Part shown: positions 1 through 64,000 of the stretch, piece after piece
How positions within the stretch are numbered: position 1 is the stretch's first letter
Layout: each line of letters begins with the position of its first letter
Assembly: GCA_038496445.1 (NCBI GenBank)
Contig: JALMLS010000320.1
Coordinates: 124,001 to 188,000, forward strand
DNA from: Trichosphaerium sp. ATCC 40318
Taxonomy: Eukaryota > Protista > Tubulinea
Direction: 5' to 3'
DNA: 64,000 nt
Made by a program: the position numbers and the translations under genes
The notes under the pieces: generated by a model
The model's input: only the letters and a program-made list of their open reading frames with translations
Databases searched by the model: none
What the model was told of the DNA's origin: nothing

Positions 1-34
1 CGTGTTACGAAGAGATTACTTATGTTTACTTTAG

Positions 35-566
35 TGATAACTATGCGTGTACTTTAAACACATCAACAGGACAGGAAATCACTTTGACACTATGGGATAC
101 AGCAGGGTACGCGAAATCTCCGAAAACTAAACAAAAAAATAATTTATGTTGTTTTCAAACTATCAATGATTTATGATCTAAGACATGTTTTAGGCAAGAA
201 GAATACGATAGAATAAGACCACTTTCATATGCAAATGCTGGTGTTTTCCTCGTTTGTTATTCTTGTGCCAATGAGAATTCTTTATCAAATGTTAAAGCAA
301 AGTGGATTCCAGAAATTTCACATTATGCTCCCGGTGTTCCTTTTATCTTAGTAGGAACAAAGTCAGACCTGAAGCAGACAATGCCTGACGGTGGTGTATC
401 TACAGAGCAAGCTCAATCACTGGCTAAAGATCAGGGCGCAGTACAACACATGGAATGTTCAGCAAAAACTGACGAGAAAAGTATAAAAGATATTTTTGAT
501 CATTCTATTCAAAGCGTTTTACACCCTTCCAAGAAAAAGAAACATAAAAAGTGCTGTATCTTGTAA
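35..566 (+). CDS. Rho/Rac-family small GTPase, 3' part (5' end outside window)
   Basis: Exons 35-106 and 194-566 (GT-AG intron) read DNY...TLWDTAG|QEEYDRIRPLSY...LVGTKSDL...ECSAKT. The C-terminus is a polybasic stretch plus the CaaX box CCIL. Confidence 0.95.
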
Positions 567-950
567 ACAGATATTCAATAATAAAACCTGTATTGTATAT
601 ATCCATGTGTTAAAAAGTACTCAGAGGATTAACCGTTAAACCCAAAGAAACTGTTGCTTTTCAAGAGACGTAGAAGTACAAAAATGTGAAAACGTAATTT
701 AGTTGGCATTCAATAGCTGTAACGCACGTGCGTGACGTTCACGAAAAACAATATTTGTTTCTGGTTTCCACTTTCTTTAAACTCTTCCCGTACTCATAAC
801 CGCACCTACACTAATAGAGCGTTTTATATACCGGCGTCAACATAACGCATTTCGTTTACGTAGAAAAAAGTAGTACAAACTGCAACAAAGTACTGAAAGT
901 GTGGTTTATGTGTTGCTTGTACGTATTTATCACGTGACTACAGGTTAAAT

Positions 951-1761
951 CTAACACCTTACGAAAGAGCATTGCATGACCCAGTTTCTGCGTCCTTTAC
1001 GAGCGACACCAGTAACCCAAGTATTTTCTGGGCAAGATTGAACGATAGAATTCTTGTTCATCACTGGTACTTCTACACAAAAAAAGACATGTCAGGTACA
1101 AACAAATGAAGAAAATATAAACAAGTTATGAATATCTCGCAAATCCAACATTTTAAGGTTGTGCACGTACTGAAGAGACTGTAGAACATATCGACTCTGC
1201 ACTCTTTAGATACACCTTGGCAGGCAAATTTAAAAGTTCTACCAGAGCTGGAGACGCGTGTAGCGTTCACACCTAAATGTAAACATCAGAAATTTAACTC
1301 CGTAAAAAAATAACCAAAGAGTCGTCTGGATCTTCGTTCGTACCGACCATAACGCCATGCTCGCAGCTGAAATCGAAAGCGGTAGTATAGTGTACATCAC
1401 TCCATTCACGTGGCTCGTTATTGTAAACGTTTTGGGCTGGTTTTGAAGATACAAGGTGAAACAAGCTGTCCTTGATGAAGTTAGAGGTTTTTCTTGTCAT
1501 AAAGGCATAGCCATTGTCTCAAACGTACTTTTGCCAATAGACTCATGCTTAATCCTCTGATACCATGTTCTTTTGGCACGATACGGCTCCACTCAGTACC
1601 AGCAGGTGTAACTTCGAGTTTATTGTCAACAGTACGCCTATTATCACGTGTTATAAGTATAGGTTTCCAGATAGACTCTTTGGTGACAAAACAACGCACC
1701 CAACGTTTGTAATGGCAAAAGCTACAGCAATCAAAGCGCATAAAAGAAGAGTTACTCTCAT
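951..1761 (-). CDS. Secreted dermatopontin/amebocyte-aggregation-factor-like protein (about 5 exons)
   Basis: Manual splicing gives signal peptide MRVTLLLCALIAVAFA, then FDFSCEHGVMVGVNATRVSSSGRTFKFAC and SCPENTWVTGVARKGRRNWVMQC. These resemble the C-x(4-5)-hhG-x(n)-R-x-W/F-x-x-x-C dermatopontin repeat. All introns are GT-AG. Confidence 0.6.
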
Positions 1762-2288
1762 GGTGGTGAAGGGATGGTTTCTTTTGTTTTAACAATAATC
1801 ACAGGTCCGTGATTTGGATTCACATTCTCGTTATAGTGGCAAAAGAGGCGAAGATATGAATGTGGTATAGTGCACGTCGTAGCTATAAAAAAACAAGGGC
1901 AGTGCTTACAATGAAATTGGCTTTGAACTTAAGGATCTTTTTTTTGTGTTTTCTAATAATCGTGGCAATAGTCGCGCTGGGCGTAGTAGTATGATAGCGA
2001 GTGATGTAAAGTTTTGTTAAACGAGAACAACATTTTGTACACGTGTTTCAGCGTAACCCTCTATATTGGCGAAGTAAGTCGGTATTGCGTTCGCCTACCC
2101 AAGCGAGTACTCACTTTATTGTATTTGTGTTGTATTTTTTTCTGCTATTGTACAGGACTTAACCGAGAAACAATTACTGTAATAACAACTTCAAAGTCAT
2201 TCTACACAGGACTATGAAGCAAAACAAGCTTGCCATAATCAACTCAAGTTTTCTTTATAACACAAACGGAAAAGCTCTGCTGACTTCT

Positions 2289-2576
2289 TGTTAGCTGGCG
2301 TGTGGACAGCAAGACGAGATTAGCCTGAAAGGTACCAGGTCTAAGACTTGTGCCGATGTGCTAATACCCCCCCCCAGGTCTCAAGGAAAGGAGATGGGGA
2401 GCGTAGCGGTGGTTGGCGGGTCTCAGGATTGACATTTATTCGGGAAGTACACGGAGTTGCAACAGCAAAGGAGAGAAGGGTAAGTGAACAGTCCAGTCCA
2501 GTCTAGTCCTTGAGATTTTCCCTGGCGTAAACGCCTGCAGCGGTTTCCTCAAACGACAACTTAAAAGAAATTTACA
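2289..2576. other. GC-rich structured island (solo-LTR-like or ncRNA candidate)
   Basis: About 50% GC in an AT-rich intergenic region, with TGT...ACA ends and several complementary segments (tctcaagga/tccttgaga, ccagg/cctgg). No target-site duplication was found. Confidence 0.3.
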
Positions 2577-3110
2577 TAATTCAACAAGGAAATGTTGTGT
2601 AAGCCATTGCAAATAGAATTTTGTGCTTGTTTTTGTTGGGTTTCAAATTATAACCAGTTCTAAAAAAACAGATTCAGCTGGTACGTCAGACTCTTAGAAG
2701 CTACATGATATTCATAACATCTGGTGCATAAAGAAACTTACACAGTTGTAGCCTTTATTCCCAATAGCTCACAATGTTGATATAGACGGTTGTAGCGTTC
2801 TTGAGGAAAAGAGCTAAAAATAATCTTCATAAATAAAAAAAAATGTTTGTTGTACAAAAAGTTAACAGGACAATTGAACAAGCTTTGTAGAAGAGTAGTT
2901 AGCACCTATTGGTGTTAAATAGCTGACCCATGCGGGTTTGGGGAGGCAGAGCCTAGCGGCGACTGAGCGCCATAACCCAGTTGTCTCCCTTTGTAAGTTG
3001 ACATTTTTTTGACTTTTTGTTCAACATTTTAGTATACACCGACTCATGAGTTCAGTCATTTAACATAACAGTCATTTTATTTAATAGCCGAATTTCAATA
3101 GTAATGCATA

Positions 3111-4388
3111 TTAGGATCTTGTTATCGTATGAGCACTAGTCAATTCCTTTACAGTTTCATCTGTCATAGCTCCTTTTGTTAAGCAGATAGTGTGCACACC
3201 TACAAGCGCTTTTAATGCTGCAACTGTTATGCTTGTATATGTCAAATCGATTTTATGTACACCTGCCAACGCCTTGATACCCTCATCTGTAATTGTGTCA
3301 CAATAATACAAGTTGATGGTGTGAACTCCTGCCAGTGCCTTCACACCCTCATCTGTAATTAAGCAATAACCCAAGTTGATGGTGTGAACTCCTGCCAGCG
3401 CCTTCACACCCTCATCTGTAACATCTGTACGTGTCAAATCAATGTTATGTACACCTGCCAACGCCTTGATACCCTCATCTGTTATTAAGCCACAATAACG
3501 CAAGTTGATGGTGTGAACTCCTGCCAGCGCCTTCACACCCACATCTGTAACATTTGTACATGTTAAATCAATGTTATGTACACCTGCCAACGCCTTCATA
3601 CCCTCATCTGTAATTGAGTCACAATAACACAAGTTGATGGTGTGAACTCCTGCCAGTGCCTTTAAACCCTCATCTGTAACATTCATGTTTGTTAAATCAA
3701 TCTTATGTACACCTGCCAATGCCTTGATACCCTCATCTGTAATTGTGGTACAATAATACAAGTTGATGGTGTGAACTCCTGCCAGCGCCTTCACACCCTC
3801 ATCTGTAACATCTGTACGTGTCAAATCAATGTTATGTACACCTGCCAACGCCTTGATACCCTCATCTGTTATTAAGCCACAATAACGCAAGTTGATGGTG
3901 TGAACTCCTGCCAACGCCTTTAAACCCTCATCTGTTATTGAGCCGCAATAACGCAACTTGATAGTGTGAACTCCTGCCAGCGCCTTCAAACCCTCATCTG
4001 TAACACCTGTATATGTCAAATCAATATCATGTACACCCGCCAACGCCTTGATACCCTCAGCTGTAATTTTGTAGCACTTTTTCAATTTGATTGATTGTAC
4101 TCCCCTCAATAGCTTGATAGTATAGTCTGTTACATGTTCATGATCACGAAAGTGAATAGTTGTATTCTGGAGTAATGGACTACCAGAAAGGATTTTCACA
4201 TCATTTTCTGTAATGTTGATACAACCATACCCAACGTATTTTTGGACAACATCGTACAAAAAGTGGCATGTATGGGCTGTATTGAGTGCGTGAATCCCTT
4301 GTTTGAGTATATGAACTATTATTTCAATTGGCAGCGCTATTAGGTAGGATACCGGCTGAAGTGTATTTTCAATGTCTTTTTTTTCCAT
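3111..4388 (-). CDS. Intronless F-box + LRR protein with near-identical 21/22-aa repeats
   Basis: N-terminal LIALPIEIIVHIL...TCHFLY (F-box-like), followed by about 14 ALAGVHxIxLxx(x)xxTDEGxK repeats. Confidence 0.9.
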   Translation of the reverse strand: MEKKDIENTLQPVSYLIALPIEIIVHILKQGIHALNTAHTCHFLYDVVQKYVGYGCINITENDVKILSGSPLLQNTTIHFRDHEHVTDYTIKLLRGVQSIKLKKCYKITAEGIKALAGVHDIDLTYTGVTDEGLKALAGVHTIKLRYCGSITDEGLKALAGVHTINLRYCGLITDEGIKALAGVHNIDLTRTDVTDEGVKALAGVHTINLYYCTTITDEGIKALAGVHKIDLTNMNVTDEGLKALAGVHTINLCYCDSITDEGMKALAGVHNIDLTCTNVTDVGVKALAGVHTINLRYCGLITDEGIKALAGVHNIDLTRTDVTDEGVKALAGVHTINLGYCLITDEGVKALAGVHTINLYYCDTITDEGIKALAGVHKIDLTYTSITVAALKALVGVHTICLTKGAMTDETVKELTSAHTITRS

Positions 4389-4434
4389 TTTGCTAATCTG
4401 TTTTGTTTAGAGTTTTTGTCAGTTAAACAACGCC

Positions 4435-4502
4435 TTCGCCAAGCTGTGGGTTTTATATTTGCAAAGAATTTTGCTAGCGAACACGTGTTAATATTCAATG
4501 AC
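4435..4502 (-). promoter_or_regulatory. 68-bp upstream module (CACGTG + TATAAAA), duplicated in inverted orientation at 8291-8358
   Basis: Its reverse complement matches 8291-8358 at 63/68 nt. It ends 46 nt upstream of the F-box-LRR ATG. Confidence 0.6.
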
Positions 4503-4885
4503 TTCAGCGTTAGATAAGAAATTTCTTTTGATTTATGTTTGAGCAAAGAGGCTAACTTGAAACAATGCTGTTTTCTTGAAGTATGTTGATCTATGACGTT
4601 AGTGTATGTATCTACCCAATTACCCGCCTGACAAGCTCCAAAAAATTGTTTCACTAAACCTCGTCTTCGTTTGTGGAAAAATCATTCTGATAACCAATTC
4701 ATGTGAAGACAGGGCCGTCTTTGTTTGGTGAAGGTTTCGCTTGAAAGATGGTATCCACATGCTTAATGCTAATTGGCGGACCCTTGCATTGAAACGCGCT
4801 CGTCAGGTTCCGCTGAATGTTAAATATTTGAAGGTTTTCTGAATCACGTGTGATTTAAGAGGCGTCAATAAACCTGAAACCAACC

Positions 4886-5548
4886 ATGTTCGCAACCCAA
4901 GCGCTCTTTTGTCTAGTAATTGGACTTGTCACAATACTCCATGTCCAAGGTCAAGCGATACAACCAAAACGATCTTTGGCAATTCTTGTTGGTCTATCAG
5001 CACCTACAACAGCTGCAAACTGGCAAACACTCATGGAAAGTATAGCAGAAAATGTCGAAAGAGAGGTTGAGTATGGCACGCTCATATCATTTAACTTGTA
5101 CGGTAGTACGATAAACAGAGAAGGAAGTTTTATAAACGAGGAATTCAACAAACATACCAAAGACTCTATTCTCAGTCATATCAAGAACGCACTATATGGC
5201 GGTGCTAGCTCTTGTATTGATACCTCCAGAGCACTTGAGCATGCTGTACAGACCACTCCTCAAGGACGAGCTCCTGTTTTATTCCTTGTAACAGATGGGA
5301 GACCATGTAGCGTACATGGAACTCCGCCAATCTGCTCTATCGCATCAACGATTCATGCTCAAGGTATTAAACCTATTGTTATACTTGGAGATGGACGAAG
5401 TGATTGGAGTAATGGAGATGGATGTGATAATGAACTTAGTCTATTTAGATGTTTGACTTTACACTCTTCAAACATGCGTTGTGAAACAGAATATAAAATT
5501 AAAAACAAATCAGGTACCAGCCAGTGGTGGTATGGTATGCATATATAG
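4886..5548 (+). CDS. Secreted VWA-like domain protein (paralog 1)
   Basis: Signal peptide, then VLFLVTDGRP and IHAQGIKPIVILG (VWA-type motifs). The MIDAS DxSxS motif is absent. Paralogous to 35886-36521 and 36962-37621. Confidence 0.7.
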   Translation: MFATQALFCLVIGLVTILHVQGQAIQPKRSLAILVGLSAPTTAANWQTLMESIAENVEREVEYGTLISFNLYGSTINREGSFINEEFNKHTKDSILSHIKNALYGGASSCIDTSRALEHAVQTTPQGRAPVLFLVTDGRPCSVHGTPPICSIASTIHAQGIKPIVILGDGRSDWSNGDGCDNELSLFRCLTLHSSNMRCETEYKIKNKSGTSQWWYGMHI

Positions 5549-5828
5549 ATGAATAGTCTGATAATCTGTGATGTATATACAAAGGCTCAAGATCTACAAT
5601 TTCAACGCTTGAAAAACACTTCTAAATTCATTGCTTTGTTCACTAAATAAACATACTTGTCTGATCTTCAGAACCTTAATTTGTTTCGAGTTTACCTTTC
5701 AAGTGTGACATTGAAGAGGCGTGTTGGACAAATCTTCGATAAAAATCGGGCAAAATAAGACAAAGCAACAAGTAACTAAGTGGTACCTGTGAATTCTCTA
5801 TTAACTTAGCTACCATGTAAAAACTACA

Positions 5829-8065
5829 TCAGTCTTTAGTACTAAGAAAATTTATTGCATTTCTGTTTGTTACTTTCTTTTCATACTCATATCGGTGTGG
5901 TGAATGATGCATTACAAATGAGTAGATGTAACTGAACTTCTTGTTGATTGTGAATCTTGAGAAAGTAGCTATGGTACGCGTTCCTTTGTACTATTGTCAA
6001 CAAACGCAAAGGAAAGCGTATAGGAAGGAGTGGTTCTGTTAACCAGCCTCAATCCGATGGAGTGCGTTGCTTTTATCATAACAATGAACCATTATCTCCG
6101 TGTGCCTTTCAAGTTCACTGATGATACTCTTTTCGTTGAAGAGACTTCTAGTCTTCCAATTGTTTTTTTGACCTTTGTATAGCTTCATAAACAAGAAATG
6201 TTGCAACTGAGCGAGCGTGTCTTTGTCTTCACTATATTGACGATGGCGACATGCAAGCCATGCCTACAGATCCCTGTGGTGTACTATCATGTTCAAGCGA
6301 GTATTTCTGATTATCAATTAAATCTTTGAGGGAAGAAATACTTCCCGACCACCAATACGGTATAGATATTAGTTGTATACCTAAAAGATAGTTAGATATT
6401 TTTAACAACTTCTCACAAAGGTGTGGACTTACCAGCATCTTGGCATATTGTTTTCTTCTCAATATCACTTGCTTTCCATGATAAAGTAGGAGGAGAGAAA
6501 GGTAAGACATCATTATAATGTTGCTCTCCTATTGGAAAGATTTGAGAAAAAAGACAAAAAACGAAGAAAGCGGTTACAACTCTAGACCTAAGATGTCACA
6601 TCTTGACATTCTAATATCTGATAGTGATGATTTTTAGGGCCTCCTCAGTGTGTAACACATGGAAAAAGAAAAAATACAACGAAAACTGTGGCGTGAATGT
6701 CATTCCTGCTCTTTCTAGTACCTTGATATTCGAACGCAATATTCAGTGAAGATATAAATACGTCAAGTCGTATCTCTCCTCCAGTAGTATCTCTGTATCC
6801 TATGACATGTTCTTCTTTCATCTGTGTGCCCGGAAAGACCTCTAAAAGACACTGCAGAAGCCGTCTGTTAAGTAAATTCTATTAGCATAAAAATGCCAGG
6901 TTGATTTGAAACAACAAAGCGTACTGTTGTTTTGCCTTTTTCAAGTAAAATGAAAAATGCGGCCAATGCCATAGTATATTAGGGTACATCTTTGAGAGAA
7001 CATATGGAAAATAACGAAGCAAACTCTTGCCTCCAAGACTGATTATTTGACATTGTGAAATACGATACCTAGAAAGTTTATTAAAAAAGACAAGAAGATC
7101 ATGTCACGTGATGTAAGATTAATATCGACATACAATATTATTCAATTAATGAATTACTATTATATCTACAAAAATATACCCGTACCATTCTTCTGGTTTA
7201 GTCAGGTTAAGTAGGTTCTGTGCATTCACAAAAAAATCCATAACGTTTTTTTTATCTTTCCAAAATCCAGAACGCTTTTGTGTTGTATATCTAACGACTC
7301 TGTTAACAAAAAGTATCTATTTTACTTCATTACTCACTTGTATAACCTGTCAACATCCCAAGCATATTTTGGGTAAACGGATTGTAAAGCCTTTGATAAA
7401 GAGTTGTTGTACCTGTCACGTACATTAGGGTTTTTTTCCTTGTTTTTTCTTAAAAGTTTGACACTTTCTCATTGCACATAAAACGTACTTGCTACTTATC
7501 ATACCACCACCACCACATCTGTGTATTGTATCAATGTTTACATTGTACCAATCATCCATTATTGTGATAGATAGACGAGCACCAATCTAAGAACGTCTTT
7601 TTTTAGCTCCTTGACTTAAAGTACGTTTTACCTCCTCCAATAATTGTTTTTGGTTGTTTGCATCGTCCCAGTACCCTTTAGATGTACGCCTACGCGCGTG
7701 GGTGAGTATTGCATTGAGTTTTGTATGAGCCGTTTAGCGTATTACCAAAAACTTGATTCATTCCATTTATGGTTGTAGTATATAGCTTTTAACGCATTGT
7801 ATAGTGACCAGTTATAGCTAGAGCGCTGTTAGGACACTTTTACCAAAAAACAACTCAACTGTGTTGAAATAACAGATAAAGCACCAAGGTTGCTGCACAT
7901 CCTTCTAGTGACGTTGTACCAACCATCTAAATCTTTAATACCGAGTTCTTTGCCAATAGCATCAAATGTCACCCTTTGGTTATGCGGGTTGTCCCAATAC
8001 CCTTTTGGTCTGCCTCTTGGCTTTATTTTTAAGCGTGGCCGTTTTAAAACGCGGTACATCCTCAT
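5829..8065 (-). CDS. Multi-exon protein with GYWD...DWY helical repeats and a C-terminal PD-(D/E)XK (RAP/DUF559-like) nuclease-type domain
   Basis: Repeats KGYWDNPHNQRVTFDAIGKELGIKDLDGWYNVT and KGYWDDANNQKQLLE...IMDDWYNV. Spliced C-terminal part reads EIRLDVFISSLNIAFEYQG|EQHY...DIEKKTICQDA|GIQLISIPYWW. Both ends are uncertain. Confidence 0.7.
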
Positions 8066-8290
8066 TGGTCGCGTAATTTTACTCGTAGTAACGGCTTGTT
8101 GGCGTTATTAAACTTGTGACTGAAAGTCAAAAAAAGCCGGAAGCAAGTTTGCTCAACGAAATAATCTGTATGATGTGTCGTGTACACTAAGATAGACGGA
8201 ACAAACACGCTCTAAAATGTCCTTTATCGTGAAGGCACTAGCGATGCTAGTTTGTGTCGCTTTCTTCAGCTTTGCGCACGTGCGAATAAG

Positions 8291-8358
8291 GTCATTGAAT
8301 ATTAACACGTGTTCGCTAACAGTATTCTTTGCAAATACAAAACCCACAGCTGGGCGAA
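8291..8358 (+). repeat. Second copy of the 68-bp upstream module
   Basis: 63/68 identical to the reverse complement of 4435-4502. Confidence 0.7.
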
Positions 8359-8902
8359 AACGAGCATCGGTTAAGGTAACTCGACTTTTGTTGTTGAAAT
8401 CGCTCCTCAGTTGAGAGTGTTTTTTGTGCATTACAAGGCTTATTTTACCTATCATTTTTTATCAACTTGCACGTGACTTGAGTCAATGTCGCCACATAAA
8501 CAATGAAATTTATTGGATAGCTATTGTTTGTTGCGTAACACCACCTTAACCTCCCCAACTTGATTAGTTGTCGACGAGGCTACATTGATTTTATTTATTC
8601 CATGGTTTTCATTTCTGTGATAGCGAGGAAGACAATATTGTCCTTCAAAAAACAACATTACGCAAGCACAGAGTACAGTCGCAATTCTCTTGCCAAAGGC
8701 TTCGGATTTTGATTCTGGGAACTTGATCAAAGTTGAACTAAATCATCAAGACACAGAGTTACAGGTAACATTCGTGCACAATAAGTCAAGGTTAAGTCAT
8801 TTGAACGTTAAACATCGCGCCAAAAAAAGTCTACAAAACTTAGAAACGTCCGAAGCGCTACATACGTACAATATCACATACGATAAACCCTGGACGAAAA
8901 AC

Positions 8903-10633
8903 ATGAGTACTATTGGAGTGCCGGTTAACCGAATTAAAAACCTACCAGATGACATGCTAGCGCTAGTGTTATTCATTTTCAGCGATCCAGTAATCGTTCC
9001 AATATTAATGAAGCGAACTTGCCGTCTATTCCGTGATTTTGTTCAACGTCTCCCTGACGCATTCTACATCTCTCTATGTAAGCGTCTATCGCTTCATTAC
9101 ATGTTTCCTCTCTACAAAAAACAAACAATACGCGATTTCTGGTTTGACTACATCCCAGTATACTTGAAGTACACAAAATATCATCCAGAGAACTTTGCAA
9201 TAGACTGCGAAGCCTTTAAAAAGGTTGTAACTAAAATCGGCGATAGAATGAAAACTGACGTCGTTTGGCCCACAGAAACCTTACTATTACTCCAGACAAC
9301 TGCTGAAGCATACTTAACAAAGAGATTTTCTTGGTTTTCCGAAACAGCAGAACGTGTCAAAGATCACGTGGATGTCAACAAGTTGACACTTCAAAAGACA
9401 AAAATGATACGTGAAGATGTACCTTATGGTCCTCACCGGATATTTAACTGGTTGAGCGATGAGAGATTTGCTAGTGTGTTTGGCGTTGAGTATAATGAAG
9501 AGATTGCAAAAGAGGATGAGGATTACGTCTGTAGCGACCAAGAGGAGCTCGAAAACGAACCTTTTGTTGTATCTCCATATGGTGATTTTTATGACGAAGC
9601 AGAAGATGGTAAATGGAGACTTAATATGGATAAGTTGGATAATATTACAGGACTTGTTCACCATAATCCAAGGCTTCTATCAAACAAAAGAATTAAAGCA
9701 CTAGAAAAGCTTCACGGGAAGAGTTTTTACAATAACACAGATGCGTTAGGTATGACGCCAATGCATGTTGTAGCAGAGCAAGCAGAACTTACTGACTATA
9801 TTGATCCATACCATGTTAGGGCGTATAGTCTACTTGAGTCACAGCATAATAACAATCAACAGGATATGCTCGGTAAAACAATACCTATGTATATGGGTGA
9901 GAAACTAATAGACGCAACTTTATGGCATGGTAAAGAGCTTCAGGATGTATATGATATTAATATAAGAGATAATAGAGGATGGTCTTTTTTACATCATAAT
10001 CCTGTCTCTAAGGAAATAGCTACTGGTCTACATCTATTCGATATTGATCTATTCTGGATGTGGTTTGTTGGAGGAAAGTATGATTTACTACTTGATGAGG
10101 ATGTTATTCCTTGTTGGGGAAAACTCGATATTTTTAAACAAGATGTTGATGGACGTACTATCGCTTTCAAGCTCTCTGAAGTTGATAAAGAGTTTCATAC
10201 AAGTGGGTACGGTGATTTTACACAACTCATTTGTATGCATGAATGTTTTGTACCTAATCATCAAGATATCCTTGGTGATACTGCACTTATTGTTGCTTGT
10301 AAGGTTTATAATCCTCACATGATTTTTACGCTTATTTTCTTTGGTGCTGATCCTTTGATAAAGAATAACCAAGGAATGACAGCTCTTGATTATATTAAAG
10401 ATTGGCAACAATGTGATCCTTCTCAGATAGAAGATGCTATGTGTGATGGTGATGAAGAGATTGATAATGAGATTATTGCGGCACTGAAGACATGTATTGT
10501 TCCAAAATCTGCTGTTATAAGAATGGCAGCAAGCGATTGTCTTGCTCTTTGTGGAGAACCTTGGAGACATGAAGCTATGAAATACATGGAACTTGATATA
10601 CTGAAAGAAAAGTTTCAGAACATTGATTCTTGA
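8903..10633 (+). CDS. Intronless F-box + histone H3-like fold + ankyrin-repeat protein
   Basis: First ATG at 8903. F-box IKNLPDDMLALVLF...TCRLFRDFV. H3-like segment at 9200-9418. Ankyrin motifs DALGMTPMHVVA, DNRGWSFLH and DILGDTALIVAC...GADPLIKNNQGMTALDY. Confidence 0.85.
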   Translation: MSTIGVPVNRIKNLPDDMLALVLFIFSDPVIVPILMKRTCRLFRDFVQRLPDAFYISLCKRLSLHYMFPLYKKQTIRDFWFDYIPVYLKYTKYHPENFAIDCEAFKKVVTKIGDRMKTDVVWPTETLLLLQTTAEAYLTKRFSWFSETAERVKDHVDVNKLTLQKTKMIREDVPYGPHRIFNWLSDERFASVFGVEYNEEIAKEDEDYVCSDQEELENEPFVVSPYGDFYDEAEDGKWRLNMDKLDNITGLVHHNPRLLSNKRIKALEKLHGKSFYNNTDALGMTPMHVVAEQAELTDYIDPYHVRAYSLLESQHNNNQQDMLGKTIPMYMGEKLIDATLWHGKELQDVYDINIRDNRGWSFLHHNPVSKEIATGLHLFDIDLFWMWFVGGKYDLLLDEDVIPCWGKLDIFKQDVDGRTIAFKLSEVDKEFHTSGYGDFTQLICMHECFVPNHQDILGDTALIVACKVYNPHMIFTLIFFGADPLIKNNQGMTALDYIKDWQQCDPSQIEDAMCDGDEEIDNEIIAALKTCIVPKSAVIRMAASDCLALCGEPWRHEAMKYMELDILKEKFQNIDS

Positions 10634-11261
10634 GGACAGTTGTATATATGACACAGAACGCAGTAGCTGTCTGGTCACCAGCATAAAAATAAATACAAAA
10701 ATATTACACCAAGTACTATTCAAGAGTCTCATATTTACTTATTGCCACAGTGAAGACGCCAAAGGGCCACACACTTATTTTTCTGAGAGTGTAGTTGTCT
10801 GCCATCTTTGGCTTTGTCATCTCTTTCAAAGTGTGAACAAAAGTTCTATTGGGTACAATACAGTATAGTGCTTTTCAACTTAGCTACTACTTGACAGTAG
10901 TCTCGTGTTCTTTTTGTTTTACAATAGTACGCTACTCATTGCGTATACACTTTGACCAGCTGTGTTCATGAGCTTCATTATCAAAAATAATGTATAGTCT
11001 GCGCGACAGAAGGGTAACTTTAGTAGGGTCCTTCATGTAGAGCAATTTACACATGTGCAACAACAGTGCTTGCAATCATAAATACAAAAAGCGTGCCTAA
11101 AGTTAGCACTTTTGCCTAGTTGGAGAATACCATGTATGTGCGAACTGTTCCATTCATGTTTATCCATAAACAAAGCCCTGAAAACCTGTAACAGTTTTTT
11201 TTAGACCCTTTGCGTTAAAGCAAAGAACAATTAGTGTACCACAAGTAGTTGCAAAAAAATA

Positions 11262-11588
11262 TGTCAGGGTTCGTAAAGCGGTCCTACGACGGCCTACCGG
11301 GCAACCCTTCGACAGAATATCAATCTTGCCGGAACACTTTTACCAGAAGTCGTGAGACAAATGGTGGGTAGCTAAGCCGGTGTACAGGAGACGAGCTGAG
11401 CCGCCGTTAGTCGTTATAACATTTAGTCCGTTAGGCCCGTACTCCCCGGCACGTGAGTACTTTGTTGGGGCCAGATTTTACCGGGGTCTAAACCGTACGC
11501 TCAGCTAAGCCAATCTCCTTGATATTTAATATCAACGATTATCCTTATAAACACGTACAATCATCCAAAAAATAAATTATGGGATACA
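11262..11588 (+). other. GC-rich structured island (solo-LTR-like or ncRNA candidate)
   Basis: Elevated GC, TGT...ACA ends, TTATAA and AATAAA near the 3' end, and nested hairpins (gtactc/gagtac, ggccc/gggcc, agctgagc/gctcagct). No target-site duplication was found. Confidence 0.3.
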
Positions 11589-13029
11589 GTTCAATGAAAT
11601 GTCTATTTCAATTACTCAAATATGGATAATGCGCTTTTCAAACACGCATAAGCCCTTGCGGTAGCTACTTACTTAGATAAAACGGTATCAACGATGTTTT
11701 GGTTCGAAAAATGTGCAAGCGAAGTGATTAATTCTTTCTGCTTGTGTACTCAACTATAGGTGCTAATGGCCTTAGCTCGTTCGTTTGCACAGCAAAAAGG
11801 GAATATGAGAGGATATTCTTTGAACTGAATCGCTTTGAAAGTAGAAAACAACGATTCGAACTTGTGAGGCGAACTGGTTTTTTTTTCCTTTTTCACTAAA
11901 AGATGTCGTTTCATTTGTACGTGGTCGTTGAGGCTTTTTACGGAATCACCTGCCATGCCTTACAACGAACGAAATAGTATTCGCAATTGGTTTAGAAGTG
12001 CAATCAGTACCTTATCAGTGCGGTATAAACATATGCCAGGCTGTTGCAACAAGTTTTTAGCAAAAACCGATGAAAACTCCTCATGAAACTATCCAATGGC
12101 TCCCAACGGCCTTAGTCGCGTATAATATGCACCGTTCAGTTCTACGACGAAAGGGTTTTATATTTTATCAACAGGTGTTCGTGTATAAATACTGCAACTC
12201 AAGTTAGCCAAATGTGAGAAGCTTAATCGCCTTTAATGGTCGTCCTGTACCAGTAATACCTATAGTAAGGGCTCTTTTATGAGAAAGGTTGTGATGCTGT
12301 AAGCTTAGTTTGATATCACGTATTGTCAGTACTTGCTTTTTTGCGATGTGAACAGACACCGCACGCGTATTCGCCATCAACCGAACTAGTTTTATTGTAA
12401 ACTCGCGTTTGTGCTTTGACATGTACTGCCATCAAAATTAAAACTACCACACGGATCAACAAGGCCAAAGACCTTTTAGGAACAAATAAAACTAAAAATA
12501 AACCAGGAGTCAGGGTTTTTAAAAGCAATAGTGAACAATAGTGGCTTTTAGAGCTGTAGATGTTATAGCATATATAACGATACGAAGTAGTGTTGTTTCG
12601 TCATAGGAGTCTTGCCTAATGTGGGTTCTTGTCCAAGAAAACCTGAAAATGAAAAGAAATAGTCGCTGATGTAATAATATTCTTTAGCGGTTTTATACGC
12701 GTAGTGATAAAGTTGGTCGTTTTTAGAAGGTGCAATTGGGAAGTTCTAACCCAGAAAGTCGAGATGTTATGTAATTATTTCTTTTTACTTTTCAACGTTC
12801 TGTACAGCGTTTTTTTCACTAGTGTATGACGCTATGAGTATTTGTAGTTTTACTAGAACAATGTTGACATTCGCTTTTTCTGGGCGTTATATTCATACCT
12901 TTAAAACACAAAAATACGCAACGTTCGTTCAACCAAACTACGTTACTTGTTTAACTAAGGGAGAATTGGCTGCACATAGATTTTTTGTATAATACCTTGT
13001 GCTGGAGTGTTCCTCTGCTTATATAAAAG

Positions 13030-15039
13030 ATGACCACGCCTAAACCAGCTATGAGAGTCCCAGAAGAGGAGGAAGACATTTTTACTGACCGCGATCTGAT
13101 AAACGACAGATACGAAGTGGTGAAGCGTTTGGGCAAAGGAGGCTATGGTAATACTTTTAGCTACATGTAGCGTTTTTATTAGGCCTTTTCTTGCCTGTAC
13201 AGCGATCTTTTTAATTGGTTGTAATTGTTTGTGAAGGTGAAATTTACCAAGCACGAGATGTTACAAATGGCCAACTTGTTGCGGTCAAAGTGGAACGCGT
13301 AACCAAACCCGGCAATTTGTTGGAGGAAGAAAAAATTCTGCGGTCCCTGAACGGTAAGTACCCCTTTATATATCAATGGGGAGCGCGAATTCGTAAAAAA
13401 CAAAACTAAAACTAAAACGCGTTCGTTTGTACTTTTTTTTCGTTGTTTGCATTTGGACTTTGGGCTCATGTGTTGGTTTAGAACGCGGAGCACACTACGT
13501 TCCTCGATTGATCAGTTCAGGCCGCCACAACGACATGGTGAACTTTATCGTCATGGAGCTTCTTGGCGAAAATTTATCCGTATTACGGTTCGTTTGAGCG
13601 TATATGGATGCCCTCAGTGTGACTTGTTGTTTAGGAGACGACAACCAACACATAAATTCTCCAAACTCACCACAATGGCTCTTGGTTTGCAAATGCTGCG
13701 TGCAATAAAAGAAGTACACGATTTGGGTTATATTCACAGAGATATTAAGCCTGTACGATGATTCAAAGACGATTTTTTGGGTTTTTTTTGTTTTTTCGGT
13801 TTTCCTCACCTGCTTTTTAACTATTTGTCCTCAATCACTCATATTTTCTACAGGGCAATTTTGTTATGGGTTCTGCTGCAACTGATACAGAGCGTACTGT
13901 AATGTTAATCGATTTTGGTCTTTCAAGACGTCATTTCCGCCCAGAGGGTGGTGTACGACCTGTACGTTTGTTTTTATATTATATTTTTAGAAGTATGATG
14001 GTGCAAAACTTTATTTTTGGGCGTTTTTGGCGTTCAGAAAGTAAAAGCTTACTTTGATGTTTAGAAGCGAAAATGTGCCCGTTGGGTGGGCAGTCGCCGT
14101 TATATGTCGATAAATACTCACCAACGTAAAGACCAAGGGCGTCGCGATGACTTATGGTCTCTTCTTTACGTTTTTATCGAATTTTACACCGCAACTCTTC
14201 CTTGGGCGCATTTACGTGGTATTCAGAACCTGGTACGTTGTAGTTTGATTTTTTTCTACTGGATAGTAGGCCTTCTAGAAGGTTTTGTTTTTTTTGTTCG
14301 AAAAATAGTGTTGACGCCATTAAAGGATAATGTCCGGGATATGAAAATTCAGTATAATAATGAAAAACTTGTAAAGAACTGTCCTGAAGAGTTCTTAAAG
14401 TTTATGAATCACATTAAAGAGCTCCGGTATGAAGACCGTCCTGACTATGATTATTTGATGAATCTTCTTTCGAAACTGTTCGATGATGATGGTGGTACGT
14501 TGTTTGTAGCTGTGCAATCAGTTTTTATTGTATTGGATTTATGTTGGTTCTCTTTATACTCATGCTTTGTTGTTTAGGTGACGAATCATTTAAATTTGAC
14601 TGGGAACAACCAGAGCCTAGAAAGGACGAGGATAGCATGGATTATGATCCTGGTAGACGGTACGCTGATAGGTTTTTTTTTATTTTAATTTAATTTGCGT
14701 ATTTCACTGTGCTAAATACTTTTCTAGACCTGAGGTACGCACTGGAGGGAAGGACTCTGGTAGTATTGAAGAAAAGGATAAGCGTAGAACGCTTCATCCT
14801 TCAGGCAATGAACGTGTACTCACAAACAAATTGGTAAGGGACTTTTTTTTCTGGCAGTTGAGAAACTTTTATTTTAACACGTGTACCACCTGACACGTGT
14901 AATTTTTGAACAAAAAAGAAACCTCGCGTATACTCTTTTCATGTTCTTATGATTTGTTCTTTAGCCCGAAGACAGCGATCCTAGAAATCGTAAAAAGAAG
15001 AAGAGGAAAGGCTGGAAGAAAAAATGTACCATAATGTAA
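13030..15039 (+). CDS. Casein kinase 1 group (TTBK-like) Ser/Thr kinase, multi-exon, C-terminal CaaX
   Basis: LGKGGYG, VAVKVE, IHRDIKP, LIDFGLS, GSRRYMS, QGRRDDLWSL and EDRPDYDYL. The protein ends KKKKRKGWKKKCTIM*. Confidence 0.92.
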
Positions 15040-15426
15040 ATTTTATCCGCGACTTGTATTTATTACGCACTATTATGACAATATAAACAAATACAAGAGA
15101 CGTTACATCTAATACAAGGGTTGTTGGGTTTTTTTATTCCAATAGGAAAAAGAGGAATGGCGTAAAGCGGGCTAGAAAGACTGTTCCTCGTTCGCTCTTT
15201 CGAGTGTATCTTGTCCATCTCGTGAATATTGCCGTTAAATCACTGAAACACATTGTGTCACTAGCATAGAACAATTACATTCTCAGGTTACGTTCTGTTA
15301 TCGCCAAACAGTAAGTACTCGCGCGTATTGGTTTGCAATTAGGAGAGCAACTTAGCTGTTTGGACTAAACTTAGCTTATACAGTTAGATAGCAACTTAGT
15401 TGTAAACCAAGGCTCCGTTGATATAA

Positions 15427-16641
15427 ATGCAGAGTAGTGTAGCTGATCCTGATGCTAAACGGGTGTTAATGTACGCTTTTTGAAGTATAAACGTTCAAAA
15501 ACGTATAACAATACCTGATTTGATTTTGCGCGCTCTTAGAACGCCTAATAAACCATTTTGATAGTGATTTGTACGATTTTGTGTTAATTTCGTTTCTAGC
15601 AACGCACTACACGTTAAAACGCTCACATCGTTTCGCGATCTCCCAAAAGAGATCATTGGCGTCATTTTAACCTATTTAAAGTACTCAAGGTTCGAAGCAG
15701 CACAAACATGTCAATTATGGGCCAAAATCATACATAATAGCGTAGGGTACATACGTGTACGTACAAAAACAGATGAAGACGTTTTAAGAATTTCAATGTT
15801 TGACGGAATCCTCCGAAACACAAAGATCTTTTGTCATCCTAATATAACAGATAACGCCGTTAAATCAATAAGAAAAGCATGCAATATAACATTTGAAGAT
15901 TGCTTAGAAATAACAGATGATAGCATTGGATTACTTGAAAACATAAAAACGATTCATTTATGGAACTGTACACAAGTCACAGATGAAGGGATTAAGTCAT
16001 TAAAAAAAGTTCATACATTCAGTTGTTTCCAGAATAAAAATATAACAAACAAAGGACTTGAGATACTATCAGGTAGTGCTTATAAAGTAAGTATAAGTAG
16101 ATGTAATTTATTCTCCGATGAAGGTGTAAAACATCTTGCTGGTGTACATACGGTTATTCTTTATGGAGCTAATATAACAGATGATGGTGTTAAGTACCTA
16201 TCTGGTTCATATAAGGTTATGTTGGATGGTTGTTATCATATCACTGATGTTGGCGTTGAAGCTCTTTCTGGTGTTCATACTATAAGTATAAACTGGTGTT
16301 TTAATGTTACTGATAAAGGTGTAAAGTATCTTGCTGGAGCACATTATATTGGTATTGCTGAGTGCAGTCTTGTTACTGATGTTGGTGTTAAATCTTTGGC
16401 TGGTGTACATACTATTGATTTGAGCGGGTGTAAGAATGTTACAGATGAAGGTATTATGGCTTTAAAAGGTGTTCATCGTATCTCACTTACACATTGTAAT
16501 CTTGTAACTGATAGAGGTATAAGTTCACTTGTTGGTGTTCATACTATAAAGTTATATGGTACATCTGTTACTGATGAAGGTATAAAACAGTTAAAAGGTG
16601 TACATAAAGTGATAAGGAAAAAACCAAAGCATATTCAGTAA
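15427..16641 (+). CDS. F-box + LRR protein (one intron, 15471-15599)
   Basis: Exon 1 MQSSVADPDAKRVL joins in frame to FRDLPKEIIGVIL...QTCQLW (F-box), followed by GVHTI-type LRRs. Confidence 0.88.
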
Positions 16642-16776
16642 AGAACATTTTTGTCTTAGGTAGGCTTGTTGTAATTATGATTTACCTTGTCACGCTTCCA
16701 AGTAAAAAAATACTACTGATTGATTGTACTTGATGGTCACATTATGACAGTTCTGAAAAACTTATTTAACACCAAC

Positions 16777-16890
16777 ACAATGACCAGTGTACCAGAAGAA
16801 GCCATATGTGATGTCTCACCAAATGAAATACTTCTAGCTATTTTGATATGAGCGTTTTGTCAAAATGGGTGTGCGTTCAACTCACACATT
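16777..16890 (+). pseudogene. Decayed F-box-like fragment
   Basis: MTSVPEEAICDVSPNEILLAILI* resembles the DLPNEIL F-box start of the neighbouring genes but stops prematurely. Confidence 0.3.
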
Positions 16891-17448
16891 TCTTGAATTA
16901 GCTTGTTCAAGGAAAATAAACATTGTTAAAACTTGTCGTTACTACTAATGCCTGGTCTGTTTCTATCAAAACAAATCACGTGGTGTTTTACAAGTTTGTT
17001 GTTAGGTGCAGAAATAACGCCCAAGGCGAAAGAGCGACATCAAAACATCCAACATATCTTGAGCCTTGTTTAGTTACTCAAGTCTATTGTATAGCTCTAA
17101 ACGATTGGTTGAATTGTTTTGTGAGTTAATTATCACAGTGAGTGGAAGTATGTTGCTTTTCGGTATTAACAAATATGCCAAATTGTAATTGGAAGACACT
17201 ATTCTTAAAGGCTCTTATGATTGTATCTTACATAGCTCATTTTGCTACTAGACAATAAATCACTTGTGAATAGCTTAGGTAAAACAAAGCCTTGTTCTCC
17301 CGATGTAATTTGTTTCTAAACAGTTGGATGTGACACAATTGTGAGTCTTTGTTTCCTTGCCATTGGCTGAAATATTTCAAGTGAAACGTGACTGTGTATT
17401 TTTTTATTGAAGAAAATTAGATTGATGATTCTTAGAGTTGTTGTTAGT

Positions 17449-18724
17449 CTAGAACTCAAACTCCATCCATGTCTCATTTTCAAATAGCCAAGTCTTGGGT
17501 GCTTTTATGTAGTGTACATCCACTTTGGCATCTCTTAACACATTAACAGCTTCTTCTGTAACATTGACGCAATTCTCAACGTAAATTGAATGTACACCTT
17601 TTAAGTCTTTTATGCCCTTGTCTGTTATTTGTTCACAACCTTTAAGAGTAATACTATGACAACCTCCCAGCGCTTTGATTCCTTCATCAGTTACTGGTGT
17701 ACAAGATAGATCGATGGTATGAACGCCTTCAAGTGCTTTTAATCCTTCACTTGTTATGCTTTTACATCCGCGAATATTAATGCTGTGAACACCTTCTAGA
17801 GCTTTGATGCCTTCATCACTTACTGAAGTATTACATAAAGTAATGGTGTGTACTCCTCCTAGCGCCTTGATGCCTTCATCGCTTACTGGTGTACAAGATA
17901 GATCAATGGTATGTACACCAGCAATCTGTTGTAGCGCTTCAACTGTCACTTGACAATTGCAAAGGCTAATTGAATGAACGCCTTTTAGCGCCTTGATGCC
18001 TTCTCCTGTTACTGGAGTATTTGATAGATCTATAGTATGAACGCCAGCAAGTTTGCTTATGCTGTCATCTGTTATTTGCTTACATCCTCCAAGTTTAATA
18101 GTATGAACACCACCAAGTTTGCTTATGCTTTCATCTGTTATTTGCCTACATCCTCCAAGTTTAATAGTATGAACACCAGTCAGTGCTTCGACGCCTTCAT
18201 CTGATATCAAGGGGGAACAACTAAGATCAATAGTATGAACGCCAGCAAGTGCTTTTAAGCTTTCATCAGTTGCCCACGTTGCACGAAGGTCAATTGTATG
18301 AACACCAGATAACAACTTGATTCCGTCATCTGAAACATTTGTACAACCATGGAGGTCAATAGAATGAATACCAGGAGTAATTGATTCTAGATCATAGTTG
18401 GTACATTTATTTGTCATTCTAAAGTTTTTACATCCTGCCAATAACGAGTAAATACTGAAGCGCTTAATTTTACATAGTGAAATCTGACTATTGTTCATCA
18501 CGCCCTTATACTCTCTTATCTTTAGAATATCTTGTATATTTGAAGGGAACACGTGTTTGTACCCAATAATATCATGAATAATATCAGCAAAAACGGTACA
18601 AGATTGAGCAGCAGAATATCTTGAACGTGACTCTGTGTAGTCTATAATATTTGAAAGAACCTCATTTGGAAGATCTAGAATACTCTTTTCTTTTTCAGGG
18701 ACCTCCGCAGGACCACTACTTCAT
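17449..18724 (-). CDS. Intronless F-box + LRR protein (start codon appears 1 nt out of frame)
   Basis: The open frame upstream of the tracked ORF reads SILDLPNEVLSNII...QSCTVFADII (F-box), then about 13 GVHTIDL LRRs. The ATG at 18724 reads ATG AAG TAG unless one A is removed. Confidence 0.8.
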
Positions 18725-18962
18725 GTTTGAAGTTAGAAGCAATTGATATGATTTACAAAATCAAAAACTTCCAGGAAAACAGCACATAGTTTTAGGTCAT
18801 TTTGAAGTTTATAAAAAGTCAAGTACTACCCTTAAGAATAAGCCTTATACACGAAGTTGTACTTGCCCGTCATACAAACCTCAAACATAAACTCATGCAA
18901 AAGGGTAATTGTGATTTTCTTTACGAAAGGCCAACAGGTTGGGACTTTAAAAAGCAAATCTC

Positions 18963-19232
18963 TTACCGTTTTTTTTGTTTGATTCTTGGAAGCTCAAGGT
19001 CATCAATCCTGTCTGAAGATACAGCCTCGCGATTATTGGTACCAGTGTTGTGTTTGTAGAGAACGCTATCAAGTTGTTTTACTAACTTGGCGTTTATAGC
19101 GTTCAAAATACTCTCAACCTGTTTTACTAGCGATTGGTGTTGTAACGGGGTTTTTCTTTTATTGTATTCTTCCGCATGGTTCTCGCTATAGTATTTTAAT
19201 ACCTGTTGTGCTGAAACACCCAAACAACTCAT
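18963..19232 (-). CDS. Small hypothetical protein (possibly a first exon)
   Basis: 89-aa ATG-initiated ORF with CACGTG about 50 nt upstream, ending at a GTAAG donor-like site. Confidence 0.4.
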   Translation of the reverse strand: MSCLGVSAQQVLKYYSENHAEEYNKRKTPLQHQSLVKQVESILNAINAKLVKQLDSVLYKHNTGTNNREAVSSDRIDDLELPRIKQKKR

Positions 19233-19649
19233 GCTTCACGTAGATGTGAGGATTATGATTAAATAACTGATTTTAAGCCACGTGTAAAAAACGTGTTTCA
19301 AAATTGTTGTGTAGCACAAATGTTACCAGTTGTACACGCAATACACGCATAATCCAGTATTAAACCTTCCGCTCAAGATAACAATTGATACTGTTGATTT
19401 AAATCCTTGAGTATACTTAAAATAGCCATTGATCGCCCAAACAAGCTGCGACAGTGACGAGATTTGATCCCAATTTGAAGGCCATTATGGAACACAGATG
19501 TCATGCCTGTATCAACAAACTATCATTTCTATCACCAGTGAGTGTTAATGTGTGATTCAACTGGTATATTCGATCATTTAACTTTCATTTTCGGAGAGCG
19601 AAGGGTGCATTGTGAAGATGTTTAATAAAAACTACAACAAGTTTTTACT

Positions 19650-22153
19650 TTACAGGATTGCGATCTCACCAGCAGGTTTAATCCAGCGAATTTGATTGGT
19701 CCTAGTACCACCCAAAAAGTTATGTGGGAAAGGAAGCTTGTAGTCTACAATCTTATCCAAACGATCCATGTGATCTAGCGAAAAGAGAAGAATTTAAGAG
19801 CGTGTTTTAATCAAAACAAAAAAAAAGAAAAAAGCAAGAACTAGAGCTACCTTGAGTGAGTCTGAATTTACTCTCCAAAGCACCGATATTATCTTCTAAA
19901 TGCCGAACTTTCGATACGCCAACAATAGCAGAAGTGGTACCACGTTGCTGGAGTATCCAGTTCAAAGACACTTGTGATGGGGTACATCGAAGTTCTTTTG
20001 AAATTTTGACGAGTTCATCAGCAATATCATAGTCTTTTTCAGTCATCTCAACTATTCTCTGACCTTCACCTGCCTGTTGCAATACTGTTAATATACAAAA
20101 CACAAGCAATAATACTCGTACTTCTTGCCCACGTAAAAATCTTCCGGTATACTTTCCAGCACCTAAAACACTCCATGGTACGCTACCTAGGCCCATTTGA
20201 TTGGCCATTGGCAGAATATCTGACTGTAAATCTCTGTCGCCTACATTATGGCGTCCTTGGTAGGCTATAAACTTACTAATTGAAGTCAAAATCGTAGCTT
20301 AAAAGGTCAAAGATTCATCCAGCGTGAACAACTTAAAACAGCTATACTTATGTCCATCCTCTTACTTGAGCAATAGATTGAGCAGAAGAAACTACCCATG
20401 CTGGTGTATCTGATATACCAATGTATCGAACTTTACCTGAACGAACCTAAAACATGTTAAAAAACACAACATCAACACGTGTTTTTCGTTCAATAATGAA
20501 CTACTACATACCAAGTCGTCCAATCCGCGCATTACTTCTTCAATTGGTGTAGTATAGTCCCACATATGTAGATATAAAAGATCCTAATGTCATAAGTATC
20601 ACGTGCAATCTAAAAACACTACAAAAACATACAATATACGTTGTTCTTAGTCTCTTCAATGACAAGTCTATGGAGTACATCATATTCGTTCTTGAATTTC
20701 CGCCATGGTTTATATTCATCGATTCACCAATCTTAGGGCCTGAAAACTTTGTGGCAATTACGAGCTAGCAAACAAAAAAGTGAGTTTTTCTATCAAGAGC
20801 CAAAAAACAGAGTCCGTACAGGGCTGAAACTAAATAAGGCTTTTTTTGCAAAAGCCATTTTTTTGCCACCAAATACAGCCTTATTTTTCACCAAATTGCC
20901 TTGTTTTTGCCAAAAAAAATGGGCAAATATGAGGCATTGCCTTGTAATTTTGGGCTTTGAAGCCTCATATTTGGGCCAAATAGCAAGCAACTGGTTCACT
21001 AATTAGCCTTAAAATAGCCTGCATTGTTGGTCCAATAATGCCTCATTTTTTGTGCAACAATAAGGCATTTTTGCCCTCAATTTTTGGGCATAACCCAGGC
21101 ACCATATACTCATAAAACAAGGCTTTATATAGGCATACAATAGTGATTCATTTATTAAAGTACAGTACACAAAACACAAAAAACTTCAATGTCCTTCATG
21201 TGAAAAAAAACCTTTAGTTAAAAAAAAAAATTAACAAATTATTGGTATAATTTTCGCGGACTGGAAAAATGGTTTAAAGTACCTATAATCCTGTTGTAGC
21301 TGGATTTGGGTGCTGCGGTTCGAATGGCGGTGGTTTCGTTAGAATCCATAAAATACTAAGCGCGTGGTAACGACGTCTATATAAAACGTCAGTAGTAAAT
21401 GAAAAAAAAATGTTTAGGAAGTGTTGGTGTGGTGGAGACTTACCTTAAACCAATGTATCCTTAATGTACAATGTGTACACAACCAATGCCTAATTGATGC
21501 CTATAAATTTAAGGTTGGCAATGCATAAAAAAACTAGGGCAGGCATTGCCTAAAAAAAACAAGGCATTGCAACAATTAAGGCATTGCCCAACAAAGCCTT
21601 ATTTCAATGCCTGATTTTTGCCTTTTCTGCCATTGCCTTTGCAAAATCAGGCATTGCCATTTTTGCATGCCTGATTTTTGCCATCAATGCCTGATTTTAA
21701 AAAAATGCCTTCATATTTAAGGCAAAGCCTTGTTTAGTTTCAGCCCTGTATTTTTACCTCATCGTGGTTACCAGCTTCTTCCATAAACTCGCCCAGCCAC
21801 TCCTCAGACTGTCCGTTTTGGTAGTTGACTGCAGTATCAAAGAAGTTGCCTCCCTTGGAAATAAAGTGGTTGAAAACCTTATGTGCTTCTTCCTTATCCA
21901 TGTGGATTCCTATAAAAAATGACATTATTTTCAAGGGTATTGAGGCATTTCGTCTCTATCTGAGAGTTGATATTTCACATACCCAACGGCTTCCAAGTTT
22001 GTCCCCATGTCATGGTACCCAAGCACAGAGGTGATACACGAAGGCCTGCCAGTAAGTCAGTATTGTAAGACTTTTTTTAACCGCACCTGAATTGCCTAGT
22101 AGTTGGTACTCACTGAGTCCGCTTTTACGTTCTGGAGACTTGAGGTACGCCAT
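19650..22153 (-). CDS. Aldo-keto reductase (aryl-alcohol dehydrogenase-like), multi-exon
   Basis: LGNSG, LCLGTM, GGNFFDTAVNYQNGQSEEWLG, LVIATKFS, GGNSR, YLHMWDYTTPIEEVMRGLDDL, GKVRYIGISDTPAW and HLEDNIGAL. Confidence 0.92.
20819..21748. mobile_element. Non-autonomous TIR (MITE-like) element, family 1 copy A, inside an AKR intron
   Basis: TIRs CAGGGCTGAAACTAAA(T/C)AAGGCTTT, a TA duplication on both sides, and subterminal GGCATT/AATGCC arrays. About 98% identical to 24285-25213. Confidence 0.92.
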
Positions 22154-22766
22154 ATTTTTCTGATGTGGTGTTATGTGTTTTAGGTTTGTAAACAATAGCA
22201 GGCGTAGGTAAGGAGCAGTTAAGCTTGATTTCAGTGAATCATTGTTTCCACCAAAAAAAAACTGGGTTCCCTAAGAAAACAAACTACTAGAAACCACTAA
22301 CAATAAAGTGTTACCTTTTATAGATTTTTAGGGTTTAGTTACGAATTCCTTTGTCATGAATTCGCTCCGAGGAAATGTGAACCAGCAGCGTTGACAAGTG
22401 GGTTTTAGCTCAGAGAAGTAGGATAAAGTGAAAATGGTGACAAGTGATGTTTGTAAGTGCATTTAGCGTAACTGGAAAGCATCAGTCTAAATAAACATAG
22501 CTGTCATGTATATGAATTTGTTGAGAAAAGATTAAAACAATGTTAATTCATAGGGGAGTGTAGAAGCTTAAACGTGTACGCTATACTGCAAACTTGATAA
22601 AATATCAAAGTGAATCAAGACAACATTTGCTCCAAATAGATTGCTCAAGCATTCAATTTCTATATAGCTAAGTGAGCGACGCTCTTAAAGCCCTATCAAC
22701 CTAACAAGACTGTTTAACCGAGGGCCCGTCACCTCTAACATACATATTGGGTACTGATCACTGTCA

Positions 22767-23821
22767 CAGGTCTAAAAAAATATACCAGTTTTTTTGGTAT
22801 ATACCACTTTTATACCACTTTTTTATACCAGTTTTTTATGGTATATACCAAAAAAAGTGGTATATTTTGACTGAAATATACCAAAAAAAGTGGTATATTG
22901 GCCAAATATACCAACAATATACCAAAAAACAGGTATAAAAGCAGAAAATATACCACTTTTTTTCACCAGAAAAAAAATATACCACTTTTTTATACCACTT
23001 TTTTTAGGTATATACCAGGTATATACCACTTTTTTATACCAGTTTTTCATGGTATATACCACTTTTATATACCACTTTATGCCTACTTATGGTACACCTG
23101 CAATTCCAGAAAATACACTTTATTTAATACACAGTTTGTGAGCTACAAGTTTTGGACAATGTCCACTACAGTTACATTACTATGGGCATCTGGAAAATTC
23201 GTCCATCTCTATGAGCTTGCTGTACCTACTGTAAAAACATGCTGCGCACCTAATGAAAGTGGTCCCACCTGAATCCATCAATTACTAAGGCCTACGGAGG
23301 TCGGTTAATGTATATCAAACGAAAATAAAATAAAACTTTGTCTGGTACCCACGAACGTCTGTATAATACCTGCAATGTATGTTCCTTAATGTTGGTACTG
23401 GAATCAGGTCCTGTGGTTCGAATGAGCTTGGTTTGGTTAGATTCTATGATATACTAAGGTCCCTACGCACCGTTCAATGTATGACGTCTATGATCGTTCA
23501 ACAAGAAAACCCATTACCAAAAAGCTCCTTAATGACCTTCTTGAAGCATACCATAAAAGTGGTATATACCAATAAAAAGGTGGTATATACCACATACCAT
23601 AAAAAAGTGGTATATACCACTTTATATACCATTTTTAGAAGGTCTCATTATGTGAATGAAAAGTGGTATATACCACTTCCATATACCACTTTTTTATTCA
23701 CTTAATTTCTAAAAAAAGTGGTATTTCAAAATGGTATATACCAGTTCATATACCATTTTGTTGAAAAAAGTGGTATATACCATAAAAAAACTGGTATATA
23801 CCACTTTAATTTTTAGACCTG
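22767..23821. mobile_element. Non-autonomous TIR element, family 2
   Basis: Termini CAGGTCTAAAAA...TTTTTAGACCTG with dense subterminal TATACCAC/GTGGTATA arrays at both ends. The target-site duplication is unclear (flanks tcactgtca and ttactgaca, 7/9 match). Confidence 0.85.
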
Positions 23822-24255
23822 TTACTGACAATATTATCAAACAATTTGCTGGCGTCCATACTATTGACCTCACTTGCACTTCTGTAACTGATGAAGGCAT
23901 TAAAGCACTTGCTGGAGTTCATACTATTAACCTTAGTAACATTTTAGTAACTGATGAAGGTGCTAAAGCACTTGCTGGAGTCCATACTATTGATCTTAGT
24001 TACACTTTAGTAACTGATGAAGGCATTAAATCACTTGCTGGCGTGCATACTATTGACCTTACTGACACTGAAGTAACTGATGAAGGCATTAAAGCACTTG
24101 CTGGAGTTCATACTATTAACCTTAATAGCACTGAGGTATCTGATGAAGGCATTAAAGCACTTGCTGGCGTGCACACTATTTACCTTAGTTATGACAGTCT
24201 AGTAACCAATGAAGGTGTCAAAGCACTTGTTGTGGCAAAAATATTCGGTAGATAG
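23821..24255 (+). pseudogene. Headless LRR cassette (about 6 repeats, no F-box) between two TIR elements
   Basis: VTDNIIKQFAGVHTIDLTCTSVTDEGIKALAG... begins exactly at the right TIR of the family-2 element. It is intact to a stop codon and uses 63-nt near-identical repeats. Confidence 0.75.
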
Positions 24256-24284
24256 GATGGAACTATAATGTGTTCAATTTCATG

Positions 24285-25213
24285 CAGGGCTGAAACTAAA
24301 TAAGGCTTTTTTTGCAAAAGCCATTTTTTTGCCACCAAATACAGCCTTATTTTTCACCAAATTGCCTTGTTTTTGCCAAAAAAAATGGGCAAATATGAGG
24401 CATTGCCTTGTAATTTTGGGCTTTGGAGCCTCATATTTGGGCCAAATAGCAAGCAACTGGTTCACTAATTAGCCTTAAAATAGCCTGCATTGTTGGTCCA
24501 ATAATGCCTCATTTTTTGTGCAACAATAAGGCATTTTTGCCCTCAATTTTTGGGCATAACCCAGGCACCATATACTCATAAAACAAGGATTTATATAGGC
24601 ATACAATAATGATTCATTTATTAAAGTACAGTACACAAAACACAAAAAACTTCAATGTCCTCCATGTGAAAAAAAACCTTTAGTTAAAAAAAAAAATTAA
24701 CAAATTATTGGTATAATTTTCGCGGACTGGAAAAATGGTTTAAAGTATCTATACTCCTGTTGTAGGTGGATTTGGGTGCTGCGGTTCGAATGACGGCGGT
24801 TTCGTTAGAATCCATAAAATACTAAGAGCGTGGTGACAACGTCTATATAAAACGTCAGTAGTAAATGAAAAAAAATGTTTAGGAAGTGTTGGTGTGGTGG
24901 AAACTTACCTTAAACCAATGTATCCTTAATGTACAATGTGTACACAACCAATGCCTAATTGGTGCCTGTAAATTTAAGGCTGGCAATGCATAAAAAAACT
25001 AGGGCAGGCATTGCCTAAAAAAAACAAGGCATTGCAACAATTAAGGCATTGCCCAACAAAGCCTTATTTCAATGCCTGATTTTTGCCTTTTCTGCCATTG
25101 CCTTTGCAAAATCAGGCATTGCCATTTTTGCATGCCTGATTTTTGCCATCAATGCCTGATTTTAAAAAAATGCCTTCATATTTAAGGCAAAGCCTTGTTT
25201 AGTTTCAGCCCTG
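24285..25213. mobile_element. Non-autonomous TIR element, family 1 copy B
   Basis: Same TIRs and body as 20819-21748, flanked by TG on both sides. Confidence 0.92.
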
Positions 25214-25623
25214 TGTATTCAATAAGGATATCCTGTAACAATACAAACACTTGTAGTAAACGAGTTGCATATTTCATGAATTAATCTGTTTCATTCGCTG
25301 TAATTCTGCAAGTGAACTTGTTTCTAATTTTGCTTAAAGTTGCACTCATATATGAAGTATATTATTCGGCTTGGCTGTTTTGAGGTGTAATTATATTATT
25401 GTGGGTCGTGTAACCTACCACTAGAACAGGTGAAATTGGGTTTTTTTTTTTGTAGTATTTGCCTAAATGGCAATCAGATTTTAATCTAAAGCTGCTAGTT
25501 GTGTGCCGGTGAGAGCTACTTCAAGAGTTATTCTTCATTTTTCTGTTTGGTCTTGAGTAGTCTTACAACAGTCTTTGGCTTTCTTATTCTTATCGAAAAT
25601 CGAGCTGTAACACCCATAACAAC

Positions 25624-27300
25624 ATGTCAAAAGCTGTGGTTTGCTTTATCTGTGGTAAAACGGTTCGTAAATTGTAGTAGACCATCGATAAAGCAGGTGT
25701 TGTGATAATCACGTGATTTATTTTGTTTTTTTTAGGCCTACCCATTAGAACAGTTTAAAACTGATGGCCACATATTCCACAAGTGGTGTTTCAAGTGTTG
25801 TCAATGCGGTATGCGATTGTCGATTAATAACTATGCTGGGTTAAAGGTGAGTTTTTTTCCCTTCTCCTTTTTTGTTTCCGAGCTAGTGTCGCTTGTGCGA
25901 TACATCTACGCCATGAAATTTATCTCCGTGGCCCACCTACTCCTTAAAGTCTTGCAATTCGCAAGATTTGCGGTGCCTGGAGGGTCTGATAGTCAACACG
26001 AACGCTGAAAAGGGTTGTTTCTTAACATTTTTTTAATGTTTTTTCCTCAACGGTTTTTTTTTTTCTAATTAGGCGTGATTCGCTTTCTTCTGTATTAATA
26101 TTATGTGTAGGATAAGTACTACTGTAAACCTCATTTTAAAGTGCGTATTTTTTTAATACAGGGCAAGTAATATTTATAGAACAAATCGGTATCCAGCAAA
26201 TGTTTAAAACAAAAGGAAACTATGATGAGAGTTTTGGTGAAGAAAAACTTACCAAGAAATGGAGCGCTTCAGCTGTACGTTTTGATGGATTTCAAGGTGT
26301 ACATAAAGTAGGTAAGTATTTATAAATAACATAGTATCACGTGATTTCAAAAAGGTTTTTATGAAGCGAGTTTATAGCCTTTATTTCATCGCCTTTTTTT
26401 AATTGATTTTTTGAAGAAAGTCCAAAGAAGACAGCACCTGTAAAGAAAGTACCTGCTTCCAAGAAGCCAGCGAGTTGGTTGAGTGCGTTCACTAGCTTTG
26501 TTTAAACAAAATCAACTTACTAGCGCTACATAGAACCTGACGCGCAAAAAGATGCTGCTGAGAAGAAAAAACAAGCTGCACGTGATAAAAAACGTGCTGA
26601 AGAGGAGTAAGTCGAAAAACGCAACAACCTGACCTAATTTTTTGTTTTGTAGACGCCTTGAGAAGGAGAAGCGGTACTTTGTCGAATAGCCATTTGATTT
26701 AATTAATGATGTACCTGTAGTATCGCTGAAGAGCGGAAGGCTGCTACAGCAAGAAGGAACGCAGCTAAACAGCGCGGAACATCAAACTTGACAACTTCTT
26801 CGAGCAACAATCAAAAAGAAGTAGCAGCTGCAAGAGACGCTGAAAGAAAGGCTAAAGAAGAAACTGCGAAAGCTAAAGAGGAATTGAAGAAGGCTAAACA
26901 AGAGATAGCGAATGCAAAAGCTGAAACTAAAAAGGCAAATGAAGAGAAAGCGAAAGCCATTGAAGAAAAGAAAAAAGCAGAAAAAGAAAAAGAAGAAGCA
27001 ATTGCTGAGCTTAAAGAAGCCAAAGAATCCGCAAAGAAACAACAAGAAGAGGCTAAAAAACCAGAGAAAGTAGAAGAAACTAAGAAGACTGAAAGTCCAC
27101 AAGGTGGAAAGAAGAGAACACCAGAAGAAGAAGCTGCTTACAGAAAAGCTTATGAAGATGCTAAAAAGCGTGCTCTCGCGTACTCTGCAAAGATGGAGGA
27201 GAAGCTTCAAGCTCAGAGGAGAGCAGAGATTGATGCTCTTAAGAGATCATCTTTACAGTTCAAGTTGGCTACTATTGAATCAGGTGAAAGCGACCTTTAA
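25624..27300 (+). CDS. LIM-domain protein with C-terminal Lys/Glu/Ala-rich coiled coil, multi-exon
   Basis: CFICGKT|AYPLEQ...FHKWCFKCCQCGMRLSINNYAGLK|DKYYCKPHFK|QMFKTKGNYDESFG. Confidence 0.9.
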
Positions 27301-27708
27301 GTAGAAAAAGGGAAGGGTAACTTCTTTTCTTTATTTATAGAACGAACTTGTCGTTGTAAAAGGCGAGGCCTAGTAAACTAGTTATAATATGATTTTGTTA
27401 AATGAAAAACTGTAGCTTGTACATCGGTGTGATAGTATGGTTTCTCCAATCGTATTTGTAGTATCGAGCATTATTCTTACTTCAAAAAATTTAAGAAAAG
27501 CATGACTTAAAGAAGTATGTTAAGTCCTTTGTGTATAACCCTTGTGACCTCGTGCAAAACAAAATAATGTAGCAAAAGTATTTAACAGTACTGGAAAGAA
27601 GAAACAAGGACTTATGTGTTATACAAGGTTATTTTTATTTACAACAGTTCGGAACTTTTTTTTTCTTTTTCTTATGTACAATAATAGCTTTACTCAAACT
27701 TTGCAAGT

Positions 27709-28227
27709 TTAAACACCCACTTTTGACATGAGGAAACTCTTTGCTTTTTTTTGTGTGGCAAGAGCGCCTCTTCTCATATTAGCGAAACTCTTTTTCTTGA
27801 CGAGAGCTGCGCGAGGTTGAGCATTATTTGTGATTCTTTTTGATATTCTTAATAGTTGTGATGGTCTCATTCTTGTCAACCACTTTTTTCTATCGACTCT
27901 TCTTCCAGATGATGAACTCTTTGTGAGATGAAGTAAAGCGTTTGTGACCAATTCTTTGTTATATCCTCTAGGGAATACAATGACATAGCTGCAAAATTTA
28001 GGGAGATCGCTCGGGAGATCATTCTCGCGTAGATATCCGTTGCAGGTCACAACGACTCTGTTACTTGGTTGAGGAAAGTGGAACCCAGGAGAAGTTGTCT
28101 TTGTAATAAGTTCGTCGAGAGCTTTTCCTATTGGGATGGTCGTTGTTCTTTTTATCTTGAAGGCTATGCTGTGGTATCCAGGTCCTTGGGTTGCTTTGTT
28201 TGCGAAGAAAACGTCAATGCAAGACAT
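27709..28227 (-). CDS. Intronless protein with a SUMO-like N-terminal domain and basic C-terminal tail
   Basis: SIAFKIKRTT...NGYLRENDLPSDL resembles SUMO EIFFKIKKTT...DGIRIQADQTPEDL. No diglycine is present. Confidence 0.5.
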   Translation of the reverse strand: MSCIDVFFANKATQGPGYHSIAFKIKRTTTIPIGKALDELITKTTSPGFHFPQPSNRVVVTCNGYLRENDLPSDLPKFCSYVIVFPRGYNKELVTNALLHLTKSSSSGRRVDRKKWLTRMRPSQLLRISKRITNNAQPRAALVKKKSFANMRRGALATQKKAKSFLMSKVGV

Positions 28228-28710
28228 GTTGTTGATGTGTTGGTGTCGTTATTTATATGATGAACTTCCCTAAACTCCACGGCGGAACCTAATAAAACTA
28301 CGCACACTATCAAATTATGACGTCAACAAGAACACCTATACAAGTTTAATATCATGTATTTGTTGTTAAAGCTTGTCTATTGTAGGACTTAAGAATAAAT
28401 AAATCTGCACAGTTTTTTCTTGTCCGGCTAAATATCAAACTATCTATTGTTAATGGTAGCACTCATATCCACCGTGATATCTTCTAGGGTTTATTTCGAA
28501 ATAACTTCGGGATGCGTTCCCGCGACCGATTCCTATCCAGGAGCATTATAAACATCACTACAAAACAGTAGCGCTAGGCAAATATTTTTTATTTTAAACT
28601 TGTGTGAGCCGGAATTACAATGTTACATTTATCACGTGATAAAAACGTTTTAATTAATTAACCCTTTAAAAAACTCTACTGCATCTCTTTATCAGCACAG
28701 AATCATCCTT

Positions 28711-30600
28711 TCAAAGCTTGCTTTGAGGATAAATTCTCGTTCTTAGCCAAGACAAAATAACTTCATTTACTTCACTAGGTTTCTCCGCCAAAACCTAAAA
28801 ACAGGTTGGCCGGAGAAACTGTTTAGCGGTTTTTGTTCACAACACGCACCCAATGTCCCGCATCCTCAACATGTCCACGTGTTAAATTCTTTACATTCTT
28901 TTCCATACCGAAACTCATCTCACGTGTAAGAACAGGGTCATTACCTACAAAGAAAAAAAGGAAAGTTACAAACATGTGCACAAATGAAAAAACTTTCTGA
29001 TTCCACATGTGAAAGTGTCACTTGCGAACACTTTCTCCGGGTTATTATCATAACTTATTTGTTGGGACGTACCACATGTTATCATCAATGCTTGTGTAGT
29101 AATTTCTCTAGGATATCCTTCTTCCGCAAGCCAGTTCAGTTTAGTTGTTCGATACCTTTAAAGAAAAGAAAAAAAAATTATTCCAAAGTATGTAAAGCAT
29201 AAAAGTTTCTTGTTTGCCTACCAATTTAGTCCGCCTCTAACGCCGCTTCTACGAACGTGTTATTATAATGACATAGACTCACAAATTTTGCCTCCTGTCG
29301 TACGTGCCTTTTGAATTGGGATACATAGTAGTCACCCTCTCGTTCTGTAAGTAAGTCTGTCCTTTTAACATTTTTAACTGCACGCATTAATCCGTCCTTC
29401 ATCCATACCCTACATAGTTTTTATTATAATTATTTGCTAAAAAAGATCGTTATGTTAATTTTACCCCTTGTTAATAGAGTTATCCTTCCATCGTCGATGA
29501 ATGAGGAAGATGAGCTTTTCAACGTCTTGACTCAATTCCTCAACGGCTTCTTGTGTATTGAAATACACTTGGTATTTAAACGCAGGAAGATGCTTTGCAA
29601 TAGTCTGTATGTCCATACAAACCTTTGTTCTAGGTGTGTACGGTGTACATATACCGCCAACTCCCAATAAGCGTTCCGGATGGAATATTGCAAAGCGCCA
29701 TGATAACGCGCCTTTAAAACAAATTAAAAACAATTAAAAAAAAATTAGTTAAAGTGTTTGTTCGTTCTTCGTTTCTGTCCACGTACCACCCCAATCGTGT
29801 CCAATTACAGTAAATTTATCAACACCTACAATTAGAAGTTAATTAGGTGAATCATCAAATTGTATTCTTAAAGGCAAGGCTATTCTGACTTTTATTCTTG
29901 AACAAGTCGAAACCAAAACAAATCTATTCGTTTTAAAATCATTTTTTAAAGTCACGTTTTTAGCACGTGTCAAAAAACCCATAGAAGAATTTTTTTTCTT
30001 TTGTTTTGTTTTGGTAAACAACCAGCTTTGCGGGAATTCTTCTTCGTGTTGCGTTGCTTTGTACGTACCAAGGGAATCCAATAACTCAACCATTGCGCTA
30101 GACACCGTTTTGAAAGTGAAGTTGTGTAGTTTTGCGACATCCGCTTCAGATTGCCCAAACCCGGGTAAATCAGGCGCAATAACCCTGTACCCAGCGTTGG
30201 CGAGTGGTTTTATTTGCTAAACGGGAGTTTAGTGAACTTTGTACATGACACGCAATAAATCGTTTAAATGGCGCATAAATAACGTCTTGCGCGTGTAATA
30301 GCAATTAATAACGGTTTAAACGGCAATGAGCGGCGTTTCGTTAAAAACGGCTCTAAAAAGGTCATATAACGATACAAATGTCGTACCTTACGCCATCCAT
30401 ACCTATTTCAAACAATTATTAGCCATTTTGAATAGATATGAGGTTCAAACGAACCATAAATCAGGCCATCCATGTAGCAATAGAATGACGCGATCAGTAC
30501 CATGTCCTTCGTCTACATAATGGAATCTTATGTCAAACTTTCTACATTGATAGTATTTATGCTTGTAAGCCAAAGGATCCAAATCACCACTACTTGTCAT
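28711..30600 (-). CDS. Soluble epoxide hydrolase-like alpha/beta hydrolase with PTS1
   Basis: LLLHGWPD, RVIAPDLPGFG, VIGHDWGG and EDAGHW. The C-terminus ends -QSKL*. Confidence 0.92.
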
Positions 30601-31104
30601 TGGTAAAACGAAGAATACCGCCCAAATAAGAAAAAACCGTTTAAGTATGGCCAAGAGAATAATCCTAATCCCTTCAGGAACAGGGACGTAAACGCAAAGG
30701 ATACTGATGATGAGAATAAGCTATATTACGCGTTACAAGGACTCTGTTCTTCGAGAAAACTGTCGCTTTCTTAGTCTTGCGCACGTGGCGTTTGTACAAG
30801 AGAGGTATTGGTGTTTGTGTAGCTGGTAAGGGCTGTGGGATGGTTCTTCATCGTAGGTGTATTGGATGCCGTATTTTGAAGCAATCTTTTGGAAGCAAGA
30901 ATAGTTGTTTGTCACTTTCAGAGGTCGTCCACGCTGCGGCCACGGTTTGTTATCCTTTCGCTGTATAATACTTGGTCGTATTTCTTACCATTTGGCGCAC
31001 AACCACTTGTGGTGAGTACCACATACGGACACCAACAGCAATACGACGTACCCACATTCCCGTGACGGCTAAAGAAAAGAGTGTGCTAATAAAATCAAAG
31101 TGTT

Positions 31105-33175
31105 TTATTGTAGAGATGAAGCTATAAATTGAGGCTCTGTAACAAACTTGTGTAGACTTGCATACTCAACATCAAGAGAGTTTGGTGTACTAGTTTCAGT
31201 CCACTTAAAATTTTGGACGTATGAAGGGATGGCTTTATACAACACAGTTAATGCTATGCGTTCACCAGGACATCTTCTCACTCCTTGACTAAAATAATAA
31301 TCAGCTTACACTTGTGCTTTGCGTCACTTGTTTTCTTGGGTGGCCGTACCCAAAAGGATTTATTGTAAGAGGAGGGTCATTCCATCTGTTAGGGTCAAAA
31401 TTATCTGGGTAGTCCCATGCTTCATTGTGGCATTCATTGCAATGCATAAGATGGATCATTGTCTGTAAAAAAAACAAAGTTAAACAATGGAAGTATCAAC
31501 TATTTTTGGTGATTGCAGTCACGTTTTTAAACTGACTTACGCCTTTAGGGATTGTATACCCTCCAATTGTTGTTGTTTCACGTGCTTTTCTTGGTACAAG
31601 AAGAGGTATTACTGGAACAATTCTAAATACTTCAAGGATAAAATTCTTCAAATACGAAATGCCTTGTAGCTCCTAACAAAATAAGAAAACAGTTTCCTTG
31701 TCAAGACACACAAATAGAATACAAACTCATTTTCACACAGTGAAATAAAATGGTGTCTGCTAAATTTAATGACAGAATGACTTGATTAAGACAAACGTTT
31801 CAATGTGATTGTAATTTTCCGGAACAAAATGTTATCGCTTTTTGTACCTTCAATGGCATGTTTAGTACGTCATAATCTTTAACAGCATTACGAAGCTCAT
31901 TTTGAATATCAGGACGCTTTGCAAGAATGATCATGCTCCTACAGTTTGGTGTTTAGTACTCATATCATGTTCCGATTAGCATACGTTTTTAATGTGATCG
32001 CACTTGAATCGAATCCAGCCGCTATCATTTCTTGTAAGTGCATTTTCAATTCACCATCAGATATATTTGGCTTTTCATTTAGAACTGTATCAATCCAGTG
32101 CTTCGGTGGCAAATCAGGATTATACTCTTTTCGAGCATCTTTGATTTTGTTATAGAATACATCATCTCCTTTTTTAATAAGTTTTTTGAGTTGGTTCATC
32201 TAATATTAGGTGGTTAGTAGAGTACTTATTAAGTGCGTTATATTCTTGATACGTACTCGCTTCTTCTCAAAAATAGCGCAAATGGGGAAAAGATCTTGTA
32301 GAAAAGGAGCAAACACGAAATCTATTGTTATCTCAACCAAGTCGAAAATCTCTTTTAGGTAATTACTCCCTTTATCATTCTTGTGACTTCTGTCATTAAA
32401 TAAAACCATTGATATAACATTAAATGTCAACGCTGAACTTATATGCTTCCCTGATATAACTTCTTTGGCATCTGAGCGTTCCTTTATGTTCTCCAAAATT
32501 GCTCTAACTTCACTCTCGATAATTGGATTTATTTTCTTTTTTCCAAAAAAAGAGCTAATTAGTAACAAGAGTATCTTACTGTTAACGCACCTTCATACCC
32601 TGTCCTGATGTCAGGTGGTTCTTGAAAAGAAGCCGATAGGATTTATGATTATCATTAAAGTTCGAAAAAGTACATGCTACACAGCACGTGTTATTTTAAG
32701 TGCGTATGAAAATAATCTGTGGGAAAAGCAGTAAACTGGTACCTCCAAGTGGCGCTGATTCCGATATTAGCTTCAAACCAACTAATTCATTTCTTGGTCT
32801 ATCTGATAAGGAGTTCTTGTGCTTTATACACGCCTCAGCGATAAGTTTCGGATCAGAAATAAAGACCATCTATAAAATTGTTACATTAGCCTCAAACGGG
32901 ATATCATACCAATTGCGACGCGAATTGCATGCTGAATATGCCACCTAATGATTTAGAGTACTTCATTGCCGTCCTGTGTTCATGTGAACAAGTCACAAAC
33001 GCTACTTTCGTTCGTACTTTGCCATTTTCTTCTCATCAGTCCACAGATGAAGATGACCAATAACTGGTAAAGCGAAAGGGCTTGGTGGTAAATTGTTGTA
33101 TCTTTTTAGCCCATTGCTAGCTACAATTAATAGCGAAATAGCTAGAAGCGTTGTAACGATGATCAGAAGAAGCAT
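31105..33175 (-). CDS. Cytochrome P450, multi-exon
   Basis: N-terminal TM segment plus PPSPFALPVIGHL, I-helix AAGFDSS, K-helix EVFR, and heme motif PFG|QGVRRCPG. Confidence 0.95.
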
Positions 33176-33995
33176 TTGTAATTATGAAACGGTAAAAAGA
33201 ATACACGTGAACGAAATCTCAGCCATTTTCGAAAATAAAAATGTTGCTTGCTGAAATGTCTTGAGTAGCGCTGTACCTTCAAGAGGTAAATAGTATTTAA
33301 AATCGAGGAAGATGCTCTAGAATTTATGGCGGTGCTATACGTAGTTGGTGCGTATTCAGCCTTTATTCTTAGAACTTTGCTAGTTAAAATAATCTTCTTG
33401 TTAAAAATATTTCATGTGCTTTTCTGCAATACCTCTTCTGTAATTACTTCATCTCTTTCTTCAAAAACATAGAGGTGTAGATTTTTGACACATGAAAGAG
33501 GGAAGCCAATGTCTATAACCGATATGTCAATGGTATGAGCCTGCAAGACTTTTCATGCACTACCCATTGATACTCGTAACAGACGGATAGTGCACCGGAA
33601 AAAAGAGAAATATTATCATCAACTACCTATCAAGACATGAACCACGCCAACAACAAGAAAGATAAATTCAACATACACTCTGTTGGGAGTAATATATCAA
33701 AGCCTAGCGCGAATACCGGAGCCGATGATGCTACTATCATGCCTTTGTCATTGAACATTTCCTCACTAAGGTCAAGTGCTTTTTTCGATATCAAGTTTTT
33801 ATTCAAATACAATGCTTGACCGCTATTCCTCACAATTAGTTGTACTCTCCCTTAGCACCTTGCATGACAAAATAAGTTGTGTTGGTATCTTAACTTGTTA
33901 AATCACAGGGAGAGTTGGGCAAAGCAAGTATTGTTCTCCAAAACTGTAGTCTGTAGTGAACTATTTTATTTCTTTCATAACAATGCAAATAAATA

Positions 33996-34736
33996 TCATT
34001 TCATACCTAGCAGTGTACTAACTAAATAGTCTACCCATGGTTCATAATAATCCACGTGTGTATACGGTAGCATTAAAATTTCTAGCATTTCATTAATAGC
34101 TTCTATGGTACTATCTTCATCATCGTCATCCGACTGTATGCTTTTGTTGTTACATGTTCGAGTATCTATGGACCAGCTCCCTGATTTTGTTCCAACAGAA
34201 CCCATTTGATAGTCTAAGTACACGTGGCCTTTAGGTGTTTGTAATGATACAGAAGAAAAGGAAAATCCTGCACTTAGCTCCGCAATACCATCACCATAGT
34301 GATTAGAAACAAGATCCTCTGATACGTAAGGCCGTTCAACGTTGAGCGTGTCAATGTACGAATCTACAATAGGACCCACTTCTGCTGGTACGTGAGGTGA
34401 CGTTTTAAGAACTTCTTTAACCCTCGCTATGCGTATTTTGCTAAGGCTTATCTGTTTTAGGTTATGCCATACTCTTTGTTGTGTTATTTTATCATCTTGT
34501 AGTACGCCAAGGGAGATTCCATCCATGCTGAAAGAACAAATATGTTTTTCAAGTTCCTTAGTGTAAATATCTGCAAGGCGTATACTCATGAGACTACTAA
34601 TGTCAGGGGATAATTTTAGTTGTGCTGCCTTTGGTATATCTTTATCAAGTAGTTTTTCAGATGCCAGTGTTGTTAATTTAGGTATCCTTCGTTTTTTAGC
34701 TGGCGGGGCACCCTCTTGTCCTTGTGAGCGTTTCAT
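33996..34736 (-). CDS. Intronless protein with an NLS and a BC-box/cullin-box-like N-terminus
   Basis: PPAKKRR followed by IPKLTTLASEKL...LSPDISSLM, a PxLxxLA/Cxxxh...LPxxh pattern. Confidence 0.5.
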   Translation of the reverse strand: MKRSQGQEGAPPAKKRRIPKLTTLASEKLLDKDIPKAAQLKLSPDISSLMSIRLADIYTKELEKHICSFSMDGISLGVLQDDKITQQRVWHNLKQISLSKIRIARVKEVLKTSPHVPAEVGPIVDSYIDTLNVERPYVSEDLVSNHYGDGIAELSAGFSFSSVSLQTPKGHVYLDYQMGSVGTKSGSWSIDTRTCNNKSIQSDDDDEDSTIEAINEMLEILMLPYTHVDYYEPWVDYLVSTLLGMK

Positions 34737-35402
34737 TGTTGTTACGTATATTCAACGTAGAAGTTAACTGTCGTTTTGACTAAAGCTTGAAGAAAATGAG
34801 GCTTATTACTTCCAAGAATGAATCACGTGTTTCATGAATCCAAGTTGTGTTACACAAACATATCTGTTAACGTAGGATTTAACATGCGAGTGATGAGGTT
34901 CATTTAGTCAAACATTAAAAGTGTATTCTCATTCGACGTACAATAGACCTTTGGCCAATGTGTGCAGTGCTGTTGGAAAGAGAAACGAAATTATCTTTGG
35001 CTGTGTTTCCTACTGGCAACTCAGCATGGATTGTCACATTTTCATCCTCAAACACCAGCTTAACAGCAGTTGAAGTGAGCCGCTCAACTTTGGGAGGAAA
35101 TACAGTGCTATACAACTCCTGTTACTAATTCTATCAAGAAGTTGTAGCAATAATAAAGAACGTAAAACAATGGAACGTGTGTGGCAATAAGAGTTGGCAA
35201 AAATGCAAAGCATTGCACTTGCCGAAAACAATTACACAGGATGGTGAGGAGAGTGTAATGATGGACCACAAACCAAATCCCTCAATAGTTTTTTATTTGG
35301 AATTTTACGATACTATCGTTCACATAATTGAATACCTTGTAAAACGAAATAGCAGGAAAACAAAATCCCAATTATCCACACCAAAAACAACACAAGACTA
35401 CA

Positions 35403-35645
35403 ATGCAAATATTTGTTAAGATTCTAACAGGCGCTACTCTGACAGGTAAAACAATCACTCTAGAAGTTGATCCATCAGATACGATTGAGGATATCAAGCA
35501 GATTATCCTAAACAAAGAAGGTTTCCCTCCAGATCGGCAACGCATTATTTTCGCAGGAAGAGAACTTTACGACGGCCGAACCCTAAGCAACTACAATCTA
35601 CAGAATAAAACGACACTCCACCTTTTACTCGCCTCTGGTGGCTAA
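35403..35645 (+). CDS. Divergent ubiquitin variant (monomer)
   Basis: MQIFVK...[15 protein letters not shown]...[15 protein letters not shown]...DGRTLSNYN...TLHL, ending in GG. Confidence 0.9.
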
Positions 35646-35885
35646 GAATTGTTCTTCTAGTACAAGACACATAAATAAATTGCTCATACATAAACATGCT
35701 TTGGTTGTTATAAACAATACATGTAACCTGTTTAACTCACAATGAGCTAGCCTGAAACTAATTTAGTTTTCTACGGTGCGACAGGGAAAGTTAGAAAGAA
35801 TCTGGTTGGAACGTTATGCAGTACACTGTAAAGTCTGGTTTATTATTTTGTGTCACAGGTTTTGAAGCACAATGTCATCCACGTA

Positions 35886-36521
35886 TTAGTAACAAAACTC
35901 TCCCGGCTTAGTTGGACGGAAAATGTACCCTCTTTCACAGCAAATATCAACAGTTGGGTTTAATGTCAAGCACCTTAATTTACTGTCTTGACTAACACAT
36001 CCTGCGTGACCATTTATCCAATTGAAACCATCTCCTACACCGATTATAACTGGTCTTATCCCATGTGCATGAACAGCTGGAGCAAGAGAACAGACATCGT
36101 GAGGCTCGTTGAAAACATCAGTTATGATAGCTAGAACGTGTTCAATGCCAGGAGGGGAGTTCTGTATAGAAAACTCAAGTGCGCCGTTAATATCAAGAGC
36201 CATGGCACAACCTAAAAACCCTACAGAAGAAATGTGATTAAGAATGTACTGTTTTGTAAGTTCGTTGTATTCTTCGTTTTGAAAGCTTCCTTCTATGTTT
36301 ATCGTGTCACAAATGATGTTTAGAGAAATAAGAGTTCCGTATTCTGTTTCTCTTTCAATTTTTTGAGCGATACTGTTCATGAGTCTTTGCCAGTTTGATT
36401 CTGTTGTTGTGGGTGATGTCAAGCTAACAATGATCGTCAATGCTCGCTGTGGTTGCGGTGTTTGAGTATATACTTGAGATAATAGAGTGATAAAAAGGAA
36501 GGGAAGCAACAACGACGACAT
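35886..36521 (-). CDS. Secreted VWA-like domain protein (paralog 2)
   Basis: Signal peptide, then VLAIITD and HGIRPVIIGVGDG. Paralog of 4886-5548. Confidence 0.75.
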   Translation of the reverse strand: MSSLLLPFLFITLLSQVYTQTPQPQRALTIIVSLTSPTTTESNWQRLMNSIAQKIERETEYGTLISLNIICDTINIEGSFQNEEYNELTKQYILNHISSVGFLGCAMALDINGALEFSIQNSPPGIEHVLAIITDVFNEPHDVCSLAPAVHAHGIRPVIIGVGDGFNWINGHAGCVSQDSKLRCLTLNPTVDICCERGYIFRPTKPGEFCY

Positions 36522-36961
36522 GTTGTACTTTGAGGGTTTCTAACTGCGATTGCCTGCAGTACACAAATATTCTTTGAACACGTGACTTCATGTCTTATTC
36601 TTGTATTTTAAGGATTCGGGTCTACCCCGATTTTAGTTTCTACAGTCTACCAGCTATTGGCGGTTATTGGGCCTGTGTACATATCAACAAATGAGAAAAT
36701 ACTACAAACTGCCAAACACTCCCTCTATTTTGACATAGCAAAAGGTATTTGCAAAGCGAGTGTGATACTCTCAGAAAAACCACGTGGTTTTCACGTATGA
36801 AGTTCTCCGACAATGTTGCTTTACTAGTTAAATCACATGTGTTGTAATCTTCAAAAAACGATAGTTCTAACATGCAAGTATTGATTAAACCATTTGCTTT
36901 CGATACAAAATTTCTTTTTTTTGTGTTTTATTTTTCTACAGAAGTTTCCAATGTTGTTCTA

Positions 36962-37621
36962 TTAATACCACCACTTGGAGGTACCTGATTTATTTGTTAT
37001 TCTATAACCTCTTTCGCAACTGATATCAGTCGCCGGATTTAACGTCAAGCACCTCAATGCACTGTCTTGACTGACACATCCTTTTGGCATACCATACCGC
37101 CAATTGAGCCCATCTCCTACGCCAATAACAACAACCCTTATCCCGCGTGCATGAACGACTGGAGCAAGAGAGCAAACTTCTTGAGGTTCCTGGATACCGT
37201 ACGGTTGTCCATCTGTTACAAATGAAAGAACATGGTCTGATCCTTGTGGAGAGTTTTGTAGAGTAAACTCAAGTGCACCTTTAACATCAAACTCCATGCC
37301 GCAACCTACATATCGAGTGTTGGCGAAGTGAGCAAGGATGGCTGGTTTTGTAAGTTCGTTGTATTCTTCATTTTGAAAGCTTCCTTCTATGTTTATCGTG
37401 TCACAAATGATGTTTAGAGAAATAAGAGTTCCGTATTCTGCTTCTCGTTCGATTTTTTGAGCAATACTGTTCATGAGTCTTTGCCAGTTTGATTCTGTTG
37501 TTGTGGGTGACGTCAAGCTTACAAGGATCGTCAATGCTCGTTGTGGTTGAGGATTTTGAGCTTTTGATTGATATATTGCTACTAATACTATTGAGAGAAG
37601 TAGTAGAGAGGTCGCGGACAT
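36962..37621 (-). CDS. Secreted VWA-like domain protein (paralog 3)
   Basis: Probable start MSATSLLLLSIVLVAIYQSKAQ at 37621, then FVTDGQP and GIRVVVIGVGDG. Confidence 0.75.
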   Translation of the reverse strand: MSATSLLLLSIVLVAIYQSKAQNPQPQRALTILVSLTSPTTTESNWQRLMNSIAQKIEREAEYGTLISLNIICDTINIEGSFQNEEYNELTKPAILAHFANTRYVGCGMEFDVKGALEFTLQNSPQGSDHVLSFVTDGQPYGIQEPQEVCSLAPVVHARGIRVVVIGVGDGLNWRYGMPKGCVSQDSALRCLTLNPATDISCERGYRITNKSGTSKWWY

Positions 37622-38852
37622 GTTGTGGTTTGTGGGTTTGCGGAAACAGTGTCTATTAATGGTTCGGTTGATGGACTTGTATTCATTTAATTCTTTTCTT
37701 GGCTTTTTGTATTCTTCTCGTATGTTTAGGATTCGGGTCTTCACAATAGGATTGTACCTGTCCCAGAGGTATATTATTACATCAAGAAATAAATAACGTG
37801 CGAGTTTTTTCAAACTACAAACTGTAAAAAAACTGAGTTTTCAAAAACCGAACGTTTTCTATTCATAACGCCGACATGAATATCTACGAAGGTAAAATTT
37901 ACTACCCATTTAACATTAAACTGATTTGGTTCAGGTGTTTATCATGTGAGCAAGGCATACAAAATTACTTCGAGATGAGTCTTTGGACAAGCACAAAAAA
38001 CAAAGACAGCCGCTTGTTGATTAAACTCTGCCTTTATTAAATGTGTGAGCCTTTTTTCAAGATGCCTAAGCTCACCGAATAGTCAACTGTTCTTAATATG
38101 TATCATTTTGCCTTAATCGCTGTGATAAAAAGGTTACTGTGATCAGTTTGCACCTAAGATTACAAGTTTCAAAAAAAAAAACGTGGCAAGGCCGTCTGCT
38201 TTAGTTTGTATCGAAAGATAGAATGTTAGTATTACGCTGACATAAACATGTTACAATACCAACAATATACAATCTTGACATTGCATAGACTCACGTTGAT
38301 TACCAAAATCAATAGAAAAACCATGAGCCATTTGTTTACTTACTTATTTCGGAGTATACTTAAATGGTGATTAACTTTACAAACTTGAAAATGATCGAGA
38401 GTGTTAACAAGTTGCTTTAAAACAAGAGTGGGTTCGTTTAACTTCATAACTAAAAAACATACTGTGCTTGAAGCTTGAAGGAGCACATTGGAATGGTTCG
38501 TGTTCACGTAGACCTTCCCATACACGTTCACGAGAAGTAGGTAGAGGTAAAGGCTCATTAATAAATTCTTGCAAGGGCAACAGTAAAAACGGGTAAGTAT
38601 TTATACAAGATCTACACGTGAACTGGCGATAAGGTTAGTCACCTTGAAAAAGCTAAGTAGCACCCCATTCCAGGTAAATACATGATACATTCTTAACAAA
38701 ACAATACTTTATACTTGTTTTTGTGGGACACACAAATAAACAAAAAAAAAGTTCTTCGTTTTTCCCACATTTTCTTCTGTTTTGGGGAATAATTCACAAA
38801 ACCAGTAAAAACGTACGCGCTCCATAATTAAAAAATATACCTACCAAAAGGC

Positions 38853-41800
38853 ATGACGTATCATACAGTGTTTGCGTTGCTTATTGCGCTTACATTATAC
38901 GCTTCTCTATCAATTGCACAGACGACTGAAGCTCCAACTACTGTAACGCCTTCATTTGAAGCACCTACGACTGAAGCTCCATCTACTGTACCGCCTGTAG
39001 TACCCACAACCGAAACACCAACTATTGCTCCGCCTGTAGTACCTACAACTGAAACACCAACTACTTTCCCGCCTGTAGTACCTACAACAACACCAACTAC
39101 TGTCGCACCTACAACTGAAGCACCTACAACCGAAGCTCCATCTACTGTACCGCCTGTAGTACCCACAACCGAAACACCAACAACTGTAGCTCCAACAACT
39201 GTAGCACCTACAACTGAAGCACCTACAACTGAAGCACCTACAACTGTAGCTCCAACTACCGTGCCACCTACAACTGAAACACCTACAACTGTAGCGCCAA
39301 CAACTGAAGCACCTACAATGGAAACTCCAACTACTGTACCACCTACAACAACCGTAGCACCAACAACCGAAACTCCATCCACTGTGCCACCTGTACCTAC
39401 AGGCCCAACCCCACCTAACACCGGAGGTACGGTTTTATTTTTGTTTATTGCAACTATCGTATCAACTTATTTTTTGTTCATAGAATGTACACTATTCGTA
39501 TCTCTAAAAGCAAAATACTCGCAGGTGCGCAAGATTCAAAAAAAATAAGTTTTCTCCCTTCAACGCTTTTTTTGTTTGTCTTACCCTTACGTCTACTATT
39601 AGGATGGATCAAAGTCTAATCCTTATTCAGACGTAACTAAAGCTCTTGCGAAACCAAACCCAAGGAGCGATCGAGTTATTTGTGTCGATGGTTAGTAGCA
39701 TTTTGTTTCAAAGAAAAAACCAAAGTCAGACTTTTCGTTTACTGCTCTATTTTGACTTATAAATAGGTGGTGACTATAAGTATACATATGGAAAACCTGT
39801 ACCCCTAGTCAAAGATGTAGTCATTTTATATAAACCATGGCTCACTTCAGCGCCAGCAACTGGTGTTACTATATACGTATGTTATGTTGTTTCTTCAACT
39901 CTTCCTTTCGTTCTTCATCAATGTTTCTTTTCTCTATTGTACTTTTTTATGTGTAGTTAGATATCCGTACTAGTTGTACTGACTTGTGTTTTAGGCAACT
40001 GTCAGTATGACCGTCAATGTTGCTATATTCAAGTTTAAAGATCCGAGAGTAGCGATTTTGGCAACAGATTACGGTAATGTTGGTGTTGCTTTATATGATA
40101 CAAGAATATCTGATGATGGATGTACGTTTGGTTTTCCAAATTGCGAGAAAAAAAAAACGATCGGCTACAGCTAAACAACATGTTTCCTTTTTTTTTCTGA
40201 TAAATTTGTGTATCAACATCAAAAGCTGTATTTGCTCTTTTGGTGATATACACCTTTAGTAATATACTACATGTATAATCTTTTATACCATATTTTAATT
40301 AATACCTACTGCTTAGTGTTCAACGTCTATGGCAATACTCACAATACAGGAGTAGTTATACTAGATAATGTTGATATTCAAGTAGAGTTGGATATTTCGC
40401 AATTATTTGGTGCTTTGTCTGTCAGAATACAAGACTCTAAAATATCAAAAACTCGTCAACACATTAGAGGTAACCAAACCACAGCCCTTTTATTTCACAC
40501 ATTTAAAACAACTTACCAATTGAACAAAACAAAAGAAAACAGCTTTTTATCCCTCAACACCAGAAGGAATGAATTTTATATTTATTGCACTTGCTATTTT
40601 ACCTTCCAAGCTAAGGGTTGTATACGACTTCAATTGTTGTTTTGAATGGAAATATTAATAGTTTAGAACCTAAAACAATCTTGCTTTTGTTTTCTTCGAA
40701 CTCGTTTCTCTTCATTAAGTTCTAACACGTGTTTTTCTTTAGCTGATTCAATCAATATCACAAATACACAATTTGACTTGATGGGTCTCCTGGAGAACTC
40801 ACAAGAGTTCATAACTCCAGATCTCACATTTGTCAGCAACAATGTAACAAACTGTGACGTTAGAAAATCAGGATCAGTATACAAAAACTGTCTGTGGTTC
40901 TCACAAGTTACTTATGATTCCGACTCATATACCGCTCTAATTTCCAATAATACCTTCTCTGGACATTCAACATTCTTTTCTCTATGGTCACGTGAATCAA
41001 AGACTTATAAAAGCTATGGAGTAACTATTACATACAATAACTTTGGATGTCCTGTATGTAAAACGTTGCTAAAGCATGAACAACTTTCTAACATCACTTT
41101 TTTGTCAGGGTAACAATGAAGTCATGTCATTTAAAAATTATGAACCAAGGACTTTCATTTCCGACAATACTCATTCTTGTATAGGTACGCAACACCATTT
41201 TGTTGACAATGACCACATCTAACTTGCTTTAGTTCGTTGTGCTCCAACAAATCGTGTATACCTTTACCTTACTTGTTTGCCTTGTGCAGAGGGTAAAGTG
41301 CAATCTGAAATCAGTCCAAATCAATGCAAGTCCTGCGATCCTGGATATTCACCAATGTACTCTCCTGGAGTTTGTAACCCATGTCCAAAAGGAACATATG
41401 AGTACGCAACTAAAAAACTCGTTTTGAGTTTTACTCTTCGTTATTGCTCGTGTCACGTGACTATTTTGAGTTTTCTCTTTTTTTTTGAAACGGTTTGAAA
41501 CTTCCTGTCGTTCTTACTCTTCGCCAAGATCTGAGGGTATGTGTAAAACATGCAAAAGTTCAGTTACATATACCGATGTAACAGGAAGTATTGCATGTAA
41601 TTTCTGTGCTTCTGGTGAATTTGCTTCAAAGAGAGCAGGTGATTATGGTAACACATACTGCTTCAAAGATAAGGCCGGAGCCCATGGATTAAGGGGACTA
41701 TTGGTTATTGTTATTGCAGTAGTCCTTTTGGTAGTCTTATGTACGTTAAAACATTCAAAAAAAAAACTCGAAGATTAGAATTCTCTTGACTCATTTTTAT

Positions 41801-41878
41801 TGTTTAGGTGGTATAATAGGCGTCTGTATATTTTTTATAAGACGTAGAGGTAAGACTGGATACGTACGTATCCAGTAA
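38853..41878 (+). CDS. Type I membrane surface protein: mucin-like PT repeats, beta-helix-like region, Cys-rich repeats, TM, short tail
   Basis: Signal peptide, (E/V)APTT repeats, GSKSNPYSDVTKAL, and CxxCxxG repeats (PCAEG, SCDPG, PCPKG, FCASG). TM segment LLVIVIAVVLLVVL, with tail RRRGKTGYVRIQ*. Confidence 0.8.
38921..39420 (+). repeat. Coding 15-nt-unit Pro/Thr repeat tract
   Basis: Repeated gaagcacctacaact/gtagctccaactact units, plus a duplicated EAPSTVPPVVPTTETPT block. Confidence 0.9.
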
Positions 41879-42230
41879 GCAAAGAACGGAAACTGTTGTT
41901 TAAGAAACAACCTATTTTTAAAATGACATCAATTGTCACTCACCAATAAACGAAACAATGTTTGCCCTTTAATCAATCATGTGTAACCACTCAATTAATC
42001 AGCATCTCTGTTAAATGAGCGACTCTTTGATGCAAGTTATAGTTGCTAACCGCCTGCCGATTGATACTTATAACCATATTCAAGAGCACAGAGAACAATA
42101 AAATGAGGACCAAAGAGAATAATAAAATCGAGACAAAGGTTTACATTAAATAATTTAGGTTCTTTTTTTTTTCGTTCTTTATTTTGGTGTTCACTGGTAA
42201 GCATACAGTTTAGATAACGATATGATAATA

Positions 42231-44356
42231 TTATTCCATCATCCTACATAATACAGCTGTAATATAAATAAAATAACCAGCAATTGTAAGTGCAATAACA
42301 TGATATAAAGCACGTAATTGACGAACTAATCCATTTGTTTTTTTTGTTTCTGATTTTGGTCTTTTCTTATTATTCGGGAAAATCATTTCTTCTCTCTTAA
42401 TACGACCCAGTAAAACTCCCATTTTTTCACCTGCATGCCAAGCATATGAACCAAGAGCTATACCGCCAGCAGGACCTGAACAGAACTTTTTAGAACGCAA
42501 TAAATAGCACAAGGAAAACTCTTTCTCAAAAGCATTCAAACTGTTGCTGTTCTTTATCCTCGTTGCAACCCTGGATTTTCTACCATGTGGTAATGACAAC
42601 ATACAAGGTATAGAGGAACGGGAGAGCAACAAAAACAACTTGAACGGTTGAATTGTAAAACAAGAGTTGTACCTGTATCAAACCCAGGAAAGAATAAAGT
42701 TGAAACTACACTTGATTCACATTGTCCATTACTTTTTGGCATTTGATAGCTAGGCATTACTTTAAACTCAAAAGGAGAATATTCACATTTAAATCCATTA
42801 ACCAGAAAAGACTTTTCATCTTCAAAAACACTTCCTAGCGTTGTTCTATAACCTTAAATACAAAGTAAGAATAAAATAAGAAAATGAAGAAAAAGAAACA
42901 TTAACCAAAAAACTAACCTGTCGCCAAAATCACGCCATCAAATTTTTCTTCTTTCATGCCTTCAAAAACAACACCATCTGATGTAAAGTTCTTTATATTA
43001 TATGGTATAACCTTAACCTTTCCAGATCGAATATGCTTTGAAAGACCCCAATCAAGAGTAGGAAACTTTCCTTTAATAGCATATGTCAAAACAGGTGGAT
43101 GTTTTGGTTTCTGAACACCATACTTTGACAAGTCCTACATTCCTTCTTTAGCGTATAATGAGATACCCAATAATAACTTACCTCTGATACTTTACTTAAA
43201 AGCATATCAGCAGCCCATTGACTATGCCAAAAGCCTTTAGTATGCTTGTGCATCCAAAAATCTCTAATTAATCCCTCATTTGTATACATCCCAGTTACAA
43301 AGTTATTTAACTTTGTTATAAACGTGAACCATCCTTGATCTATAATATGTACAGGACTACGTATAAGAATAGATACATCAGCACCAGACTCAACCTAATA
43401 GAAGTAAGTAAAAATCCAACAAATAAAGTGAAATCCAACAGTTTTCTTACACTTTCTAAAGCTTGCTCAAACGCGGAGTTACCCGCGCCCACAACGAGAA
43501 CTTTTTTGCCTTTATAGTTCCTACCATTCCTAAATGCTTTGGCTGTTTGCATATCTAAGAAACGTTATAAGCAAAACAGTTAAAACAACGCTTTTGACAC
43601 TTTTTCGTTTAAATGAGGTTTTTTGAAACTTGATTGTTTTTCACTCGTACCACCTTTAAACTCTTTCAATCCCGGAAAATCAGGTATATATGGTTTACTT
43701 ATAATACTTGTTGCTACTGCAACCATTTTTGCGCGATAAGTATGGCTTTTTGTTTCTACTTCCCACAGATACTCTGTGACTGGCTCTGATACATCTTGAC
43801 CGCATTGTCCATGGTATTTAACGCGTAAAACCTCACTGTTCAAGCGAACGTGATCGTTCAATTTGTGATGAGAAGCATACCGCTCAAGGTCTATATTTAA
43901 CGATGAGGAGTACATTTCAAGAAAAGAATTGCCACATGACGACGGTGTAGTGAAGTGTCAACAAAAAAGTGCAAACGTTGTTAACGTACAGCTCACAACC
44001 TGCTTCCGTGGCTTCAAAAACTCATAGTCCGCTTTCCATTCTTCTGGAGTGTTCCATAACCACATAAAACCATTGTGATGGTGCAATCTGTCATACAAGT
44101 TGCGCCAAAAGTATCCTAGCGTAGCTTTGAGTGCATTGCAAGGACTTTAACAAATTATACGAGGTTATTACAATAAAACGTAGCCATTTCGCTTGCGTAA
44201 GCGTAATAATACACTACACGTACCTATGCCGTCTCCTTTCTCTAATATTACGAAATCATCTTCCCCACTCGATTTAAGTGCTGCAGCTGCACCTATCCCA
44301 GTCCAACCAGCCCCCACGAATACGCAAGATACGGAGCTTTCTCTTTTAGCCAACAT
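42231..44356 (-). CDS. Flavin-containing monooxygenase (class B), multi-exon, C-terminal hydrophobic segment
   Basis: VGAGWTG (FAD binding), WRNLYDRL, PYIPDFPGLKEFKG, VLVVGAGNSA (NADPH binding) and DGVILATG. Confidence 0.9.
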
Positions 44357-44712
44357 TGCGCAATTTACAAGTTTTGTACGCGTGCTGTAGACTACAATTG
44401 TTGATTTTTTATACTCTACAGCAAGAAAGAATGGAAGAGATGTGGAACGAATGCCTAAAAAGGTGAAGTACTTAGGAAGAACTATTAAGCCGGCCCGATG
44501 GTCTAAATCGCTAGCTAAACGCAGTAACTCTTATACTACAGTGGTTTCGTGTCCAATGGTAAACTTCCTACATCAAGGTGTACAAATTTTCAAGAAAGAA
44601 AAAACAAACGAGTACGTTTAGTGTCCCTTACGTTCATGCACAATTTTAATACAATTGGAGTAATACTTTACTTTAATATTCAACAAAAAAAACAAGCGTT
44701 ATCATTTTCTAC

Positions 44713-46137
<1,425 letters not shown>

Positions 46138-46438
46138 GGTGATAAATACGGTATTACTGGTACAGCTTCGTAATTTTTTGTGGCGGTGAGCCTAGGCCGG
46201 TCAATTTTCAGTCAAAACAATATTTGTAAATTTTTTGCGTTAGTTGATCTTTTGTGCATTTCCATTTGTTCGAAACGCACAAAATCGCTAAGCTACACGT
46301 TCAGTGTTGCACAGAGTTCCTTTTGTAGTTGTGTAGGGTGAAAATAATGGTCAAAAACAGTAATATCGAATAAGAACACAAAATATTTCATAGGAAACAG
46401 CGGCCACGCGAAGTTTTCCTCGATAACAGGTGTCAACA

Positions 46439-48773
46439 ATGATGCGGTTACTTTTAATCGCTATTTTATTCCTCGTCTCCACGTGCGCTCTAAACGGTAT
46501 GTAACTCTCGTAAGAAGACTATAATAGCAACCAACACAATTTCAAGTCACCTAGCGCGCTTGCGTTTGTGTCCCTTTATGTAATTGTTGACAAACTAAAC
46601 AAACTTTCCAAATTGTAATATAGCCTCATAACGCACGTCTTGTAGCTACGCTGTACGTTGAAGACTGTAGAGATACGTATTTAGACGAGGAAAACCCAGA
46701 CAAAGATTACTCAACAGTATCAAAACTTTGTTGGAGAACACGTGATACAATCGAAGCGTGGACCTTGCTACACTATAGCATCTTCAACAGAGAAGGTAGT
46801 TTTATTTCACCATGTTGTTACCAATAAACATGCGAACATAGGAGGCCCAATACCAGATAATGTGGATATTGAGAGTGCTACGTTTCACACTAAGTTCGTA
46901 TCAGACCCGTACGGATTAATTTGAAGGTTTGGTTTTGCCCATTAATGCCATAAAGTTGCAATATTCGATTTCACGATTATAACACACCATGGAACGACAC
47001 AGATACATTTAATTCAGTTGGAATGATAAAACGTAATACCCAACAAAAAACACGTACACTCACGTCATATTAGCTGAAGAAGGGCGTGACTTTGATGGAC
47101 GTCAAGGATATCGTCTTAATGTAGAAGGCGAGATAAAAGATCACGTTTTTGATGTCACTGAAAGTGTACAATCATGGAGCTCTGGGAAAGAAAATCACGG
47201 ATGGATTTTTCTTCAAGGAAACACTGTTCCCCATGAATGTAACAAAACAGACTACGGTATTCTCGATGGGTACGTGGCAATACCATGGACCAAGAAAGCG
47301 CCTTTAACCTTCAATCAGTTGTGATAGCGGACCAGTATACTCGCCTTGGCTAGATGTTGTTTATCACCCAACTTTTAGTTGCGAAATATTTAGTGATTTA
47401 AGCACGTGATAGTTAGTATATTTGTATGCTCCTTTTAGTAATAATACTTTTTTTTTCTACAGCTAAATCAAGAAGATATGATTCACAAGTACCTGCATAT
47501 AGTAACGTGTGTTTGTTTTGTGAGTCAAACATACCAAACGGACCAGATTTTAGTTTATACTCAAATTCATTACTCGTACAAGATAAGAAGATTGCAATTG
47601 AGAAGCAAGTGGATCAAGAAGGTATTGTCGTTAATTTTACGAAGCCTCTTTAACACTCCTCAATAAGACTCGATACAATTCTGCTTTGTAATGCCGTTCT
47701 TTGTGTTTACACAAAAACGAGACGTGGAACAAGTTACAGTTCAAGTTTCTTTCGTGTGCGTCCTGGCGTGTAGTTTCACTTGGCTCATACTTTCCAAGAT
47801 ATCTTCCAAATAATAGACAGGTGTCAATGAAAATACCTTACAGATCAAGACCACAAGAAAACATAAGTACGCCATGATACACAAAAATATGACCTGACTG
47901 ACGCGGTTATTTTTGCTTAGCTTGTGACACTTTCAAATGTGAAAATGGTTCGGTGGTTATACCAGGAGATCTTGAAATATGGGCAAATCACGTGACAGGC
48001 AGTAATGTTACTATACAAGGCGATTTAACAATTTTCAATAATGGTGAGTTGCATAGATTCCTAAGCTGTTGTTTACTTACTTGCGATGTATAGGCGTTAT
48101 TACAATTACTGACAACAGCAGTATTTCTGTTACTGGGTGCACCTCACTTGCTGGAACTTTAGAACTCGGTGTTGATACTTACATTTCCACCCTGCGCGAA
48201 ATCCGAGTACTACAGTCTGAATGCATCAATGTACTTTTGCGCGAAATTTAAAAAAAAACTAAACACTGTTTAGGGCACATTCGATGTAGTCACATTGCGT
48301 AGTAACGTGCAGCAAGACTCTGTATGATGTTTTTCTTATATATTACAATGATCAGTGCTAAATACATCTGACAGTATATTTAGGATCCATGTACAACGCT
48401 TGATACCACACAAAAGCAAGAAAACGGCTTCTTGAGTGTTCTTGTTAGCAGGCGAAATACTTGTGGTTCTAGTGACAATGACCCACCGATTTATGTATGG
48501 TTCGCTGCTGCCGGTTGTTTATTGGCATTGATTATTGTGATTTCGGTTATAGTAATAGGATTCTACGTTAGGTATGTGACTTTCTATAAAACCATTTTTT
48601 GGAAATACAAAAAAAAATAAATTTCGAAAAAAAAGTTACTAATGATCAAAAATAGACGCAAGCATTCAAAAGATGAAGAAGAGAGACTTGATATGGCTCT
48701 AGCAGATGCTACTGCAACGCCTTCAAAGATAAATACACCTCAAACTACATTAGACAGTACTGCAATACAGTAA
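46439..48773 (+). CDS. Type I membrane protein with an N-terminal DNRLRE-like domain, multi-exon
   Basis: Signal peptide MMRLLLIAILFLVSTCA, then DTYLDEENPDKDY, FDVTESVQSWSSGKENHGWIF and PWLDVVY. TM segment IYVWFAAAGCLLALIIVISVIVIGFYV. Confidence 0.7.
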
Positions 48774-49315
48774 AATAGAATAAAATTTTTAGCGTTTTTG
48801 AAAACATAAAAATAACCAAAAATACACATGTGTTAGGCTACGACTTTGTCGGGTTGACTATTTCAATCTCGCACAATGGAGCACGCTTCCAAACCTTGTT
48901 TGTCGCGTTGTGGGAATGTCAAAACTTTACGGCGTTTTCGTGTCGTTAAACGATTTTAATGCTCTATTCAACGTGCTCAAGTGGTATTAAGCGTAGTGCA
49001 TTAGGTGTGGTTTGTTGTAACTGCTTACTTGCGCCTTTGGAAAGGTATTGCATGCACAAAGTTATTTTGAGTGTGAACGAAAGGCGACGTCGCTGTTTAA
49101 TTGAAAAGTTGAATTACAAAAAACCAAACCGAATTAACACTTCCTTGCAACTGAGCGTTGAGTGTGGGACAACAGAAAGCAGCCATTTACCCGGAGCTTA
49201 AGCAAGTGGCCGATACGGAAAATTGGCGTTTTTTCGACGTCAGGTATTTATTTCTTTCAAGTAAGAAACAACTTAAAGTAAATCCACACAAACCAACACT
49301 ACAACTACTTATACA

Positions 49316-50304
<989 letters not shown>

Positions 50305-50617
50305 TTATGTAATATTAAGAACCGCCGAAAGATCTCATACGGTTTACACAAAAATAAAAGTTGTGATTTGTCAATAATACGCTTGCTGTGTTGTTTTTAT
50401 TTTGCTACTTAAACTTTATGTCATTTAAACTAAATTGTTCGTGCGAACGTGTGTACGATTACTTTAAGGAAGTCGTGCGCCACCGTGCGGAAGTCAAGAT
50501 CTTATTAAGTTGCGCTTTACCCGAGTTGATTTGAAGTATATTTTCAACTTCCAAAGTAAAAAAGCCACTAATTTCTTGCCCTGAACTCTCCTTAACCATT
50601 TCTATCGTATTAGAGAG

Positions 50618-53600
50618 ATGAGTAGCGATACAGCGCGAACGAAGGCAAATGCAAAAAAGTACAATAATGGGTTTTCAATTTAACAGCACAATACCATATT
50701 TATGACCTCGGTATAGGTTATTTAAGGCCGGAACAAAGGCTGACCAAGAAGGCCGAATTGAACAAGCACTACAATTTTACACTAAAGCTGCAGCTGAATT
50801 ATCCACTATTTTGCCATGTACTGCGCGTCGGTTGGCGTTTTTTAGCTTACAGTTCGTCTAGTTCTTCCTAATGGCTCTAGAGATAAAATACAGCTCCAAG
50901 ACCTCAATAGACAGATACTTGCGCGTTGTTCAATAATTTCTGGAGTACGCAATAACCCAAAAACCGCTCAGTGTGTTAAACGCTCTATTTTCGTATCGCG
51001 TCATGCTTTTCCTGACACTTGCGGGTTTAAGTGTTTTGAAAGAGATATTAACGTAAAACCAATAGATCAACTCCCAAGGCACCAATGCTCACGTCAACGC
51101 TCAATTCCATCAACGTACGTATAAAATAACTGGTGATTACATTTTTAACGTATTCACAAACTAATAGAGCCACGGCAAGATGCGTCACAGCCTTTTCCAT
51201 CTTATGGTACAAAAAATAAAGAATAAATGAAAACCGTGAATAAAAAAAAACCATAACTTTAAACTAGGCCACCCTCAGTACCCAACACCAGTTTATCGAC
51301 CTCCTATGCCTCAACACCCTTCTCAACATTATCGTAAGCCATTTATCCTTTAATTCTCAGGCTCCATAACGCGTTGCAATAGCGGCAAATCAAGTACCAC
51401 AATTTCCTACTGGACATCGAGGATATGCAGCACAACGTATGTCAAATAATAATACAGTCTACCATTGTTAATAATATCAGCTATTCAAACGAGTCTTAAT
51501 ACTCCACAACCAAACTTTCAAGCTCCTGCATATCAACCACAGTACTCACAACAACAACCAGTACAATATCCTACGCAACGCCAACAACCATTGCAATATC
51601 CTGTTCAACAACAACCCTTGCAATATCCTGTTCGCCAGCAACCATTGCAATACCCTGTTAAACAGCAGCAACCAGCAGAGGCTAAACAAAAGCCAAAGAA
51701 GCCACGGTCAAAGAGGTCAAGTCAACGACATAGGAAAAAGCAACCTGCGGTTCAAGAGCGATCAACAAGAGCTGAAGATGGTGTTCGATTATCTCGTTCT
51801 ATGTCGACACCAAAAAGTTCACGTGATGAGGTAAAGATTTTATTTAAAATCACGTGCCTTTTTTTTCCTTATTTTATACAAATGACTGATTTGTGGTTTT
51901 GTAGCCTCGTGGAGATCTCAAACGTTTAAGGGCGTCTACTGTCACTGGAACAGGTGACGAAAAAAAGGTATGAACTTTTTTTATTTGGATCCACAGTTCT
52001 GAGTTCCTAACATGTACCTTTATAGATTCGTATGGTTGCTCTTTATAATTACTCAGCTGTACATAGTGACGAACTTGGTTTTCACAAAGGTGATGTTGTA
52101 ACAGTGTTAAAACAAGATAACAAGTGAGTATTCTCGTTCGTCACAAGCACAAAATAACTGTTTTCCAAATTCACCTTATTCATATTTCATAGGTGGTGGA
52201 GAGCCGAGTTGAATGGAAAAGTAGGTCTTGTTCCTTCAAACTTTTTTGGTCCTTTAAAAAGAGAAGCTGTTCCACCTGCTGCAAGCCCTAGTGTACTATA
52301 ACTCTTTACAAGGAATTGATTTGACTAACACTTAAAACAGGGATCTCCAGACCCAGGATTAGATGAAATTCTCCACTCATTGGCGGTTAAACCACCTTCT
52401 CAAGCTGGTCCATCAAGAAAACCTGGACAGAGATGGCCAGGACCATTCCCAGAACCAGCACCAAAAAATACCAAAAAGAACCGTCCTAGAAAAAGAACAC
52501 AGAATCCACGTGTTGGTGCAGCTTTGAAACATGAGTCTTTGAGAAGTAACAAACTCACAACCAGTCTTGACTTTTATGACATGTCTCAAGAAGAAGAAGA
52601 AAGCACTGTAGCTGCGCCAGTGGCAGCCGCAAGGCTAGTAAAGAACGCTATGCCAAAATCACCAAAGGGCACAAGTCCAAAGTCTCCTAAAAATAGACCA
52701 GTGCAAAGAAATCAAGGTATACGACCTCTCAGGGTAGCTACTAGTGATAGATCTATGCGTAATGGAAAGAGTGGATTAAATGAAGCAAGTGGACCGTCGT
52801 ACGTTTGATGAAGTTACAACTACTTCTTTTTGTTAGTAACTTTTTTTTAGGCTTAGTGCTGGTCTCCCGTCTACTGTTCGGGGTGATATTCTTAAGTTTA
52901 GTATTGCTGGATATGCACAAGATCATTTTAGGCAGTACAGAAAAGGTGTCTTTCATCGTAAAAAAACGCTTCGTCTTGCTGAAGTTATGAGTTACAGCAA
53001 AGTACGTCTCGGTTGTTTTTTTTTTCTTTTGATCCTTGAATCACGTGATAATATTTCTTGTTGTTATTGTTGGTTTAACTGTATTAATTGATTGTAGGAA
53101 CCTATATCACGTTCATTGATAGACTTGCCAATTGCTTTTAATAAGGCTGCTGTGACAGCGAATAAGCTCTTATTGAAGGTTATTTTTGCTTCTTTGCTTG
53201 ATAACAAGACACTTCGCACTTGTGTACAAATTATCAAGGTATGCAATTTATATGGTATCCACATGTTAATGATCATTTCTTTAGATTGGTGTTGATACAC
53301 CTGAGCTGCGTGACGAAATTTATTGTCAAATCGTGAAGCAATGTCGCAACAATCCAAAACTGTACGTCCTTCTGTTTGTTTTGAAGATTTTTAGGATTAG
53401 AACTAAACGTTTCATTTTAGAGACACAGAACTACGTTCCTGGCAAGTTATGGTAATGGTTCTAGAGTCATTTCAACCTACAAAAGATTTTGAAGAGTACC
53501 TCATGCATCACTTTGAGAAAAATAAAAAAGTACGTATTGAGAATCGAGAATATACTGTTGTGATTTTTACTAACTCTTGTTGAACTTTAGTCGCGTAATG

Positions 53601-55189
53601 ATAAAGTTGCAGCATATGCAAAGTATTGTTTAACACGTATAAGACATATTTGTGAAGATTCTTCGTTCATGCCACACGTACCTTCCATAAACCAGCTCGC
53701 CTTTTTCTCGGTACGTGCTTTTCTTCAACTTTTTTGTTCCTTAATGTTTTTGACGACCCTTGGGTCTGTAAGTGATTTTCTGACTTATTTAATAGGAAGC
53801 TCCTTTTACAAGTTCATTATTCAGAGGTTCATTACCAGAGATTATGTCAGAGCAGAAGGCTACCTTTCCAAAAGATAAAATTCCACACTTGCTCAATTTT
53901 CTTTTTCAATACATTCTAAAGAATGGTACGGCACCTCATACTACAAACCAATCTTACTATGGGATTATCAAGAATACCCTATTTTTATATTATACTTATA
54001 TTATTTAGTGACGAGAGAAGGTTTATTCCGTGTACCAGGTAGTATAGATGAAATATCTGACTTGAAGTTGCTTTTCGAAAAAGGAAAATACGACGACTCA
54101 GATATCCACAATATCCATACTGCTTGCTCCCTCCTAAAAACTTGGTTCAAGGATATATCAGAGCCATTAATACCAAGGTCTATTTAATATCCTTTTTGAA
54201 AAAACCCTTGTGGTAGGTGACCATCAAGGCGTTGTCTTGTGGTTGAACAACTTTCTTTTTTTTTTCTTTTTTTTTTCTTCCTTAACTCCTTGTCACTGAT
54301 CAATGTCGTGAAACTACTAGTCTTAAAGATATGCTTGTATTATTATCTCCAATGTCAGATATATCAAAGAGAGTACTTCATGAGCTATTGCTGTTCTTGC
54401 AGGAGGTTGCAAAGACACCAGATAATAAGATGAATGAGAATAATCTTGCTATTGTTTGGGCACCTAATGTATTCAGGGATGATTTCAAGTCATCGTCTCC
54501 TTTAGAAATCATCGATAGGAACAAAGACTTTACAGCATTTGTAAAGACACTGTTACTTGAATACAAGGGAGGTCTTGTACCAGTAGAAAAGGAACAAGTA
54601 GAGGAAGAAGAGCAAAGTAAAATTAAACCAAAAGAAAACAAAAAAGAAGATAAAAAAGAAGATGAAGAGGAAGAACAGAAAGAAGACAAAAAAAATCAAC
54701 CTGATTTATTGACTGTACGTCTCGTATTATTTTTCATATTTCCCCTGCTTCGTATCGTTTATGATAAACGAAGAGTAAAAACTATTTCAGTCAAGACAAT
54801 CAAAAGACACGGGTAGACTCAATGATGTTTTTTTACCTTTTTTGACAGTTCTTTTTCCCGTTTTTTCTTCCTATAACTACATCTTTTTATGTTAGTTTAT
54901 TTATTTATTTTTAATGTAGAGCGCCGCCTATGATATAACAGATAGTTTGAGAAGTCCTAGAACAAAGATAGAAGTTGATACAACGGCTTGTGAAGACGTC
55001 GATCCTGAAGAGATAAAGACTCCTGCTTCAATGGAATTGTATAATGTCATGGCTGCAATGCTTGCTGCAAATGCTACAGGGGATAATACAACAACACAAA
55101 CACCTCCTATTGAAAGCGATGAGAGACCTATAGGCACAGATGGAAGCGAGAAATTTCAAGAAACACCTTCATTTCAAGCAATGATTTAA
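50618..55189 (+). CDS. MIT + Pro/Gln-rich + SH3 + MyTH4 + RhoGAP multidomain protein
   Basis: MIT-like LFKAGTKADQEGRIEQALQFYTKAA. SH3 VALYNYSAVHSDELGFHKGD...WWRAELNGKVGLVPSNF. MyTH4 PELRDEIYCQIVKQ. RhoGAP EGLFRVPG...SLLKTWF...NKMNENNLAIVWAPNV. Confidence 0.88.
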
Positions 55190-55633
55190 GGTGTTTTTCT
55201 TTTGTTAAGTCTGATCCTCCTTTTGTTTTCTTTGTTGTTGTATGTGTAATAAATTGTATTTATAGCAAATATTTTGATCATCTAGAATAGTATTAAACAT
55301 TAAGAAACAGCGGGTACAGTGTAACTGTGAAAATAAGTGACTCTTGTGAAAGAAGCAATCTGGTTTTATTGTTTTATTAAAACACCACAGAAACTTACCG
55401 GCAGCACTTTGTGCACGTAGTATTGCCAGATATTGTATACCTTAGAGAACTACCAATGCTGGTTTTTTAATAGCAACCCACGAGCGCTATCAAAGTTGTA
55501 TGTGTGGAATTTGTGGGAGTAAGAAACAACCGTCAACTCGCATATTTCTCTACTGTCAGACAAAATAGGTATGATAAATAAATGAATACTGGCTGTGTTT
55601 GAATTCATATTATTCATTCATAACGGAAGGGCG

Positions 55634-55711
55634 TTAAATAATAGTGTAGTGAATAGTCTCTTTTGGGCTTTTTTCTTGTACTTTCACTCTTTTAGCCTGT
55701 GGTTCAGACAG
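55634..55711 (-). pseudogene. Decayed fourth BTB-family copy (5' fragment)
   Basis: Homologous to the MSEPKAKRVKVQESPKETIHY exon, but ATG is changed to CTG, the A-run is expanded and there is an early stop. Confidence 0.7.
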
Positions 55712-55980
55712 CGTCTACGAAGAACCAGCACTTTTCAGTCAGGGCTTATACTTGAATTAAGCCTTAATTTGAGTAACTTATTACTAGTTTTCGAGATGTG
55801 TGAACACAGGGATGCTGCCTATGCTATCCTATTGGTGTAACATTACAAAGCACTTTTTATGCTGGCAATAGCAAAAGTCACGTGCTTGACACTATCGTGG
55901 CCTTATAATAGAAATGTAATTAAACGTCATTTATTTATTTTAGGCCAAAACCTGTTTCCTGTGTTTTTTAGGGTTGCCTC

Positions 55981-57583
55981 TTACTTGTATGAAGGTAAAA
56001 GTAAATTAAGTTCTTTGTCTGTGCACATGGGTATTGTTACGAAAAGATCAAGGCCAACTGGTTCGTGTTTACGTTCATGGGTTATTGTTTTGACTTGTAC
56101 TTTCTAAAAACAGTTACTGTGTATATATTTTGTATAACTTTTACGTACTGTGTTGCTACCAAGAATTTTTTTGATTTGTCTTATGAAGTAGGGCAAGAAT
56201 AAGCTATTTTTCCCAAATTCATGAAATAATTCACTGTTTCTAAAGTGGTACAAATGCTTAAAATGTAAAGCAGGAAAAAAAACGGTTGGGAATTGGCAAT
56301 TTTTTTTTTCTTTCAATCGAGAAGCTTGTACATACTCATAGATTTCATATATTAGATTGTCATCACTTCCTTTCCCGTTCCACCCCCTATTAGATAGCTT
56401 TGTACGGCTTATTCTAATATTGAGAGTAGTATTACCCCCTATAGCTGCTGCAAAACACTTGCTAGAAAGATTTTTATCAATTTCATCACGAAGCCTCTTC
56501 CAAGATTCGCCCACAGCTGTAGCCCATAGTTTTTGTACTATATTTTGTAAGCAATACAGTATGTGAATAATTAAAGAAATTGAGACTTTCAAACAAGTTG
56601 ACATACCTAAAGATGTCCCTGGAATGTGTCCTCCTTTCATTGCTTCCTCAATATTTTCGTTAAAAAAATCTTTACCAACCATACAATGAGTCCATTTAAT
56701 CACTACATGTTGGTCATATCCTTCTGTAAGGTATTCCAAACGGCTATTCTAAGGGAATGAGGTCAATAATGTTTTAGGATAACACTTACAATCTTAATTC
56801 GAGCATCCGTATACTTTGTAAAAATCTGTCTACCAAGCATTGAGTTGAAAAAACTGTTTGTTTTTTCACTATTGAAAGTACTCCAACGTCCCATATGTGA
56901 TGTAAACTGACCACATCGTGCCTGTGACATTAAATTAGACATTGTTGGGTTGCAACAAAAAACTAACACCTGCTGCATCAGCTCAGGACGATGTTTCTCC
57001 CAAAATGCTTGGACTTCTGAAAAAAGGTGTATTGCACATTGTAGTTTTATGGCGTCCGCTAAGATAACAAGTTAGTGAAGATATGTAATAATGGCAATTA
57101 ACAGCGCTTGTTTGGCAAACATGATGTGGTACTGCATGTTTTACAGTAAAGTGGAAATAAACATAACTTTGACAACAAATAGAGATTTACGCACGTGTAT
57201 TTAGCTTCATTTTTTGCCAATCAAGAAAAACGCCATAATAATCTGCTGCAAATATCACATTGAACGGGTCAGATACTATCTGTTCTGTTGTGCCTGTTTT
57301 TATCATCGATACAATGATGGGAAGGCTTTCAGAAAATCTACGCATAGTATTCAGTAAATATGTTCAATACGTGTATTACTACGCACTGTGATTCCTCTAA
57401 AGCGACTATTGGGTTTTCTGTTCCAGAACTTTTGTCAAAATGAGCTTTGGTAACGAAAAGAGATAGTGGTTGAGTATTTAGCTCTTCTTCTGTTAAAGAA
57501 AAGGAGAATTCGCCACATTTGTAGTGAATAGTTTCTTTTGGGCTTTCTTGTACTTTCACTCTTTTCGCCTTTGGTTCAGACAT
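55981..57583 (-). CDS. BTB/POZ-domain protein, tandem copy C
   Basis: IHYKCGEFSFSLTEEELNTQPLSLF...SLPIIVSMIKTG...IFAADYYGV (KCTD-type BTB). Spliced, ending LLLPSYK*. Confidence 0.75.
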
Positions 57584-57773
57584 GGTTTATAGCCGTTTAC
57601 ACTTTGTGAATGTACTTACGCATTTGGATTGCCTTAAGTACTCATTTGCTAAGGCTGTACTCAGTTGATTACCATATCTTTGGTGTTAACCAGAATAACG
57701 TTTGAAAGCATTTACTGTAAAACAACTATAACTACAAAGGTGAGCATGTAGTACTCACTGTCAACCAAGTTGG

Positions 57774-59307
57774 TTACTTGTATGAAGGTAAGAGAACATC
57801 CAGTTCATTTTCTGTACAAGTTGGTATTGTCATTTCAATTATGAGACCATATCCATCAGGCACTTTAAATTCTGCCAGTTTTACAACCTTCTAAATATAA
57901 CTGAATTAGTTTTTTGGTTGACACATGTTTTAAAGACAGAGAACGTACATTATTGAGCAAACCAACAAGGTGCTTTGTAAAGTAAGGTAAGAATCGGCTA
58001 TTTTCTTTGCCATTGCCTCCAAATATTCCAGCAACTTTACTAAAGAAAATAGTCATCAGAAAAGGTTGTTGTATGCTTACAACGTACCCAATAAGATAAT
58101 AATCAGCTTCAGGTATATAATTAAATTGTATAGAGCTACAGGCATATAAAGCAATGGTGAATGTATCAGAACCTTTTACAGATGCAGAAACACATTTGTT
58201 GCAAAGATTTTTATCAAGATCATCACGTAGCATCTTCCAACATTCACCAACAGCTGTTGCCCATAGTTTTTGAGCTGTAGAAATATTTAGGTACAAAAAT
58301 CAGCAATATAGCATGTAAACACATAAGGAACAAACATGGGGTGGTAAAAGGTGACTTTTTTTTCAAAATTGCAAAGTACCAAGTGTGAAGGTATCTGGGA
58401 TTTTTCCACCGTCCATTGCTTCTTCAATGTTCTGGTTGAAAAAATCTTTGCCTACGGTATTATGGTGCCATTTTATAGTAACATCTCCATAGTTCTTTTC
58501 TTTATGGTATGCAAGAGTACTGTTCTACAAGCAGTCAAAACGTCTCATAGAAAAGATAGAGTCAAAGTTGTTATGTACCATTTGTATTCGAGTTTTGGTG
58601 TACTTGTTAAAAACTAGTCTACCAATCTCTGACATTATGCAAGTAAGGTTTTGATCACTATCCGTAGCAAAGAACTGTGCGCCAAAATACCCAGCTTTGG
58701 CCTTAGAAAGAAGTTAGACATGAAGAAGAAAGAAGCTAACTTGATCCATGAGTTCTTGACGATTCTTCTCCCAAAATTCTTGGGCTTGTTTGAAATGTCT
58801 CATAGCGCATGTGAGTTTAATAGCATAATCTAAGGTCACACTGAGTGAGGACAACTGCTTTCGAGAAATAAAAATAAAAATGAGAAAGTTCTGAAGTCTT
58901 TTTTTGGAAGGTACGTACGTGGAATTAGCTTCATTTTTTGCCAATCAAGAAAAACGCCATAATAATCTGCTGCAAATATCACATTGAACGGGTCAGATAC
59001 AATCTGTTCTGTTGTGCCTGTTTTTATCATCGATACGATGATGGGAAGACTTTCAGAATATCTGCAAATAGTATTCAGTAAATGCGTTAGATATGCGTAT
59101 TAATACGCACTGTGATTCCTCTAAAGCGACTATTGGGTTCTCTGTTCCAGAATTTTTGTCAAAATGAGCTTTACGTGTGAAAAGAGATAGTGGTTGAGTA
59201 TTTAGCTCTTTTTGCGTCAAAGAAAAGGAGAATTCGCCACATTTGTAGTGAATAGTTTCTTTTGGGCTTTCTTGTACTTTCACTCTTTTCGCCTTTGGTT
59301 CAGACAT
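57774..59307 (-). CDS. BTB/POZ-domain protein, tandem copy B
   Basis: Same exon structure as copies A and C, ending VLLPSYK*. Confidence 0.75.
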
Positions 59308-59639
59308 TGTTTGGTTGCTTTTTGTAGACTGGGTGCCACTTTGAAATTAAGCCACAAAAACGAGAAAACTCAAAACTCAAATGTCTTGATCCAGAGATTG
59401 AAGCTGAGCGAGACGGTGCTAGCATGTAACTTAAACATTTTTGTTTGATAATACTAACTACACTCTCACAGTGAGGAACAAAACTGAACTCAAAGATAGG
59501 ATTAACGTTCTTAGAATGAGCCGTTTCTAGCAACACAGAATAAAAGTATAAGTAAAAGCATAATGTTTGAAAGAGTTTATTGTAAAACAACTATAACTGC
59601 AAAGGTGAGGCATGTAGTACTCACTGTCGACCAAGTTGG

Positions 59640-61111
59640 TTACTTGTATGAAGGCAAAAGAACGTTAAGTTCATTTTCACTACAAGTAGGTATTGTCATT
59701 TCAATTATGAGACCACTTCCGTTGTATACTGCAAATTCTTCCAGTTTTACAATCTCCTAAAAAAAGCAATGAATTTTTTGACACAACTAAAACCTTGGGA
59801 TAGAACGTACATTATTGAGTAGCCTTACAAGGTATTTCGTGAAATAAGGTAAGAATAGGCTATTTTTTGTTACTGATTCTCCAAATATTCCAGCAACGTC
59901 ACTATAGAAAATCATAATCAGGAATGGTTTGTTGCAAGCTTACAACGTACCCAATAAGGCTGTAATCATGTGTGAGGTGAAAATCACGTGGTAAAAAGCT
60001 ACTGGCACATAAAGCGATGGTGAATGTATCAGAACCATCTACAGATGCAGAAACACATTTGTTGCAAAGATTTTTATCAAGATCATCACGAAGCCTCTTC
60101 CAACATTCACCAACAGCTGTGGCCCATAGTTTCTGATCTTCAGTGATGTTAGTTAAGAAGAAAAGCAGCAAATCGAGTAGTACTAAGGGTGCAGGTCTCT
60201 GGAATTGTTCCTCCATCCATTACTTCTTCAATATGCAGGTTGAAAAACTCTTTACCTACGGTACTATGATGCCATGTAATACCAACAGAACCATATTTCT
60301 GATCTTTATCGTATTTCGCAGTACTATTCTATGTGCAGTCAATACATCTCAGAGAGATAGTATTACATACAATTTTAATGCGAGTTTTTGTGTACTTGTT
60401 AAAAACTTGTCTACCAAACTCTGACAATACACAAGCAAGCTCTTGTGAGTTTCCTCTATTATCATCAGTAAAGAATAAGGTACTAAACTCCCCAGCTTTG
60501 GCCTTAGAAAGAAGTTAGACATGAAGAAGAAAGAAGCTAACTTTATCCATCAGTTTTTGACGATTCTTCTCCCAAAATTCTTGGGCTTGTTTGAAATGCC
60601 TCATAGCGCATGTGAGTTTAATAGCATAATCTAAGGTCACACTGAGTGAGGATAATTGCTTTCGAGAAATAAAAATAAAAATGAGAAAGTTCCGTTGTCT
60701 TTTTTTGGAAGGTCGTACGTGGAATTAGCTTCATTTTTTGCCAATCAAGAAAAACGCCATAATAATCTGCTGCAAATACTACAGTGAACGGATCAGATAC
60801 TATATGCTTTGTTGTGCCTGTTTTTATCATCGATACGATGATTGGGAGGCTTTCAGAAAATCTACGAGTAATATCCTGTAAATACGTTAGATACGTATTA
60901 CTACGCACTGTGATTCCTCTAAAGCGACTATTGGGTTCTCTGTTCCAGATCCAGAACTTTTGTCAAAATGAGCTTTACGTGTGAAAAGAGATAGCGGTTG
61001 AGTATGTAGCTCTTCTTGTGAAAGTGAAAAGGAGAATTCACCACATTTGTAATGAATGGACTCTTTTGGGCTTTCTTGTACTCTCACTCTTTTAGCCTTT
61101 GGTTCAGACAT
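59640..61111 (-). CDS. BTB/POZ-domain protein, tandem copy A
   Basis: Begins MSEPKAKRVRVQESPKESIHYKCGEF and ends VLLPSYK*. Confidence 0.75.
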
Positions 61112-61231
61112 GATTTCGTTGCTTTTTTTGTAGACTTGGCGCAACTTGGTTTGAAATTAAGTCACAAAAACGGAAAACGGGAAAACAAGAAAATATGTAC
61201 AAATACAAGTGGGAAACAAGTTATGTTTATT

Positions 61232-62242
61232 CTAGAATTGCGATTTTGGCACACTATTGAGCACCTTACAGGCGAGATCACATGGTTTATCACCTCCAGA
61301 GAGATTGCGACAATTTCTGGCACACCTGTTGACCTCTTCACGTGAGTTCCTCTCATAATTAGAATCGCATTTTAATGGGCAACTATCTTTGTAACTCCTG
61401 CAGAAATCAGCTTCGCAAGTGCTGTGACAACTTGTTTGTGCTTGTGCTAAACATTGAGCATGTGTACTATCTTTTGTGGTGTCAGTACACCTCACCCCAC
61501 AAAACGTGGTACAAAATGGTACGTTGCTGCTACGAGCACAATCCTGCTGGCAATAAGCGTCTAAGTTATAAAAGCATCCGTTGCACTTATCAGTCTTCTG
61601 TTGTCGGCAAGCGATAGCTTTTGCGTCTGTCTTACAATGCGTTACTGCCATACTTTTACATGTTGCCTTTCGGGCTTGTTCACATTGGTTTAAGCAGTTG
61701 CATCTTCTTCGTTGATTGTTACGAGATATAGCAGGGAAGCACTTTGCGTGTTCTAAACAATGGTCTCGTTGAACTTTGTTTTTATATAGGTCACTGCAAG
61801 CTTTTCTTTCCTTTGTAAGTCCCTTCATCTTCTCATTTGTACACTGTCTATTCCATTTACACTCTCGTAACACTGGCACAACCAAAGCGCTTTGACATGC
61901 TGCCCATGAGGTTTTTTTGCTGTCGTGAAGGCACATCAGAGCGTCTTGTTGTGCTGTTCTGTACTTCATACTATTTGGAAGACGTTCATGTCTACTCCAA
62001 AAAAACGTGGATCCATATCTTGTTGTTGCGTAATTGATGTTGTGCGATTGGTGACAATACAGAAAACAACTGACGAAATCTTTTGTATCTATTCTAACAC
62101 ATTCTGTTTTAAGACATCTTTTTGAGTCTCCGTTGCTTGCAAGCATTTTGTGATTAAAGCTCTGCTTTGGGTATTTGGCTGTAGTGCTTAGTAATAGCGT
62201 TGATATTGCTACTAAAAGCAGCAGGATGTTTGACTTGTTCAT
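61232..62242 (-). CDS. Intronless secreted cysteine-rich protein
   Basis: Signal peptide MNKSNILLLLVAISTLLLSTTA and many CxxxC pairs. Confidence 0.8.
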   Translation of the reverse strand: MNKSNILLLLVAISTLLLSTTAKYPKQSFNHKMLASNGDSKRCLKTECVRIDTKDFVSCFLYCHQSHNINYATTRYGSTFFWSRHERLPNSMKYRTAQQDALMCLHDSKKTSWAACQSALVVPVLRECKWNRQCTNEKMKGLTKERKACSDLYKNKVQRDHCLEHAKCFPAISRNNQRRRCNCLNQCEQARKATCKSMAVTHCKTDAKAIACRQQKTDKCNGCFYNLDAYCQQDCARSSNVPFCTTFCGVRCTDTTKDSTHAQCLAQAQTSCHSTCEADFCRSYKDSCPLKCDSNYERNSREEVNRCARNCRNLSGGDKPCDLACKVLNSVPKSQF

Positions 62243-63917
62243 TAGGAGGTGCTAGTGTCGTGTTTTGAACTTTGCAATTGTTTAGGATACAACTTCCATT
62301 TTAAGCCATTTTAGGGGAATTTTCGCTTTGTTAACTTCCGAACCTTGTTTAATAGAAAACTTTGACTTTTTTAGTTCTTTTTATCGTTGTGTTAGGCTCC
62401 TTTAAGAAAACATTGGAAGTATAGGATGAATAATACGTGCCATGTGTCATTTTGCTGGTTTTGTTAAATAGTTGGAGAACGATATTCTAAAGAATGACCA
62501 CCCGACTAAGTCTTTTAAAAGCTCTATATTTTGTAATATGTATTCGCACATGAGATCACTGTAAACAAGGAGCAAGTTGAAGAGTCTTATTTAAGTATGT
62601 TGCACAAACGTAGAAAGTGTGTTCAAAATAGACAAAATGCTTTTCACATTTGTGCGTTCAACACCTACTGCTGCTAAAGTGCAAAAAACCTTTGGAGTTT
62701 TTCCGTCTAAAAAGGTACTTTCGACTAGCTGTTTTGATGTTGTATTAGGAGTTTTCTGTAAAAAGGACAAGATATACCAAGTGAGCCAATCTCATTTGCT
62801 ATTGAATATCAATTTCCAGCTCACGTAAACAGCTCAGTCGGTTGTGATATAATTAGGACTCACAAATAGAAGTAAGGTCTATATCTTCATAGTTTGTATG
62901 ATGGTGTAGGCAGACGAATTAACAGCTAAATGCCCATAGTGATTACCAAAACGCCTAAAAAGGAGAAAATCTCCACGAGTTTTTGTCGATAATCTGGTCT
63001 ACTCCAATTACAGCACTTCTGCGCCAATTGTTTGAACAATTAAACTACCTAGTCACTTGCTATATCGTTATTCACTGTTGTAGCATTAGGAGAGAATGAT
63101 TTTTCCGAGTGGGAGAATATAAGGGTATGGCCTTGACCATCTTTCGGTGTAAGCTAGATTTCCATACAAGTAGAAAACGCTCGCGTCAAAGTACGAATAA
63201 AAAACCCTGGCATATCTACCTTGGGTAGAGCTCTATGAAAACCAGTTTTCGACTTAACCGCTGTAGCAATTTGTAACTGGTTGGATTGTGGTTATGGTGA
63301 AATAAAAGTTGTTGGCTTCGTTGTAAGCCTCCGGGAAGCATTTGTTTCATCCTAACTCATAACTTTAAAAATTTAAGTACCACAAGTTGAGTGAACGTGG
63401 CAAACAATGTCCGTCGCAAGCAAGTTCTGTCAGAACTGTCATATCTGTGACGTGTACGCGAGCTTTCATCCATCAAAAGCCTTATTTCTGACAGCTCTGT
63501 CTGCACCTCAGATTTGTACATCTTGGTTTTCTCCGCAAACTTGGACGCATAATATTTTTTTTTTTTGAGTTGATTTTTGCTACAGTTTGCTCTTTGTCCA
63601 ACGCTGTCCAGCACAATATTTCAGTGAATCATAGTCGCTAGGAAATCGAAGTAGTGGGCTTTCAGAACTTTTCTAAACTGTTAACCGGTTTGTAACCGGA
63701 AAAGTCTAACTTCGGGTAAACTCTTCTATTGTAATTTAGCCGACTCCTTACCTTAACGAATCGTTTGTACAATTTTGATGTAAGAACGTACCTTGGTACA
63801 ATGATAGTTCATGGATGCAGCTGTGTTGACGTTTATAAATTAAGTTACAACAAAATGAACATCACTCCTTCACAACAACACTTTTATAAACTGTAACACG
63901 AAAGAAGCACCCTCACA

Positions 63918-64000
63918 ATGTCTGTATACCTGGAACACGCGAATATTACTGTTTTAGATCTTAATGAAGCTGTTAAATTCATAACGACTGCATTTCCTGA
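63918..64000 (+). CDS. Glyoxalase/VOC-family protein, 5' end (runs off window)
   Basis: MSVYLEHANITVLDLNEAVKFITTAFP matches the VOC N-terminal H-x-x-h-x-V-x-D-h-x-x-A-x-x-F motif. Confidence 0.65.
   Translation, partial: MSVYLEHANITVLDLNEAVKFITTAFP

What the first reader, a model, noticed from the sequence alone, without database searches (positions are those of the whole stretch)
8903..10633. F-box / histone H3-fold / ankyrin fusion: a possible histone-mimic E3 adaptor
9200-9418 encodes IDCEAFKKVVTKIGDRMKTDVVWPTETLLLLQTTAEAYLTKRFSWFSETAERVKDHVDVNKLTLQKTKMIRED. By eye this aligns with H3 [72 protein letters not shown] with one gap and about 20/72 identities (KTD, LQ, EAYL, IR). Several DNA-contacting and H3-H3 bundle residues (R63, R83, H113, D123) are lost. 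The fold sits between an F-box and an acidic linker plus ankyrins in an intronless gene. I know of no described protein with this architecture. Inference: an integrated decoy that binds H4, histone chaperones or viral histones and delivers them to SCF.
Basis: partly seen in the sequence, partly recalled or inferred. Interest (0 to 1): 0.87.

Follow-up and report, generated by a model that had tools for sequence, protein, structure and literature searches.

The report
F-box–ankyrin gene with H3-like segment
An amoeba gene with no detectable relatives in public databases encodes a probable ubiquitin-ligase adaptor (F-box plus ankyrin repeats) whose middle part looks like half of the histone H3 core, but the resemblance is only borderline significant and its function is untested.

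Summary
The ORF is real: 8903-10633 (+), 576 aa, uninterrupted, the longest in the window. The quoted peptide is at 9200-9418 and aligns to real H3 as described: 20/74 identities, one gap, with R63, R83, H113 and D123 replaced. Ankyrin repeats pass Pfam cut-offs. The F-box is sub-threshold in Pfam (13.3 bits) but is the top language-model match (0.95).

The H3 resemblance is clear pairwise (BLASTP E 1e-5; hhalign P 1.8e-6, probability 89.7%). It is marginal at database scale (Pfam Histone 15 bits against a 26.4 cut-off, E 0.03; PDB E 0.06-0.11), only slightly better than spurious hits of neighbouring segments (E about 0.33). Strong similarity covers only alpha1-L1-first half of alpha2 (aa 105-142). 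Language-model neighbours of aa 92-180 are nearly all histones (0.88).

No relatives exist in 1.84 billion proteins, so both AlphaFold2 runs had no alignment and failed (pLDDT 35-36). The fold is therefore unverified, and no RNA evidence was obtained.

My reading is a lineage-restricted SCF-type receptor with a probably H3-derived partner-binding module that has lost its net basic charge (about 55-60%). The decoy function is speculation.

Those copies could not be fetched and would settle the question.

The parts
8903..10633 (+). Complete uninterrupted coding frame, 576 aa plus stop (TGA 10631-10633)
   Evidence: Longest ORF of the window. Two short public contigs at 99% identity cover 10073-10272 and 10414-10634.
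8942..9052 (+). F-box-like motif, aa 14-50 (an LPDD..L start and a TCRLFRDFV end)
   Evidence: Pfam F-box is the only hit for aa 8-58, at 13.3 bits and E 0.085, below the 20.5 cut-off. The language-model top hit for aa 1-75 is an F-box cluster at 0.95, and every named family among its hits is F-box. No F-box hit by PDB phmmer.
9200..9418 (+). Histone H3-like segment, aa 100-172, collinear with H3 residues 62-133
   Evidence: 20/74 identities with one gap, and 18 of 25 large hydrophobic H3 positions stay hydrophobic, while only 5 of 13 basic positions stay K/R. pI 6.9 (aa 96-172).
9215..9328 (+). Best-supported core of the resemblance, aa 105-142, matching H3 alpha1, loop L1 (KTD kept) and the first half of alpha2 (LQ..AEAYL..F)
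   Evidence: BLASTP 13/38 identities, E 1e-5 pairwise. hhalign 44 columns, 34% identity, probability 89.7%. The Pfam Histone stretch falls here.
9419..9484 (+). Pro/Gly break (VPYGP) and a short spacer, aa 173-194. The H3-like part ends where H3 itself ends.
   Evidence: Sequence. No H4-like or other hit in aa 173-266.
9485..9622 (+). Acidic linker, aa 195-240
   Evidence: 17 D+E against 3 K+R, pI 4.05.
9686..10462 (+). Degenerate ankyrin-repeat region, aa about 262-520. Recognisable repeats lie near aa 262-291, 359, and 442-520.
   Evidence: Pfam Ank_4 at aa 262-291 and Ank_2/Ank_5/Ank at aa 442-497, above cut-offs when the C-terminal part is scanned alone. PDB ankyrin proteins match at E 1e-4. 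G-x-T/S-x-L motifs at aa 283, 359, 458, 491.
10463..10630 (+). C-terminal tail, aa 521-576, no recognisable domain
   Evidence: No Pfam or PDB hit.

Best explanation
This is a lineage-restricted member of the F-box/ankyrin class of cullin-RING (SCF-type) substrate receptors. The region between its F-box and its ankyrin repeats is most likely a degenerate copy of the histone H3 core fold. Shown: the uninterrupted 576-aa frame, ankyrin repeats above Pfam cut-offs, an acidic linker, and a collinear H3 resemblance. That resemblance keeps the hydrophobic core positions of alpha1-L1-alpha2, loses most DNA-contacting basic residues and the H3-H3' bundle residues, and ends where H3 ends. Inferred: the N-terminal F-box binds Skp1 and so couples the protein to a cullin. 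The H3-like module, now near-neutral, no longer binds DNA or forms tetramers. It serves instead as a protein-protein module, most plausibly pairing with an H4-type histone fold (free H4 or an H4-like domain). The acidic linker and the ankyrin repeats would add contacts to basic partners. The net effect would be ubiquitylation of a histone-type or histone-associated partner, or control of the receptor by such a partner.
For: ORF and anatomy. Ankyrin. F-box: it is the sole Pfam hit of aa 8-58, in the expected register, and the language-model top hit at 0.95. H3-likeness: histone H3 is the best hit in PDB and Histone the best hit in Pfam, both in the same register. Pairwise BLASTP gives E 1e-5. 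hhalign against 24 real H3 sequences gives probability 89.7% and P 1.8e-6. 0 of 5000 shuffles reach the alignment score. 18 of 25 large hydrophobic positions are kept (1 of 20000 shuffles in that fixed register), while 8 of 13 basic positions are lost. Language-model neighbours of aa 92-180 are nearly all PF00125 clusters, with a top score of 0.88 and 175 of 256 shared features. In the low-confidence AlphaFold2 model, helices 102-116 and 124-152 coincide with H3 alpha1 and alpha2 when mapped through the alignment (H3 helix limits are from the published nucleosome structures). An H3 HMM singles out this ORF among all six-frame pieces of the window. Functional analogy: the ankyrin/SOCS-box receptor ASB9-CUL5 ubiquitylates free H3 and H4 through electrostatic binding (PMC12154916).
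Against: Every database-scale statistic is marginal. Pfam Histone scores 12.7-15 bits against a cut-off of 26.4, and an obviously spurious ApoC-I hit sits beside it at E 0.04-0.05. PDB E-values are 0.06-0.11, while control segments of the same protein get spurious top hits at E 0.33-0.35 with nearly the same bit scores. Pfam, PDB, hhalign and the language model all read the same 40-70 residues, so they are not independent. The second half of alpha2, L2 and alpha3 are only weakly similar. No structure was obtained (pLDDT 36 and 35; Foldseek was uninformative). No homologue was found anywhere, so no conservation test was possible. The F-box is below Pfam's cut-off. There is no expression evidence. 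All functional steps are inference.
Confidence: 0.55

Rival explanations
1. This is an ordinary orphan F-box/ankyrin receptor. The segment aa 100-172 is just the helical linker that many F-box proteins carry between the F-box and the substrate-binding domain, and its likeness to H3 is a chance or convergent amphipathic-helix resemblance.
For: Database-scale E-values (0.03-0.15) are close to those of clearly spurious hits for the same protein. The significant similarity spans only about 38-46 residues. The Pfam curated threshold is not met. No fold was obtained.
Against: H3 is the top hit in two libraries, and the language-model neighbours are almost exclusively histones with a high shared-feature count. 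The match is collinear over the whole fold, its end coincides with the H3 C-terminus followed by a Pro/Gly break, and core positions are kept while surface basic ones are lost. The window's next best H3-profile score is 8.5 bits lower.
Confidence: 0.3
2. The H3-like piece is an integrated decoy in a surveillance protein. It imitates H3 so that enzymes or effectors aimed at H3 (from giant viruses, intracellular bacteria or the cell's own chromatin machinery) are caught and ubiquitylated. It does not pair with H4.
For: The L1 loop KTD (the H3 K79-T80-D81 position) and the LQ..AEAYL stretch are the best kept parts. Unchecked scan notes report other histone pieces fused to F-box, NACHT and vWA proteins in this genome.
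Against: Nothing here tests it. The scan notes are unverified leads. No pathogen-related context was seen around the gene. The H3 tail, the usual target of histone-directed enzymes, is absent.
Confidence: 0.1
3. The frame is an unexpressed or decaying gene copy of a multi-copy family, with no present function.
For: No RNA evidence was obtained. The gene is intronless although scan notes call this genome intron-rich, and it belongs to a multi-copy family.
Against: A 576-codon frame without a stop in 38% GC DNA is not expected for a decayed copy. No flanking repeats suggest a mobile element. Of three differences in a 99%-identical public sample, two are synonymous, though three sites are too few to carry weight.
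Confidence: 0.05

Closest known systems
F-box proteins with ankyrin repeats as the substrate-binding domain (a class noted for protist and other F-box proteins, PMC9485057; also bacterial mimics such as Legionella AnkB, PMC2790608)
   Same: An N-terminal F-box-like motif is followed by a C-terminal ankyrin-repeat domain, and the presumed role is an SCF substrate receptor.
   Different: This protein has a 73-residue H3-like segment and an acidic linker between the two domains. Its F-box is below Pfam's cut-off. No sequence relative exists in 1.84 billion proteins.
Histone H3 core fold (Pfam PF00125)
   Same: The two are collinear over H3 62-133. KTD in L1, LQ..AEAYL..F in alpha2 and 18 of 25 large hydrophobic positions are kept.
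   Different: There is no H3 tail and no alphaN. 8 of 13 basic positions are lost, the pI is 6.9, and the H3-H3' bundle residues (H113, D123, L126) are replaced. The second half of the fold is barely similar, and the score is below Pfam's cut-off. This is not a histone.
Histone-fold domains inside non-histone proteins (SOS N-terminal domain, TAFs, CENP-T/W/S/X, NF-Y; from general knowledge, not tested here)
   Same: A histone fold is reused as a protein-protein module without nucleosome formation.
   Different: Those are old, widespread families with their own profiles, and none is joined to an F-box. Here the nearest relative is H3 itself, which suggests a more recent capture.
ASB9-CUL5 ligase (ankyrin + SOCS box), which ubiquitylates free H3 and H4 (PMC12154916)
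   Same: Ankyrin repeats are joined to a cullin-adaptor box, and electrostatic binding of free histones offers a plausible working analogy.
   Different: ASB9 uses a SOCS box and CUL5 rather than an F-box and CUL1, and it has no histone-like segment. The two are not homologous beyond the ankyrin repeats.
F-box / histone-fold / BTB gene cluster and F-box gene with an H3-tail start in the same genome (scan notes s1-378504, s1-378521; unchecked here)
   Same: An F-box is joined to a histone-derived piece in the same organism.
   Different: The C-terminal domain differs (BTB or unknown rather than ankyrin). I could not compare sequences, so any relationship is unknown.

Membership tests
F-box proteins (SCF substrate receptors) | An F-box motif of about 40-50 aa recognised by the family profile | tested here: inconclusive
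   Pfam PF00646 is the sole hit of aa 8-58 but scores 13.3 bits against a 20.5 cut-off, E 0.085. It gives no hit when longer pieces are scanned. The language-model top hit is an F-box cluster at 0.95. The LP...L and C-R-x-F-R-x-F-V positions are present in the sequence.
F-box proteins (SCF substrate receptors) | Binding to Skp1 | not testable with these tools
   Needs AlphaFold-Multimer or a pull-down.
F-box proteins (SCF substrate receptors) | A C-terminal protein-interaction domain | tested here: met
   Ankyrin repeats are above Pfam cut-offs.
Histone fold (Pfam PF00125 / histone clan) | A significant profile match | tested here: not met
   12.7-15 bits, E 0.03-0.15, against a cut-off of 26.4. 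hhalign against H3 gives probability 89.7% over 44 columns, which is suggestive but not decisive.
Histone fold (Pfam PF00125 / histone clan) | The alpha1-L1-alpha2-L2-alpha3 three-dimensional fold | tested here: inconclusive
   AlphaFold2 without an alignment gave pLDDT 36 and 35. Helices 102-116 and 124-152 fit alpha1 and alpha2, but alpha3 is not formed in the model. Foldseek found nothing with E <= 0.001.
Histone fold (Pfam PF00125 / histone clan) | A handshake dimer with a partner histone fold | not testable with these tools
   No multimer prediction is available. No second fold was found in aa 173-266.
Bona fide histone H3 / CenH3 | A basic N-terminal tail, DNA-contact arginines and H3-H3' four-helix-bundle residues | tested here: not met
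   There is no tail. R63D, R72T, R83V, R116H, K122L, H113R, D123T and L126K are substituted, and the pI is 6.9.
Ankyrin-repeat proteins | Repeats recognised by the Pfam ankyrin profiles above the gathering score | tested here: met
   Ank_2 28.0 against 27.3 and Ank_4 26.2 against 22.7. PDB ankyrin proteins match at E 1e-4.

The most novel reading that the evidence does not exclude
This amoeba carries a family of SCF adaptors with a captured, de-basified histone H3 core as a built-in bait. The bait would seize orphan H4, histone chaperones, or H3-directed enzymes and effectors (for instance of giant viruses or intracellular bacteria) and hand them to the ubiquitin system. It could belong to a wider genome-wide habit of fusing histone pieces to adaptor and sensor proteins.
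Probability: 0.2. Interest if true: 0.85.

Novelty: new variant of a known kind. Interest (0 to 1): 0.5.

Why it matters
F-box proteins define what SCF ligases destroy, and their substrate-binding parts are normally generic repeats. A receptor that carries a piece of a core histone would be a new way of choosing targets, by imitating one half of an obligate dimer. It would also bear on how cells or their parasites handle free histones. If the many other histone-fragment fusions noted in this genome are real, this gene is one entry point to a larger, undescribed system. If the resemblance is chance, it is simply an orphan F-box/ankyrin gene.

Tried and rejected
- **Relatives.** None were found. 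The whole protein against 5.8 billion clusters gave nothing. aa 1-200 by exhaustive HMMER against 1.84 billion representatives gave 0 hits at E <= 0.001. JGI metagenome contigs and IMG/VR gave nothing, and there are no paralogues in the window.
- **The scan's own index.** It gave no sequences and no look-alikes.
- **Structure.** AlphaFold2 without an alignment failed for aa 1-200 and for the full length (pLDDT 36 and 35).
- **Folding on an alignment of H3 sequences.** I chose not to do this. It would impose the answer, and no control job was available.
- **A more diverse H3 profile.** The search returned only near-identical canonical H3, so the profile adds little over one sequence.
- **A second, H4-like fold after the H3-like part.** Not found.
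- **Expression.** The only public runs holding the stretch are contig-level, cover 10073-10634 only, and are not on record as RNA.
- **Mobile-element or viral context.** There are no flanking repeats, and no informative neighbours beyond LRR genes.
- **Other RNA genes.** No tRNA or Rfam family in the window.

Full report
**What is there**

The window looks eukaryotic: about 37% GC, sparse long ORFs, and RNI-type LRR genes. Earlier notes of this scan call the organism an amoeba or marine protist.

The finding's coordinates hold an uninterrupted frame. The ORF runs 8690-10633 on the + strand, and its first ATG is at 8903, giving 576 aa. It is the longest ORF of the window. At this base composition a frame of that length has a chance probability of about 5e-20 (my arithmetic).

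No repeats flank the gene, and no tRNA or Rfam family lies in the window.

**The observation**

Bases 9200-9418 encode aa 100-172, exactly the quoted peptide.

- **Core against surface.** 18 of H3's 25 large hydrophobic positions remain hydrophobic, while only 5 of its 13 Lys/Arg positions stay basic. The segment is near-neutral (pI 6.9).
- **Boundary.** The H3-like stretch stops where H3 itself ends and is followed by VPYGP.
- **Linker.** An acidic linker follows at aa 195-240 (17 D+E, 3 K+R, pI 4.05).
- **Ankyrin repeats.** These are real. Ank_2 scores 28.0 bits and Ank_4 26.2 bits, both above their cut-offs, at aa 442-497 and 262-291. PDB ankyrin proteins match at E 1e-4.
- **F-box.** Support is weaker. 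Pfam F-box is the only hit of aa 8-58 but scores 13.3 bits against a cut-off of 20.5. The language-model search of aa 1-75 has an F-box cluster on top at 0.95, a level that shuffled proteins reach about once in 100.

**Is the H3 likeness more than chance?**

Taken as a single comparison, yes.

- Smith-Waterman scores 64 against 22.2 +/- 3.9 for shuffles, and none of 5000 shuffles reaches it.
- BLASTP gives 30 bits and E 1e-5.
- hhalign against 24 real H3 sequences gives P 1.8e-6 and probability 89.7%.
- An H3 HMM gives this ORF 15.7 bits, against 7.2 for the next best of 1200 six-frame pieces of the window.

Taken as a database search, it is marginal.

- Pfam Histone scores 12.7-15 bits, E 0.03-0.15, against a cut-off of 26.4. 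A plainly spurious ApoC-I hit sits beside it at E 0.04-0.05.
- PDB phmmer gives E 0.06-0.11, and all 60 listed hits are H3.
- Two control segments of the same protein collect spurious top hits at E 0.33-0.35 with almost the same bit scores.

The convincing part is short. It covers aa 105-142, that is alpha1, loop L1 with KTD kept, and the first half of alpha2 with LQ..AEAYL..F. The rest of alpha2, L2 and alpha3 is only collinear.

The language-model neighbours of aa 92-180 are almost all PF00125 clusters. The top score is 0.88 with 175 of 256 shared features, a count typical of true family members. This method reads the same residues as the others, so it is not independent evidence.

**Structure**

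No relative exists in the searchable collections, so both AlphaFold2 runs had no alignment and failed (mean pLDDT 36.2 and 35.1).

Alpha3 is not formed, and the model is too poor to count. Foldseek on it found nothing with E <= 0.001; its H3 rows have rmsd of about 8-13 A.

I did not fold the segment on an H3 alignment, because that would impose the result.

**Expression**

The only public runs that hold any of the stretch are contig-level and are not on record as RNA. They cover 10073-10272 and 10414-10634 at 99% identity. They show three differences: two synonymous and one P553H. This shows the DNA exists in another sample, nothing more.

**Reading**

Most likely (about 55%) this is a lineage-restricted SCF-type receptor of the F-box/ankyrin class, whose inter-domain region descends from the H3 core.

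The pattern of what is kept and what is lost fits a module that still packs like the H4-facing half of H3 but no longer binds DNA or forms the H3-H3' bundle. The hydrophobic core of alpha1-L1-alpha2 is kept. The DNA-contact arginines, the bundle residues and the net charge are lost.

With the acidic linker and the ankyrins, the module could hold a basic histone-type partner for ubiquitylation. ASB9-CUL5, an ankyrin/SOCS-box receptor that ubiquitylates free H3 and H4 by electrostatic binding, is a working analogy, not a relative (PMC12154916).

The main rival (about 30%) is that the segment is an ordinary post-F-box helical linker with a chance likeness. The decoy-for-effectors idea (about 10%) and a silent gene copy (about 5%) remain open.

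**Comparison and novelty**

F-box proteins with ankyrin repeats are a known class (PMC9485057). Histone folds reused in non-histone proteins are known from general knowledge (SOS, TAFs, CENP-T).

I found no paper describing an F-box joined to a histone fold.

The scan has met this before. Other notes report an F-box/histone-fold/BTB cluster and an F-box gene with an H3-tail start. I could not fetch or test any of those, so they are leads only. They are also the obvious way to settle the matter.

Read laying was given 3501 letters.

Noticed in passing
window 3111-4388 (-), 15796-16641 (+), 17449-18552 (-): Three long ORFs are RNI-type leucine-rich-repeat proteins (Pfam LRR_6, E 1e-49, 6e-17 and 8e-22). 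This is a local cluster of one repeat family around the gene.
   Followed up: no
window 36962-37813 (-): A 283-aa ORF has a weak von Willebrand A hit (E 7e-4, below the cut-off). Scan notes mention VIT-vWA proteins carrying histone pieces elsewhere in this genome. A possible link was not examined.
   Followed up: no
window 10073-10272 and 10414-10634: Contigs of two public runs (one sample) match at 99% with three differences: 10183 T>C and 10219 T>C are synonymous, and 10560 C>A gives P553H. In both runs the second contig stops at 10634, one base past the stop codon, and runs into Illumina adapter sequence.
   Followed up: partly
window 14086-14577 (+): A 163-aa ORF has a weak match to the C-terminal lobe of the protein kinase domain (E 0.011). 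It may be one exon of a spliced kinase gene.
   Followed up: no
window 10088-10732 (-): A 214-aa antisense ORF overlaps the 3' end of the gene. Its translation is low in complexity and it is probably a by-product of the AT-rich antisense frame.
   Followed up: no
window 1-64000: No tRNA gene and no Rfam family at gathering score in 64 kb.
   Followed up: yes

Follow-up and report, generated by a model that had tools for sequence, protein, structure and literature searches.

In maize Spm, the downstream control region is a GC/CpG-rich transcribed leader that lies beside one array. Ds and KP are internal-deletion derivatives, of Ac and of the P element, respectively. CORE-SINE, V-SINE and Deu-SINE families are retrotransposed Pol III elements. 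A close described case is that of the CMITE families of Acropora corals, in which conservation between families is higher for an internal region than for the termini; this region has been suggested to contribute to successful transposition, and the CMITEs have been linked to piggyBac-like transposons (Wang, Zhang, Meyer and Matz 2010, PMC2872659).

Here we describe a comparable situation in the amoeba Trichosphaerium sp. ATCC 40318. The window, i.e. the whole stretch of DNA that was analysed, comprises 64,000 nucleotides (contig JALMLS010000320.1, positions 124,001 to 188,000, forward strand). An earlier note on this DNA had reported that two families of elements with terminal inverted repeats (TIRs) and unrelated arms share a 68-nt core, which it read as a folded RNA, an internal promoter or a transpososome site. 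Our preferred reading, to which we give an even chance, is that the core marks the most strongly conserved portion of a fixed-length, non-coding leader module, which belongs to a small spliced transcription unit of a CACTA/Mirage-like lineage.

Results

Short TIR elements with CAGG ends

The window holds two copies of a first family (F1) and one element of a second (F2):

20820–21749, plus strand: copy A of F1, a non-autonomous element of 930 bp with CAGGGCTGAAAC termini, subterminal arms of the GGCATT type and a TA target duplication
24285–25213, plus strand: copy B of F1, 929 bp long, with TG as its target duplication
22768–23822, plus strand: the F2 element, also non-autonomous, 1055 bp long, with CAGGTCTAAAAA termini and arms of the TGGTATATACCA type

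F1 copy A lies in an aldo-keto reductase gene, within an intron, and an LRR_6 open frame adjoins the F2 element. The inverted repeats of F1 are arms of 25–28 nt with 93–96% complementarity, and those of F2 are CAGGTCTAAAAA/TTTTTAGACCTG. The related termini reported earlier, CAGGGCTGAAA and CAGGTCTAAAA, were found as described, and ends of the form CAGG(G/T)..., rather than CACTA-type termini, characterise all six families (F1–F6) that carry the core. Identical 2-bp flanks of any sequence accompany 28 of 30 F2 copies and 16 of 26 F1 copies, compared with 1/16 expected by chance; the F2 copy in the window, flanked by CA and TT, is without an intact target duplication. Candidate copies are numerous and young (at least 119 for F1, 64 for F2 and 110 for F3, at 93–100% identity), and the elements range from 720 to 1060 bp in length. 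None of the short ORFs listed resembles a transposase gene, and the internal region of F2 and F6 is closed in all six frames. With TIRs, a target duplication and short near-identical copies that have no transposase gene, these are MITEs, or non-autonomous TIR DNA transposons, of at least six families. They combine a target duplication within the 2–4-bp range of CMC (CACTA/Mirage/Chapaev) elements with dense subterminal repeat arrays (GGCATT, TATACCA, TTTGCCA). A profile search with PF02992, the CMC transposase, returned no match in the genome, and none in control genomes either. The elements are frequently nested in one another.

A gapless module is shared by families with unrelated arms

The reported match between 21293–21360 and 23391–23458 proved correct: 51 of 68 positions are identical without a gap, and the F1 copy at 24759–24826 matches the F2 core at 50 of 68. 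No gapless 68-nt alignment between the F1 and F2 elements scores higher than 51; in a shuffle control (n = 200) the mean was 36.4 (s.d. 1.3, maximum 41). The similarity extends gapless over ~135 nt, beyond the 68-nt core, and F2 contains a second, weaker copy (module a) that is absent from the earlier note:

21256–21390, minus strand: the module in F1 copy A; gapless alignment block of 135 nt with the core at 21292–21360 and the CTTAGTA heptamer at 21354–21360
24722–24856, minus strand: shared module of F1 copy B; core at 24758–24826
23354–23488, minus strand: F2 module b, upstream in the minus sense; core at 23390–23458, ATA where F1 has ATG
23185–23319, minus strand: F2 module a, diverged from module b, of which it is a tandem duplicate at a distance of exactly 169 nt; core at 23221–23289

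Besides F1 and F2, four further families carry the core, giving a gapless module of ~110–135 nt in eight types from at least six families. An nhmmer search for further families over 356 kb recovered F1–F6 only. A genome pattern search from which F1-, F3-, F2a- and F2b-type letters were excluded, and which is by design blind to the parents of families of those types, recovered only F4, F5, F6 and F2a variants. A 21-base skeleton of the module had no matches in metagenome and viral contigs. Autonomous elements with the module were likewise not found; whole-element queries with F6 and F5 returned short copies only, for F6 and for F4/F5 alike, and every module-bearing element seen is short.

Across the eight module types the 69-nt core is 52–88% identical with no gaps, compared with 21–36% identity between non-sister families in the flank from −130 to −45. 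Parsimony steps per 10 columns number 5–8 within the module and 30–37 outside; the core evolves more slowly than all of the surrounding sequence and has no indels. This slow evolution bears out the proposal that a functionally constrained element is kept by non-autonomous elements with unrelated arms. The internal regions of F2 and F6 remain in register for ~379 nt at ~55–64% identity, whereas their arms are unalignable, and F2 arms resemble F1 or F6 arms only at shuffle level. As in a conserved-core MITE, the internal region is better kept between families than the ends. The CpG observed/expected ratio is 1.0–1.8 internally and averages 0.82 over the window, and the arms hold 0–1 CpG. First in the module, on the minus strand, stands an invariant heptamer, CTTAGTA. 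It occurs 9 times in the window (10.8 expected), four of the nine being the modules; a host initiator motif was considered and dropped given this lack of enrichment. The GACGTCTAT noted earlier as following the core is present in F1 copy A and in F2.

These data bear directly on whether the module could be a neutral relic, a remnant of the beginning of an ancestral transposon gene with no function today, whose apparent conservation would reflect the youth of the offshoot families or an exchange of the internal segment between them through recombination or gap repair. A single ancestral short element would account for the shared internal layout (module, TGGACATTG block, TGTA/AATAAA), the frequent nesting would offer chances for template switching, and variation of the module within families is not reduced. 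However, a core divergence of 12–48% without a single indel in eight lineages would be hard to obtain neutrally when the similarity of neighbouring sequence has been lost altogether. In addition, the module tree groups the a-types together and the b-types with the single modules, with no mosaic pattern. We regard a neutral relic as improbable.

The core shows no conserved RNA fold or Pol III promoter

The core had been interpreted as a plus-strand hairpin maintained by compensatory changes. The changes themselves are real: the stem TGGATT/AATCCA, perfect in F1, becomes TGGAAT/ATTCTA in F2b, and F3 adds a further double change (TGAAAT/ATTTCA). Such pairing is what a structured small RNA carried as cargo would predict, but the stem is not kept in five of the eight module types. 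RNAalifold placed no pairs on either strand of nine module sequences. In the named hairpin 65.7% of cells are paired vs. 61.3% in shuffles, helix 2 reaches only 50%, and in a slide control, moving the partners by −1 gives a nearly equal covariation score. The central GGTTCGAATG, described earlier as invariant and as resembling a B-box or T-loop, is indeed retained in F1, F4 and F2b, and is changed in F3, F5, F6b, F2a and F6a, so that a B-box-like motif survives in three of eight types. The module has no A-box, ARAGORN detected no tRNA, and Rfam gave no match at the cores even at E values up to 10. A plus-strand structured RNA or a Pol III-type internal promoter is, on these results, extremely unlikely. 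Inspection by eye likewise spoke against a C/D-box snoRNA or a U6-type Pol III unit: neither the boxes nor the T-run terminators are conserved.

The module lacks a coding signature

An open frame begins shortly after the heptamer on the minus strand:

21239–21349, minus strand: 36-codon open frame, beginning 7 nt after the heptamer (copy B, 24705–24815); judged to be without coding constraint
23180–23281, minus strand: 33-codon open frame, the F2 equivalent

Open frames of 36, 34 and 32–33 codons lie at the equivalent place in F1, F3 and F2a. This shared position, the ATG 7 nt past the heptamer and a few synonymous-looking differences (Arg CGA/AGG, Pro CCC/CCA/CCT) could suggest a protein-coding first exon or a micropeptide of 32–36 residues (MDSNETTAIRTAAP...). 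Against this, the ATG is kept in only three of eight types and is ATA, ATT, AAC or ACG in the other five, and F4 and F5 have in-frame stops. Parsimony steps at the three codon positions are 25/35/30, with no third-position excess, mismatches lack 3-periodicity (p 0.14–0.87), and all six frames contain 5–10 stops over 379 nt. Pfam has no match to the open frame, and a profile search of 1.84 billion proteins gave eight matches, all of them noise from repeat proteins that were matched in many stretches. The codon-position and periodicity tests and the absence of relatives led us to reject a minus-strand coding first exon; judged from sequence, the coding or micropeptide reading appears largely refuted already, and we consider it very unlikely. 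The codon-type conservation that would identify the core as transposase-coding sequence, an alternative named in the earlier note, is equally absent.

Message-type signals on the minus strand

The plus strand had been favoured earlier; splice-like and poly(A) signals are found on the minus strand instead:

21438–21444, minus strand: donor-like site (AAG/GTAAGT) upstream of the module (copy B, 24903–24909); common to F3, F4 and F5
21377–21395, minus strand: CTACTGAC, a T-rich stretch and TATAG just upstream of the module (copy B, 24843–24861); putative processing or promoter signal
21151–21156, minus strand: AATAAA preceded by TGTA, beside the far arm (copy B, 24617–24622; F2 equivalent within 23119–23128)

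GTAAGT-type donors are located 50–95 nt upstream of the module, branch-like motifs with TAG 4–21 nt ahead of the heptamer, and a conserved CAG always occupies +97 to +99. TGTA and AATAAA precede the far arm in F1, F5, F2 and F6, and for the last two families their position is the same, +165; in F3 they were seen by eye only, outside the range of the signal scan. The combination of CTACTGAC, T-rich stretch and TATAG may represent a branch point with an acceptor-like signal or, alternatively, a TATA-like box. A host intron beside F1 copy A has the same TACTGAC-(12 nt)-AG layout. An introner was considered and dropped, as 10 nt would remain after splicing at the ends of F2.

Discussion

We propose that the carriers form a clade of CAGG-ended, CACTA/Mirage-like non-autonomous DNA transposons with a 2-bp duplication. 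In each, the arms consist of short-motif arrays that probably bind transposase, and between them would lie a small spliced and polyadenylated Pol II-type transcription unit, inherited by descent, whose 5' end on the minus strand is the module. Transcription, strand and splice sites are in this case predicted from the motifs. The tandem duplication at 169 nt would predate the split of F2 and F6. Since then the arms' motif would have changed beyond recognition, with the module held constrained in letters and length. Any regulatory role would probably be played at the level of a DNA or RNA signal, as a promoter-proximal or leader control region, and not by a folded RNA or a peptide; the module is a CpG-rich island amid CpG-free arms, and in this respect would resemble the maize Spm downstream control region. 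The module might be the front end of a parent's gene, but no autonomous carrier was found, and the genome pattern search, with F1-, F3-, F2a- and F2b-type letters excluded, gave no module outside these families. The matched double changes in part of the stem (F1, F3, F2b) count against the leader reading, and the strict constancy over ~380 nt is not explained by it alone, since ordinary leaders and introns tolerate indels.

This constancy raises the question as to whether the module is instead a cis-acting DNA element, such as an 'enhancer' or an internal site bound by the transposase or by a host architectural protein, which short non-autonomous lineages would retain at constant spacing because it increases their mobilisation. 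Elements without coding capacity conserve the module more than their arms, the F2 and F6 lengths agree down to the 169-nt repeat spacing, and only short module-bearing elements were seen. The two halves of the imperfect inverted repeat TGGATT...AATCCA change together in F1, F3 and F2b, as expected from a dimeric DNA-binding partner. The same idea was put forward for the conserved internal region in the coral study (PMC2872659). We nonetheless regard this alternative as unlikely: the inverted repeat is lost in five of eight module types, the conserved splice-like and poly(A) signals would have no role, and the binding partner, a transposase, is itself putative. Tentatively, as a minority view of our own, the module could be a selected propagation cassette, for which a long-lived short lineage keeps a fixed-length, CpG-rich transcribed core and swaps its arrays to suit different transposases. 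Equally tentatively, such a cassette might be the cut-and-paste counterpart of CORE-SINEs, with mobilisation, or the evasion of silencing, depending on the core in cis.

If the module is merely the inherited leader of the lineage's message, the locus would be an unremarkable example of transposon anatomy from a marine amoeba that has been little studied. The strict conservation of both letters and length, with ~380 nt in register and the 169-nt spacing, may instead reflect a cis requirement; if so, these families would provide a clean natural system for studying what non-autonomous elements need beyond their ends, and how they switch transposases. The CpG-free arms around a CpG-rich core could be a sign of interplay with DNA methylation in the host.

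Like the CMITEs, the amoeba elements are non-autonomous TIR elements whose internal region is better kept than the termini. They differ from the piggyBac-linked CMITEs in their CAGG ends and a 2-bp duplication of variable sequence, in a module that is strictly gapless and, in two families, duplicated at a fixed 169 nt, and in the position of that module within what appears to be a small transcription unit, marked by splice-like and poly(A) signals. With CMC elements such as En/Spm, known for its upstream and downstream control regions, they have in common a short (2–3-bp) target duplication, long subterminal arrays of short motifs and, beside one array, a CpG-rich putative leader; the termini, however, are CAGG and not CACTA, and the cognate CMC transposase is putative. 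A conserved central domain without an assigned function, present across non-autonomous families that differ in their other parts, recalls the CORE-SINE, V-SINE and Deu-SINE families, but the amoeba elements are cut-and-paste TIR elements in which Pol III signals are not conserved. Finally, as in Ds and KP, a short element has both ends together with what would be the start and end of a parent's message. Unlike in those derivatives, the internal layout is common to families with unrelated arms, so the short form itself seems to have diversified rather than having been derived anew from each parent.

Short element families with a common internal module

The assembly that holds the window is eukaryotic (70 Mb, 37% G+C). 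Three non-autonomous elements with terminal inverted repeats (TIRs) lie in the window, two belonging to family F1 and one to family F2:

20820-21749, F1 copy A, non-autonomous TIR element
22768-23822, F2, non-autonomous TIR element
24285-25213, F1 copy B, non-autonomous TIR element

With at least 119 (F1) and at least 64 (F2) candidate copies at 93-100% identity, both are, judged by these copies, abundant and young families. A 2-bp target duplication of any sequence flanks 28 of 30 F2 copies and 16 of 26 F1 copies, the chance rate being 1/16. Identical 2-bp flanks are missing from 10 of the 26 F1 copies, several of which (at loci L009, L012, L015 and L017 of the same genome) have 3-4-bp matches shifted by 1-2 bases (TAGC, CATG, GCA); cleavage may be offset less regularly in F1 than in F2. 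The elements share a gapless internal module, the best-kept part of which we call the core. When a core profile was searched against 356 kb around F1 and F2 copies, the core was found in four further families, and a CAGG start is common to all six:

F3, GGCATT-type arms, at least 110 candidate copies
F4 and F5, ~720 bp, ~12 old copies at 75-85% identity
F6, 823 bp, TTTGCCA/GGCAAA-type arms, 4 copies

Elements are also found nested, with one F2 copy within the right arm of an F1 copy (L012:1071-3046) and a second inside an F3 right arm (L063), and module-bearing elements cluster on small contigs as well. In the space between two inverted F4/F5 copies, GTACAGGT-type units abound in a tandem array that repeats every ~35 bp (L093:3296-4033 and 6549-6665). 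F1 copy A lies within an intron of an aldo-keto reductase gene (20719-21901, minus strand; Pfam Aldo_ket_red, E 7e-11), 9 nt past a GAG/GTAAAA donor and in the gene's orientation; the intron would measure only ~90 nt if the element were absent. The F2 copy adjoins an LRR_6 repeat open frame (23821-24255, E 6e-19), which lacks its own start. Its flanks, CA and TT, do not form an intact 2-bp duplication, and the 8 bases on each side match at 6/8; the LRR gene may have been beheaded by the F2 insertion or by a later rearrangement.

Conservation and anatomy of the module

The gap-free correspondence between F1 and F2 described in the earlier note holds: 21293-21360 and 23391-23458 agree at 51/68 positions (50/68 for F1 copy B). 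This is the top gapless 68-mer between the two elements; 200 shuffles averaged 36.4 +/- 1.3 and peaked at 41. What the note says of the termini and of the GACGTCTAT motif is likewise correct. A repeat finder showed that F2 holds another core, a weaker one, at 23221-23289. The two are spaced by 169 nt, as are the two cores of F6 (168-169 across its four copies). An alignment of nine module sequences spans 135 columns with zero gaps, and every one of them has the heptamer TACTAAG, which reads CTTAGTA on the minus strand. Identity between module types is 52-88% in the core (69 nt) and only 21-36% in the stretch from -130 to -45, sister pairs excepted. Three blocks within the module need 5-8 parsimony steps per 10 columns, compared with 30-37 beyond its limits. 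The types, counting the two copies in F2 and F6 (a and b) separately, fall into three groups:

single modules: F1, F3, F4, F5
b-types: F2b, F6b, close to the single modules
a-types: F2a, F6a

The 169-nt duplication is therefore older than the split between F2 and F6. These two families stay in register for ~379 nt at ~55-64% identity, with AATAAA at +165 in both, and the similarity of their arms is at the level of shuffled sequence. A pattern query that excluded the letters of the four abundant module types (F1, F3, F2a, F2b) matched, across the whole genome, only F4, F5, F6, F2a variants and one chance match. A skeleton of 21 invariant bases matches four modules in the window and found no match in metagenome and viral contigs.

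With CpG observed/expected at 1.0-1.8 against a window average of 0.82, the internal region forms a CpG island. In F1, F2 and F3 the subterminal arms contain 0-1 CpG over 230-350 nt, where ~8-11 are expected (in the window 20820-21100, 21470-21749, 22768-23080 and 23560-23822), and the putative transposase-binding arrays may avoid methylatable sites. The seemingly unrelated arm motifs of F1, F2 and F6 (compared over 20820-21100, 22768-23080 and L083:2105-2330) follow one design of near-palindromic 9-12-mers, GG(C/T)A-W(n)-(G/A)CC, examples being GGCATTGCC, GGTATATACC and GGCATTTGCC. Such a common design fits a recognition motif drifting along with its binding protein.

Coding and folded-RNA readings

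On the minus strand, an ATG 7 nt past the heptamer opens frames of 36 (F1), 34 (F3) and 32-33 (F2a) codons. A coding exon is made unlikely by the loss of this ATG in 5/8 module types and stops in F4 and F5, by substitutions spread over codon positions 1/2/3 as 25/35/30, by mismatches between sister families that show no 3-periodicity (p 0.14-0.87), and by the lack of relatives: Pfam gave no match, and when 1.84 billion proteins were searched with a profile, the only hits were repeat proteins that aligned in many stretches. Each of the six frames carries 5-10 stops over 379 nt. The coding tests being negative, the codon-type conservation that the earlier note had named as counter-evidence to its own proposal was thus not found either.

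That proposal, a plus-strand hairpin RNA or a Pol III-type internal promoter (B-box or T-loop), fares poorly. RNAalifold finds zero consensus pairs among the module sequences on either strand, and the hairpin drawn on nine sequences pairs 65.7% of cells (helix 1 74.6%, helix 2 50%) vs 61.3% after shuffling. Its covariation score of 0.187 is nearly equalled (0.174) when partners are slid by -1. Compensatory double changes do occur in F1, F3 and F2b, but the stem is broken in F4, F5, F6b, F2a and F6a, and one stem position is polymorphic (G/C/T) within F1 itself. Only three module types retain the B-box-like GGTTCGAATG. No tRNA was called by ARAGORN, and none of the cores matched an Rfam family even with E values as high as 10 admitted. 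With no consensus pairs, a hairpin near shuffle level and no tRNA or Rfam match, we reject the module as a folded RNA.

Message signals on the minus strand

By its motifs, the minus strand carries small-message signals. Some 50-95 nt upstream of the module lies a GTAAGT-type donor-like site: AAG/GTAAGT in F1 and F3, with GTAGGT/GTAGAT variants in the corresponding position in F4 and F5. Directly before the heptamer come a branch-like motif and TAG (in F1 and F3 CTACTGAC, 12 nt, TAG), a layout repeated in the adjoining host intron. CAG is retained at +97 to +99, and TGTA and AATAAA precede the far arm. The TA-rich element can alternatively be read as a TATA box ~25 nt before CTTAGTA, and motifs alone do not decide between this and a branch/acceptor. 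On the most economical account, the module would be a conserved, non-coding leader in a mini transcription unit whose message is predicted to be spliced. The CACTA/Mirage-like short elements would have this unit in common by descent, and it would be constrained as DNA/RNA signals and in spacing. The main rival, a cis-acting DNA site for transposition, better explains why module length is so constant but leaves the message signals unexplained. As to an autonomous parent, a PF02992 search gave no match in this genome or in any control genome, and whole-element queries with F4/F5 and F6 returned short copies only.

Comparison with known systems

In maize Spm, subterminal repeats are followed by a GC-rich leader, and the layout of the present elements appears similar. 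An internal region conserved across MITE families with differing ends is already known from the coral CMITEs, and it has no known function there either (PMC2872659). The present case departs from the CMITEs in the superfamily, with its 2-bp duplication and CAGG ends, the strict gaplessness of the module, the fixed 169-nt duplication and the embedded message signals.
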